DNA of 64,000 nucleotides from the human T2T-CHM13v2.0 reference genome, Homo sapiens. Position 1 is the stretch's first letter; each line of letters opens with the position of its first letter. Shown here in pieces: positions 1 through 64,000 of this stretch. The stretch lies in the NCBI RefSeq assembly GCF_009914755.1, contig NC_060929.1, one strand, 5' to 3'. A program made the translations under genes and the position numbers. The notes below the pieces were generated by a model. It worked only from the letters and a program-made list of their open reading frames with translations, searched no databases and was not told the DNA's origin.

Positions 1-124
1 TTTAGTAGAGATAGGGTTTTGCCATGTTGGCCAGGCTGGTTTCGAACTCCTGGCCTCAAGTCATCTGCCCACTCTGGCCTCCCAAAGTGCTGGGAATACA
101 GGCGTGGGCCACTGAGCCTGGCCA
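1..124 (-). mobile_element. Alu fragment (left arm, truncated by window edge)
   Basis: tttagtagagatagggttttgccatgttggccaggctgg...cccaaagtgctgggaatacaggcgtg...cctggcc is the reverse complement of the Alu 5' arm. Confidence 0.9.
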
Positions 125-1038
125 AATTCTAACATTTTAAACTGCACTGCTTTGCTACTTGGAGAAGTTTCTGGAGATGCTGGAAAGAGCTGTCAGCATG
201 CAGCACACACACCCTCTGTTTGGTGACAGTGTAGGTTAGTGGTATGGATTGAAATCTGTTTAAAGGAGTCCTCTTGGAAGAATGCCCCAGTCTGCCACAG
301 TTTGACCATTTTTCAGTAACTAACGATCAAAACAATTTTTCTCTGACCTTCTAAAAGTGACTTGAGGAGCTGACAGTATCCCTGGGTCCTGGTGGACTTT
401 GCTCTTGCAGGAGCTCAGCTCCCCTGGGCACTGGGGGCTGGCAGTTGGCAGTGGCAGCATCGGATGGGAGGGCAGCAACTGGGGTGGCATTTGCTGCTCT
501 GCAAGGGCTGGGAGGCACTCAGGGCGTCTGTGTGGCCAAAGTGAGACCTAGCTCCCAGCATCACTGACAGGGAAGACCCTGGCTCACCCACTCATGTGGC
601 AAGTGCTGGGCCCTGGACAGGCCCTGCGGCTGGGCTTCCAGAGCCTGAGCAGTGTGGATAGAGCTCTGTGCTGCAGCTCTTGGCAGCGAGGAGCGCCTCC
701 TTGGGAGCATGCGGCGTGCATGCGTGGTGCTGGCCACCTGAGAGCCTGGCTGCTGTGCCTGACACTCTTCCCCCTGGGATGGGGCCGTGGACATTAACAA
801 TGGACCCCCCCAAGACACAGTGTCTGTTTCCAAACCCAATTAGGATTTCGCTGTTTAATTATAAGAGGTTTGGGAGGAATAGGCGCCTGTTTTATAGTGT
901 TTATTTGGCCAATTAACCAAGTAACTCATAAACAGTTGAGTTTGGCTGTTTCAGGAGCTACAGTCCTTATTCTAGGTAATTTTTGGAGTCTTCAGTTCTA
1001 AATCATTGCCTCTGTAATCCAAGTTTTAGATTCAGAAT

Positions 1039-1288
1039 CTTAGTGTTTCTGCAGAGAAGGAGCGCAGCCGTCTCCCCTCTTAGTGTTTCTGTAGAGAAGG
1101 AGCGCGGCCGTCTCCCTCTTAGTGTTTCTGCAGAGAAGGAGCGCGACCGTCTCCCTCTTAGTGTTTCTGCAGAGAGTTTCTGCAGAGAAGGAGCGCAGCC
1201 GTCTCCCTCTTAGTGTTTCTGCAGAGAAGGAGCGCGACCGTCTCCCCTCTTAGTGTTTCTACAGAGAAGGAGCACAACCGTCTCCCCG
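1039..1288. repeat. ~40-bp minisatellite, ~6 copies
   Basis: Unit cttagtgtttctgcagagaaggagcgcagccgtctcccct; its tagtg recurs at 1041, 1081, 1120 and onward. Confidence 0.9.
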
Positions 1289-2520
1289 CATGTGAGAGAT
1301 GCTTCCTGCAGTGGCGCTGGCAGTCAGAGGCGCTGCGGGAACCACGGAGGTGCGGGGCCCCGGGACGGCCTGCTGCCCTGCGTGGTGCCTCCTGGAGTGG
1401 GCTCGGTCCTTGGCTCCGCGTGGGTCATGGAAAGGCCCCGGTGGTGGAGGAGGCAGATAGCAAGGGCCTGCGTGTGGGATGGAGGCGGCGTCTGGAGAGA
1501 CCTTGCCAGCAGGAGAGGGTGGGCTTGGGGTGAAGGTGAGTTTGCAGTTGGCTTCGGACATGCTGCATTAGAATTTACACAACAGTCCAGAGAAATGTTC
1601 TTGGAGTACGGGATTTGGAACTGACTCAGAAGGGAAGCGAGTCTTGGTGGGCAGAGAGCTATGCGTCGTTAGTGCGGGGCTGGTGAAGGCCGGGGTGGAA
1701 AGGTTGCGGGAGGGTGGGATTGGGTGCAGGTCTCCTGGCGCACGTGTCTCCTGAGGGTGCCCTGTGTGCTGGGTGGAGAGTGCCCCAGGTTGCAGAGGCC
1801 TCTGACTCGGCATCTTTGTGTGATTATCAGAACTCCTCCGTTTTTCTGCTTTGAACATTATATTATGCTATTACTCACTCATTTCTTACAGTGATTCTGT
1901 AGTTTTTGGGGCGTGCTGTAGGCTAAATGGAGGCAGCGTGGGAACTTGTCACAGAATTCACATTACAAATGGGGGTTAAGATGTGTTGTAAGTTCCAAAG
2001 CGCCAAGGTTGAAGGCCTGGGGACCTTCTTATCTTCAGGGATTTACATGAGGAAGCTCCAGGAGTTCTTGGGTGGGAGCCTGGTGGCCCCAGGTACGCAC
2101 GTCCCTGAGGCCCAGCCCTAAGCACAGACCCAAAAGGCCTCCTGGAAGTTGCAGCCTCTCGGGCCGGGCAGGCTCCCTCCGTGGAGGCTTCTCTGGGTTA
2201 CCTGAGTGTGACTTGAGAATCCCACCCCGCACCCGGTGTGCACTTTAGAGAAAGGGTGTGCGTGTGTGTGTGTGAGCCTCATCTGTGTGCGGCTGCTCCC
2301 GTGCGCAGCAGTGAGCTCTGAGGGACAGGCGGCCTCAGCACCACGCTGGGCATCGCCGGGAAGCTGTGGGACCACCAGAGCCCAGCATTCCGGTGCTAGG
2401 TTAGTGGGAGCAGGGCTGGCCCCGAGGGGATGGACACCCTGCCCCGTGTAGATGCCCCAGGGTGGATGCAGCCGCCCGCCGCTTGCCACCTGCACAGTCT
2501 TGTGTGGCCTTTTCTTCTAG

Positions 2521-2629
2521 ACGATCGCCCCGTGAGAGCAAGCGAGCGGAAGGCTTCCCGACTGCATTTTGCATCAGAGGACTCACTCGACTCCAAAGAG
2601 AGCGTCCCAGCTTCTTTGAAAGAGGGCAG
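2521..2629 (+). CDS. CEP72: CEP72 exon (exon 4), (D)DRPVRASERKASRLHFASEDSLDSKESVPASLKEG(R)
   Basis: Acceptor ttttcttctag|, donor AG|gtatga; 109 nt; peptide matches recalled CEP72 just after its LRR/LRRcap region. Confidence 0.95.
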
Positions 2630-3769
2630 GTATGAACGGAAGTGCTACGGACACCCAGAGTGTTTCTGACTGGCCTGCTGTCAGGAGGATTAACCGAACG
2701 TCATTCACTGTGTGCCGGTCACTCTCCAGGGGCGGACACCAGGAGGGAGGAAGGGCAGAGCCTGCCTGGCGGGGACTCCGTGGACAGTGGGACGGGGCCT
2801 CTCTCCTGTTCTCCACATTCCTAGGAGTTATTTTTAATATCGAAACTGTTGATTAAGGTAATATGTGTAAAATCAACTCAGCAAAGGGCTTGTCCTGTCC
2901 CTTTCCCGGGGCTGGCAGCTCTCACGTCTGTGGCTGCCTCTGCTTCCAGCTCTCGCTTCAGCTACTTTCTTAGCTGCCCATCCAGCCAAATCCCACTTCT
3001 GGCCGTGAGCACATTCAGCAGGACCCGTCTTCCTGGATCGAGGAGGACTTCTTCCTCCCCCACCCTTTCTGTGACGGTGCCGGGATGCGCCTTCCTGTCT
3101 CCCTCCCCATGGCTGGTGCTGGTGAGGCCACCTTCGGAGACCGTGGGCGTGTGTGTGAGCCGGGCCTGCTTCCCCTTGCAGCCCCAGCCCTGCTGCCTGC
3201 ATGTCTATGTTCGGTTGATAGTATCTGCGTGTATCCCAAAACCCTAGAGAGACTTCGTGCTTTGTTTATGGGTTGATTCAAGGGGCAGAAATCAGTGGAC
3301 TCTGTCTGCATAGCCGTGGAAAGTGGTCGGATTGTACACTTTCTTGAGTACCATTTGTCTTGTCTGAGGCTTTTAATCAAATCATTTTTTTTCTTGTGTG
3401 AGATGCCTCCACTCATTTTAAACTCCTAGTGCAGGGATCAGTCAGCTTTTTTGTGTGAATGTTTTGGGCCCTGGAGGCTGCGTGACCTCTGTCCCATCTT
3501 CTTAGCTCTGCCTTTGCAGGGCGGAGGCAGCCATTGGCAGCACGGAAGCCAGGATGGTGTGCCCGTAAGATGCCCACGCACAGCGCAGGCAGGGGCCCGA
3601 TTTGAGCCGTTTTTTGCTGACTTCTCTTCCAGTGTCTCCGAAATGGCTCTGCATCCCTGGGATCGCCTCTTCCCTCAGATACCTGTCCTGCAGCCCCCAT
3701 CACCCCATTTCAAACCAGACTACTTGCTGCGTGGACAGCAGCACTCTGGTACCTGCACCTTCTGCTCAT

Positions 3770-4125
3770 GTGAGCCGTGCGGGAGAAGCTGTTCCATGCC
3801 CCTCCTGGCTGCTGGTGATCTACGCAGCCGCTGGCGTTGTTTGTCTCGGAGGGCCTCCCTCCAGCCCTGCTCTCACAGGCCGTCTTCCCCTGTGTCTCTT
3901 CACAGAATCTCTCCTCCGTGCCTGTCTCTCTACGGGGCCAGGTTTCCCCTTCTTAGAAGGACACCAGTGATCGTGGATCAGGGCCCACCTTAATGGCCTC
4001 ATGGTAATTTGATTGCCTCTGTAAGTCGCTGTTTCCAAGAAAGGTTGCATTCCGAGGCACTGGGTTAAGGACTTCAACATGTCTTTTGGGTGGGGGCAGG
4101 GGGGGCGGCACAGTGCGCCACTCCT
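3770..4125. mobile_element. MaLR LTR fragment (MLT1-like)
   Basis: aaggacaccagt...gggcccaccttaatggcctcat...gtttccaagaaaggttgcattccgaggcactggg...aggacttcaacat resembles MLT1 LTR consensus; subfamily not determinable by eye. Confidence 0.6.
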
Positions 4126-4139
4126 GACACCTGGAATCC

Positions 4140-5400
<1,261 letters not shown>

Positions 5401-6414
5401 TCTTTTTTCTTAGTTAACATTTCCTTTGCATGTTACGAATTTTGAACTTTTGGATTAGGGCTGCTAAACCTGTACATGGAACTCAGGCTGGCGTTTCCAC
5501 AGCTACCCTTGAGCTGGGATTGGGGAACGGACTTGGTGGGTTAGAGTGTCACAGTCACTGTCTGTACTGAAAACTGGCTGTTTTCCTGCACAGTTGCTAG
5601 CTGGGTTCTGAGTTCCAAAAAAGCTCATTCTGATACCTTTTCTTATTTTTTATATAGTTGTTTTTTTACGGAGGGCTAGAATTTGGAGCTCTTTTGTCTG
5701 CCATTTTTTGCTGACACCACTCCAAATACATTTTTATTCTGATTTACAAGATTGTTTCAAATTTTTTCTCTTCTAATACATATAGGAATAAAGGAAGCAC
5801 TTATTCCACGTGGTTGGAAATGCTGTATTCTAGTCAAAAAATAGTATTTTACTTGGCTTCACATTTACTTATATTAAAACTTTACAGTAGTGTTTGGTTG
5901 GTGTAAAAGTCACAAACATCACAGAAACTGATGAAAAGAAAGGGAGTAAAAGTCTTCCCCCGCCATTCACGCTGCTGACCGTGACCAGCGGCAACGTGTG
6001 GATGCACTTTCCTGCTTTCTCAGGGTGCGCGCGGGCACGGAGCGTCACTCGGTGCGTGCAGACATGGAGCGCCACTGCACGTAAGATTACTCTTTATACC
6101 ACACGCGACTTTTAACCTCTAGATGATGAGAACAGAATATGCTTCATAGCACAGTGGCACAGACACGAGGGTTAGTGATTGACACGCCCGCCGGGTCGTC
6201 TTTGTGGACATTCAGACTCATTGTGTCCCGGCGTGAAAGCTTCAGTCATGGATTTTCTCAGTTGAGATTGTCCACAGTTCCCGTCTTTGATCATCTCAAG
6301 ACTGAACTATCACAGAGATGAGAGTGGAAGATGACGTGGGTCAATGTCCATACCGCACAGAGGAGGTGGGGGACGCCCAAGGAACTATGCTCAGTGTCAG
6401 GCTTCAGGGAGGTC

Positions 6415-9035
6415 CTGGCCCCAGGACCCAGCCCCCTTCTTTGTGCAGCTTCTGGAGAACTCAGGTCACAGGCCCCGGGGATTGGCCCCAGGACCCAGCG
6501 CCCTTCTTTGTGCAGCTTCTGGAGAACTCAGGTTGCCGTCCCTGGGGAGTGTTCCCAGGACCCAGCCCCCTTCTTTGTGCAGCTTCTGGAGAACTCAGGT
6601 TGCAGTCCCCGGGGAGTGTTCCCAGGACCCAGCCCCCTTCTTTGTGCAGCGTTATGGAGAACTCAGGTCACGGTTCCTGGGGAGTGTTCCCAGGACCCAG
6701 CCCCCTTCTTTGTGCAGCTTTTGGAGAACTCAGGTCGCCGTCCCCGGGGAGTGTTCCCAGGACCCAGCCCCCTTCTTTGTGCAGCTTCTGGAGAACTCAG
6801 GTCACCGTCCCCGGGGAGTGGCCCCAGGACCCAGCCCCCTTCTTTGTGCAGCTTCTGGAGAACTCAGGTTGCAGTTCCCGGGGAGTGTTCCCAGGACCCA
6901 GCCCCCTTCTTTGTGCAGCTTCTGGAGAACTCTGGTTGCCGTCCCCGGGGAGTGTTCCCAGGACCCAGCCCCCTTCTTTGTGCAGCTTCTGGAGAACTCA
7001 GGTCACCGTCCCCGGGGAGTGGCCCCAGGACCCAGCCCCCTTCTTTGTGCAGCTTCTGGAGAACTCAGGTTGCAGTTCCCGGGGAGTGTTCCCAGGACCC
7101 AGCCCCCTTCTTTGTGCAGCTTCTGGAGAACTCTGGTTGCCGTCCCCGGGGAGTGTTCCCAGGACCCAGCCCCCTTCTTTGTGCAGCTTCTGGAGAACTC
7201 AGGTTGCAGTCCCCGGGGAGTGTTCCCACGACCCAGCCCCCTTCTTTGTGCAGCTTCTGGAGAACTCAGGTCGCCGTCCCCGGGGAGTGGCCCCAGGACC
7301 CAGCCCCCTTCTTTGTGCAGCTTCTGGAGAACTCTGGTTGCAGTTCCCGGGGAGTGTTCCCAGGACCCAGCCCCCTTCTTTGTGCAGCTTCTGGAGAACT
7401 CAGGTTGCCATCCCCGGGGAGTGTTCCCAGGACCCAGCCCCCTTCTTTGTGCAGCTTCTGGAGAACTCAGGTTGCAGTCCCCGGGGAGTGTTCCCACGAC
7501 CCAGCCCCCTTCTTTGTGCAGCTTCTGGAGAACTCAGGTCGCAGTCCCTGGGGAGTGTTCCCAGGACCCAGCCCCCTTCTTTGTGCAGCTTCTGGAGAAC
7601 TCTGGTTGCAGTTCCCGGGGAGTGTTCCCAGGACCCAGCCCCCTTCTTTGTGCAGCTTCTGGAGAACTCAGGTTGCCGTCCCTGGGGAGTGTTCCCAGGA
7701 CCCAGCCCCCTTCTTTGTGCAGCTTCTGGAGAACTCTGGTTGCCATCCCCGGGGAGTGTTCCCAGGACCCAGGCCCCTTCTTTGTGCAGCTTCTGGAGAA
7801 CTCAGGTCGCAGTCCCCGGGGAGTGTTCCCAGGACCCAGCCCCCTTCTTTGTGCAGCTTCTGGAGAACTCAGGTCGCAGTCCCCGGGGAGTGTTCCCAGG
7901 ACCCAGCCCCCTTCTTTGTGCAGCTTCTGGAGAACTCAGGTTACCATCCCCGGGGAGTGGCCCCAGGACCCAGCCCCCTTCTTTGTGCAGCTTCTGGAGA
8001 ACTCAGGTCGCAGTCCCCGGGGAGTGTTCCCAGGACCCAGCCCCCTTCTTTGTGCAGCTTCTGGAGAACTCAGGTTACCATCCCCGGGGAGTGGCCCCAG
8101 GACCCAGCCCCCTTCTTTGTGCAGCTTCTGGAGAACTCAGGTCGCAGTCCCCGGGGAGTGTTCCCAGGACCCAGCCCCCTTCTTTGTGCAGCTTCTGGAG
8201 AACTCAGGTTGCAGTCCCCGGGGAGTGTTCCCACGACCCAGCCCCCTTCTTTGTGCAGCTTCTGGAGAACTCAGGTTACCATCCCCGGGGAGTGGCCCCA
8301 GGACCCAGCCCCCTTCTTTGTGCAGCTTCTGGAGAACTCAGGTTGCAGTCCCCGGGGAGTGTTCCCAGGACCCAGCCCCCTTCTTTGTGCAGCTTCTGGA
8401 GAACTCAGGTTACCATCCCCGGGGAGTGGCCCCAGGACCCAGCCCCCTTCTTTGTGCAGCTTCTGGAGAACTCAGGTCACCGTCCCCGGGGAGTGGCCCC
8501 AGGACCCAGCCCCCTTCTTTGTGCAGCTTCTGGAGAACTCAGGTCGCAGTCCCCGGGGAGTGTTCCCAGGACCCAGCCCCCTTCTTTGTGCAGCTTCTGG
8601 AGAACTCAGGTTACCATCCCCGGGGAGTGGCCCCAGGACCCAGCCCCCTTCTTTGTGCAGCTTCTGGAGAACTCAGGTCGCAGTCCCCGGGGAGTGTTCC
8701 CAGGACCCAGCCCCCTTCTTTGTGCAGCTTCTGGAGAACTCAGGTTGCAGTCCCCGGGGAGTGTTCCCACGACCCAGCCCCCTTCTTTGTGCAGCTTCTG
8801 GAGAACTCAGGTTACCATCCCCGGGGAGTGGCCCCAGGACCCAGCCCCCTTCTTTGTGCAGCTTCTGGAGAACTCAGGTTGCAGTCCCCGGGGAGTGTTC
8901 CCACGACCCAGCCCCCTTCTTTGTGCAGCGTTCTGGAGAACTCAGGTCACAGGCCCCGGGGAGTGTTCCCAGGACCCAGCCCCCTTCTTTGTGCAGCGTT
9001 CTGGAGAACTCAGATCGCAGGCCCCGGGGAGTGGG
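6415..9035. repeat. 67-bp VNTR, ~39 copies, CEP72 intron 4
   Basis: Unit cccaggacccagcccccttctttgtgcagcttctggagaactcaggttgcagtccccggggagtgtt; starts at 6554 and 6621 give a period of 67. Confidence 0.97.
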
Positions 9036-9384
9036 ACTGTCCTCGGGTGGACCAGGTGTCGTATCATGAGCCACTCACAAAAGCAGCGTTCCTGGTCACT
9101 GCCCTTGGGTTTGTTTTGTGTAGATATCTCTTAACTGCCTTTGTTGGAAACAAGGTCCCCTTTGAGCACATTCTTCTCTGTATAGAGGGTCACCATGCTA
9201 AGGTGGGTCATATTCTGACACACCTCTGATTTCAGCCATTATGAAAACATTCTCCCTGAATGTGAAAGTGAACATTTGGAACACTTAACTTTCTTGATCA
9301 CGTGTATCTCCTTGTGGATGTGCTAGGAAAAGTGTAATCACATAGCAGAACAGAATCTTCCAGAACTTTAATTTTTGAACCAAT

Positions 9385-12300
9385 CCTAGTGGGGTTCTGT
9401 CCAGTGCCGGGATTTGGACCAGTCCTGGTGGGGTTCTGTCCAGTGCCGGGATTTGACCCAGTCCTGGTGGGGTTCTGTCCAGTGCCGGGATTTGGCCCAG
9501 TCCTGGTGGGGTTCTGTCCAGTGCCGGGATTTGGCCCAGTCCTGGTGGGGTTCTGTCCAGTGCCGGGATTTGGCCCAGTCCTGGTGGGGTTCTGTCCAGC
9601 GCCGGGATTTGGCCCAGTCCTGGTGGGGTTCTGTCCAGCGCCGGGATTTGGCCCAGTCCTGGTGGGGTTCTGTCCAGCGCCGGGATTTGGACCAGTCCTG
9701 GTGGGGTTCTGTCCAGTGTCGGGATTTGACCCAGTCCTGGTGGGGTTGCTGTCCAGTGCCGGGATTTAGACCAGTCCTGGTGGGGTTCTGTCCAGTGCTG
9801 GGATTTGACCCAGTCCTGGTGGGGTTCTGTCCAGTGTCGGGATTTGACCCAGTCCTGGTGGGGTGCTGTCCAGTGCCGGGATTTAGACCAGTCCTGGTGG
9901 GGTTCTGTCCAGTGCCGGGATTTGACCCAGTCCTGGTGGGGTTCTGTCCAGTGCCGGGATTTGGCCCAGTCCTGGTGGGGTTCTGTCCAGCGCCGGGATT
10001 TGGCCCAGTCCTGGTGGGGTTCTGTCCAGCGCCGGGATTTGGCCCAGTCCTGGTGGGGTTCTGTCCAGCGCCGGGATTTGGCCCAGTCCTGGTGGGGTTC
10101 TGTCCAGTGCCGGGATTTGACCCAGTCCTGGTGGGGTTCTGTCCAGTGCCGGGATTTGGCCCAGTCCTGGTGGGGTTCTGTCCAGTGCCGGGATTTAGAC
10201 CAGTCCTGGTGGGGTTCTGTCCAGTGCTGGGATTTGACCCAGTCCTGGTGGGGTTCTATCCAGTGCCGGGATTTGGCCCAGTCCTGGTGGGGTTCTGTCC
10301 AGCGCCGGGATTTGGCCCAGTCCTGGTGGGGTTCTGTCCAGCGCCGGGATTTGGACCAGTCCTGGTGGGGTTCTGTCCAGCGCCGGGATTTGGACCAGTC
10401 CTGGTGGGGTTCTGTCCAGCGCCGGGATTTGGACCAGTCCTGGTGGGGTTCTGTCCAGCGCCGGGATTTGGACCAGTCCTGGTGGGGTTCTGTCCAGCGC
10501 CGGGATTTGGACCAGTCCTGGTGGGGTTCTGTCCAGCGCCGGGATTTGGACCAGTCCTGGTGGGGTTCTGTCCAGCGCCGGGATTTGGACCAGTCCTGGT
10601 GGGGTTCTGTCCAGCGCCGGGATTTGGACCAGTCCTGGTGGGGTTCTGTCCAGCGCCGGGATTTGGACCAGTCCTGGTGGGGTTCTGTCCAGCGCCGGGA
10701 TTTGGACCAGTCCTGGTGGGGTTCTGTCCAGCGCCGGGATTTGGCCCAGTCCTGGTGGGGTTCTGTCCAGCGCCGGGATTTGGCCCAGTCCTGGTGGGGT
10801 TCTGTCCAGCGCCGGGATTTGGCCCAGTCCTGGTGGGGTTCTGTCCAGCGCCGGGATTTGGCCCAGTCCTGGTGGGGTTCTGTCCAGTGCCGGGATTTGG
10901 CCCAGTCCTGGTGGGGTTCTGTCCAGCGCCGGGATTTGGCCCAGTCCTGGTGGGGTTCTGTCCAGCGCCGGGATTTGGCCCAGTCCTGGTGGGGTTCTGT
11001 CCAGCGCCGGGATTTGGCCCAGTCCTGGTGGGGTTCTGTCCAGCGCTGGGATTTGGCCCAGTCCTGGTGGGGTTCTGTCCAGTGTCGGGATTTGGCCCAG
11101 TCCTGGTGGGGTGCTGTCCAGTGCCGGGATTTAGACCAGTCCTGGTGGGGTGCTGTCCAGTGCTGGGATTTGACCCAGTCCTGGTGGGGTTCTGTCCAGT
11201 GTCGGGATTTGACCCAGTCCTGGTGGGGTGCTGTCCAGTGCCGGGATTTAGACCAGTCCTGGTGGGGTGCTGTCCAGTGCCGGGATTTGACCCAGTCCTG
11301 GTGGGGTTCTGTCCAGTGCCGGGATTTGACCCAGTCCTGGTGGGGTTCTGTCCAGCGCCGGGATTTGGCCCAGTCCTGGTGGGGTTCTGTCCAGCGCCGG
11401 GATTTGGCCCAGTCCTGGTGGGGTTCTGTCCAGCGCCGGGATTTGGCCCAGTCCTGGTGGGGTTCTGTCCAGCGCCGGGATTTGGCCCAGTCCTGGTGGG
11501 GTTCTGTCCAGCGCCGGGATTTGGCCCAGTCCTGGTGGGGTTCTGTCCAGCGCCGGGATTTGGCCCAGTCCTGGTGGGGTTCTGTCCAGTGCCGGGATTT
11601 AGACCAGTCCTGGTGGGGTTCTGTCCAGTGCCGGGATTTAGACCAGTCCTGGTGGGGTTCTGTCCAGTGCCGGGATTTGGACCAGTCCTGGTGGGGTTCT
11701 GTCCAGTGCCGGGATTTGGACCAGTCCTGGTGGGGTTCTGTCCAGTGCCGGGATTTGGACCAGTCCTGGTGGGGTTCTGTCCAGTGCCGGGATTTGCACC
11801 AGTTCTGGTGGGGTTCTGTCCAGTGCCGGGATTTGGACCAGTTCTGGTGGGGTTCTGTCCAGTGCCGGGATTTAGACCAGTCCTGGTGGGGTTCTGTCCA
11901 GTGCCGGGATTTGGCCCAGTCCTGGTGGGGTTCTGTCCAGTGCCGGGATTTAGACCAGTCCTGGTGGGGTTCTGTCCAGTGCCGGGATTTGACCCAGTCC
12001 TGGTGGGGTGCTGTCCAGTGCCGGGATTTAGACCAGTCCTGGTGGGGTTCTGTCCAGTGCCGGGATTTGGCCCAGTCCTGGTGGGGTTCTGTCCAGTGCC
12101 GGGATTTAGACCAGTCCTGGTGGGGTTCTGTCCAGTGCTGGATTTGACCCAGTCCTGGTGGGGTGCTGTCCAGTGCCGGGATTTAGACCAGTCCTGGTGG
12201 GGTTCTGTTCAGTGCCGGGATTTGGCCCAGTCCTGGTGGGGTTCTGTCCAGTGCCAGGATTTAGTCCCGTCCTGGTGGGGTTCTGTCCAGTGCCGGGATT

Positions 12301-12455
12301 TGACCCAGTCCTGGTGGGGTGCTGTCCAGTGCCGGGATTTAGACCAGTCCTGGTGGGGTTCTGTTCAGTGCCGGGGTTTGGCCCAGTCCTGGTGGGGTTC
12401 TGTCCAGTGCTGGGATTTGGCCCAGTCCTGGTGGGGTTCTGTCCAGTGCCGGGAT
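9385..12455. repeat. 39-bp VNTR, ~79 copies, CEP72 intron 4
   Basis: Unit ccagtcctggtggggttctgtccagtgccgggatttggc (13-codon periodicity in ORF track); single-base indels near 9747 and 12140. Confidence 0.97.
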
Positions 12456-12675
12456 GCTGTCATGTTATCACGTAACCTGGCTGTTGCTCACCGATTGTCC
12501 TTGGTGAGTCACTCTTTAGCATCACTGCAGTGGAAGCAACAGGACCCGGCTGCCCCACGTTTGCAGCACGCTGCTTCTCTCAGAGACCGTGCAGGAATTT
12601 TCCTTCTCCTGGTCTGCGTGGGCCGGAGCATATGGCTGGCTTGAGTGATGCTGATGAGTTTGCTTTTCCTTACAG

Positions 12676-12854
12676 ACCACACCACCCCAGAGCCAAGTGC
12701 ACCGAGGCCTTGGCCAAGCAGAGCCTGGTCATGGATGCGGATGACGAGGCAGTCCTGAACCTCATTGCAGAGTGCGAGTGGGACCTCGGCAGGCCTCCCG
12801 GGAGCACGAGCTTCAGCCAGAAGGGGCGTGAGGCCGACTCTCGTGGTTCCCAAG
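12676..12854 (+). CDS. CEP72: CEP72 exon (exon 5), (R)PHHPRAKCTEALAKQSLVMDADDEAVLNLIAECEWDLGRPPGSTSFSQKGREADSRGSQ
   Basis: Acceptor ttttccttacag|, donor G|gtgcgc; 179 nt; phase-compatible with flanking exons. Confidence 0.95.
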
Positions 12855-13599
12855 GTGCGCTGCTCATCTGCCAGGAGGCCAGTGGGTCCGCTGGCTCTGG
12901 GATATATATAGTCGTTACTGGCCTTGGAGTCCACAGTTGCTCTTTTTGTGGAACTTACCTTGAAGGATAGGATCTTCATGATGTGTCTTTGTGTGCTTTC
13001 GAATGCCAGCCATTTGGACTACAGAGTTATAAAAGGAGAAAGTTAACATATTTGAGTATAGTCATACTGCATGATGGTTTAAATTGTATCCTTCTGAGAT
13101 CACAGGAAAAGGCAAACTGTCTAAAACAGACAAGAAGCCTAGTGTCCTGTGGCAAGTGGGGCTGACATCTGCGGCAGCTGCAGGGGGGCATAGTCACCGA
13201 ACTTGCAGGAAACCCTGAGCTCAGGCCGCCACGTGCAGACCTGTAGATCCCAGCAAGGGTGTCTCGGAGACTCCGTTGCCCGGTGGCACTGCCCTCCACT
13301 GGGATGTGCTGATGGGCTTTAGCTTCATTTATTCCACCTCCGCTGTGAGTTTCTGAGAACTTTTCGTGGAAACAACAGGTGGAGACCTGAGTTTGGGCTG
13401 AAATCTTAGGTTCATCTGTGCAAAGATGTCTGCCCTGTGGCAGCGGTGCTCGAGCCATGTCCTTGCCGGCACTGGGAGCTGAGTCCTTTAATCCTAGCTG
13501 CTCTGTCAGGGGGTTGTGGTCTGTGTTTATGGCTTTAATTTGCATCCGCTGCTGTTGAGATACTGGCCGTGCCTGTCTCTTCTTTTCTCTCCAGGTCTG

Positions 13600-13980
<381 letters not shown>

Positions 13981-14279
13981 AGACTGTCTGGACTCTCTCT
14001 TCTGTTTTGTGCATCATTTTGTCTGACTTTGCTCCACTTCATGCGGCTGGATTCTTGCAGCCTTGTCCTGAGTCTCGCAGGCGAGTGGCGCCAGTTCCCA
14101 GTTCCAAGCTCTCTTGCTGTTAGAAGTCACTGTGGATTCATTTCAGTGTCACCCAGCACGTGATTAACCCCTCGGTCTAACAGATACCATACACTATTCA
14201 GAAGCTTAAAATGTAATTTTTGATGGAATAAAACTTTTACAATGTTTTATGAAATATTTTATTTACAATATTTTAATAG

Positions 14280-14492
14280 AATCCAGACATCTGTTGAGCC
14301 CGCAGTTGGTACAGTACCAGTGTGGGGACTCTGGGAAGCAGGGCCGTGAGACGAGGAGGAGCAGCTGCAGAGGGTGCTGTCTGGAGAAGATGCCTTGGAG
14401 CCAGCTCTGTGGAGAGCTTCCGCCACTGTACGGAGCGGAGCCAGAGGCCTCCCGTGCCCCCAGGCCACACACGTACTTCACCCCACACCCAG
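14280..14492 (+). CDS. CEP72: CEP72 exon (exon 6), (E)SRHLLSPQLVQYQCGDSGKQ...RPHTYFTPHP
   Basis: Acceptor ttttaatag|, donor G|gtactt; 213 nt; open in frame. Confidence 0.95.
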
Positions 14493-14502
14493 GTACTTAC
14501 GT

Positions 14503-15183
14503 GTGTCTTAGTCTGTTTTCTGTTGCTGTAACAGAAAACCACAGACTGAGTAATTTATAAAGAACAGAAGCTTATGTGGCTCATGGTTCTGGAGGCTGGG
14601 AAGTCCAAGAGCACGGTGCCGGCACCTGGTGCTGGTCCTCCCATGGCACAGGCAGAAGCATGGTGCAGGCAGAAGCAAGCTCAAGACAGAGAAATGGAGC
14701 TAGACTCATCCTTTATCGGGAACCCAGCCCTGCGCTACAGCATTCCTGCCTCCCTGCGGGCTGGCCCTGTGACCTGTTCCAGACTCATCCTTTATTGGGA
14801 ACCCAGCCCTGCGCTACAGCATTCCTGCCTCCCTGCGGGCTGGCCCTGTGACCTGTTCCAGACTCATCCTTTATCGGGAACCCAGCCCTGCGCTACAGCA
14901 TTCCTGCCTCCCTGCGGGCTGGCCCTGTGACCTGTTCCAGACTCATCCTTTATCAGGAACCCAGCCCTGCGATACAGCATTCCCGCCTCCCTGAGGGTTG
15001 GCCCTGTGACCTGTTCCAGACTCATCCTTTATCAGGAACCCAGCCCTGTGCTACAGCATTCCTGCCTCCCTGAGGGCTGGCCCTGTGACCTGTTCACCTC
15101 TTAAAGGCCCTCCGCTTAATACTGTTAGAGTGGCAATAAGTTTCCAGCTTAGGAACTTTGGGGGGTTCCTTCGAACTACAGCA
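14503..15183. mobile_element. MaLR solo LTR (MST/MLT1A-like) containing an internal VNTR
   Basis: Start tgtgtcttagtctgttttctgttgctgtaacagaaaaccacagactgagtaatttataaagaacag...ggttctggaggctgggaagtccaaga; end cacctcttaaaggccctccgcttaatactg...ctacagca. Confidence 0.75.
14702..15095. repeat. 79-bp tandem repeat, 5 copies
   Basis: agactcatcctttat...gtgacctgttcc starts at 14702, 14781, 14860 and onward. Confidence 0.95.
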
Positions 15184-15594
15184 ACATGAAATCCCTGTCA
15201 ACTTTTACTCCCTTCAGTTCCTTTTTAAGTAGTTAAATATTTTTCACATCGTTTGCTTTTACTATGAAATTTCTCCTGTTCTCTGTGTATTTATTTGTTT
15301 GTGGAACTCTCCAAAATGTCTTTGGAAAGAATGCAGCACATTGAAATTTATAATCCATTCATGGTTTAGATTCATGGTTGGTAAATAAGTGCTTTTTCTC
15401 TGCACGTGTGTGTGTGCACACCCTCCCTCACCCTCTCACTAATGCACACACACTTTTAAGTGTATGGGCCCAGGTTATGGCAATAGCTACATTTTGAAAA
15501 TCAAAGGCGAGAAAAGTTAACCAAGAGTGTCACGTGATACCATGTGATGGCCACCTATGTGGCGTAAGTATCAGAAAACCTCCTGCCGTGAGCA

Positions 15595-15900
15595 GGCCAG
15601 ACACGGTGGCTCACGCCTATAATCCCAATATTTTGGGAGGCCGAGGCAGGCGGATCATTTGAGGTCAGGAGTTTAAGACCAGCCTGGCCAACATGGTGAA
15701 ACCAGGTCTCTACTAAATATACAAAAATATCAGGGCATGGTGGCGGGCACCTATAGTCCCAGCTACTCAGGAGGCTGAGGCATGAGAATCGCTTGAACCT
15801 GGGAGGTGGAGGTTGCAATGAGCCTAGATGGCATCACTACACTCCAGCCTGGGCAATAGAGCAAGACTCCAACTCAAAAAAAAAAAAAAAAAAGAAAAAG
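15595..15900 (+). mobile_element. Full-length Alu (AluS-like)
   Basis: ggccagacacggtggctcacgcc...gaggtcaggag...cactccagcctgggcaatagagcaagactc followed by polyA. Confidence 0.93.
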
Positions 15901-16582
15901 AGAAACCTTGTCTCGCGTGACCCTGGCGCCTCCTGGAAGCTTGCTCATGCCCAACTGGTGAGAGGCAGGGGACCTAGCCAGGTTGTCTGTCAGCCGCTGC
16001 AGGATGTGGTGGGTCATCTTGAGTTGAGCAGGCTGTGGTGGAGGCCAAGGCTGTGCCCGTTTTGTGCCTTCTCCTGCCTTCATTGTCCTTCCACAGACAA
16101 GTTTGCCTTCCCCCGGGTCTTGTGTGTCCTGGGGGCTTAGTGGTCGGTACAGTGCACGGGACCCACCACTTTACGGACCATCAGAGTCTGTCACTTCACC
16201 TGTCTTCAGAGATGGGCGTGTGCTTAGACGTTGTTTGGAATGCGTTGTTGAAGCGTACTGCACGTCGGTCATCATGGGGTGAACACGCGAAGCTGGGCGG
16301 TCCGTGTCTGCTTCATCCAGACTCCCCCAGAGTTTGCGTGTTAGCACGTGTGCCCCAGTATGCCCCTTTCTTCCCTCGGCACCCTCCCTCTGCGTGTGTC
16401 TTTGTGCAGGTGTATGGATGTATGTATGCACGTGGATAGGTGTGCGTGTACATATGTAAGTGTGTGTGTGTGTCCATGTGTGTATATACATGGGCACACA
16501 CATGCCTTTTAAAAGTTACAGTGCTGAACACTGCACCCAGAGAATTTGGCCTGACGTGCGCCCCATCCTCTCTATATCTCAG

Positions 16583-16884
16583 ACTCCATGGATACCGAGG
16601 ACTCGGCCTCTTCTCAGAAGTTGGATTTGTCAGGAGAAATGGTGCCTGGTCCCCTGCCAGCCCCCGGAAAGTGCAGGAAGCGAAGAATGCCTGTTGGAAG
16701 ATTCCAGACGTTTTCGGACCAGGAGGGTTTGGGCTGCCCGGAGAGAACTCATGGGTCCTCCGTGCCCAAGGAGAGCCTGAGCAGACAGGACAGCTCAGAA
16801 AGCAGGAACGGGAGGACCTTGTCTCAGCCTGAGGCCTCGGAGACTGAGGAGCAGAGGTCTCGGGGTGTGACCGACACCAGAGAG
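16583..16884 (+). CDS. CEP72: CEP72 exon (exon 7), (D)SMDTEDSASSQKLDLSGEMV...RSRGVTDTRE
   Basis: Acceptor tctatatctcag|, donor GAG|gtgaga; 302 nt. Confidence 0.95.
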
Positions 16885-16924
16885 GTGAGAGAAGGGCTGG
16901 GGAGCAGCAGGCCCACGGCACTGC

Positions 16925-17120
16925 CTCCCTAATGTGGGGCTGTTACGGCTTTGGCGGGGCCGTGATTACGCCTGCGGCACTGACTGTGTCCCTCCCTGAT
17001 GCAGGGCTGTTACGGCGGTGCCGTGATTACGCCTACGGCACTGACCGTGTCCCTCCCTGATGCGGGGCTGTTACGGCTTTGGCGGTGCCGTGATTACGCC
17101 TACGGCACTGACCGTGTCCC
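16925..17120. repeat. ~60-66-bp tandem repeat, 3 copies
   Basis: gggctgttacggc...gccgtgattacgcct(g/a)cggcactgac(t/c)gtgtccc repeated three times just after the exon 7 donor. Confidence 0.85.
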
Positions 17121-18154
17121 AGGATAAAGGGAATCATCACACTTAGGGTTCCAGGGTGCTTGCTGCTGCGTTTTGTTGGACGTGTGCCTCTGTGCCACAC
17201 GCTGTCCTGCGCTGCTGTTCTGAGTGGAAGCCCCGTGGTGGAGAGAGGGGACTCTGCCTTACGGTGCACAGGGCATTTGTCTCCAAAGCTGGAATCGGGC
17301 ATCTTGGCCGGCTGAGCCATTGATGACCCTTTCGTGAGGGGAGGATCCTGGAGGTCGCTGTGATGAGAGACCGAGTCACTCCACCCTCAGGGTGACCTAG
17401 AGGTCAGGGGGACAACTGGCGCAGGCCCAGTCAGAGGCGTTGAGACACACCTGCTGTAGACATGAGTGCAGACCACCCAGAAGGGAACAGGCAGGGGCTG
17501 TTCACTTGGTACTTGCCACAACGAGGGCTTCAGACTCCCATGCAGGCAGAGGAGCTTGAAGGTGCGGAACTGTGGGACAGGAAGGGAGGCATGGCCGGAG
17601 CTAGAGGCAGCTCCGTAGCAGCATGGGGTGGGGGGGGGTCCCAGAGCTGGGTGGGGCGTGTTTGACGTCCCCGGCAGGTCCTGAGCTGGAAGGAGGCAGA
17701 GATGGGGGAGGTGGGCGGTCTGTTTCAGGGTTATTGTTTGACTCCGGGCCATTGCTGGGGACAGCGCCTGGCACCCTCTACCAGCCTGACTGTGGGTGCA
17801 GGCTGCTTCCTGGGCAGCTCCTTTTGAACACAGGCTCTGACTGCGGCCTGGATGTGTCTTCCGCTTCCCTGTCTGGGTTGAGGGGAGGAGTCTGGGGCCT
17901 GCTTGAGTTGGGAATGTGTGGGCCCCGTCCTGTCCTGTCATCGAGACCTCACTCATCCAGGACCGGTGCACCTGGCTAAGCCTCACTGGGCAGGCACTGC
18001 TGAGCCGCCCTCCACCTGGCTCAGGGCTGGGGCCTCAGGACACCTGTCCTCCCCTTCGTGGTGCGAGGGCATCCCAGGGTGCGCTTGGGCACCTGCTGGC
18101 ATTCAGGACCTCAGTTACTGACTCGCTGGCCTCATGCTGTTGTTTCCATCACAG

Positions 18155-18290
18155 CCGTCTCCCGGGTCACACTCGGCTCTACCCGGGAAGAAGACGGCCC
18201 TGCAGGCGGCGCTCCTGGAGACGCTCTTGGACCTGGTGGACAGGAGCTGGGGCGGCTGCAGGTCCCTGCACAGCAACGAGGCATTCCTTG
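18155..18290 (+). CDS. CEP72: CEP72 exon (exon 8), PSPGSHSALPGKKTALQAALLETLLDLVDRSWGGCRSLHSNEAFL
   Basis: Acceptor tttccatcacag|, donor G|gtgagt; 136 nt. Confidence 0.95.
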
Positions 18291-19473
18291 GTGAGTCAGG
18301 GCGGCCACTGCTCTTGCCCTGTAGGCAGCGTCTGTGTGGGTTCCGGGGTCCTCTGCGTGTGGTGACCTAGGAGTCATCTCAGCCCCAGGTCTCCTATGTC
18401 CCCTCGCACGAGCGTGTGGTGGTCCCGCGCCTGGGCCCTCCCTGGCAGTCTTTGCATCTCACAGTGTCCAGGGCTCTCGGGAGACACCACATGGGCCTGG
18501 GCCTGTGGGTCCCCCGCTGTGCTCTGGGGTGTTGGGGGGCCTGTCACCTCATTTTGCTCAAAATGCTGTCCAAAGGGGCTTGGTTCTGATGGCTGTGATC
18601 ACATGGGGATTTGGAGTTTGGAAGCTGCTCAGCATCTTCTCCCCCGACCCAGACGTGTAGCCTGTGCTGGGCCTGGATTGCAGAGCTTTTGGTTGGTGTG
18701 GGACCCAGGAGGGTGGTCCCTCCCCAGAGAGGACTTGGGTCTGTTGGATTCTACCAGGCAACCCGTACATGAGCACACTGGGGCCTCCCTCATCCAGGAT
18801 CACACTGGGAGACCAGGAGATGCCGCGTCCCCAGGGGCACCTTCTCTTTGTCCTGCATCCTGGGGTGTGGCTGTGTGTGTCCCTCAGGAGCCTAGCCAGT
18901 GTGCTTCTCCCCGCAGACCCTGGGCACGGCTCTGAGCTGTCTGACTGCGCCTTGCAGTGTTATAGCCCCTCAGCTCCTAGAATGAGGACGCCCTGCAGTC
19001 GCAGCCCACCTGGACCCCAGCCCCATAAACCTCCCCTCTCCCTAGGCTGGTGTCCTGTGGGAGCCTCCTGAGCTTGCCATCGTCGGTGGCGGGGGGACTG
19101 TCCCAGGCCCAGGCCACTGTCCCAGTGTGGAGTTGCCAGCTGTCGTCTGCATGGTGGTTTCCACACAGGGCAGTCGGTGCTTGTGGAAGGCGCAGCGAGT
19201 TGTGGCGGCGCCACTGAAACCTTGAGACGTGGCGGCCCCTGGTTGCCCCTTTTCTTGGAGGTCACCTCTTCTCTTTCTTCAGTTCCCACCCTGCCCGTGT
19301 GTGGACGCACAGAGCCTGAGGTGGTTTTGTGGCGCCAACACCCCTTTCCCCTCTCCCTACCTGTCGTCTTTTTGAGGCATCGTCTGTGTGATTCAAAACA
19401 TACTGAGCCGATTTTGTTTACATTTCATCCTTTAAGCCTAAGTGCTAATGTAATATTTGGTTTTCACTCCTAG

Positions 19474-19670
19474 CTCAGGCAAGACACATCTTGTCATCTG
19501 TTGAAGAATTCACAGCAGCTCAGGACAGCTCTGCGATGGTGGGTGAAGATGTCGGCTCCCTGGCTCTGGAGAGTAAGTCCCTGCAAAGCCGCCTTGCTGA
19601 GCAGCAGCAGCAGCACGCCCGGGAGATGAGCGAGGTGACGGCGGAGCTGCACCACGCACACAAGGAGCTG
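19474..19670 (+). CDS. CEP72: CEP72 exon (exon 9), (A)QARHILSSVEEFTAAQD...AELHHAHKEL; start of coiled coil
   Basis: Acceptor ttttcactcctag|, donor CTG|gtgagc; 197 nt. Confidence 0.95.
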
Positions 19671-20069
19671 GTGAGCCCGCCCTGGCGCTGTGTCTGTGTC
19701 CATGTGACTGGGGGAAACATGGCTCTGACTTCCAGGAACGAGGGCAGCTCCTTGATGCCACACTGTCCCAACTGCCATCTCTGCAGCCCCATGTCTCCAC
19801 TCCCTGCCCGGGACCCGGCCACCCCCGGAACGTGGCCTGCCCTGTCTCACAACAGGCCTGGAGCACTTTGGAGACAGCAGTGGCGCTGGCCACCTTCTCT
19901 CCCCGGGCCCAAGGGACCCTCCACCACTGGGCAGTGCCGGGTGCTGCAGGAGCCAGGCCTGGACGTGACTTTGTCTTGCTGACCCATCTCTCAGGGCCTC
20001 GAACTGGGGAAAACCGAGGCCACTCTCCTTTTATGAAGGAGATGACGGCCAGTGTCCCATGGTGAGCTG

Positions 20070-20330
20070 GGGCTACAGGGCAAGTTACCCCAAAACCAGC
20101 AGCTGAAAACCTGCATTTATCACCTTGGATTTCTGTGTATTGGGCCTCAGGCTCAGCTCAGCCAGGCTCCCTCCTTCCGTCTCAGCCGTGGGCCGGGGCC
20201 GCCGTCTCATCTGAGGCCTCATGGGGGCTCTGTCTCAGCCGTGGGCTGGGGCCACCGTCTCATCTGAGGCCTCACGGGACAGGATCCTCCCAGGCTCCCT
20301 CCACGCTGCAAGGGCCTCCCCACGGGCTGC
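20070..20330. mobile_element. Degraded MaLR (MLT1-like) LTR fragment
   Basis: caagttaccccaaaaccagcagctgaaaacc...atttatcacc...gtctcatctgaggcctc loosely resembles old MLT1 LTRs. Confidence 0.4.
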
Positions 20331-20618
20331 TGGCATCCTTAGCACAGGGAGCTGGTGGTCAGAGAGCCACACCCAGGCAGAAGCCGCCCTCCGGGAGTCC
20401 TGGTGTGAGGGCAGAGCCACGTGAGGATGTGCACATCCAGAGGGGCCTTGTCAGCATCTTTAAATTGCGAGTGAAGTCGGCCCGGGACGGCTTCGAAAAC
20501 TGCCTCTGAACTTGTCTGACAAGTACATACTGTCTGTTTCATGGGAACCAACATCTCAGAGATCCCACACAACGCTTCCTCTTTAGAGAAGAAAAACACA
20601 GCAAAACAACACAGGCAG

Positions 20619-21340
20619 CCTCTGTTTAAACGCACGTGGCCCCCGCACCCCGCCTGGAAGCCTCTGCACGTGGCCTTCATCTGGAAGCCTCTGTATTTAA
20701 ACACATGTGGGCCTCCTCCATCTGGAAGCCTCTGTATTTAAACACACGTGGGTCCCCATCCCCCGTCCAGAAGTCTCTGCATTTAAACACACATGGCCCC
20801 CCATCCCCCATCCAGAAGCCTGTGCATTTAAGCACACGTGGTCCCCCGTCTAGAAGCCTGTGCATTTAAGCACACGTGGTCCCCCGTCCAGAAGCCTCTG
20901 CATTTAAGCACACGTGGTCCCCCGTCCAGAAGCCTGTGCATTTAAACACACGTGGTCCCCCGTCCAGAAGCCTCTGCATTTAAGCACACGTGGTCCCCCG
21001 TCCAGAAGCCTGTGCATTTAAACACACGTGGTCCCCCGTCTAGAAGCCTCTGCATTTAAGCACACGTGGTCCCCCGTCCAGAAGCCTGTGCATTTAAACA
21101 CACGTGGTCCCCCGTCCAGAAGCCTGTGCATTTAAACACACGTGGTCCCCCGTCTAGAAGCCTCTGCATTTAAACCAACGTGGCCCCTCCTCTGGAAGCC
21201 TCTGTATTTAAACACACGTGGCCCCTCATCTGGTGGAAGCCTCTGGATTTAAGCACACATGGCCCCTTCTCTGGAAGCCTCTATATTTAAACACGTGTGG
21301 CCCCCCGTCTGGAAGCCTTTATACTGAAACGCACGTGACC
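20619..21340. repeat. 38-bp VNTR, ~19 copies, most carrying CACGTG
   Basis: Unit agaagcctgtgcatttaaacacacgtggtcccccgtcc; tgtgca at 20821 and 20859 gives a period of 38. Confidence 0.93.
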
Positions 21341-21969
21341 GGCTGTCTGGAAAGTGAGCTGGGCGCCGTCACTGATGATGTCTTTTCTGTGGGACACAGT
21401 CAGGCACACCCCTTGCCCTTCTGAGCCTGGGACGAGACAGAGCTGACAGGCGGAGCCCAAAGGTGTGCCGAGCACCAGTGCTGCCAGGGGTGAGAGTCAC
21501 ATGCAGCTGTGGCTGCCGTGGACGCCTGCTTTTTTGCCCTCTGCAGTTTGCCTAACCCCTGCAGTTTGCAGGCAGCCCTGGGCCTCTGGACAGAGCAGCC
21601 CTGGTTCCCTGTCAGGGTGAGTGATCCGGAAGAATCTGGCAGCCCGAGCCCCGCGGGTAAGGAGCAGTCAGCACCGTCAGGAACCCCGCGGAGGGAGCAG
21701 CCGTGCAGGCTGGTGGGCACTGCTTTCCAGGGAGGCCCACATCTGTCACTCCAGAAGCACCCAAGTTTACTCTGCCACGTGAGGACGCTCATCCCTCGGT
21801 CACATGAACCTAGACCTTGCTTCCTTTGGAAGCTGCAGTCGGGTGTCCTGAGGCAAGGTGGCCCCACTTCCAGCTGCTGTGCCTGGCACGGCCTCTGAGG
21901 CAGATGGGCTGCGCCCAGCTTGGGTGCAGTCGGTCCTCTGTTCCCTGCACCTGTCGTGGCCTAGACTCC

Positions 21970-22136
21970 AAAAAATAAAAAATTAGGTGTGGTGGCACAC
22001 TCCTGTCATCCCAGCTATTTTGGGAGGTAGAGGCAGGAGGCTCAGGAGTTGGGGGCTGCAGTGAGCTGTGATTGCTCCACTGCCCTCTAGTTTGTGCGAC
22101 AGAGGGAGACTTTGCCTCAAAGAAACAAATGAAAAA
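21970..22136 (+). mobile_element. Degraded Alu monomer / right-arm fragment
   Basis: aaaaattaggtgtggtggcacactcctgtcatcccagcta...ggctgcagtgagctgtgattgctccactgc...gacagagggagac. Confidence 0.75.
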
Positions 22137-23212
22137 GAGCTGGGAGCTCACAGCCCTGCCTTAAGAGCTCACCGCATCCTTGGGAGGCAAAACCATGAGA
22201 CGTGGCACTGCCAGGAGCTTTCTGGACGACCCAAAGCCCCGCGCGGAGGGCAGGTCATGCTGGTTGGCGCCACTGCAGCAGACACCTTGGGGAGAAGTCC
22301 GCGAAATGAAGAACGGGCCAAGATAAGCCTGAGGGGAATGGTCTCAGACCCAGCGATCAGCTTTCACCATGGGCGTCGGGGGCCTGGCGGGCGCATGCAT
22401 GCTGAGGGGGCTGTCGGCGGGTGGGCTCACTGAGCGGAGAAGGATGAAGCGGCGATACCCCCAGCACGAGGCTTCTGCTGCACAGACTCAGGCGCTCCCT
22501 CCCCTGGTGGCAGTGAGCTGGGGCCTGCTCAGCACCCCCGGCCCCAGGATGTGCCTGCTGGTGCCTGAGAGAGCAGCAGCCAGGTGAGACGGGATCCCTG
22601 GGGACCCTGGCCGCAGGTGCTGGCGGCTTGGATGGCTCACACCTCACCAGACACCCTGGGGCCAGGGAGGGGCAGAGGCTGCCGTGTAGCTGCAGGCGTG
22701 GCCCTTTCCCCTCCTCGATGACAGCTCGTCCTGTGCTCCAGGTCTTCTCCATACTTTGAGGATATGAAAGGAGCCAGAACAGAAGGGGGTTCCTGCAGGG
22801 CCACCGGTGCCTCACACTGGCACCAAGGCCTGGGGCTCGCAGTGTCCGTGAGGGCGTCCTGGAAGAGACAGGGTTCCCCCAACCGCCACCAGCTGCCCTG
22901 CCCAGCATCAGGCCTGCAGGTCCTGCTGGAGCACATGCCTCAGGGAGACTCAGGAGTGGGGCTCTCACAGGACTGGGGCGCTCCTTTCCATCCCTCTCCT
23001 CACTTCCCCCCTCCCCTGAGGGTGCTGCAGGGCTGGGCAGGGCGGGCTGGGAGCAGGGAGATGTACCGTGAAACTGAATTACTGCCTTTCACATCGTGAC
23101 TCCCAAGTATGCAGAAGGAACCCTCTGGGGATTCTCAGGTTTCAGTTTTACTTTCTATACGCATTTTACTGAATTTGACTTGTGCACTTAAGTGTATTTT
23201 CTGTGTCCGCAG

Positions 23213-23339
23213 GATGATTTGAGACAACATTTAGATAAATCTTTGGAAGAGAACAGTAGGTTAAAATCGCTTTTGTTGAGTATGAAAAAGGAAGTGAAGA
23301 GTGCAGACACTGCAGCCACGTTAAATTTGCAGATCGCTG
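23213..23339 (+). CDS. CEP72: CEP72 exon (exon 10), DDLRQHLDKSLEENSRLKSLLLSMKKEVKSADTAATLNLQIA
   Basis: Acceptor ctgtgtccgcag|, donor G|gtaagt; 127 nt; too short for the ORF track but translated by hand. Confidence 0.95.
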
Positions 23340-24317
23340 GTAAGTTGATCGTGTATTTGGTCACTTTGTAAACTTTAGGTGTTCAAATGTGCCTAGGTAG
23401 ACTTTGTTTTAAATTCTTCACTGAGGGAAGTGAGCAGCAGCAGACGCAGTTGGTAAGTGGGGAGCCGAGCCCCTGCCTCACTGGCTGGGGTGGAGGCTGC
23501 CTCGGCCGGAGTTTATGGCACACACGTGTGTCTGGGGCAGTCCTGGCATGGATGTAGGAGGCAAGGCCACCCCTGTCCTCACCCTGCCCAACCGTCCTCC
23601 CCTCAGCACAGGGTGTCAGGGCTGCAGCTGCTGGAGGGGCCTGGTCACTGTGGGGTTTGCTGCTCCTGTCTGGCGTCCTCCCATGGTTATGCTGCCATCG
23701 AATTTGGTGAATGAGCCTGTTGCCCAGCGTCTCAGCGTTACAGATTCAGGTTGCATTTCTGGTGAACCCGTGTCTCTCCCGAGCAGGCCTGCTGTGGTCA
23801 AGATGCAGATCTTTCTCATTTCCCTCTCTTCACTTTTTTTGTTCTGTTTTGCTATTTTTACAAAAGTGTATTCAGTATTTCAAGTTCAGATACCTGGATT
23901 TTAAATAAGGAAATGCTGATGGAGTCTGCTGTCCACGGTAACCTTCTCGGTGTGGCGTGGAGTCTCTTGGAAGTTTTAACTCATACTTCCCTGAGATTGA
24001 CAAGTCGAGCATCTCTTCCTGGTCTAGCCTCTCAGGGGCTCATGGACTTTTCCTCAAAGGCCAGGTAGTAACCGTTTCAGGGCGTGTGGGTCTCACGGTG
24101 TCTGTCCCAACCAGCGGTGGCCTTTGCGGCAGGGAGGCAGCTGTGGATGAGGCCTGTGGCCGCTCTGTCTCCTTTGGGGCAGCGTCTCCTTGGATCTTTC
24201 GCCCGTTGGTTTTTATTGGGTTGTTTTATCGAGCGGTAAGAGTTCCTTAGAGTCTTCTTTTTTATTTATAAATTTTGCTTTTCTACCTTCTGTTTCTTTA
24301 AGATACTGTTATATTTA

Positions 24318-25101
24318 CAACGGGTCCTTGAATAACCGTGTCCATTCAACATCATTTCGTCGTAAAGGTGATGAGAAAAAAAAAAAAAAACAGTTCCCTG
24401 CCCGGGAGAACTGTGTGTGTGGTTTGCTCTCCCGGCTCTGTGGGCTTTCTCTGGGTGCGCTGTTTTCCCCCATGCCCCAAAGCTGTGCACGCCAGGGTGT
24501 TGCTGTGTCTGACCTGTCCCATCTCGAGTGAGTGCAGGCACCAGCCGCCCTGCTGTGCGATGGCATCTGATCAGCACTGGTACCCGCTCCACGCCCTGAG
24601 CTGCTGGGATAGGCTGCAGCCACCTCTGCCCCTGAACTGGAACAACAGAGTAAATAATAGTCTAACTTGTCTTTGTTACTCGGTCTTAAATGTATGCATA
24701 GCTCCCATTTATTTTAGTGTTTAATGTTAGAGGTGTCTTGGTCTTTGGTGGTTTGGTGATGTTCTTGTGACTAGAAATTGCTGTGTGAGCGTCACTCCTG
24801 CTCCCGTCGGCGGCCTGTGTGGACGGTGAATTCGGCTTCGTTACACTGTGTGAGCGTCACTCCTGCTCCCGTTGGCGCCCTGTGTGGATGGTGAATTCGG
24901 CTTCCTTACACTGTGGGAGCGTCACTCTTGCTCCCATCGGCGGCCTGTGTGGACGGTGAATTCGGCTTCGTTACACTGTGTGAGCGTCACTCTTGCTCCC
25001 ATTGGCGGCCTGTGTGGATGGTGAATTCGGCTTCGTTCCACGGCGGTCGCTTTGCTTCGTGGCTGTTTCCAGAACCATCAGTGCGAAGCGAGGACTTGTT
25101 G
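24318..25101 (+). mobile_element. MER6-like (TcMar-Tigger) DNA transposon remnant
   Basis: Begins ta|caacgggtccttgaataac...gatgagaaaaaa; internal gggctttctctgggtgcgctgttttccccc...ccaaagctgtgcac and gctgggataggctgcagc; ends cgaggacttgttg, an imperfect inverted repeat of the start. Confidence 0.7.
24781..25037. repeat. 65-bp tandem repeat, 4 copies, each with GAATTC
   Basis: ctgtgtgagcgtcactcctgctcc...gtgaattcggcttcgttaca starts at 24781, 24846 and onward. Confidence 0.92.
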
Positions 25102-26718
25102 GACTTTCTGTTAGACTCCTTCTTAGCCTTCACTTCCAGTGTGAATTTTTTCTTTTATTGCTAATTCTTCCCTGAGTTCAGAACCCTCTTTTCTGACATT
25201 TCTAATTATGACTTACGTTGTTTTTTCGTTTCTTCTGTCATTTCCTTTTTGTCTCGTAGGGATGTTCTTGCGCCCTAACCCTTTGCCTTACAGAAACTGG
25301 GATTTGGCTTCAATACTTTCTGCTGCTTTTTACATGAAAATTGTGCTTCTGGATTTCAGGGAGGAGGCAGGGTCAGGGCAGGTTTTCTGACCTCATGGAT
25401 CAAGGATAGGGCAGCCTCCTTCGGGGGATTCTCAGGCCCTGTTCTCTCCTCCACCCTTCTCTGATGCCGTCATCCTGGTTGACCTTGACCCTGACCCCAC
25501 ACCAGCTGTTCCTCTTGGTGCAGGCTCTGTTCTAGAAGACCAGGCAGGTCAGCTCTGAGGGATTGCACGGCTGCCTCAGCTTTTGCAGACTGCATGGGGG
25601 CCCCTGGCCTCACCCTCATGGGAGGGGCAGGGCCGTGGTTCCCTGATTGGCCCACTGGGTTTCCCAAGGGAGCAAAGGACACTTGGGGGCTGTCCCGTTC
25701 TCAGAGCTGACGGCCACCCACTGCTGACGGCTGCCTCACTCCCGCAGAGGTGGACATGATGTGTGACTTGTGGCCTCTGGGGGTTTGTCCCAGCCTCTTG
25801 TGTTTGGGGTCCCAAGGCTTCCTTGTCTCTGGGATGCTGTAGTGTTGTCCCTGGGGTTCTGGTTTTGCCGTCTGAGGACTCTTGGTTTGGCCAGCACGGG
25901 GACTGGAAGGTCCTGAAGCTGTGCCGCCCTGCGCTTCCTTCATTCATGCCCTACGTGAACATGTCCATCGACATAGACTTCACGCGGCGTGGCCTTCACA
26001 CTGTGGATGCTCCTGCGGCACTGCTGCCTTGTGGGTGAGAAGAGCCTGCCATCCGTGTCACCATCACCCTTTGCCCACCACCTTCCCCACCTCTGGCTTT
26101 CTCACTGCCTCTGTCACTGTGTGGTTTTGCAAGAGTGTGTCTACATGTGGGTTTATTTGTATCCCGTGTTTGGATTTGGGGAGCCACTAAATAGTATCTC
26201 TCTTCTCCTCTTGTGCTGGAAATCCAGAAACAGGCAGGAGTTTGTAGATGGAAACCAGCCACATATTCCATCACTGATGGTTGCAGAGTCAGAGGGCACT
26301 TTGGAGACCTGTGGCCACTGTGGGCTGCTTGGTGCTTTTCCCGAAACCCACAGGCCCTCCCTTCAGGGGCACAGTGTGCTTCCTTGTGGAGGAGGAACCA
26401 ACAGACAGGCCCAGTGGAGGGACTGCCAGCCAGTGCCGCCTCTCCCTGCCCTCACACAGGGATGTGGCTCCATGGGGGCCTGTGGAGGGCAGACCACACA
26501 GCTGCAGCCTGGGGAGGGCCCAGGGTAGAAACAGCACAGGGAGGGGCCGTGGCATTCATGCTCGCCCTGTCTTTGAGTCTCATTAATACTGATCTTTTCC
26601 AGCTATATTCTTTTACTGGTAACCAAGATCCAGTTTAAATGTAGAATTGTTTTCATTTTCAAAATGTATTAATGAGTTTTACTCATTAATGGTACTTTTT
26701 TTTTTCTTTCTCTTTCAG

Positions 26719-26830
26719 GACTTCAAACAAGTGTGAAGAGGCTGTGTGGCGAGATTGTGGAACTGAAGCAGCACCTGGAGCACTACGACAAGATCCAGGA
26801 GCTCACGCAGATGCTGCAGGAGAGCCACAG
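26719..26830 (+). CDS. CEP72: CEP72 exon (exon 11), (G)LQTSVKRLCGEIVELKQHLEHYDKIQELTQMLQESH(S)
   Basis: Long polypyrimidine tract ending tctttcag|; weak donor AG|gtgcct; 112 nt. Confidence 0.95.
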
Positions 26831-27013
26831 GTGCCTGCCCGTGAGACTTGGGTGGGCCCCCGAGGGGAGGAGGCCCAGGTACAGGGAGGGTTGGGCCGGA
26901 CTGGGTCACACCCAGAAGGCACAGAGGAGCAGCTCCTCATGAGTCTTGGCCGATGATATCCAGGACCACTGCTGATTTGAAACTTTCATAAACTTTCCTC
27001 TCTGAAAACGGAG

Positions 27014-27137
27014 GCCCTTCATGCTGTCTGTCGCATGTGTGAGGCGTGGATCATGAAGTGTGACCCATGAGGTGTGGATGTGAGGTCTGACCATGAGGTG
27101 TGACCACGAGGCATGGACTGTGAGATGGGACTGTGAG
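27014..27137 (+). other. CEP72: Candidate cryptic (poison) exon in CEP72 intron 11
   Basis: Acceptor actttcctctctgaaaacggag|, strong donor GAG|gtatgt, adjoining UG-rich VNTR, in-frame TGA at 27054-27056; CEP72 recalled as a TDP-43 cryptic-exon gene. Confidence 0.6.
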
Positions 27138-29520
27138 GTATGTGACCATGGGGTGTGGGCTGTGAGGTATCAACCCTGAGTGTGAGGTGTGACTGTGAGG
27201 TGTGACTGTGAGGTATGACTGTGAGGTGTGACTGTGAGGTGTGGACTGTGAGGTGTGACTGTGAGGTGTGACTGTGAGGTGTGGACTGTGAGATGTGACT
27301 GTGAGGTGTGACTGTGAGGCGTGGACTGTGAGGCGTGGACTGTGAGGCGTGGACTGTGAGGTGTGACTGTGAGGTGTGACTGTGAGGTGTGGACTGTGAG
27401 GCGTGACTGAGGCGTGAATGTGAGGCGTGACTGTGAGGCGTGACTGTGAGGTGTGGACTGTGAGGTGTGGACTGTGAGGTGTGACTGTGAGGTGTGACTG
27501 TGAGGCGTGGACTGTGAGGTGTGACTGTGAGGTGTGACTGTGAGGTGTGGACTGTGAGGTGTGACTGTGAGGTGTGACTGTGAGGCGTGGACTGTGAGGG
27601 GTGACTGTGAGGTGTGACTGTGAGGTGTGACTGTGAGGTGTGACCACGAGGCATGGACTGTGAGATGGGACTGTGAGGTATGTGACCATGGGGTGTGGGC
27701 TGTGAGGTATCAACCCTGAGTGTGAGGTGTGACTGTGAGGTGTGACTGTGAGGTGTGGACTGTGAGGTGTGACTGTGAGGTGTGACTGTGAGGTGTGACT
27801 GTGAGGTGTGGACTGTGAGGTGTGAATGTGAGGTGTGACTGTGAGGCGTGACTGTGAGGCGTGACTGTGAGGTGTGGACTGTGAGGTGTGACTGTGAGGT
27901 GTGACTGTGAGGTGTGGACTGTGAGGTGTGACTGTGAGGTGTGACTGTGAGGTGTGGACTGTGAGTTGTGACTGTGAGGTGTGACTGTGAGGCGTGGACT
28001 GTGAGGCGTGACTGAGGCGTGACTGTGAGGCGTGACTGTGAGGCGTGGACTGTGAGGCGTGGACTGTGAGGTGTGACTGTGAGGTGTGCCTGTGAGGCGT
28101 GGACTGTGAGGCGTGGACTGTGAGGGGTGACTGTGAGGTGTGGACTGTGAGGTGTGACTGTGAGGTGTGACTGTGAGGTGTGGACTGTGAGGTGTGACTG
28201 TGAGGTGTGACTGTGAGGTGTGACTGTGAGGTGTGGACTGTGAGGTGTGACTGTGAGGCATGGACTGTGAGGCGTGACTGAGGCGTGACTGTGAGGCGTG
28301 GACTGTGAGGCGTGGACTGTGAGGTGTGACTGTGAGGTGTGCCTGTGAGGCGTGGACTGTGAGGCGTGGACTGTGAGGCGTGGACTGTGAGGGGTGACTG
28401 AGGCGTGGACTGTGAGGCGTGGACTGTGAGGTGTGACTGTGAGGTGTGACTGTGAGGCGTGGACTGTGAGGTGTGACTGTGAGGTGTGACTGTGAGGTGT
28501 GGACTGTGAGGCGTGACTGTGAGGCGTGACTGTGAGGTGTGGACTGTGAGGTGGGACTGTGAGGTGTGACTGAGGTGTGACTGTGAGGCGTGGACTGTGA
28601 GGCGTGACTGTGAGGCGTGACTGTGAGGCGTGACTGTGAGGCGTGGATTGTGAGGCGTGGACTGTGAGGTGTGACTGTGAGGTGTGACTGAGGCGTGGAC
28701 TGTGAGGTGTGACTGTGAGGCGTGACTGTGAGGCGTGACTGTGAGGCGTGGACTGTGAGGCGTGGACTGTGAGGCGTGGACTGTGAGGTGTGACTGTGAG
28801 GTGTGACTGTGAGGCGTGGACTGTGAGGTGTGACTGTGAGGTGTGACTGTGAGGTGTGACTGTGAGGCGTGGACTGTGAGGCGTGGACTGTGAGGTGTGA
28901 CTGTGAGATGTGACTGTGAGGCGTGGACTGTGAGGTGTGACTGTGAGGTGTGACTGAGGTGTGACTGTGAGGCGTGGACTGTGAGGCGTGGACTGTGAGG
29001 TGTGACTGTGAGGTGTGACTGTGAGGCGTGGACTGTGAGGTGTGACTGTGAGGTGTGACTGTGAGGCGTGGACTGTGAGGTGTGACTGTGAGGCGTGGAC
29101 TGTGAGGTGTGACTGTGAGGCGTGGACTGTGAGGTGTGACTGTGAGGCATGGACTGTGAGGTGTGACTGAGGTGTGACTGAGGTGTGACTGTGAGGCGTG
29201 GACTGTGAGGTGTGACTGTGAGGCGTGGACTGTGAGGTGTGACTGTGAGGCGTGGACTGTGAGGTGTGACTGAGGTGTGACTGTGAGGCGTGGACTGTGA
29301 GGTGTGACTGTGAGGCGTGGACTGTGAGGTGTGACTGTGAGGCGTGGACTGTGAGGTGTGACTGTGAGGTGTGACTGTGAGGTGTGACTGTGAGGCGTGG
29401 ACTGTGAGATGTGACTGTGAGGCATGGACTGTGAGGTGTGACTGTGAGGTGTGACTGAGGCATGGACTGTGAGTTGTGAATGTGAGGTGTGGACTGAGAG
29501 TTGTGGACTGTGAGATATGA
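27060..29520. repeat. 12/13-bp UG-rich VNTR (gactgtgaggYgt[g])n, ~195 units, ~2.45 kb
   Basis: Interspersed gactgtgaggtgt, ggactgtgaggcgt and shorter gactgagg variants; internal 540-nt higher-order duplication. Confidence 0.97.
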
Positions 29521-31088
29521 CCTGTGTGCAGTGTGACCAGGGGAGAGAGGTGCATGAGAGATGGTCGGGCACGGCGGGGCAACCTGGTTCCCCTGGGCGG
29601 TAGTCCGGCAGCTGTGCTTCCCCCTTCACTGCAGTGCGTGTTCAGTTGGAAACACGGAGATTTCACCTTTACTCCCTGGCTATAGGGGGATGGTGAGAAG
29701 GGGGCTGGGTGTGAGGGGATCTTCAAGGCAGAATCTTAGTTTGTCTTTTAAGAATTGTGTGCCGGGACGTGGTTGGAGGCTGGGTGCAGAAAGGAAGAGG
29801 CGAGCTGCTGGAGGAGGCAAGGACAGGTCGCTCTGGGCAGTTTTGTGGGTGCTGCTGTGTGAACCCCTGTTGCTGTGGCCTCAGCAGGGAAGGCTGGTCT
29901 GTGGTCAGTTCCTCCCCCTCCCCTCCCCCTTTCATTCCCTCTTCCTTTCCCCCGACCTCCCATTCCCGCTCCCTCCCCCACTCCTCAGGCTGAGGCTGCC
30001 ACACTTACCTGGGTTCGACTACAGTCTGGTCATAGGCGTAGCCAGGCTCTGCCCCTTACAGGATAAAGGCCACAGACCCCCATGGGGCCCATCACAGGTG
30101 TAAGTTACAGAGGGGAAGGGTCCTGAAAGATGAGACTGGGCCAAGAGGAGATGCAGCGGAGCAGAAGGAAGGGGACTGTGGCGGCCGCGGGTGCAGTGCC
30201 CAGTCGTGGGCAGGGCCATGTGACTCCCTGGAACCTGGTGGGCCTGTCTGTGGCAGGTCAAGGTACAGTTGGGGGTCATTCTCCTTGAGCACTGTGGCCT
30301 GGATGTGGACAAGGCAGGGTGCACAGCTCCCAAACATGGTGGCATCGGGCTTCTGCCCCCAGGATTCATGCTGGCTTCATCCAGTCCTGGCCTGCGGCTC
30401 CTTTGCTGTCCAAGTGAACAGGGCCTGGGCCTGCACAGTGGCCCTGTCAGTGGGGTGCCCATCTCTGTGGCTAATGTGACCGAGGTCAGTGGGCCCTGCC
30501 TTGTCTAATACTTGTAATGCCCTGAGTGTCCTCAGGTCATCGCTGACTGGGTGATTAGGGCAATTTGGAGGTGACAAAGTGGGTAAAATGTAATAGCACT
30601 TTACTTCTAAAATAAAAATGGTCAACAGCATTAAAGACTAGGACTCTTCTATTGCACTATTATGATGTCAAAATTATTATATTTGACTGGGAATTAGAAC
30701 TATTTCAGTCCCCGTATATTTTCTAGAATTAGAACATTGTTTTGCTAGCCATGAAGTTTATCATCTTCTCATAAAACCATGCGTAGCTGGAATAGCCAAG
30801 GCGCCATTCAGTCACTCATTAGCCTGTTCAGCTCATTCATTCATTCCATAGGTGCTGAGCCGCACCTCCAAGGCTGCTCCCAGGGGTCAGGACAGTGGTT
30901 GGGAAGGAGGAGGCAGGTGGGCGGTAGCCAGTGGGACACAGAAGGTGATGGGGCCACAGAGATAGGTCTGTGTGCAGGGCCAGGGCACCTTCGTGCCCAT
31001 GCAGGGAGGTGGGCAGGCCCAGCAGGTGAGGGCCACACCGCTGGAGAGGACGGAAGTGCCAAGCAGCCGCTTCCCTGTTGTTCTGCAG

Positions 31089-31254
31089 CTCCCTGGTCAG
31101 CACCAATGAACACCTGCTGCAGGAGCTGAGCCAGGTGCGGGCGCAGCACAGAGCCGAGGTGGAGCAGATGCACTGGAGCTACCAGGAGCTCAAGAAGACC
31201 ATGGCCCTGTTTCCACACAGCAGCGCCAGCCATGGAGGCTGCCAGGCCTGCTGA
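31089..31254 (+). CDS. CEP72: CEP72 last coding exon (exon 12), SLVSTNEHLLQELSQVRAQHRAEVEQMHWSYQELKKTMALFPHSSASHGGCQAC*
   Basis: Acceptor gttgttctgcag|; stop TGA at 31252-31254; 166 coding nt. Confidence 0.95.
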
Positions 31255-31629
31255 CTCCTGCCGAGAAGCTGGGCCACCCCTTAAGCTTCCTGGTAAAGTT
31301 ACATTGTCTGCACCTTTGTACTTCTTTACTGAGTGTACTGGCTGGCAAGAGTTCTCTCTTCTGTTGGTAATTATTTAGGATTTTTGGAATGTATTCAGGA
31401 CCTGTAGCTTGGTTTTCTAAAGCACCTCGTAAAATGATATGATTACTCCAAGCCCCTCTGCATGTTTTCAGACAGAACACATTGACATATTTTGAGACAA
31501 ACTGACTATTAATCTTGTATCCAGTATCCTGAGATGAAGTAAATGCAGTGTTCTACTGCCTGATGTGAAAGAGAGCTATGTATGATAATTAAAGAAAATA
31601 ATTTTCTGTGTAACAAGCAATCTTTATTT

Positions 31630-31635
31630 AATAAA
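31630..31635 (+). terminator. CEP72: CEP72 polyadenylation signal AATAAA
   Basis: First AATAAA, ~375 nt after the stop, in AU-rich 3'UTR with upstream TGTA motifs and U-rich sequence downstream. Confidence 0.8.
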
Positions 31636-32049
31636 CAAATAACATTGTTCTGAAAAGTTAACTTTTTCAGTGGCTGTATACAAATTATAACTGAGTTTGT
31701 CATTGAGTTTTTTATAGAACAAGCTGTGCACCATGATAGGTGAGTGGGAATAATTAAGTTCAAAGACTTAACACAAGTGACACTTATAGATGTGGGGGAA
31801 AAAACCTTAAAAATATTGTCTTATGATATTAACATATCACAGCGGAAACATCTACCCAAGCCCTGGCTCGCTCTCTTGTTTGCAGTGTAGTTCTGAAAAT
31901 TATGTCATAATAGGACACAAAACTAGATTTTTAGTTTGGAAACTTCATATCTTATGTCATACTTGCTGTGATTGGTAAGACAAGGTCATTTTTTAAATGA
32001 CGTACAACTAATTTGGGAAGAATGAGCAGGCCTAAGAAGAAAATGCTCT

Positions 32050-32582
32050 GTGCTAGCTCTGTGTGTGTGTGTGCCCTTGCTGTGTGTGTGCCCTTGCTGT
32101 GTGTGTGTGCTGTGTGTGCGCTAGTGTGTGCGCTTGCTGTGTGTGTGTGCTAGCTGTGTGTGTGTGCTGTGTGTGCGCCTAGTGTGTGTGCTAGCTGTGT
32201 GTGTGCTAGCTGTGTGTGTGTGCTGTGTGTGCTAGCTGTGTGCGCTTGCTGTGTGTGCTCTGTGCACGTGCACTTGCTCTGTGTACTAGCTGTGTGTGCA
32301 TGCTAGCTGTGTGTGCGCTTGCTGTGTGTGTGCTAGCTGTGTGTGCATGCTTGCTGTGTGTGTGTGCTTGTGCGCTTGCTGTGTGTGTGTGCAGTTGCTG
32401 TGTGCTAGCTGTGTGTACGCTTGTGTGTGCGCTGTGTGTGTGCGCGCACGCACCCTGTGTGTGCTGTGGGTGCACGCATTGTGTATGTGCACTTGCTATG
32501 TGTGTGCTTGTGTGCTAGCTGTGTGTGTCTGCTAGCTGTGTGTGTGTGTGCTTCTGTGTGTGTGTGTGTGTGTGTGCGTGTG
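32050..32582. repeat. (TG)n-rich compound simple repeat with gctagct interruptions
   Basis: About 530 nt of tgtgtgtg, tgctagctg and cgcttgc. Confidence 0.95.
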
Positions 32583-33182
32583 GATTGTATCCCTGGGGAA
32601 ATCAGAGGTGGGACTCTGCTGTCTCTTCCCCGAAGAGGACTTGCTAGGCTTCAGGCTGCCCTCTTGTGTCACCTCTCTGTCCAGTTGTGGTCATAACAGG
32701 AAAATGTGTCATACCAAATTTATTTTCTGTAGGGTTGGGATGGGGTTAATTTGTCATCACGTAATTTATGTATGTAAGAGTATTAGAAGATGTTAATATT
32801 AATCCACTTTAAGCTTATAGATGCTTACCTCGTTTGGGTTTCATTGAGCTTCTTGGACCTGTGAGTTCATATTTTTCACCAGATTTGGCAAAGTTGCAGC
32901 CACTACTCATATTTCTTGTCTGACCCCGTCTCTCACTTCTTCCTCCCTGTCCCCATCTGGGACTCTAGTTAGCTTTCTGTTAGACTGTGATACTGTCTCT
33001 CAGGTCACTAAACGTGATGCTTTTTCATCCTTGTTCTCTCATCCTTTCCTTTAGGTGGTTTTATTGTCCTGTTGCGAGGCTTACTAATCTTTTCTTCCAC
33101 TTGCCTAATTTGATGTTAAGCTTGTATAGTGAATTTTTTATATCAGAAATTAGGTATATTTTTGTTCTAAAATTCCATTTGA

Positions 33183-33514
<332 letters not shown>

Positions 33515-33779
33515 TTATGTTCACGTTTCCATTAACTGCTTAACCATGTTTTTAACAGGTTTACTAGAAATTCCCAACTGTTCCAAAGTGGTGGTACCCG
33601 CAGGCCCGACTGCTAGTTGTGTATGACCACGTCTGCCGGTCCATGTTTTCAGCACCCATTGCCTGAAGTGTTAGCACCTTCACTCCGGTGGGTGTGGGGT
33701 AGTGGAGGGAGTGGGGTGGTGGAGGGCGCGGGGTGGCGGAGGGCGCGGGGTGGTGGAACGTGTGGGGTAGACCTCTTTC

Positions 33780-35250
33780 TGGTTTCATTGGCTTCTCCTT
33801 GTTCAGCACCTTCTCATGTGTCTGCGGCTCATTGGGATTTCCTGTTTGTAAAGTACCTATTCAAGTATTTTCCCTACTTTTCTATTGGATGGTCTGTCTC
33901 ATTTATTTGCAGGTGTTATTTATGATTCTGGGTAGTAGTGCTTTGTGAATTACATTTGCAAATAGCTTTTCTTGTCTTTTTACTTCAATGGTGTCTTTTA
34001 AGAGAAATTTTAAACTTTAATATGGCCCAATGTATCAATATTTTCTTTTATGATTAAAGCATTTTGGATCCTAATTTTTAATAATCTTTACTTTGCCTTG
34101 ATCATAAAGATACTCTGTTACCTTCCAAAGGATTTTATAGTTTTGTATATTTTGGATTTTAGATATAGATTCTACCCAGAATTGATTTTTGCGCCTGTTG
34201 TGAAGCTTAAGGATCCAGTTTCATTGTGTTGCAGACATAAGCCCAGTTTTCCCAGTCCCGGCTGCTGAAGATTCCTTTGTCAGGATGATCTCTGTGTCCG
34301 TTTCTGCATCTCCTTGTCTGTCTCTGCCAATACCACACACTCTGGGGCGCGTACCTCCATCTTATGTTAGGATGTCTTGGCTGTTTTTGACCCTTTGTGT
34401 TTCATACATTTTAGAACTAGCCGGTCGAGTTGGGATTTTGTTTGGGATTGTGTTGAACCTGTAGATCAACTTGGGAATCATTGACGTACTTGCAGTACTG
34501 GGTTTTACAAGCTCTGAACATGGTATCTGTCTCTCCAAATGTTAGGGCTCCTTCAGCGGGTGTTCATACAGCCTGATACTTTTCACAGTGGTCTTGTATG
34601 TCTTTTGTTACATTTAATCCTAGGTCCTTGTTATTTTGCGATGCTGTTTTTAAAAATGTGCTTGGATTTCATTTTCCTAATTATGTGTTGCCATTTCATG
34701 GAAATTCATTTTTGTGTATTAATTTGTATCCGGCAGTCTAGTAATTTTAATCATTTGCCTGTAGCTGTTTCCTCATTTTTAGGCACACAGTCATGTTTTC
34801 TATGAGTAATGGGTTTTCTTTCCCATTCCTGTTGTTCTGGATTTTTACTTTATGTTTTTATTTTTGTTTTGTTTTTTGCTTTTCTACACTGGTCGGAACC
34901 CCTAGTGCAGTGCTGATTAGAGGTGGTAACAGAGTGGGCATCGTTGTCTTCTTCCTGATATTCAAAGGGGTGATAAATTCTCACCATTTATCCACTCACT
35001 TGTAATGGATTTTTTTTGCTTGTTTTAAAGCTTCTTCTATCAATAATTCGCCTCAAGAATGGATGACTTTTATCACTTTTTCTGCAGTGATGGAGATGAC
35101 CATGATTTTTATCATTTAATATATTGATGTGTTTAACGACCATAATTTGCTTTTGTTAAAAATAAACCTTGAATTTCTGAGATAAGTCCAACTTAATAAT
35201 TATGGATTTTCTTTTACATACATATTGTTATATTTGGTTTGTTAATATTT
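33780..35250 (-). mobile_element. Old L1 ORF2 remnant (antisense)
   Basis: AT-rich; ttgggattttgtttgggattgtgttgaacctgtagatcaacttggg, tgaacatggtatctgtctc and agagtgggcatcgttgtctt resemble antisense L1M; boundaries approximate. Confidence 0.6.
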
Positions 35251-35294
35251 TGTTTAGCATTTTGTGGCCCAGCTATACTACCTAGCACCTGTGT

Positions 35295-35430
35295 TTGGGC
35301 CCTGATTTCCTCATCTGTACAATGGGGAAATAGTGGCTTCCTCACAGGATTGTTGTGAAGGTGAAATGAGTTAGTATGAATAAGACTCTCGGGCAGCATC
35401 TGGTGCGTCCTGAGCACTGGGTAGCTGCGT
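35295..35430 (+). mobile_element. MIR core fragment
   Basis: tttcctcatctgtacaatggggaaatagt...cctcacaggattgttgtgaaggtgaaatgagttagt matches the MIR core. Confidence 0.8.
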
Positions 35431-36681
35431 GCTCTAGTACAGTGGTTAGTATCTCTCTTCACGGGTGACAGCCACTTACGATTTTCCTTTGTAATGCTGT
35501 TCTTGAAAGGATTCGCATCTTTACACCACCGTAAAATGAGCTAGGTTGTGTATTCTTTCTCCATTCTCTAGGAGAATTTACTTAAGATTATAATTATTTC
35601 TTCCATGGATGTTTGATGGAACTTGCTGGTGAAGTCACTTGTGCCTGGAACTTTCTTTGTCAGGAGGTTTGACTACTGATCCAGTATAACTCAGTGTTCC
35701 AGGATGTGGCAGAACCGTTCACACAGACCATCCTTATGTCCCCCCTGCCTTTACGCTGCATATCCCTGAGTTGGGCTGGGGCCGTGTGACTACTGAGCAA
35801 CAGCCTGTGTGTGGGACTGGGGTGAGTCATTTCAGGGCCAGAGCAGCGGGAGCTGGTGCGTCACTGTGATAGCTTCCCTGCCAGTGACCTGGGCAGCTGC
35901 ATCACAGGATTAGGAAGTCTGTTTGTCTTCTGTTAGAAGAGATCTCTTGTTATTCCTGAAGTTGGACGTTGTGTGAGTAATACATTTTGTGTGTCCAGCC
36001 ACTGAAGTGTTAGGGGTTTTCTTTTGTAGCTGGCAGTGACTTCCCCTAAGTCACAGGGCTGAGCAGGCTTTCCATTTCTTTTCGAGTTAGTTTTTGTAAG
36101 TTATGTGTCTCTAAGAATTGGTCCATATTGTCTTAATTTTCCATTTTGGGGGGTATAACACACATAATTTGAATGGCTTCAACATTTGAAGTTGTGTGTG
36201 TCCCTGTGGCAGAGATGTAGGGACAGTTGTGTCCCTTCAAGCGAGACCTTGCCATCCAGGGGCAGGGAGTACAGGGGTAGAGACCATCTCCAGCCACCAT
36301 GCTGTCAGGCTGTGCCTGGGCTCTGGAGCTGAGGACACACTCATCCAGGCAGCCGCAGCCAGTGTCCAAGCAGGCAGGGCCTGGGCCTAATGCGAACCAC
36401 AGGGAGCTCCCTAGCAGGTCATCTCCAGAGCCTCCCTGAGGCCTCCCGGCCTCCTCCCCTTGCTGCTGTTCAGGGGCATTCCTCACCAGTGAGCCTCTTG
36501 TGATACAAAGGCCACCTCAGCATCTGCCTCCCGGGGACTCAGCCCATTCTTGGCCATTCTTCATATTCGTTATTTGAACTTTCTCTTCAGTCCTTTCAAA
36601 GAAACACCCTTTGCCTCCATTTTCTTTTCAATTTCTGATCTGATCTATCATTAGCCATGCTGAAATTACAAATAAATATAG

Positions 36682-37060
<379 letters not shown>

Positions 37061-37970
37061 TCAGCGAAGCTGATTGATCCACCATCTCATTAGTTTAAAT
37101 CTGCCATCTCATTTTGTGCTGTTTGTTCTATTCATGGTTTTTTCCCTCTTCACTTTTGCCACTTTTGGATGATCTCCTGTCATCCCGCATGTCCCTCTGC
37201 TCGTTTGGAGACTGTACTCTGCTTCTGTCCCATGCTTATGGCATGTGTGCGTTTAGTCCATGCTCTCACCCACCTCTGGGGTTGGTTCCTGGAGCGCGAG
37301 GCGCGCGTCCCTCTCCATGCTCCTGTTCTGCTCACCTGTGGGGGTTCCCAAGTATTTTTATGAAACATTTTAATCTCACAAAGTATTGATATAGCCACTG
37401 TTAATTTGGAGTTATTGACCTATTTATTCTCTTTGCTCCACTTTCTTCACAAACCAGACATGCCATTTGAGATCACCTTTGCTTTCTGCATTTAGAATTT
37501 CTTTAAATGTCTGCTGGTGGCAAATTCTCTTTTCATTGTCCAAAAATGCCTTTATTGTATCCTCATTTTGGAAAACTGTTTCACTGGGCTAGTATCTCAG
37601 GTTGGCATTTTTTTTATAGCAGCCTGTGATGACATTGTCCTGTTTTGGGGGCTCTGGTGGTGTTCACGGTGTTCATGTCCATTCCCCTTGAATCTAGACC
37701 CCACCCAGGGCTACACCAGTGCTAGAGCAGGACTCACACCTGACAGATGGCTGGTCCGCCTGCTCCTCCTTCACGGTCCTCCTGTCTAGATGAGGAAGCG
37801 AGAGACTCCCTCGGGAAAAGGCGACACAAGGGCCTTGGCCCTGTGAGCTTCAGCCCAGTGGAGGCACTCAGCACACTCCCCACCTGGGGCCCCTCCAGTA
37901 CCTATCCCCTGTTATCACCTGTTACAGACACGTGTGCTCTGAGGAACAGAGAAATCCATGTTTTAACACC

Positions 37971-37976
37971 TTTATT
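37971..37976 (-). terminator. TPPP: Probable distal TPPP polyadenylation signal (AATAAA on minus strand)
   Basis: tttatt on +; gives a ~5.3 kb 3'UTR consistent with the recalled ~6 kb TPPP mRNA. Confidence 0.7.
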
Positions 37977-38294
37977 TGTCACTTTACCAACTTGACACAC
38001 AATGTTAACGACAGCAGACACAGGAGCAGTGTGCACACAGACACGAGCTGTTTCACTACAGGTTTGCAAGCCAGGCTCAACAGCAAGTCCAACAGGCAAC
38101 ACCACACCTCTCACCTGCAGGAGGAACAGCAGGGCCACCCCACCCCGCGGACGTCCGCGGTGAGTGCGGTTTAGACATCAGCAGAAGTGGCTTTCAGAGT
38201 CAGAACAGCCATGACGTGGACATCACCCGTCACACTGATAAAGTGATGCACTCAGTACTCCCTAATGTTAATCACACAGTGTAAAAATATATTG

Positions 38295-38296
<2 letters not shown>

Positions 38297-38324
<28 letters not shown>
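38297..38324. repeat. (TA)n microsatellite
   Basis: catatatatatatatatatatatataaa. Confidence 0.95.
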
Positions 38325-38325
<1 letters not shown>

Positions 38326-39277
38326 ATTTGTTTCCCTTTCTTGAAAAAAACTTAGTACAAACTAGTAGTTACACGATCCCTTTCAAGTTTCTCTTAAGTT
38401 GTGCAGATTTCCTTTGTGGTTTGGCTTGGTTTAGTTTTTTAAGAGGTCGAAAGAAAGAAGTAAAGCATCTCGATGTGCCCAGGACTCCCCATCACATGCC
38501 CAGGGACAAACGCTGCACCCTGGACCACCAGAGCTCACAAAGTGTTCAGTAGTAAGAGGAGGAAAGATGCAGGTTCAGTGTTTGAAGGACGTTCTAGCCT
38601 ATTGATAACATCACGGTCCAGCCTCATCTTCCCCCTGTGCCATCCCCTCGTGGTGTGTGCTGTGGGGTGGGAGGGTGGCCAGTGCACGCGTGATTGCCCA
38701 CAGGAGGAGATGAGCTGGGCCAGTAGAGGGACAGGTAAGTGTCCAGGGCCAAGGCGTCTCCATCTCAACTCCTCCCCACTCCACTTGTACAGCAGGAGCC
38801 ACAGGCCTGTGTGAAAACACAGGACAGGCCCTGTGCCAACAAAACACCATTCACAAAAGCAGGCGGCCGCAGCAGCCCAGGATGGGGGCTGGGGTAGGAG
38901 GTGATGCCCACGCAGGGCTGCTGTGGTCAGCCCTGAGCTGGCATCCCTGGGGCCCGGGATGGAGTGGCACCAACAGGCAAGTGGGGCGGCCACAGGACAT
39001 GATGCCAGCCCAACTCCACCATCTGCGCCCAAACTTGGACAGGATATTAGAAGGTGTAAAAGTAGTCCAGTATAAATATATATCTTCTACAATATTTTAA
39101 ACATATAATTTGAACTTTAATTTTGGTAACGCTAATTGTTAGGAACACTACCTGGTTGCTTATCCTATAGCAGTAAATTAAAAATAAATAAGCACTCTGG
39201 CGTGAACAGTCTTCTCAGCGCTCTCCCTCTGCCTTTCTCCTTTCCTGATGCTGAGACACGATCAGCACTGTCCTCCC

Positions 39278-39615
39278 GACAGAACCTATTCCTGTGTCCT
39301 GGTGTCACCCCCAACAGAACCTGTCCCTCTCTCCTGGTGTCACCCCTGACAGAACCTGTCCCTCTCTCCTGGTGTCACCCCCGACAGAACCTGTCCCTGT
39401 CTCCTCTTGTCACCCCCAACAGAACCTGTCCCTCTCTCCTGGTGTCACCCCAACAGAACCTGTCCCTCTCTCCTGGTGTCACCCATGATAGAACCTGTCC
39501 CTGTGTCCTCGTGTCACCCATGACAGAACCTGTCCCTGTGTCCTGGTGTCACCCCCGACAGAACCTGTCCCTGTGTCCTGGTGTCACCCCTGACAGAACC
39601 TGTCCCTCTCTCCTG
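39278..39615. repeat. 35-bp VNTR, ~9.5 copies, in TPPP 3'UTR
   Basis: Unit gacagaacctgtccctctctcctggtgtcacccct; ggtgtcaccc at 39301 and 39336. Confidence 0.93.
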
Positions 39616-40968
39616 GTTTGCAGGTTGTGCAGTTTGTTATTCACAAATACACATTTATTTTCTGTTGAACCGTGGTTAGTAGAAGCTAATTGGCAGTGCA
39701 TAAAAACATGCAGAAGAGAACACACACCTGCCTGAATTCACAATATTCAGAAACTGACTGAGGAAGATGCACGGGTCTGTTATGTGCAGTGGGGCTGCCG
39801 TCCAAACAATGTTCTGTGTTCGGAGGCGGCACACAGATGCAATTACGGATTCCACAGACAAGTTGTAACTGACAGTGGTGACCACTATGTCCTCGTGACT
39901 TTATTTTTGCTACCCCTCCTGGCTAGGTGACAGAGATGGGAGCCGAGTGGGTGTTTTCAAAGATTCGCTTTGGAGCTGAGTGGAGAAGGGTGCTCTCCTG
40001 GCTCCCGCATGTCTGAGAAAAGCCTGAGGGCCGCTGGGGGAGGGCGTGCCTCTAACTCGTGGGCACCAACCCTGGAAGTGTGGAGGGAGAGTGGGGGCGT
40101 GGGGCCTCTCCCTCCAGGATCCCAGGGTGCTCCAGGCCAGGACGGGCAGGGTGCCACAGCAGCCTCGATCTCATTCACGAAACCCACAGGCGTGGCCTAG
40201 GGTTTGGGATGCACGCCACGATTTTCTCTCTCAGAGTGAAGGGACCACTTCTGTGAATGAGCTCACCTCCAGGGGCCAAGATGGGAGCCATGAGCCCCGC
40301 CGCTCCGGCCACTCCAGCCAGGTCTGGGAAGGGCTGTGGTGAGTCGGTGCTGGCCGTGTGGGCGAGGTGACCCGTCGGTGACAGGGCCTGCTCCCTGCGA
40401 GGTCGGGTGGTGCCCGGGCCGGGCGGAGGCTCTTCTCGTGCTCAGGGCCGGTTTCTGGTGTGCTCCCGATGCGCTTGGCTCTTTTCTCGAGGCCGTGCTT
40501 GTCTGAGGCCAACCAGGGACCAGGAGGCAGCGTCCTGGTGCCCAGCACCTCTCCTCGGTGTCCCTCGTCCCCACAGACCGGATCAGGGCCTGGCGAGCCT
40601 CTGTGCCTGCCGTGCGGTGTGAGGACCCGCGGACCCCAACCCGCCTTTCCCTCCGTCCTGACCCGGCGCCAGGCTCAGCTCCAGGGCGAGGTCCTCTGGA
40701 GTCATGTTCGTTCTGCGTGGCTTGGCCGTGACTGTGGGGACTGGGCTGCCCACGGACAGAAAGGAGAAACGCAGCCTGTGACCAGGAGACGCAGCCCAGG
40801 GTGGAGCCGCGCTGGGGCCAGGGAGGCCGAGGAGGGCAGGAGTCCGAGGGTGTAAGGGTGCCAGGGCCTTCCGGGTCTCAGGCTTCGGGACCTGGGGAGC
40901 CACCCTGTTTGGTGACCACTCGTCCTCGGCCTTTTCAACACAAGGGCTTTGGAGTTGTGATGGGCTGT

Positions 40969-41387
40969 TATCGGGTGATTCCGGTGGCCACTCGTCTGTG
41001 ATCGGGTGATTCCGATGACTGCTCGTCTGTGATCGGGCGATTCTGGTGACCGCTCGTCTGTGATCGGGTGAGTCCGATGACTGCTCGTCTGTGATCGGGT
41101 GATTCCGATGACTGCTCGTCTGTGATCGGGCGAGTCTGGTGACCGCTCGTCTGTGATCGGGTGAGTCCGATGACTGCTCGTCTGTGATCGGGTGATTCCG
41201 ATGACTGCTTGTCTGTGATTGGGCGATTCCGGTGGCCGCTCGTCTGTGATCGGGCGATTCCGGTGGCCGCTCGTCTGTGATCGGGCGATTCCGGTGACCG
41301 CTCGTCTGTGATCGGGTGAGTCCGATGACTGCTCGTCTGTGACCGGGCGATTCCGGTGACCGCTCGTCTGTGATCGGGTGATTCCGA
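40969..41387. repeat. 31-bp CpG-rich VNTR, ~13.5 copies, in TPPP 3'UTR
   Basis: Unit gatcgggtgattccgatgactgctcgtctgt; atcggg at 41001 and 41032. Confidence 0.95.
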
Positions 41388-43261
41388 ACCGCACATTCAG
41401 AGTTGTTTTCAAATGTTTCCGCACGTTAGTTCTGCCTTTCACACGCGGTCCAGCCAGGTTCAGCGGGGGCACAGGGCTGGGCTTGGGCACCCCCCGCCTT
41501 CCCCAGGCCGGTGAGGTGACATCCTAAAGGAGCCACGAAGCCTGAGGTCCATTTTTCCTTGCTCTTTATTTCCAGGCACTGAACTTCCCAGCCCTGCCGT
41601 GGAAGCTGCCTGCCAGGTCCTCCCCATCCTCAGGTGGAGGCTTCTCTGTTGAGGGGCCTCGGAGACCGCCCCCCAGCCCTCAGCGGACCATGCTGGCTGG
41701 GAGCTCCGCCCTGGGGCTTCTGCTCTGCTCAGGTAGGGGGAGTCCTTCCACGGAGCTGTGGCCGCAGCAGGTGCACTCTTGGGAGTCGGGGAGGCGGGTG
41801 GTGCTCATGCGTGCCAGTGAGGGAGGGGCCTCGCCACCCTCCTGTACTGTGAGCCTGGCCCTGGGCAGCCCTCTGCCCTGGCCAGAGCCTGACCGTAGCC
41901 ACGGGCTAACAGGCTCTGGAAAAGTTTCCCCAGGACTGCCGCAGGCTCATCCGCAGGTAGACTCCAGAACCACGGCCCAGCAGGTCACACGTGTGGCTGT
42001 GGCTGTGTGCGTGCCAAGGGACAGTGGCAGTGTGCCATTGTGACAGCGGGTGGCCACACCCGTCAGCCTCCCCAGGAGGGAGCAGGAGCGCCGGCTTCTC
42101 CCCAGGTGCAGACAGGCAAGGGCGGGCCGCCTGGGTGTGTCCTGGCAGTGTGGAGTGTCCTGGATGGGCTCTGCTCAGCCCCCTGCTGGCAGAGAAACCC
42201 CCACAGACACTGCAGGACTGGGGGTCCTCCCTAGTGTCCTGCTCTCCGGCGGGGGGGATTGGCCAGGAGAGGTTAGGCTGAGCCATTTTGGGAGAGTTGA
42301 AGAAGGTGCTTGGGCTGTGGCAATGGGAGGTCTGCGAGCAAACAGGGTGCAGCTAGTGAGGACGGGCGAACGGGAGGGCCGGGCAGAGGCTCTGTCACGC
42401 GGTGAGGCGAGGAGTGTCTCGGCACTTCGTGTCTCTTGCCTGGCAACACCACAGGGACCGGACATTCTGAATCTTCCCAGACCCGCTCTGAGAACATAGG
42501 CAGCCACCGCATCTTCTCAGGAAAGCAAAGCGAGCCTACTCTACCCTCACAGTCCAAGCCACTGTGGTCAGCCGGGAAGCCGCCCACTGCCCCTGACGGC
42601 TTTCGTTTTACCTAGGTTGCCCTTGGCACAGAGCTGGCCTGTAGGCATGTGTGCACAGGTGTGTCCATGTGACCGGCTTCCCCACACATGTGCCAGGCGC
42701 CCAGCACCCCCGCCAGGTGGCCTCACTCTGCCCTCTGCCCAGGAAAGCAGGAAGGCCCCGTGGTGTCCGCTGCACACAGGACAGGCCTCGGGCCCCACAG
42801 ACACCTCCCACGTCCGGTGTGGGGCCAATTCCGTGTTAGTTGCCTGCTGGTTGGGGTTAGCTCCTGCCACCCTCAGGGCTCCTGGAAGGTGTCTGCCGCT
42901 CAGGAGGTCAGCACAGCCTCCTGTTGCCATGACAGCCAGCTGCTTTAAAACGCCCCTTTGACCTGCAAACCACGTGCCCAGTGTGGTGTGATCCGCGAGA
43001 CACTTTGGAAATGGCTGAGGACGAGGCAGGTGTATTAGGAGGGTCAGCGAACTGGGGCCCAAACCTGGTTTGAGAGGGGAGTGCTGGGGGCATCCGGTAG
43101 GAGGAGGGGCAGGAGGGAGGCCTGGGCCTGGCCGCCCCCCAGCCCCCTCTGGGGCACCCGTCTGAGTTCTGCCCCAGTTAGTACAGGAATGTAATGAAGT
43201 GCGAGGTGACAGAGTCCCTGCTCTGGGGACACCGGCAGTGCCGCGAGGCATGGAGCGGGGG

Positions 43262-43456
43262 CTACTTGCCCCCTTGCACCTTCTGGTCGTAGGTGCCTGC
43301 GTGCTTGTAGCCGGACACATAGCCCGACTCGTCCACCAGATCCACGCGGCCAGCCTTGCCCTTGCCCTTGCCAGAGGGGTCGAAGCGCTCCTTGTGGGAG
43401 CCCGTGAACTTGGTGGTGTCCGTGAGCCTCGACACTGTGGGCGACGAGATGGCTTT
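43262..43456 (-). CDS. TPPP: TPPP last coding exon, [64 protein letters not shown]
   Basis: Acceptor cttgcag|; p25-alpha C-terminal GxGxGxxGR motif; stop TAG; 195 nt. Confidence 0.97.
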
Positions 43457-43739
43457 CTGCAAGAGGAGCAGGAGGAAGGGGGCAGGTGAGTTGCGAGCCA
43501 GGTGAGGCCAGCAAGTGAAATGGCTGTGCCCTGGGCAGGTCTCCCAGCGGTGGGGCACTGGGCAAGGGGCATAAACCCTGGGATTTATGCCCCTTTTAAT
43601 TCTTATTTTTACCTCTCCTGACCCTGGGGCAGCCTTGGGCCTGCGGGGTGCCACAACCCTAACAATTGCCCAGGTCCACCTGGTGTTTATGTAGTTGGGG
43701 ACCCCACCACCTGCACCCTCAGAGGGAAGGGGCTGTCAG

Positions 43740-44080
43740 AACAGCCAGGCCCCACCCTCCAGGCTATGCCCCCCCAGGCCACGCCGACCTGGCCATGCCT
43801 CCCAGGACCCACCCACCCCCTCCCAGGCCAACTCCCAGTCCATGCCCTTCCTGACCACGCCTCCCCAGGCCTCACCCTCCAGGCTATGCCCCATTCATGC
43901 CCCTTCTGACCACACCTCCTCAGACCCCACACCAGGCCACGCCCTCCTGACCACGCCTCCCAGGACCCCCCCAGGTCACGCCCCCAATCCATGTCCCTCC
44001 TGACCACCCCTCCCCCAGGCACCACCCACCTTCCAGGCCCCGCCCCCACCCCCTCCAGGCCCCGCCTTCCATCCCCGCCC
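43740..44080. repeat. Degenerate C-rich (G-rich in TPPP sense) repeat in TPPP intron 3
   Basis: Recurrent ccctccaggctatgcccc and cctgaccacgcctcccagg motifs. Confidence 0.7.
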
Positions 44081-44087
44081 TGCTCAC

Positions 44088-44241
44088 CGTCACCCCTGAG
44101 ATGATGGGCGCCTTGCCCTCGATGAGCCTGTGCACCTCGCGAACGGCCTCCTCGCTGCTCTTGTCTTTGAATCGCTTCTTGGCGAGCTCCTCCAGCGCCT
44201 CCTGGAACTGCTCAAAGGTGATGGTCCGGCAAGACTTCCCT
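44088..44241 (-). CDS. TPPP: TPPP middle coding exon, (K)[51 protein letters not shown]
   Basis: Acceptor cccctgtag|, donor ACG|gtgagc; 154 nt; phases match neighbouring exons. Confidence 0.97.
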
Positions 44242-45199
44242 CTACAGGGGCACAGGCGACTTAGGGCTGGGCGCGGGCCGGCCCAGGGCTGCCCTCCCCA
44301 CGCGTGGGTCTGAGCAGAGCTGGACGGCCATGGCCCAGCAGCCCACAGGCTTCACCCACAGGCGGCCGCCCTGGTAGCACTGCAAATCCAAACTGTCTTG
44401 GAAGAAAGCTTGGCGGAAGCAGGTCCTCTATAAAGCTGGATGCTCACACGGCCCTGCAGGCCGCTCTGACACAGGGTGTGTGCGGGTCTGCACTCTGCTG
44501 GGGCAGTGCCGGAGGCCATTAGGCAGCGGAGCCCACCTCCTCCTCCCGGGGCCACCACAGCCCCGCCCAGCTGCGCCGGGAGCTGGGGGTCCTAGGACCT
44601 GCTGGGGCCCCGGCTCTGCCTGTGTGTGTTGGGGTCCTAGGTGGAGGTGTCCCCCACACAGGAACATGGTTAGGAGGGGCTGCCGCCCCCGGACACTTGG
44701 CAGCATGGGCGCAGGCCCACGCCTCAGATGCCCTGGCTCCAAAACCCGCCAGGCGGCCCCGCTGTGCCCTTGCACTGCTCTGGCCTCAGAGGTGCAGAGC
44801 CCAGTGGGCCGGAGGTGCCATGAGAAGCTTCTGGTCACACAACACGCCACATCTAAACACAGTCCACGCCTTACAACATCCTCCCACCACAGGCCATTCA
44901 GGCAATTTTAGAGGGTTCTAAACTGACTCTTGGTTTTTATATAATAATTCTAATTAGAAAACATTTTTCTCCTCTGACCAGATCTACCACAACTAACCCA
45001 AAGTGGGGTTTTTCAGTGTTTAAAACAAGAGATCCTGTGGATGAGGCTCAGCTCTGCAAAAGGCACCTGCATTTCACCAGGGAAGCCTCTGGACAGCGCG
45101 AGAAAGGCTGCACCCAGCAGGCCAAGCATTCCGAGGGCACTCCCAGCTGCAGAATCCACAGTGACCAAGAGTCAGGGGACAAATGACCCATAAAACCCC

Positions 45200-46580
45200 A
45201 GCAAGCCTTTCCAGAAGTCAGTGAGCAGAGGGCCTAGAATAGCCAAAACGATTTCAAGAAATGAGAACAGAGTCAGAAGACTGACTACCCAACTCCAAAG
45301 CTCATCGAGGCTTGACTGCAAAGTGGCAGCGACGTGGGCACGGGCACGCGGCCAGCCCCGCAGCCCAGGGGGAGTCTGGCTCAGCCACATGCATGCTGCC
45401 CCCCCGATGTCTACAGGTGCAGAGGCAAGCCAGAGAGAAAGGACTGTTTCTTCCACAAGTGGAGCTGGAGCAACTGGTGATCCCTGTGCAAATTAAAATG
45501 CACTTTGGTCTATACTGCACACTATATACAAAACTAACTCAAAATAGATGACGGTCCTAATTATGAAACTAAAACTTCTAGAAGAACACCAAAGAGAAGA
45601 TCTCTGTGACCTGGGGTTAGGCGAAGATTTCTTAGAAATGGCAACAAAACATGGCCTATAGTGGAAAAAATGGATGAACTAGACTTCATCAAAACGTTCG
45701 AAACTCTGCTCTCAGAAGACACCGTTAAGGGAATGAGAAGACAAGCCACAGACTAGGAGACATGCCTGAGAAAGGACTTGTCTCTGAGATACACAAAGGA
45801 ACCTTAAAACTCAGCAGTAAGAAAAAAAATCCATGTGAAAAGACGGGCAGAATATTTGAAGCAGACACCACCAGAGAAGACACGTGCATGCAGACAAGCA
45901 CACGGAGAGGGGTCCGCGTGGGCCCCATCAGGGAAGTACAGACAAGCACACGGAGAGGGGTCCGCGTGGGCCCCATCAGGGAAGTACAGACAAGCACACG
46001 GAGAGGGGTCCGCGTGGGCCCCGTCAGGGAAGTACCGACAAGCACACGGAGAGGGGTCCGCGTGGGCGCCGTCAGGGAAGTACCGACAAGCACACAGAGA
46101 GGGGGCCGTGTGGGCGCCGTCAGGGAAGTGCGGACAAGCACACTGGAGAGGGGTCCGCGTGGGCCTCGTCAGGGAAGTGCCGACAAGCACACAGAGAGGG
46201 GGCCGCGTGGGCGCCGTCAGGGAAGTGCGGACAAGCACACGGAGAGGGGGCCGCGTGGGCGCCGTCAGGGAAGTGCAGATGGAAACCACAGCGAGGCCCC
46301 TGCACACTCTCCAGGGGGCTCAGACAATCAAATAAACTGCCGGCACCTCGAGCTGAGCAGGCCGCGGGGTGGGGGCCTCGTCCACACCCGGCCGAGCAAC
46401 GCGGCAGAGCCACTGTGGACAGCTTCTCATCACAGCCAAAGGTGGCCCAGCAGTCCTGTTCCTGGGTCCTTGCTCAAGAGAAATGAAAACAGAGGCTCAC
46501 ACATAAACGCAAATGTTTACCACTGTTCTGCTCGTAGTCACCAAACCCCAAACAATCCAGTGCCCTTCAGCAGCGGCCAG
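45200..46580 (+). mobile_element. Old L1 ORF2 3' remnant (sense on +), GC-enriched, with internal VNTR
   Basis: cctagaatagccaaaacgat, acactatatacaaaactaactcaaaatagat, aaaacttctagaagaa, gacttcatcaaa and gagaagacaagccacagactaggaga are L1 ORF2 C-terminal motifs. Confidence 0.75.
45890..46280. repeat. 48-bp VNTR, ~8 copies
   Basis: Unit gacaagcacacggagaggggtccgcgtgggccccatcagggaagtaca; cggagagggg at 45903 and 45951. Confidence 0.93.
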
Positions 46581-49500
46581 ACCACAGTGCTGTGATGTGT
46601 GCGCACGTGGACAGCACCCCCACCCCTCGAGAACAAGCCCAGGATACGCACCCAACGCGGTGGGTGCCAAGTGGCCAGGCTTGGAGCCAGGCACGGAGGT
46701 GCCGCTGGGTGATTCCCAGACCCCAAGGCGGATGCTGTGTTTAAACAGCACCTGAGGGTTCCCATACACTTTACACGCGTGTCCTAAAGACACAACAGAC
46801 ACCATCAACAGCGCTGAGCCAAAGAAGAAATCGCGCTGAGAAACACACCAAGTGCTCGGGGTCCCACAGCTCAGACCCTCACGCCTCATGGGGTCCCAGG
46901 GAGGGGAGCGGAGGCCTCGCTGTGTCCGGAGGGGGCTTTGGGGAGACAGAGCCCCAGGGCGGGGCCTGGACTGCTGAGGGCAGCCACGCAGGGCACATTC
47001 CAGACCCGCCGGCCATAGGGCGCTGTTGTCCAGCAGCATCCCCCAGGGGGCGCTGGTGAGCCCGGTGAGCCGGAGGTGCCCTGGGCAGCTCTGTGGCGTG
47101 GGGGTCCGCGGTGTTGGGGGTGGATTTAGCCCCTTGACGCGCTCGGCGTGGACACCCGCACGTTCCCTGTGGTGCTAGAAGAGCCAGGCCACCCCAGGCA
47201 GCCCACAGTGCCTGGAACTGACAGTGCCCATTGGGCCCTGTGGGGGTGTTGACTCTCTGGGGCCCTTGGGGCCTCTGTCTGTCCTGGGCCGTCAAAGGCT
47301 CTCCTGTCTTCTATTCCCACCCTGCCCAAGCTGACATGCGGACGCCAGGCCTGACTGCCAGCCTGGTGACCAGTGCTGAGGCACGCAGCCCTTTCTGACG
47401 GCCTCGGAGCCAGGCACCACCAGCATGAGTCACTCGGCGGGAGGGGGATGGCTGAGGGGCTCCCCCATCAGAGGCGACATTCAGATCCGGACACCTGCTC
47501 TGCGCGTTCCCCGAGTGTCTTGGGGAAAGGGCGCCCGGGTCTCTGCCCCACACGGGCGGGGAGCTCTCCCCAGGAGACCCGGGTGCCCCCCGCCTGGGGC
47601 AGTCCTCAGGAGTTCTAGGACAGCGGTGCCTGCCTCTTCCCCAGAGACACTCAGTCTGGCTGCCCGGCTCTCCTGACATAGAGTGGGCCTGTCCTCCAGA
47701 GACCAGGGTGCTGGAGGAGCCTCCGAGTGTGGAGCTCGGCATCCTCATTGCCCATGCTCTCCCCAGCCCGGCGCCCTGCCCCAAAGCCGGCCCAGCAGGA
47801 CGCAGCCGCTGCTCATACACGATGCCCTGCGGGGCCTGGACTTGCTTCCCAGGCTCTGAGTCCCCTGGCCTCTGGGCCTGGTTCAGTCTCTCAGGGACAC
47901 TGGGACCCGGCCTGGGGCCTCCAGGAGCTGGGCTCAGGCCAGGACAGCCCTCCGAGGACTGAGGCCTGTTCCTCCGGGGCGGACGTCACAGGCCCCGCTG
48001 GGCTCGGGACTGTGCATCCAGCACCCTTGTGAATCAGGAATGCCCTCCCATGGTGCCCTCTCTGAGGGGCGGGGGCCGGCGGGCGAGGTGACAGCTACCA
48101 GCTCCCCTGGGCTCTCTGGGCCTGCAGCTGCTGTGGCTGGAGTGCCCTGTCCAGAGGCTGCCACAGGTGGGAAGCTGGGGGCTGTGGAGGGGAATCTCTG
48201 GGGAAACAGCCTCTCCCTGTACTTAGGCGAGTCTGAGAGAGAGGGGCTGCGGCTCCCCCAGGGCACCAACCTCTGGGATCTTCCATTAGCCCCTGAGACC
48301 TGAGGAGGCTGGGAAGGACTCCCTGGCTGCTGGGCCCCGCGGGGGGAGGGGGAGCTTCTGGGGAGGTTCCTACCTGGTAGGGACGCGGCCTTAGGGGAGC
48401 CCTGTCTGGCATCGCCATCCTGCACGTCGCTCCGAGTTCTCACTGCTCCAGGAGGGTCCAGTGGTCCCGTTCCAGCAGGACCCAGCCTTGGGGTTCCCCA
48501 TGCCTGTTGGCCGCCCCTGCCTCCCGCAAGCCCCAGCAAGATACAGAGGACCTAGAGCAACGTTTCCCGGGGCCGACAGAGGTCGGTGGCAAGCCCTCCA
48601 GGCCCTGCCTATTCTCCCCTCATAAGTGACTCCACCAGCAGCTGAGCACCTGGGGGCAGGTGAGGTGATGTCTGGCCACCTGAGAGGGCTTCTCCCCTCA
48701 TCTCAGGAAACCGGAGCCCTTCCTGCACCCTACTTGGCTCAGAGGATGGATGGCAACGTCCACTGGGCCACGGCAGCTCAGGCCCCAGGGCGGGCTGAGG
48801 GCCAGGGCCCTCCCATTGCTGCACCAGCTCTAACCCCAGGCACACCCACCATGAAGCCCCCACACAGCCGGTCGGGGGGCTGCCTGAGCTCCGGAGGTCT
48901 GGCTACCGAAGGCTCCCCCCTGCCTGAGGGGCCGCCTGGGATCAGCGCACTGTCTCCCTCTGGGCGCACACCCTGCGCTTGCTGCTAATTAATTTTGCGT
49001 TGCCGCCGGCCTTTTCGTTTTCCTGGGGAGGGGCGGGGGTGGGGCGTGTGTAGTCACCGCCCTGTGGACATCACTAGGAAGAGGTGGCCCTTGGTGGGAC
49101 GTGGACTTGGGGCCCAGAGGGACCCCGGGCAGATCTGAGGGGCCCGACCTTCTCTAGGGGGCCCCAGGGGCTCGGCTGCCTCCATCCACCCCAGTCTCGG
49201 CCTGGGCAGGGCTTTGGTCTGTGCACCTGAAGTCAGTTTCTGGCTGTTTGTTTGGAGATCACCTTCTCAAATGACCTGTGTTGCCTGGTCAGGCTCATGG
49301 GGCAAAGTGGACAGCCAAGGCCACGCCCACCACTGGCCAAGCGCAGGAGACGGGTGCCTGTCGCCGCACAGTGCTCTGGGGATTGCTGGTGCTGCCCGGC
49401 CTGCAGGGTACAGGAGCCACAGGCCTTGACTGTGAGGCCACAAGCTCCTGAACCCTCAGCCACAGACGTCCATGGCCAAGGGTCCCCCCGCAGGGGCTCC

Positions 49501-50644
49501 ACTCTGCGGAAGCCACGTTCATCCTGCCCTGCCAGGCGTGGCCACTAGAGGCTCCCCAAAGACAGAACTGGCCCCAGGGCTCCAGAGCCGCCGAGTGCAA
49601 GCCCGGGACAGGGTGGCACCCACAGCAATGGAGGGGCAGGGTTGGGTGTGGGGAGTGCAGCCCACCCTTCCCCGGGGCTGGGTACCACGGGGGAGGGGGA
49701 GGGGAGCAATGCAGCCCTGAGGCTCCTGGCCCCTTCCAGGGAAGCTGACACCTGCTTTTCTGGGATGGACAGACAGGAGGACGTCACACACAGTGCTCTG
49801 AGGACCTCACTTGCCCTGTGGCGGCTGCCCTCCAAACACACTGTGACCTGGATTCTCTCCAAACCTGGGTCCTGCTCCTGGGAGGTGGTTGGGTTGGCTT
49901 CCGTACTGGGAACAGTCCGAAGACTTTAGGACAAAGTGTCCTACCGGCCCTCCACACTTGGGGTGACCACAGACCCCAGTGCCGGCTGGCCGGGGGGGTG
50001 TACCAGGCTCAGCAGCCCTCCACGCTCGGGGCAACCGCAGACCCCAGGGAGCCTGGCCCTGCTGTTCTCAGTCCCCCACTGGCCCTGGCTTCCTTCTAAC
50101 CAGCGTCCAGGTATCAGTCTAACCCCCAAGCCAAGCCACCACCCAGTATCCACCCAGGTGTCTATAGGAAACGTCAGTGCATTTACTTGGGAAAATACAC
50201 CACACCCAGCACACAAGCGTGGGTCCTGGGGGAGGCCAGGGCTCCCAGCCAGCTGAGACCGCAGCCCAGCCCTCCTTCCTCTGCCTCATCGGCTGGGTGC
50301 CCCCACCTGAGCTAGATGGACCCATAGGGGGCCAGTGAGCAAGGCTGGCGGACCCTCGCCCAGAGGCTGGTGGTGTTTGGTGCAGTTGGGGAGGCAGCAG
50401 CTGAGCCTGACCCCAGGGGTCCTGAGGCACCCATGGCATGGGCCCCTCCCCAGGCTCGAGGAGGCGCTGGGAGATTCGCTGTCCATGGCTCTACCGGGCC
50501 CCACTCCCACCGCCCGTGGTCCGGTCCCGCCTGTGCACGCTATGCCTCCATTAATATTTTAAAGCTGCCACCGCACGCTCTTTGCAGGAGGGAGTCATTG
50601 TCTGGGTTAACAGTAGGCTTCAACAAAAACCTGGCGTAAGGCTG

Positions 50645-50775
50645 CAAGAAATTTGTTTAAGATTTAACACATAGTAACATCAAAACAAACAAGCGCTGCC
50701 ATGGCAACGAGGACTAAACAAAGGCTCGCAGATACCCCGAGCTGGCGCCACGCCGGTGGAGCCATGGCAACCTGC
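50645..50775. promoter_or_regulatory. Candidate enhancer with two RFX X-box-like and two FOXJ1-type TAAACAAA sites
   Basis: gctgccatggcaac 50695-50708, ggagccatggcaac 50758-50771, tttgttta 50652-50659, taaacaaa 50715-50722. Confidence 0.5.
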
Positions 50776-52764
50776 CCTGAAAACAGAAATCGGTAGACTT
50801 TTTCTCCACAAGTCCTGTCAGAGTCAGCAGCTTTCTGCAGTACCGAAGGCCACTTCCTCACGGTCCCCAAGCTCCTGAGGGAGGCAGAGGCTCCCACAAG
50901 TGACAGTGGGCACCCCCTCCCCAAAATGCAAAACAAAAGCAACTCCCACAGGCCCGCCGCCACCACCCCTTGCTTTCCCCGGAAATCGAAGGAAAATCTC
51001 TAGTGTCCCCAACGCCTCGTGGTGGCCCTGCTCCTCTCTCTTCCTGAGACAAGGGTGTGAGTTTTTAGGCCCCCTGCTGCTGTACACCTGGGAGGTCAGG
51101 ACCCCGTGCCAGGATCACAGGGACCCCCCGAGGGGAGTCCAAGCTGCAGGAGGGAAGGACAGTTTGAGGGTGGGAGAGAGGAGGAGGTGGGGGCAGCCCT
51201 GGGGGGCCAGGGTCACAGGGGTCCATGGCTGCAGGTGAATGGGGAGGGGGGGAGGTCAGAATCCCTTGGCCTCCCCTCAGGCCGGAGTCCCAGTCCTGGC
51301 CACCTGAGCTGCTGCCCGCAGGACAATCTCCCACACGGCGCCCACTCACGGTGCCCAGCCTGCCGACCAGGCTGCCCAGGACCGGGTCTCAGCCTCAACC
51401 CCTCGCTGGGCTTGGGCCACAGCTGTCTGCTCCCCCAGACCTTGACCCTCATGGTCAGCCAAGGCTGGCACACCCCAAGGCTGGTCCCCGGCCCCACACT
51501 GGGGAGGTGAATGTGCTGGAGCAGGGGGCCAAGCTTTAGCCCCCCAAGCGCCTGAGCAGCTCCAGCCCTGCCTCTGGGAACAGGCCCAGACCAGCTGGGG
51601 CTCCTCCGGCCTCCTGGGGTGCCAGCACCCCCACAAGCAGGCAGGGCTCCCATCATTCTCCAAATGAGCCACAGCCACCCAGCCCCACCCACCGCAGGGA
51701 GAGTTCTGCATGTGTGTGCAGGCGTGTGTGTGCACATGCGGCCATGTGCATGCACACATGCGCCATAGTTTGAAAGCAACTTTCTGCAGAAGGAATCACA
51801 GCCGGCACTGCACTTGGTGTGTCCGGGCCAGCGCCAAGGCTGTGCACATGGGGCCGGCCCTGCAGGGCTGACGGCCCCTGGACAGGCTCTTCCTACCTCC
51901 CGCCCAGCCCTTCTAGGAGCTTCACCCACAAGCACCATCTCCACACCGCTTTGCCCCGGGTCTGCTCCTGTGTATCCTGGAACACACATTGGGCGGCACA
52001 GAGGGCACCCAGGGACTCGTCCCAGATGTGTCCACACGCCCGAGCCTGCTGAGGAGCAGCTGCCAGGGCCCAGGAGCACGGGGCTGGGTCCCCTCCAAAC
52101 AAGGACACCTGAGGGGGAGGAGGAGCACTGGGGGGCACAGGGGCCCTGGCAGCCAAGGGGAGGAGCTGCCCTGCCCTTGCCCACGCAGGCTCTGGACCTG
52201 GCGGCCACACTGCGAACCCCACCTGCTTCTGCGTGGGCTAAATATAGCCGACCCAGTTTCCCTCTCCCGGTCCGAGTGCCCGGGACACGTCCCCTTGGCA
52301 GAGTGAGTTCTGGGCTCAGGACAAGGGCACTGTCTGTGCCAGAGGCTCTGGCCCCTGACCTCCCGGGCACAGCCCAGGTCACTGCTGCCTGCCCATGGCT
52401 GGTGACCCACCAGAGCGGCCCTGGTCACCAGGACCTGCCAGCAGCTGGCTGGGGCCATCTACACAGGCCCACACCGCATGGCCCGCTGCTGCAGGAGGCT
52501 GCAGGTTTCCAGCAGGGGATGGCAGGCTGGTCTGTCCTCCAGGCAGAGGCTGCAGGTTTCCAGCAGGGGACAGTGGGCTGGTCTGTTCTCCAGGCAGCGG
52601 CTGACATAAGCCCTGTGGATGATGTGGGAGCTCCAGCGAGCCTGTGGGAGCTGCCCCTTGCCAAAGAGCCCACAAGCAAGGCCTGTACTGCAGAGTCAGG
52701 CGCCAGTTGCTTCAGCCACAGTCCTGAGGGAGGTGCAGCCCTGAGAGTCAGCCCACAAAGGATC

Positions 52765-53430
52765 TGTGGCCGGGGGAGCAGTGAGGGGGGCACAGTGTGG
52801 CCGGGGGAGCAGTGAGGGGGGTACAGTATGGCTGGGGGTGCAGTGTGGCCAGGGGTGCAGCATGGGGGGTTCAGTGTGGTCAGGGGTGCAGCACGGGGGG
52901 TACAGTGTGGCCAGGGGTGCAGTGTGGCCAGGGGTGCAATGTGGCCAGGGGTGCAGTGTGGCTGAGAATGCAACATGGAGGGTACATTGTGGCCAGGGGT
53001 TCAGTGTAGCTGGGGGTGCAGTGTGGCTGGGGGTGCAGTGCAGGGGGTACAGTGTGGCCGGGGGTGCAGCCCAGGGGGTTCAGTGTGGCCAGGGGTGCAG
53101 CGTGGGAGGTACAGTGTGGCCGGGGGTGCAGTGTGGCTGGGGGTGCAGTGTGGGGGTGTGCAGTGTGGCCGGGGGTGCAGCGCAGAGGGTGCAGTGTGGC
53201 CAGGGGTGCAGTGGGGCCAGGGGTGCAGCACGGTGGGTGCAGTGTGGCTGGGGTGCAGTGTGGCCAGGGGTGCAGTGTGGCCGGGGGTACATTGTGGCCG
53301 GGGCTGCAGTGTGAGCAGGGGTGCAGTGTGGCCGGGGATGCCGTGTGGCCGGGGGTGCAGTGTGGCTGGGGGTGCGGTGTGGCCAGGGGTGCAGCATGGG
53401 GGGTACAGTGTGGCCGGGAGTGCAGTGCCA
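52765..53430. repeat. ~17-bp G-rich minisatellite (ggggtgcagtgtggcca)n in TPPP intron 2
   Basis: Dozens of degenerate copies with G4-G6 runs. Confidence 0.9.
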
Positions 53431-54549
53431 GAGGTGCAGGCTGTTGGACGGACCCTCGAGGGCTGAGCCCCAGCCCTTGTTGGGCCCCTGCTGGTCCCCT
53501 TGCTCTGGCAGGCTCCTTGTGCCTTCCTGGTCTCAAGGGGCCCCAGGGATGAGTGGTCCTGGGTTAGTGTGGGCTCCAACCGCTAAGGTGTTGGCAAATG
53601 ATGGCCCTTTCCGAGGCCGGGGAGCACAAGGTTGCATGACTACCTACACAGAGGGGCCAGCCACAGCCTCCTCTCACACCGGCCAGTGGCTGAGCCCATG
53701 AGGACACTGAGGCTGGGAAGCCACAGAGGAGGTTGGCGGGGCCACTGGGACTGGACAGGGTCAAGGATGAGACCAGCTCGCACCCGGGGCCCTGGATGGA
53801 GCCTCCCCTCCAGCTTCTCTGGGACTGAGGCTGGGAGCTGTCAGGAAGACGAACAGGACTCGCTGGCCCTGGTTGCCTCTGCCGTCCCCTAGAGCTGGGG
53901 GAGCCTGCAAGGCAGTCAGCTGGAGAGAGGGTCCGGGTTCAGGCATCCTTCTGAGCAGTTTCATGGCTTTTCTGGCATAACTTTCCAAACCCCAAATGCC
54001 CTCGGATGCACTCAGATGCGCCGTACACAACAGGAAGCTCAGCAGGACACGCAGTCTAGGAACATGCACGACCCAGGAGACACCCAAGACCCAGGGGATG
54101 TGTGACCCGGGAGACACATGTGACATCGCCACGGAGCACAGCAGAGACGGAACAGCTGCAAAGGTCACGGCGCCCACCCAGAGCTGGTAGATGGGGCGCT
54201 GGCGCCGCAGAGGTGGGCCCCACAGCCTTCCACACAGGGGCATCTGACCCACGGCCCGGCCCCTTGCAAAGCCAAGGCCGCAGAGGGGGAAGGTGCAGGA
54301 GCTCTGAGATGAAAGAGGTGATGAGTTTGCGGCAATGTAGGAATGAAATACATCGGCCACAGGAGGACGCAGGTGCAAACCACCGAAATAAAGCCATTGC
54401 CACACAGGCGGACAGGACGGGGCTCAGGGAGAACCGCTGCTTTTCTCGGGTGCGATCATGGTGGGGTGTCGGGACATGAGGTGAAATGTGCCGGGGCGTG
54501 TGAGGGTGCCTCAGTGTGCTTCCCAGCATTCATCCAGGAGAAAACAGAC

Positions 54550-54892
54550 AATGCGTGACACGGCAACAGACGTGTGCACACATGACACAGAAACGCACGT
54601 GCACATGCAGAAACACATGCACACATGCGCACACGTGCACACACGACGCAGAAACGCGCACACACGACGCAGAAACATGCACACACGACGCAGAAACGCG
54701 CACGCGCGCACACACGACGCAGAAACGCACGCGCGCACACGACGCAGAAACGCGCACACGTGCACACAGAAACGCACACACGACGCAGAAACGCGCACAC
54801 GTGCACACGCAGAAACGCGCACACGTGCACACACGACGCGGAAACGCACACACGTGCACACAGAAACGCGCACACGTGCACACGACGCAGAA
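54550..54892. repeat. CA/CG-alternating minisatellite (cacacgacgcagaaacgcg)n; UG-rich in TPPP sense
   Basis: Repeated gcagaaacgcgcacacgtgcacac motifs. Confidence 0.9.
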
Positions 54893-55550
54893 AAAGCAAA
54901 CGGCACGATGCGGTTTCAAGGTGGTGGCCGGAGCCGCCTCCTTGGTGCCCTTTGCCATTTTGCCGCCCGTGGGAATCCTGGGGCAGAAATACAGCAGCAC
55001 AAAGGCTTTGGGAGGGGCTGGGGGACACCCGAATGGCCAGCTCCATGCATGGGGACACAAGCATCCAACCTCTGAGACTCAGCCGCTGAGCCAGCCCACA
55101 GAGGGTCAGGAGCTCTGCCCGCCAGCAGCCACCTGCCCCTCCAGGCTCCAGGCAGCCACTGCCCCCACTCCTGGGGAAGCCCAGTGATCCCAGTCACAGC
55201 TCCCTGACTCCGGGGAGCAGCATTCACCCCGAGTCTGCTCTGAGGCCAGACATCCCCTCATAGGCCACCTCCCATGCCGAAACCCTACACACCCACGGGG
55301 CTGAGAGGAGCCAGGGCTGCCACTCAGGCCTCGGCACCGAGAAGTCCAGCAATGCCCGGACCCCTGCTCCCTGGGGGCCCAGATGGCACGTTCAGGCTCC
55401 CATATCAGGGCTGCTTCTGAGAAGGGCGGGGTCTTGAAGCACAACCCCCTCCACTCCCCATGGCCCGCTCCCCACAGAACCCACCCAGGGGCTCAGGGCC
55501 GCAGACCCCCGTAAGTCAGGTCCCTCGGCCCGTGAGCCCAGCGCACTCAC

Positions 55551-55861
55551 TTGATCTTGCTGAAGACGATGTCCACGTCAGTGACGGTCACGTTCCTGCC
55601 GTCGATCACCTGGCAGTCCTTGCACAGCTTCGACCAGTTCTTGCCGTGCATCTCCCTCCCGGTGGCCCTGGCGTCCCCGTGCACGGCAAAGCGCCGGAAG
55701 GCCTCCTCCAGGGCACTGAGCTCAGGGGATGCGGCTGCCCCCTCACCGGCACCCTCCGATTCCAGCGACAGCCTCTTGGCTGCCCGGTCCTTCGAGGGGT
55801 CCCCCGGGGACTTGGGGGGCGTCCTGTTGGCAGCTTTGGCAGGCTTGGCCTTGTCAGCCAT
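55551..55861 (-). CDS. TPPP: TPPP first coding exon, [37 protein letters not shown]...[14 protein letters not shown](K)
   Basis: Acceptor ttcctccatag|caacATGG (exon starts at 55865, strong Kozak), donor AA|gtgagt; 311+154+195 = 660 nt = 219 aa; the non-coding first exon is presumably beyond the window. Confidence 0.97.
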
Positions 55862-57164
55862 GTTGCTATGGAGGAAGGAGAGGAGAAAGGTGTCACCCGG
55901 GCCATGTCCCAGCTGAGCCGGGTGCAGCCCAGGAAACCCCGCCGTACCAATGAGCACCAGGACGTGGCGAGGGCTGAGATGGGCAGGCCCTCCTGGGGCT
56001 GGGCGTGAGGCCCCTCAGACCCTTGGAGCCAGCTGCCCCGCAGGCACGCATGTCCAGCCCCGGGCAGAGTGGAGCCAAGCGAGGCCTTGCCCACTGCCAT
56101 CATTGGGCCAAGGACCCCCTAAGCCAAATAAAGCCAGCAGCACGCAGAGCCCAGGGTGGGAGCTGAGCTGGGTGCCAGGGGCTCCAGGCCTAGGAGGCTC
56201 AGTGTGTGACTGGCAGCATCAGAGCCTATTCCGGGTCCCCTCCCCGCCGCAGTTCCACTGTCCCTCCTGTGGACGCCCGCTCTGCAGCTCTGGAGGACAC
56301 CTCGGGATCACACACTCCCCAGGGTCTGTGACGTGCTGCCTTCCTCTGGGAGGGTCCACAGCAGTCGTGCGACAGCCGCTCCCTCCCCACTGCAGAGCCT
56401 CTGACCTTAGATGGAGCTTTAGGCTGGGGAGGGTGCGTGGTGGCCCTGGGGGCGCCTCAGGATGCTCTTCCCAGGAGCCCTGGGCCTGGCCCCGGCCAGG
56501 GGAGGGGACTGCCAGTGTGCAGGGCTGAGGCAGTGGTGGGGGCACCGGTGTCAGGGCGCAGGGACGCCCTCTGGACTTTGCAAGGCGCCCGCCCCCAGAG
56601 TAGGCGGCTGGCCCATGGGGTTGAGAAGACTGAGGCGTGCCACCCAGGCAGGGCTTGGGGACGCAGGGCTACGCCACAGGGCAGGGCTGCCGAGGCCACC
56701 TCCCTACCATGCATGGGCTTCGGTAAGACCCAGTCAGGCCCTGAAGGACTCAAGGCTGAGGTGCTGGACTCAGGGCATGAAAGCTGCTTCCCAAAGGGGC
56801 CTGGACACCAGGTGGGCCGTCAGCACTGCACTGAGAGCTGAACATGGCCTCTGCCCACAGACACAAGAGCCGGTGGGAGGTTCCGTGCCGAGGACACAGG
56901 TAGGTGTCCCAACCCTGGGACTCACGAAGCCCTCTCAGATCTGGAGTTCTCAGCGCCAGTCATGGCCAAAGTGTGGCTCTGTAATCGTGGGGTCCTGAGT
57001 GTGGCCGCTGCTGACCCTGAGATCCCACAAATTCCCCCAAAACAGCCAGAAAAAAATCCAGGGGCACTCCCTCCACTGAGGACCTTAAGGGCCTCAGGCC
57101 CCACCCACTCACCCCTTTCCCTGGAAGGCACCAAAAATGCAGATGCCAACCCAGCGGAGGATGC

Positions 57165-57260
57165 AGGGGCAGGATCCTGGTGGGGGCTGGGCCGCGTGGG
57201 GGCAGGATCCTGGGGGTGGAAGGGCCGCCTGGGGGCAGGATCCTGGGGGTGGAAGGGCCA
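57165..57260. repeat. ~31-bp G-rich tandem repeat, 3 copies
   Basis: ggggcaggatcctgg(g/t)gg recurs three times. Confidence 0.8.
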
Positions 57261-60039
57261 GGTCAGGTGTCGAGCTGGGAACAGTTTCCAGTTTTATCGC
57301 TGACACCATTTCTTTGTCTGAAACAGGAGCTTCTCACAGGCCTGGTCTGTGTTTCCCCTGGGCCTCTGCAGCAGGGGTCGCTGGACAGGAGGAGCAGCTG
57401 AGAAATTACCAGAAGCAATGGTGGGTTTTGTGAGCACCCAGAACAGTGGTGGGTGTGCGGGTCAGAGAGAAAGAACCTTCTGGGATGCTTCAAACTCAGG
57501 GCTGCGTTCTGTGGTCTCATCTCCTGTGGGGACGCGCCTGAACAGAGACCCTTATTCACACACCTCAGAGAGTCATCTGAGAACCTGCACCCCGTGGGGC
57601 CCGCCTGGGAGCAAAGGGATGAGGGAAGCCCCTCAGAGCCACCTTCAGGGCTCACGCAGGATGTCCCAGCTCATTAGCATGTGCTTTGCATGAGTTTTTG
57701 ATAAGCTTGGAGGTTGGCTTTGGAGGGCTGAGCGGGACATAAAGCGTCCTGCCCTCGTGAGGCCTTCAGTTGGGACAAGTGATAAATAAGCAATGAAACA
57801 TCAGGCAGTGAGGAGTGAAGAGGAGAAACTGAGGCAGGTCAGAGGGAGGCCAGCAGGCGATTTCAGACCTGGCAGAAGAGAATGTGCGTGAGCAGAGATG
57901 CGGACAGGTGGGAGTCACGACGCGTGAGAACGGTCCGGCCCGCGGCCCCTGCGCCCCTGCTGGGCAGGCACCAACTGTGCTAGGCTCAGCCCCTCTCAGC
58001 ACAGCAAGCAGCATGAGATGGCACGCATGAGAGCACGGTGGGGGCCGTGGGGGAGAGGGCAGAAAGGAACAGGGGTCAGGCCATCGCCGGATCTACTGAA
58101 GACAGACACTGCCTTCAAACGTTCTGAGGAAAAATGCTTCGGGCTGGGACTTGGATACCCACGTCCACTGTCCCACTCAGGCTGAGGGGAGCAAGGCCAC
58201 CTGCAGTGGGTGTGACCTCAGAGACGTGGCCACACCCCCTGCGGAGGTGCTTGGTGACTGGGCTTCCCAGGAAGACGAGGGTGACAGCCGTCAACAGCCG
58301 AGAAGAAGCAGTAGATGCAGGAACCCATGGCCGTCACACGGGAGTGAGTCCACGGGCGCTTAGGAGGGCTGAGAACCAGGCCCAGGCAGTTCCGGAGGGA
58401 AAAGTGGAACCCGTCCCAACTCAGCCCCAGCCTTTCTGCACCAAGGGGTGGAGCAGTGCCGACCTCAGACGCCAGCTGCCAGAAATGCTTCCAAAGCCCG
58501 CCTCTGCGTGGGGTGTGTGCTGAGGGGTCTCACGTGGGGACTCGCCTCAGAGCCCATCTGAGCTTCACTGTTCTAGGTTCTTGTAGTTTTGTTTTACCTC
58601 AAACATGCATTAGCTTAACAAAATATTTTTTAAAAGGTTTTTAAACTAAAAATGACAATGAATTAGGCACGACGTGCCGCTGTGGGAAGACAGCCAGGCT
58701 GCTGCTGGGTCTGGAGGAGCAGGACACGGGCCACAGACACGGAGCAGGAGTGGAGGAGATGGGAGCCACACTGTCTGGATCGCTTCATTAGACCCACGTG
58801 CTGTTTCCACAATGACGGTAATAAGAATACATTTAATTTTGAGAGAACATGGAGGTGTCAGACGGACAACGAGCCTGGGTGGGCGCCTCTCCCTTGGCGC
58901 TCTCCACCGAGCATGGCATGCTGCTGTGCCAGCTGCTTCTCCTTGGATGGGCAGAGGCCAGGTGTCCTCCACTTTCCCAGTTTTTGGGCACAGCACACCT
59001 GAGCCCTGGGTGCAGACCCTCACACCATTTCCCCCAGAGGCTCTGCTCTTTCACCATGAGGGAAAAGAAGGTTGTGTAGCAGAAGAGACTCCAGGAAGAC
59101 AAACTGCTCACCTGGGGTCAAAGGACAAGCTCCCAGGCGTGTACCCACCATCTCCACGCGTGTGCCCTGAGCCCCCAGGGGGTCACCCTGCACTCCCAGG
59201 CCTGTGCCCACCATCCCACATGTGCCCAGCACTCCCAGGCCTGTGCCCGCCATCCCAGTTGTGCCTGTACTCCCAGGCCTGTGTCTTGCATCCAGATGTG
59301 CACCTGTACCCTCTCCCACTGGCCGGCACCTCCCTGGTAGGAGGGACGTGCCAAGCCCTGACCTGACCCAGGTGCCTGCTCACAGCACATGCCCCTTCCC
59401 TGGCCAGACCCTATGGGACCACAAGTGGGGCCTGGCCAGGACCTGCTTGGAGGCTGAGCCCACCCCACTCCCACCCACCCCCAGCGCCTCCCCAGGGAGT
59501 CAGGAGGATGGCACCTACGGGCTCACCCACGGGTGTGGGCAAGACTGTGTTGTCCAACTGGCATCTTCAAAAAAGGCTTGGAAAGGACAGAAGATGAGGG
59601 CAGAGGTGGCACCACAGACCTCAGAGTGGGGCAGGCAAAGGCAGACCCCAGAGGGTGGCTGTCCTAGGGAACGAAGCCTCCTCGCAGGCCAGGGAATGCC
59701 TGTCCCAGGTGTGTCACCAGCTCCAAGGACTCGGCCACCTAGGCGGGGCTTCGTCCCAGACACCGCAGGCCACCTTGGCCCCAACCCCACAGGCTGTCCC
59801 TGTTCCCAAGAGGCCCCACGGAAACTCACCTGGGCCCCATTTGTCAGAATGAATCTCCTGGGAAATGCCTTCAGACTGGACACTGGACTGCCCAAAGCCA
59901 AACTTACAGAAAACCTGCCAGAACAGAATTGACAGGGCTGGGGAAACAGCAGCCCCAGCGTCTGATCACGGAGCTGTCCAGGGGCTGGAAACCCGGGTGT
60001 CCATGTGGCATCAGTAAGCGGGGCCAGGCACTAGGACTG

Positions 60040-60790
60040 ACCGGGCTCTGTCACTAGGAACAGGGGTCTCGCACTTGGGCCAGGGGGTTCTCACTAGGAC
60101 CAGGGGCCTGTCAGTCACTAGGGCCGGGGCCTGTCCCTTGGGCCTGGAGCCTGTTACTAGGGCCTGGGGTCTGCCCCTTGGGCCTGGAGCCTGTTACTAG
60201 GACCTGGGGTCTGTCACTACAGCCAGGGGTCTGCCCCTTGAGCCTGGAGCCTGTAACTACGGCCTGGGGTCTGCCCCTTGGGCCTGGAGCCTGTTACTAG
60301 GACCTGGGGTCTGTCACTACAGCCAGGGGTCTGCCCCTTGAGCCTGGAGCCTGTAACTACGGCCTGGGGTCTGCCCCTTGGGCCTGGAGCCTGTTACTAG
60401 GACCTGGGGTCTGTCACTACAGCCAGGGGTCTGCCCTTGAGCCTGGAGCCTGTAACTAGGGCCTGGGGTCTGCCCCTTGGGCCTGGAGCCTGTTACTAGG
60501 ACCTGGGGTCTGTCACTAGGGCCAGGGGTCTGCCCCTTGGGCCTGGAGCCTGTTACTAGGGCCTGGGGTCTGTCACTATGGCCAGGGGCCTGTCAGTCAC
60601 TAGGGCCAGGACCTGTCCCTTGGGCCTGGAGCCTATTACTAGGACCTGGGGTCTGTCACTAGGGCCAGGGGTCTGCCCCTTGGGCCTGGAGCCTGTTACT
60701 AGGACCTGGGGTCTGTCACTAGCGCCAGGTGTCTGCCCCTTGGGCCTGGAGCCTGTAACTAGGGCCTGGGGTCTCTCTCACTAGGGCCAG
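60040..60790. repeat. Minisatellite built from ~20-bp subunits (ctagggcctggggtctgtca / cttgggcctggagcctgtta) in TPPP intron 1
   Basis: Alternating subunits form 40/60/100-bp higher-order repeats. Confidence 0.92.
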
Positions 60791-63114
60791 CTGCTGTTTT
60801 AAAGGTAGCAGCAGCCTCGGTGCTCCCTTGTTCACTACCCACGCCCACGCGGGGGTGGCGCCGACAGAGCCTACACGACTGCTCTCCACGTGGATGGCTG
60901 TGGGGTGGCTGAGCCTTGCTGGCAGAGGAGGCTGGTGGACAGGCTGTGCTCACATCATCAGCAGTGCTGGGTCAAAGCTGGAGGCAGGAGCCATGGAGTC
61001 AGTGGGAGCTACCACCCCTCAGCTCATCACCCCTCCCTGGGGCCTGAGACCTCAGAGCCAGCCCTCGGCCCTGCTCAGGCTCTGGCCTCCCTGAGAACCT
61101 CTGTCCTGGTCACAAGTGTCCTGCAGGCCCCCTGGGTTGTGCTGGGCTGGACCAGGCCAGGGTGTGACCTCTGACAGCTCCACCTGCCCTAGAGAAGCCA
61201 CCAGCAGCTTCTCCAGCTGCACCCGCTGACCCCCAGAGCTCGCTCGCAGGCAAGTGCCCATGGTAGGACAGCTGCTTGTGCCTCAGTCTCCTCATCCTTG
61301 AAGGGGTGCAGCCCCCTCCCCATCTCCCTCGCACCCAATGGCCTCATGCAGGCACAGCCCGAGGGAGAACCTGTCTCTGCGGAGAAAGACACTCTGTGAT
61401 GGCAGCCGACTGGATTCCACCAGAACCCGAAGGCAAGCATTCCTTGGGAAGTGACCAGGCTGGGAGCATCAGGCACGCACACCACACACTCAACCCAAAC
61501 CTTCTGTTAACTCAGGTTCCCAGGAGCCCCGCGTGCTTCTGCCTGGCAGGAGCCGATGCTCGTGCCCTGGAGAACTCCCTGTTCAGGGATGACAATGGGT
61601 TCCCTGGTGATTTGGAGGCCTGGGGCCTGGGTGGGAGCTGCTCCCTCTACCCCTGGAGACACTGCCCAGGAGTCCAACGTGCTGTGACTGCAGGATGCCC
61701 CTGGCAGGGGCCATGCTGGCTCAGACGCCTCTCACCAACCCCTTCCTTCCATGCCCTCGGGGCACTGGCATCCAGGGAGCTGTGAAGGGCACGCTGTGTT
61801 GCAAGCTGATTGGGAAACAGGTTGGAGGGGTGGGGGCCGAGGTGCTCAGCAGTATTCAGGCATCTCTCAGCTGGTGACAGGAGCTGTCCCAGGCCCTGCA
61901 GGTGGGAGTGCATGCTGGGCAACCTTGGCGGTCCCTGGTCTTCTCTCCATGGGCGGATTCCCATGCGGATACCCCGGCCTCCACAGGCTCAGCTGGGTGT
62001 GCTGCCGCTGGGCTCTTCAGAACCTTTACGCCCAAGTCCTGTCCAGGGGGAGCACCCTCCACCTCGGGCCGGCTGCCATCACAGCCTTCAATCCTGCCCA
62101 GAGTCCCTGGAGACTGTTGTCATTAAACCCCACTCCTGTTTAGGAAACCCCAGGGCCAGACCCCACTGCCGGAACGGGACCCTCTCGTGCCTGCAGATGG
62201 CAAAGCTCCTGAGGGCCTGATGGACCCTCCAATGTCCCACGGCCACAGTTTCCACCTTGACGCCGAAGCCCTGGGATGGCCCCTCTGCAACGCCCAGTGC
62301 TCCATCATGACCTGGCCCCAGGACGCTGACTGAGGGAGCGGAGGGGATCGGGACCAGGGGGAAGCAGCCCCCCAGTAAATCCGAAGCACAGGCACGGCAC
62401 AGCCCCAAGGGAGACCTTGTAGGCGCCTGGCCAGCAGGGCTGAGGAGAAAGTCTCCACTGCAGGGCGCCTCCTGGGCCCACGCCGTGTGGTCCTGGCCCC
62501 AAGCTGCCCACTGGGCATTCAGCCTGGACAGCTCTCGGTGCTGGAGACCCAGAGGACAAGGGGACAGCAACATCAAAGACCACAGCGACCCGAAGCCCCA
62601 GAAGCAAAAGCCACCCTCACAGGGGAAGGAGTGGACAGAGCCCCTGTGGAGCTCACCCAGCCCTCCTGTCCCACCAAGGGGCCTTCTAGGACCTGGGAGC
62701 CCTGCCCTCCTGCCGAGGAGGTGCTTCCCCATTAAACAGGGCCAAGGAACAAGGCGGCTCAGGTCCTGCCATGCCCAGGGTGGACACCGTGCCACCCCGC
62801 CAGCCCCCACTCCTTATTTCAGTGCCCATTTGAGCGCAGACGTTCCTGTTTTTCATTATCATCGCACGGCACTCCTGCTCCGCGGGACTCTCCCTGTGAA
62901 CCGCCCCACTCTTCTCAGCCCAGGCCGCCTGTCAGGCAGTCAGAGCTCCCAATCAGAACAAAGCCGGCAGTTTTGAGTCTGTGCACATCCCCCTGCAGCA
63001 CAGGAGGCAGGATGATCAGCCGCTCCAGCCCAGCATCCCCACGGCACACTCGGGAGCACACCCCACCCAGAGGCCAGACAGGTGCACACGGCCAGGGCCG
63101 CCCCAGGACACACG

Positions 63115-63290
63115 TCCAGAGAGGTCACAGTCCTGAAAGGTCACGGTCCTGAGAGGTCACCATCCTGAGAGGTGCCCGGTCCGGAGAGGTCACTGGTCCT
63201 GAGAGGTCACTGTCCTGAGGGGTCACTGGTCCAGAGGTCATCACTCTTGAGAGTCACTGGTTGATCCTGAGAGGTCACTGGTCCAGAGGG
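63115..63290. repeat. ~17-19-bp degenerate repeat (tcctgagaggtcac)n
   Basis: About 9 copies of gaggtcac-containing units. Confidence 0.8.
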
Positions 63291-64000
63291 ATCGCTAGGA
63301 TGGGGTCTCCAGGCCTGGGCTGAGGCTCTGCCCCATAGAAGACCTGAGGTCGGGCTCCTGCTCTCCAGGGACCCTGAAGGCCAGAGCCAAGCCCAGGCTG
63401 AGTGCAGTCCCCAAGGAAGTAGGAGGAGGAGGGCAGGGTGGAGTCCTGTGGCAGCGTCCCCAGCACACCACACTTCTATCCTGGTCGTCTCACATGGCGT
63501 CCTCCGGCCATCCTGCACTGGGCCACTTGGGACCCCTGCCACTCACCACAACCGCATGGCCTCAGACCTGGGCAGGACAGGGCAGGCTTTGCACACTCCT
63601 AAGGCTCATGGGGTGGGAGGGGCCCTGCACAAGGAGCCTTCCGGTAAGGGGGGCAGGGGAGCAGGGGCTGCATGGCCCTGGCCACCTCCACTCACCCTCC
63701 CTCCGCCCTCAGAAGAAGAGAGATGGCTGCAGAGGAGCTTCTCGGGTCAACAGGGTGCACCCAGCCCCTGGTGCCCTCTGCCTCTGGGAACCACATCTTG
63801 GCCCCCATCTGCAGAGTGTGGTCCTTGCAGCGCCCAGCGTGGCCACTCTGGGGACGGCCACCAGAGCCCATCTGCACTCAGGTGTAGGGATGAGAAGGCG
63901 GGGCAGTCTCAGAGAAAACCCTCCCAGGCCACACGGCAGATCCCCTCTGAGTGGGAGACTCAGGATTAAGGATGACAGGGAGACGCAGGTGGGAGGATGG

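What the first reader, a model, noticed from the sequence alone, without database searches (positions are those of the whole stretch)
27014..27137. Poison exon in CEP72 intron 11 anchored in a 2.45-kb UG-rich VNTR (candidate repeat-tuned TDP-43 switch)
Seen: exon 11 has a weak donor (AG|gtgcct). 183 nt downstream lies an acceptor (ctttcctctctgaaaacggag|) and then a strong donor GAG|gtatgt at 27137/27138, inside the first units of the (gactgtgaggYgt)n VNTR. Inclusion of the 124-nt exon reads RPFMLSVACVRRGS* (TGA 27054-27056). The stop is 81 nt before the last junction, which predicts NMD or loss of the C-terminal ~55 aa. Established: TDP-43 represses cryptic exons next to UG repeats, and I recall CEP72 among TDP-43 cryptic-exon genes (unverified here). 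Inference: the repressive element is a length-variable VNTR, so allele length could set inclusion, loosely analogous to UNC13A.
Basis: partly seen in the sequence, partly recalled or inferred. Interest (0 to 1): 0.8.

Follow-up and report, generated by a model that had tools for sequence, protein, structure and literature searches.

The report
Known TDP-43 cryptic exon in CEP72
The predicted 124-base exon in CEP72 intron 11 is real and is already listed, at exactly these splice junctions, as an exon that appears when TDP-43 is lost; that the length of the adjoining repeat array sets its inclusion is still untested.

Summary
Exon 11 ends at 26830 with a weak donor. An AG at 27012-13 opens an exon at 27014, and a good donor follows 27137. 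Inclusion reads 14 new residues and then TGA at 27054-56. A 13/14-bp G/U-rich array spans 27068-29526.

The exon is not new. A supplementary table of a 2025 preprint (PMC12667841) lists two CEP72 junctions, hg38 chr5:647916-648100 and chr5:648223-652988. The table names seven TDP-43 knock-down data sets and labels the exon 'Early'. A 2026 review lists CEP72 among cryptic-exon genes in FTD cortex.

What I add:
- The last 44 exon bases and the donor lie in a block repeated exactly 540 bp downstream, so a second identical donor follows 27677.
- The array is dense in GUGUG(A) but has no pure UG run over 5 bases.
- hg38 has 813 bp more than CHM13 between the donor and the last exon.

The nonsense-mediated decay (NMD) labels are mixed. 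Length tuning is untested, and my searches found nothing in print on it.

The parts
26719..26830 (+). CEP72 exon 11 (NM_018140.4), ending in a weak donor CAG|GTGCCT
   Evidence: Annotation table in the finding; sequence. The donor matches 6 of 9 consensus positions, U1 duplex -6.8 kcal/mol, second weakest of the 8 annotated donors in the window.
26964..27013 (+). 3' splice-site region of the cryptic exon: a 50-nt stretch with no AG, an 11-nt pyrimidine run (CTTTCCTCTCT), a 10-nt purine-rich spacer, then AG at 27012-13
   Evidence: The two branch-point-like motifs (A at 26975 and 26988) are my reading of the sequence, not tested.
27014..27137 (+). 124-nt TDP-43-repressed cryptic cassette exon; shifts the frame, stop TGA at 27054-56; holds the only TGTGTG of the region at 27036
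   Evidence: Junctions hg38 chr5:647916-648100 and 648223-652988 in the supplementary table of PMC12667841 convert to 26830>27014 and 27137>31089. The part upstream of the repeat is unique in the genome.
27138..27146 (+). Intron side of the cryptic 5' splice site, GAG|GTATGT, a variant of the array unit's GAG|GTGTGA
27068..29526 (+). 13/14-bp G/U-rich minisatellite, about 177 units: 79 GTGTGA, 166 TGTGAG and 95 donor-like GAGGTGTGA/G 9-mers; candidate multivalent TDP-43 platform
   Evidence: Its RNA folds no better than shuffles (z = -0.05).
27634..27754 (+). Exact second copy, 540 bp downstream, of 27094-27214 (last 44 exon bases, the donor and 77 intron bases); gives a second identical donor after 27677
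31089..31254 (+). Coding part of the last CEP72 exon (55 residues), out of frame after inclusion
   Evidence: Annotation table.

Best explanation
Window 27014-27137 is a genuine cryptic cassette exon of CEP72 intron 11. It is silent in normal cells and spliced in when nuclear TDP-43 falls.

Its acceptor and first 80 or so bases are unique sequence. Its last 44 bases and its 5' splice site are degenerate units at the upstream edge of a 2.46-kb 13/14-bp G/U-rich minisatellite.

Inferred mechanism: TDP-43 coats the GUGUG(A)-dense, unstructured RNA inside the exon and immediately downstream. This blocks exon definition, so the weak exon 11 donor pairs with exon 12. Without TDP-43, the better cryptic donor and the nearby acceptor are used.

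Inclusion shifts the frame. The product is CEP72 with its last 55 residues replaced by 14 new ones. The transcript is at most partly degraded by NMD.

Basis of each step:
- Shown by sequence: the anatomy, frame and motif density.
- Shown by published tables: the junctions and the TDP-43 dependence.
- Inferred: direct binding to the array and the fate of the protein.
For: Junctions and TDP-43 dependence:
- Supplementary file 1 of PMC12667841 lists CEP72 chr5:647916-648100 and chr5:648223-652988 (2 of 19 occurrences seen).
- For the second junction it names Brown-SHSY5Y, Brown-SKNBE2, Vargas-i3LMN, UPF1-i3Cortical, CHX-SHSY5Y, SMG1i-SHSY5Y and curve_experiments. For the first junction it names four of these.
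- Both junctions are labelled 'Early'.
- That paper defines cryptic events as PSI under 5% in controls and over 10% after knock-down.

Coordinates:
- The offset hg38 minus window is 621086 at exon 10 (644299 against 23213; and the annotation table).
- It gives 647916 = 26830, 648100 = 27014 and 648223 = 27137. The spans 184 and 123 are identical in both assemblies.
- Both new introns are GT-AG.

Disease tissue:
- Review PMC13343711 lists CEP72 among cryptic-exon genes in FTD frontal and temporal cortex.
- The RiMOD row for the donor junction carries the figures 5, 0, 25, 27, 20. I read these as 5 of 20 TDP-43 cases and 0 of 27 others. The headers were not seen.

Sequence features:
- The TG fraction in the 250 nt after the cryptic donor is 0.53, against 0.15-0.22 for the 8 annotated donors.
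- GTGTGA occurs at 32 per kb in the array against 0.55 per kb elsewhere.
- The RNA is unstructured: z = -0.05 for the array start and +2.36 for the exon region.
- The acceptor side is unique in the genome.

Expression: CEP72 mRNA is lower after TDP-43 knock-down in i3 neurons, log2FC -0.39, adjusted p 0.002.
Against: - I saw no CLIP data, so direct binding to the array is not shown.
- The array has no uninterrupted UG run over 5 nt. PMC12667841 reports that 'early-responsive' donors are dominated by uninterrupted UG repeats. On that count this exon is atypical for its class.
- The exon is not called in every data set. The names Brown-i3Cortical, Humphrey-i3Cortical, Seddighi-i3Cortical and Ferguson-HeLa appear for other genes in the same passages but not for CEP72.
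- In the i3-neuron splicing table of Brown 2022, the 3 CEP72 occurrences in file 1 (the same 3 in file 5), as far as the passages show, belong to a different event at exon 10.
- TPPP, the neighbouring gene, is also down in that knock-down. The fall in CEP72 mRNA therefore need not come from this exon.
- The NMD labels are mixed.
- I saw only two passages of the key table and no column headers.
- CEP72 is absent from the 12 of 14 supplementary files of Ma 2022 that were searched.
Confidence: 0.85

Rival explanations
1. The minisatellite is the repressive TDP-43 element, and its allele length (or unit make-up) sets how much TDP-43 loss is needed, so inclusion differs between people.
For: - The array starts inside the exon and is very dense in GUGUG(A).
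- hg38 has 813 bp more than CHM13 between the cryptic donor and exon 12. That fits 41 units of 13 bp plus 20 units of 14 bp (that the difference lies in the array is inferred).
- Tandem-repeat differences at TPPP/CEP72 between modern and Neanderthal-like haplotypes are reported (passages of 10.1101/2025.06.24.661368).
- Repeat length tuning TDP-43-dependent splicing is an established kind: CFTR (TG)n and the PLEKHA1 GT repeat. TARDBP is the protein most enriched at splicing-associated repeats (passages of PMC10078293).
- PMC12667841 links early response to whole-intron UG density.
Against: - Nothing links this array's length to splicing.
- Both reference alleles hold well over 150 units. Any effect of more distal units, 2-3 kb from the splice sites, may be saturated (inference).
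- The closest disease precedent, the STMN2 CA repeat, was proposed (PMC8033025) and then questioned (PMC9342143). I saw only the abstracts in the listing.
Confidence: 0.2
2. The exon depends on TDP-43, but the array is a bystander. Repression comes from the few sites inside or next to the exon (UGUGUG at 27036 and GUGUGA at 27037, 27058 and 27098), or indirectly through another factor that changes after TDP-43 loss.
For: - The only pure (UG)3 of the region lies in the unique part of the exon.
- The array units are interrupted motifs.
- PMC12667841 notes that individual cryptic exons are co-regulated by other RNA-binding proteins.
- I saw no CLIP data.
Against: - The label 'Early' is described in that paper as the more direct TDP-43 class.
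- The first 250 nt after the donor have a TG fraction of 0.53, which is where repressive TDP-43 sites usually lie.
Confidence: 0.2
3. The array represses, but through its roughly 95 donor-like GAG|GUGUGA/G sites. These act as U1 decoys or as a splicing dead end, and TDP-43 plays only a supporting part.
For: 77 GAGGTGTGA and 18 GAGGTGTGG 9-mers lie in the array. Each overlaps the GUGUG motif, so U1 and TDP-43 would compete for the same bases (inference).
Against: - These sites match the consensus at only 5 of 9 positions (my own count on the 9-mers listed).
- The published tables show dependence on TDP-43.
- I found no data on U1 occupancy.
Confidence: 0.07
4. Part of the published signal belongs to a longer exon, 27014-27677 (664 nt), that uses the second identical donor. 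Short reads place it at the first copy.
For: 44 nt before and 77 nt after the two donors are identical. A junction read with less than 45 nt on the exon side cannot tell them apart.
Against: - The acceptor junction and the first donor junction are both listed.
- A 124-nt exon fits exon definition better than a 664-nt one.
- I do not know whether hg38 carries the same duplication.
Confidence: 0.1

Closest known systems
TDP-43-repressed cryptic exons (UNC13A, STMN2, ATG4B, HDGFL2 and others)
   Same: - Not in the reference annotation.
- Silent in controls and included after TDP-43 loss.
- G/U-rich RNA at and after the donor.
- Frame-disrupting.
- Listed in the same catalogue and the same review table.
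   Different: - The G/U-rich element is a 2.46-kb minisatellite of 13/14-bp units with no pure UG run over 5 nt, not a short (UG)n tract.
- The donor itself is a repeat unit and is present twice.
- For UNC13A the known modifiers are SNPs (title and passages of PMC8891020/PMC8891019; otherwise recalled).
CFTR exon 9 (TG)m polymorphism and splicing-associated tandem repeats (spl-TRs; Hamanaka 2023, PMC10078293)
   Same: A length-polymorphic G/U repeat next to a splice site that binds TDP-43 and silences an exon. TARDBP is the top enriched protein at spl-TRs (passages).
   Different: - Those are short dinucleotide repeats with a measured link between length and splicing.
- Here the repeat is a kilobase-scale minisatellite and no such link has been measured.
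- CEP72 has 0 occurrences in that paper's main text.
STMN2 intronic CA repeat as an ALS modifier
   Same: The idea that repeat length near a TDP-43 cryptic exon modifies the outcome.
   Different: The association was reported (PMC8033025) and then questioned in a larger cohort (PMC9342143). I saw only the abstracts in the listing. It serves as a caution for the length-tuning idea.

Membership tests
TDP-43-repressed cryptic exon | Absent from reference transcript annotation | tested here: met
   The RefSeq table supplied with the finding lists no exon at 27014-27137. GENCODE was not available to me.
TDP-43-repressed cryptic exon | Low inclusion in controls, raised after TDP-43 depletion | not testable with these tools
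   I ran no RNA-seq. Taken from print: the junctions are in supplementary file 1 of PMC12667841, with seven knock-down data sets named. That paper's criterion is PSI under 5% in controls and over 10% after knock-down. Exact coordinate match.
TDP-43-repressed cryptic exon | UG-rich TDP-43 motifs in or next to the exon | tested here: met
   - TGTGTG at 27036.
- 17 GTGTG between 27037 and 27387.
- TG fraction 0.53 in the 250 nt after the donor, against 0.15-0.22 at the annotated donors.
- Caveat: the motifs are interrupted and no pure run exceeds 5-6 nt.
TDP-43-repressed cryptic exon | TDP-43 crosslinking (CLIP) at the site | not testable with these tools
   I could reach no CLIP data. Reads inside the array would also multi-map within it.
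Poison exon (NMD-coupled cassette) | Premature stop more than 50-55 nt before the last exon junction | tested here: met
   TGA at 27054-56, 81 nt before the junction at 27137. The 50-55-nt rule is established knowledge.
Poison exon (NMD-coupled cassette) | Transcript level rises when NMD is blocked | tested here: inconclusive
   I ran no experiment. [quoted passage not shown]
Splicing-associated tandem repeat (spl-TR) or repeat-tuned TDP-43 switch | The repeat is length-polymorphic in people | tested here: inconclusive
   hg38 has 813 bp more than CHM13 between the donor and exon 12. That the difference lies in the array is inferred. Tandem-repeat differences at the locus are reported in general terms only.
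Splicing-associated tandem repeat (spl-TR) or repeat-tuned TDP-43 switch | Repeat length or composition correlates with exon inclusion | not tested
   No genotype-matched expression data were available. Nothing found in print.

The most novel reading that the evidence does not exclude
The CEP72 cryptic exon is held off not by a classical (UG)n tract but by many weak TDP-43 sites on a polymorphic kilobase-scale minisatellite. Two properties of an allele would then set the level of TDP-43 loss at which the exon appears:
- the number and make-up of its units;
- the number of copies of the 540-bp block that carries the donor.

This would make it a person-specific read-out of TDP-43 function, and a first case of a minisatellite acting as a dose-setting TDP-43 scaffold.
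Probability: 0.15. Interest if true: 0.6.

Novelty: already known. Interest (0 to 1): 0.3.

Why it matters
That is a good check on the method, but the exon is not a discovery.

Three points remain open and are modestly useful:
- The exon's donor is a unit of a length-variable minisatellite and is present twice. This bears on how short-read pipelines place and count this junction when it is used as a marker of TDP-43 pathology.
- The exon is classed 'Early' without any long pure UG tract. It is therefore a natural test case for binding through many weak sites.
- The array differs by about 61 units between the two reference assemblies, so a length-against-inclusion test is feasible with existing long-read and RNA-seq cohorts.

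I know of no evidence that CEP72 is an ALS/FTD risk gene, so the medical weight is small unless the exon proves a good marker.

Tried and rejected
Literature that led nowhere:
- Ma 2022 (PMC8891019): CEP72 has 0 occurrences in the main text. It is in 0 of the 12 supplementary files searched; files 13 and 14 of 14 were not searched.
- Belchikov 2025 (PMC12558363) and Brown 2025 (PMC12667841): 0 occurrences in either main text.
- Ling 2015: the PMC id I recalled is not held, so I could not check whether CEP72 is in the first cryptic-exon list.
I asked for no supplementary files after that. The other 17 CEP72 occurrences and the column headers of the key table in PMC12667841 therefore remain unseen.
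- The searches CEP72+VNTR (8 papers, 6 listed), CEP72+'tandem repeat' (21 papers, 19 listed), CEP72+sQTL (1 paper, on cattle), VNTR+TDP-43+'cryptic exon' (13 papers, 12 listed) and TDP-43+minisatellite+cryptic (9 papers, 8 listed) gave nothing, by title or listed abstract, on this array and splicing.
- An editorial (PMC10595439) and the PangyPlot preprint mention CEP72 only as a locus name.
- Earlier findings of this scan were not open.

Ideas rejected:
- A chance pairing of AG and GT. Rejected because the published junctions match exactly.
- A stable RNA structure hiding or presenting the sites. Rejected because the folds are no better than shuffles.
- The junctions as a mis-mapping from another locus. 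Rejected because the acceptor side is unique in the genome, and the related arrays on other chromosomes are only 70-81% alike over part of the query.

Not attempted: conservation in other primates and in mouse (no such genomes here), and a trained splice-site model (none installed, so I used simple consensus and U1-duplex scores).

Full report
**1. The observation**

- Exon 11 of CEP72 ends CACAG|GTGCCT at 26830|26831.
- 183 nt downstream, an 11-base pyrimidine run and a 10-base purine-rich spacer lead to AG at 27012-13. This is the first AG after 26962-63.
- The exon that starts at 27014 ends GAG|GTATGT at 27137|27138.
- Exon 11 ends with two bases of a codon. Inclusion of the 124 nt therefore reads RPFMLSVACVRRGS and then TGA at 27054-56, 81 nt before the last junction. 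The normal last exon encodes 55 residues.
- Tandem Repeats Finder gives an array at 27068-29526. The period-13 row (27177-29526) has 176.6 copies and 87% matches, with 27- and 40-bp super-periods.
- The unit with up to 1 mismatch occurs 153 times, all on the + strand within 27130-29491. The expectation by chance is 0.29, and 0 of 100 shuffles reach 153.

**2. How exceptional the sites are**

Within intron 11:
- 4 of 566 GT sites match the 9-base donor consensus at 7 or more positions: 27137, 27677, 30484 and 31025.
- 5 of 327 AG sites have a pyrimidine tract at least as good as that before 27014: 27014, 29635, 29646, 29989 and 29995.
- 27014 with 27137 is the only such pair under 300 nt apart.

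The thresholds were set on the exon's own values, so these counts describe and do not test.

The exon 11 donor matches 6 of 9 positions and has a U1 duplex energy of -6.8 kcal/mol. That is the second weakest of the 8 annotated donors in the window. The cryptic donor scores -7.7.

**3. What it is: already in print**

The search for CEP72, 'cryptic exon' and TDP-43 found one paper, a 2026 review (PMC13343711). Its table lists CEP72 among cryptic-exon genes in FTD frontal and temporal cortex (passages read).

Of the sources that table cites:
- Ma 2022 does not hold CEP72: 0 in the main text and 0 in the 12 of 14 supplementary files searched.
- Brown 2022 (PMC8891020) holds CEP72 in 5 of 8 supplementary files. 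The splicing rows seen concern another event, at exon 10.
- Supplementary file 1 of Brown 2025 (preprint, PMC12667841) lists two CEP72 junctions, hg38 chr5:647916-648100 and chr5:648223-652988 (2 of 19 occurrences shown, headers not seen).

The rows give exon 10 as hg38 644299-644425, and the annotation gives 23213-23339, so hg38 minus window is 621086. With that offset:
- 647916 = 26830;
- 648100 = 27014;
- 648223 = 27137.

The spans 184 and 123 agree in both assemblies, and both new introns are GT-AG.

What the table and paper say about it:
- For the donor junction the table names Brown-SHSY5Y, Brown-SKNBE2, Vargas-i3LMN, UPF1-i3Cortical, CHX-SHSY5Y, SMG1i-SHSY5Y and curve_experiments.
- It labels the exon 'Early' three times.
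- The paper defines cryptic events as PSI under 5% in controls and over 10% after knock-down. It describes early-responsive events as those needing least TDP-43 loss (abstract and passages read).
- The RiMOD row carries the figures 5, 0, 25, 27, 20. I read these as detection in 5 of 20 TDP-43 cases and 0 of 27 others. This is my reading of unlabelled columns.

**4. Results that cut the other way**
- The exon is not called in every data set. Several i3-cortical sets and the HeLa set are named for other genes in the same passages but not for CEP72.
- In the i3-neuron splicing table of Brown 2022, the CEP72 occurrences (3 in file 1, the same 3 in file 5), as far as the passages show, belong to the exon 10 event.
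[quoted passage not shown] The stop meets the 50-55-nt rule, but 'poison exon' in the sense of efficient decay is not established.
- CEP72 mRNA falls after knock-down in i3 neurons (log2FC -0.39, adjusted p 0.002). So does neighbouring TPPP.

**5. Anatomy that I did not find in print**

(a) The exon straddles the edge of the array.
- Its acceptor and first 80 or so bases are unique in the genome.
- Its last 44 bases, its donor and the next 77 intron bases form a block that recurs exactly 540 bp downstream. A second identical donor therefore follows 27677.
- Short junction reads with under 45 nt on the exon side cannot tell the two apart. A 664-nt form is possible.

(b) The array is G/U-rich but not a UG repeat.
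- TG occurs at 261 per kb against 85-95 per kb elsewhere.
- GTGTG occurs at 41 per kb against 3-5.5 per kb elsewhere.
- There are 79 GTGTGA and 166 TGTGAG.
- There is no TGTGTG or GTGTGT, and the longest pure run is 5 nt.
- The only pure (UG)3 of the region is at 27036, inside the exon.
- The commonest units are ACTGTGAGGTGTG (60), ACTGTGAGGCGTGG (36), ACTGTGAGGTGTGG (16) and ACTGTGAGGCGTG (11).

(c) 95 units carry a donor-like GAG|GTGTGA or GAG|GTGTGG.

(d) The RNA is unstructured: z = -0.05 for 27138-27437 and +2.36 for 26960-27200.

(e) hg38 has 4765 bases from the donor to exon 12 and CHM13 has 3952. The difference of 813 bp equals 41 units of 13 bp plus 20 units of 14 bp. That the difference lies in the array is inferred.

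**6. Mechanism**

Most likely, TDP-43 binds the GUGUG(A)-dense single-stranded RNA in the exon and just after its donor, and so blocks exon definition. When TDP-43 falls, the nearby acceptor and the better donor win over the weak exon 11 donor. The product lacks the last 55 residues and carries 14 new ones.

The junctions and the TDP-43 dependence come from print. The anatomy is shown here. Direct binding to the array and the fate of the protein are inferred.

PMC12667841 reports that early-responsive donors are dominated by uninterrupted UG repeats. This exon is thus an 'Early' event without such a tract. That fits either binding through many weak sites on the array or control by the few exonic sites. 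I recall that GUGUGA is among the described TDP-43 hexamer classes, but I did not check this.

**7. Length tuning**

The kind is known.
- Passages of PMC10078293 recount the CFTR (TG)n case and a PLEKHA1 GT repeat, and report TARDBP as the protein most enriched at splicing-associated repeats.
- The STMN2 CA-repeat association was reported and then questioned (abstracts in the listing).
- For the CEP72 array, five searches found nothing on splicing.
- One preprint reports tandem-repeat differences at TPPP/CEP72 between modern and Neanderthal-like haplotypes, without naming this array.

Both reference alleles exceed 150 units, so I expect saturation. I put length tuning at about 0.15-0.2.

**8. 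Verdict**

Novelty: already known. Interest: low to moderate, resting on the duplicated repeat-borne donor and on a feasible length-against-inclusion test.

Supplementary files that I could not see may bear on these points: the rest of file 1 of PMC12667841, files 13-14 of Ma 2022, and those of Cao and Scotter 2022 and Ling 2015.

Noticed in passing
window 22583 (hg38 chr5:643669), CEP72 intron 9: An unannotated donor, CAG|GTGAGA, is joined to exon 10. In the i3-neuron table of Brown 2022 this 'novel_donor' junction has PSI 0.256 in controls and 0.06 after TDP-43 knock-down (probability of change 0.86). It would be an unannotated exon end that is lost, not gained, on TDP-43 depletion.
   Followed up: partly
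window 32066-32445: A second G/U-rich array, (TGTGTGTGCGCTTGC)n with 26.7 copies, lies about 400 bp after the canonical CEP72 3' end and inside an intron of the longer transcripts (31292>33559). The 500-nt stretch from 32001 has 67 GTGTG, more than any stretch of the intron 11 array.
   Followed up: no
window 20680-21318, CEP72 intron 9: The offset between hg38 and CHM13 changes by 152 bp across intron 9 (620934 at exon 9, 621086 at exon 10). That equals four units of the 38-bp array there (arithmetic and inference).
   Followed up: partly
window 6420-9033 and 9380-12455: Two large arrays (67 bp x 39.0 and 39 bp x 78.9, 93-95% matches) fill much of the intron before the exon at 12676. The window holds at least 12 separate arrays with score 200 or more.
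   Followed up: no
G000 C16:93000417-93001109, C15:99066776-99067491, C13:112363011-112363655, C9:147313503-147313946, C6:171824908-171825080: Arrays 70-81% alike to part of the CEP72 units lie on other chromosomes, several at high contig coordinates. I did not check whether any lies next to another TDP-43 cryptic exon.
   Followed up: no
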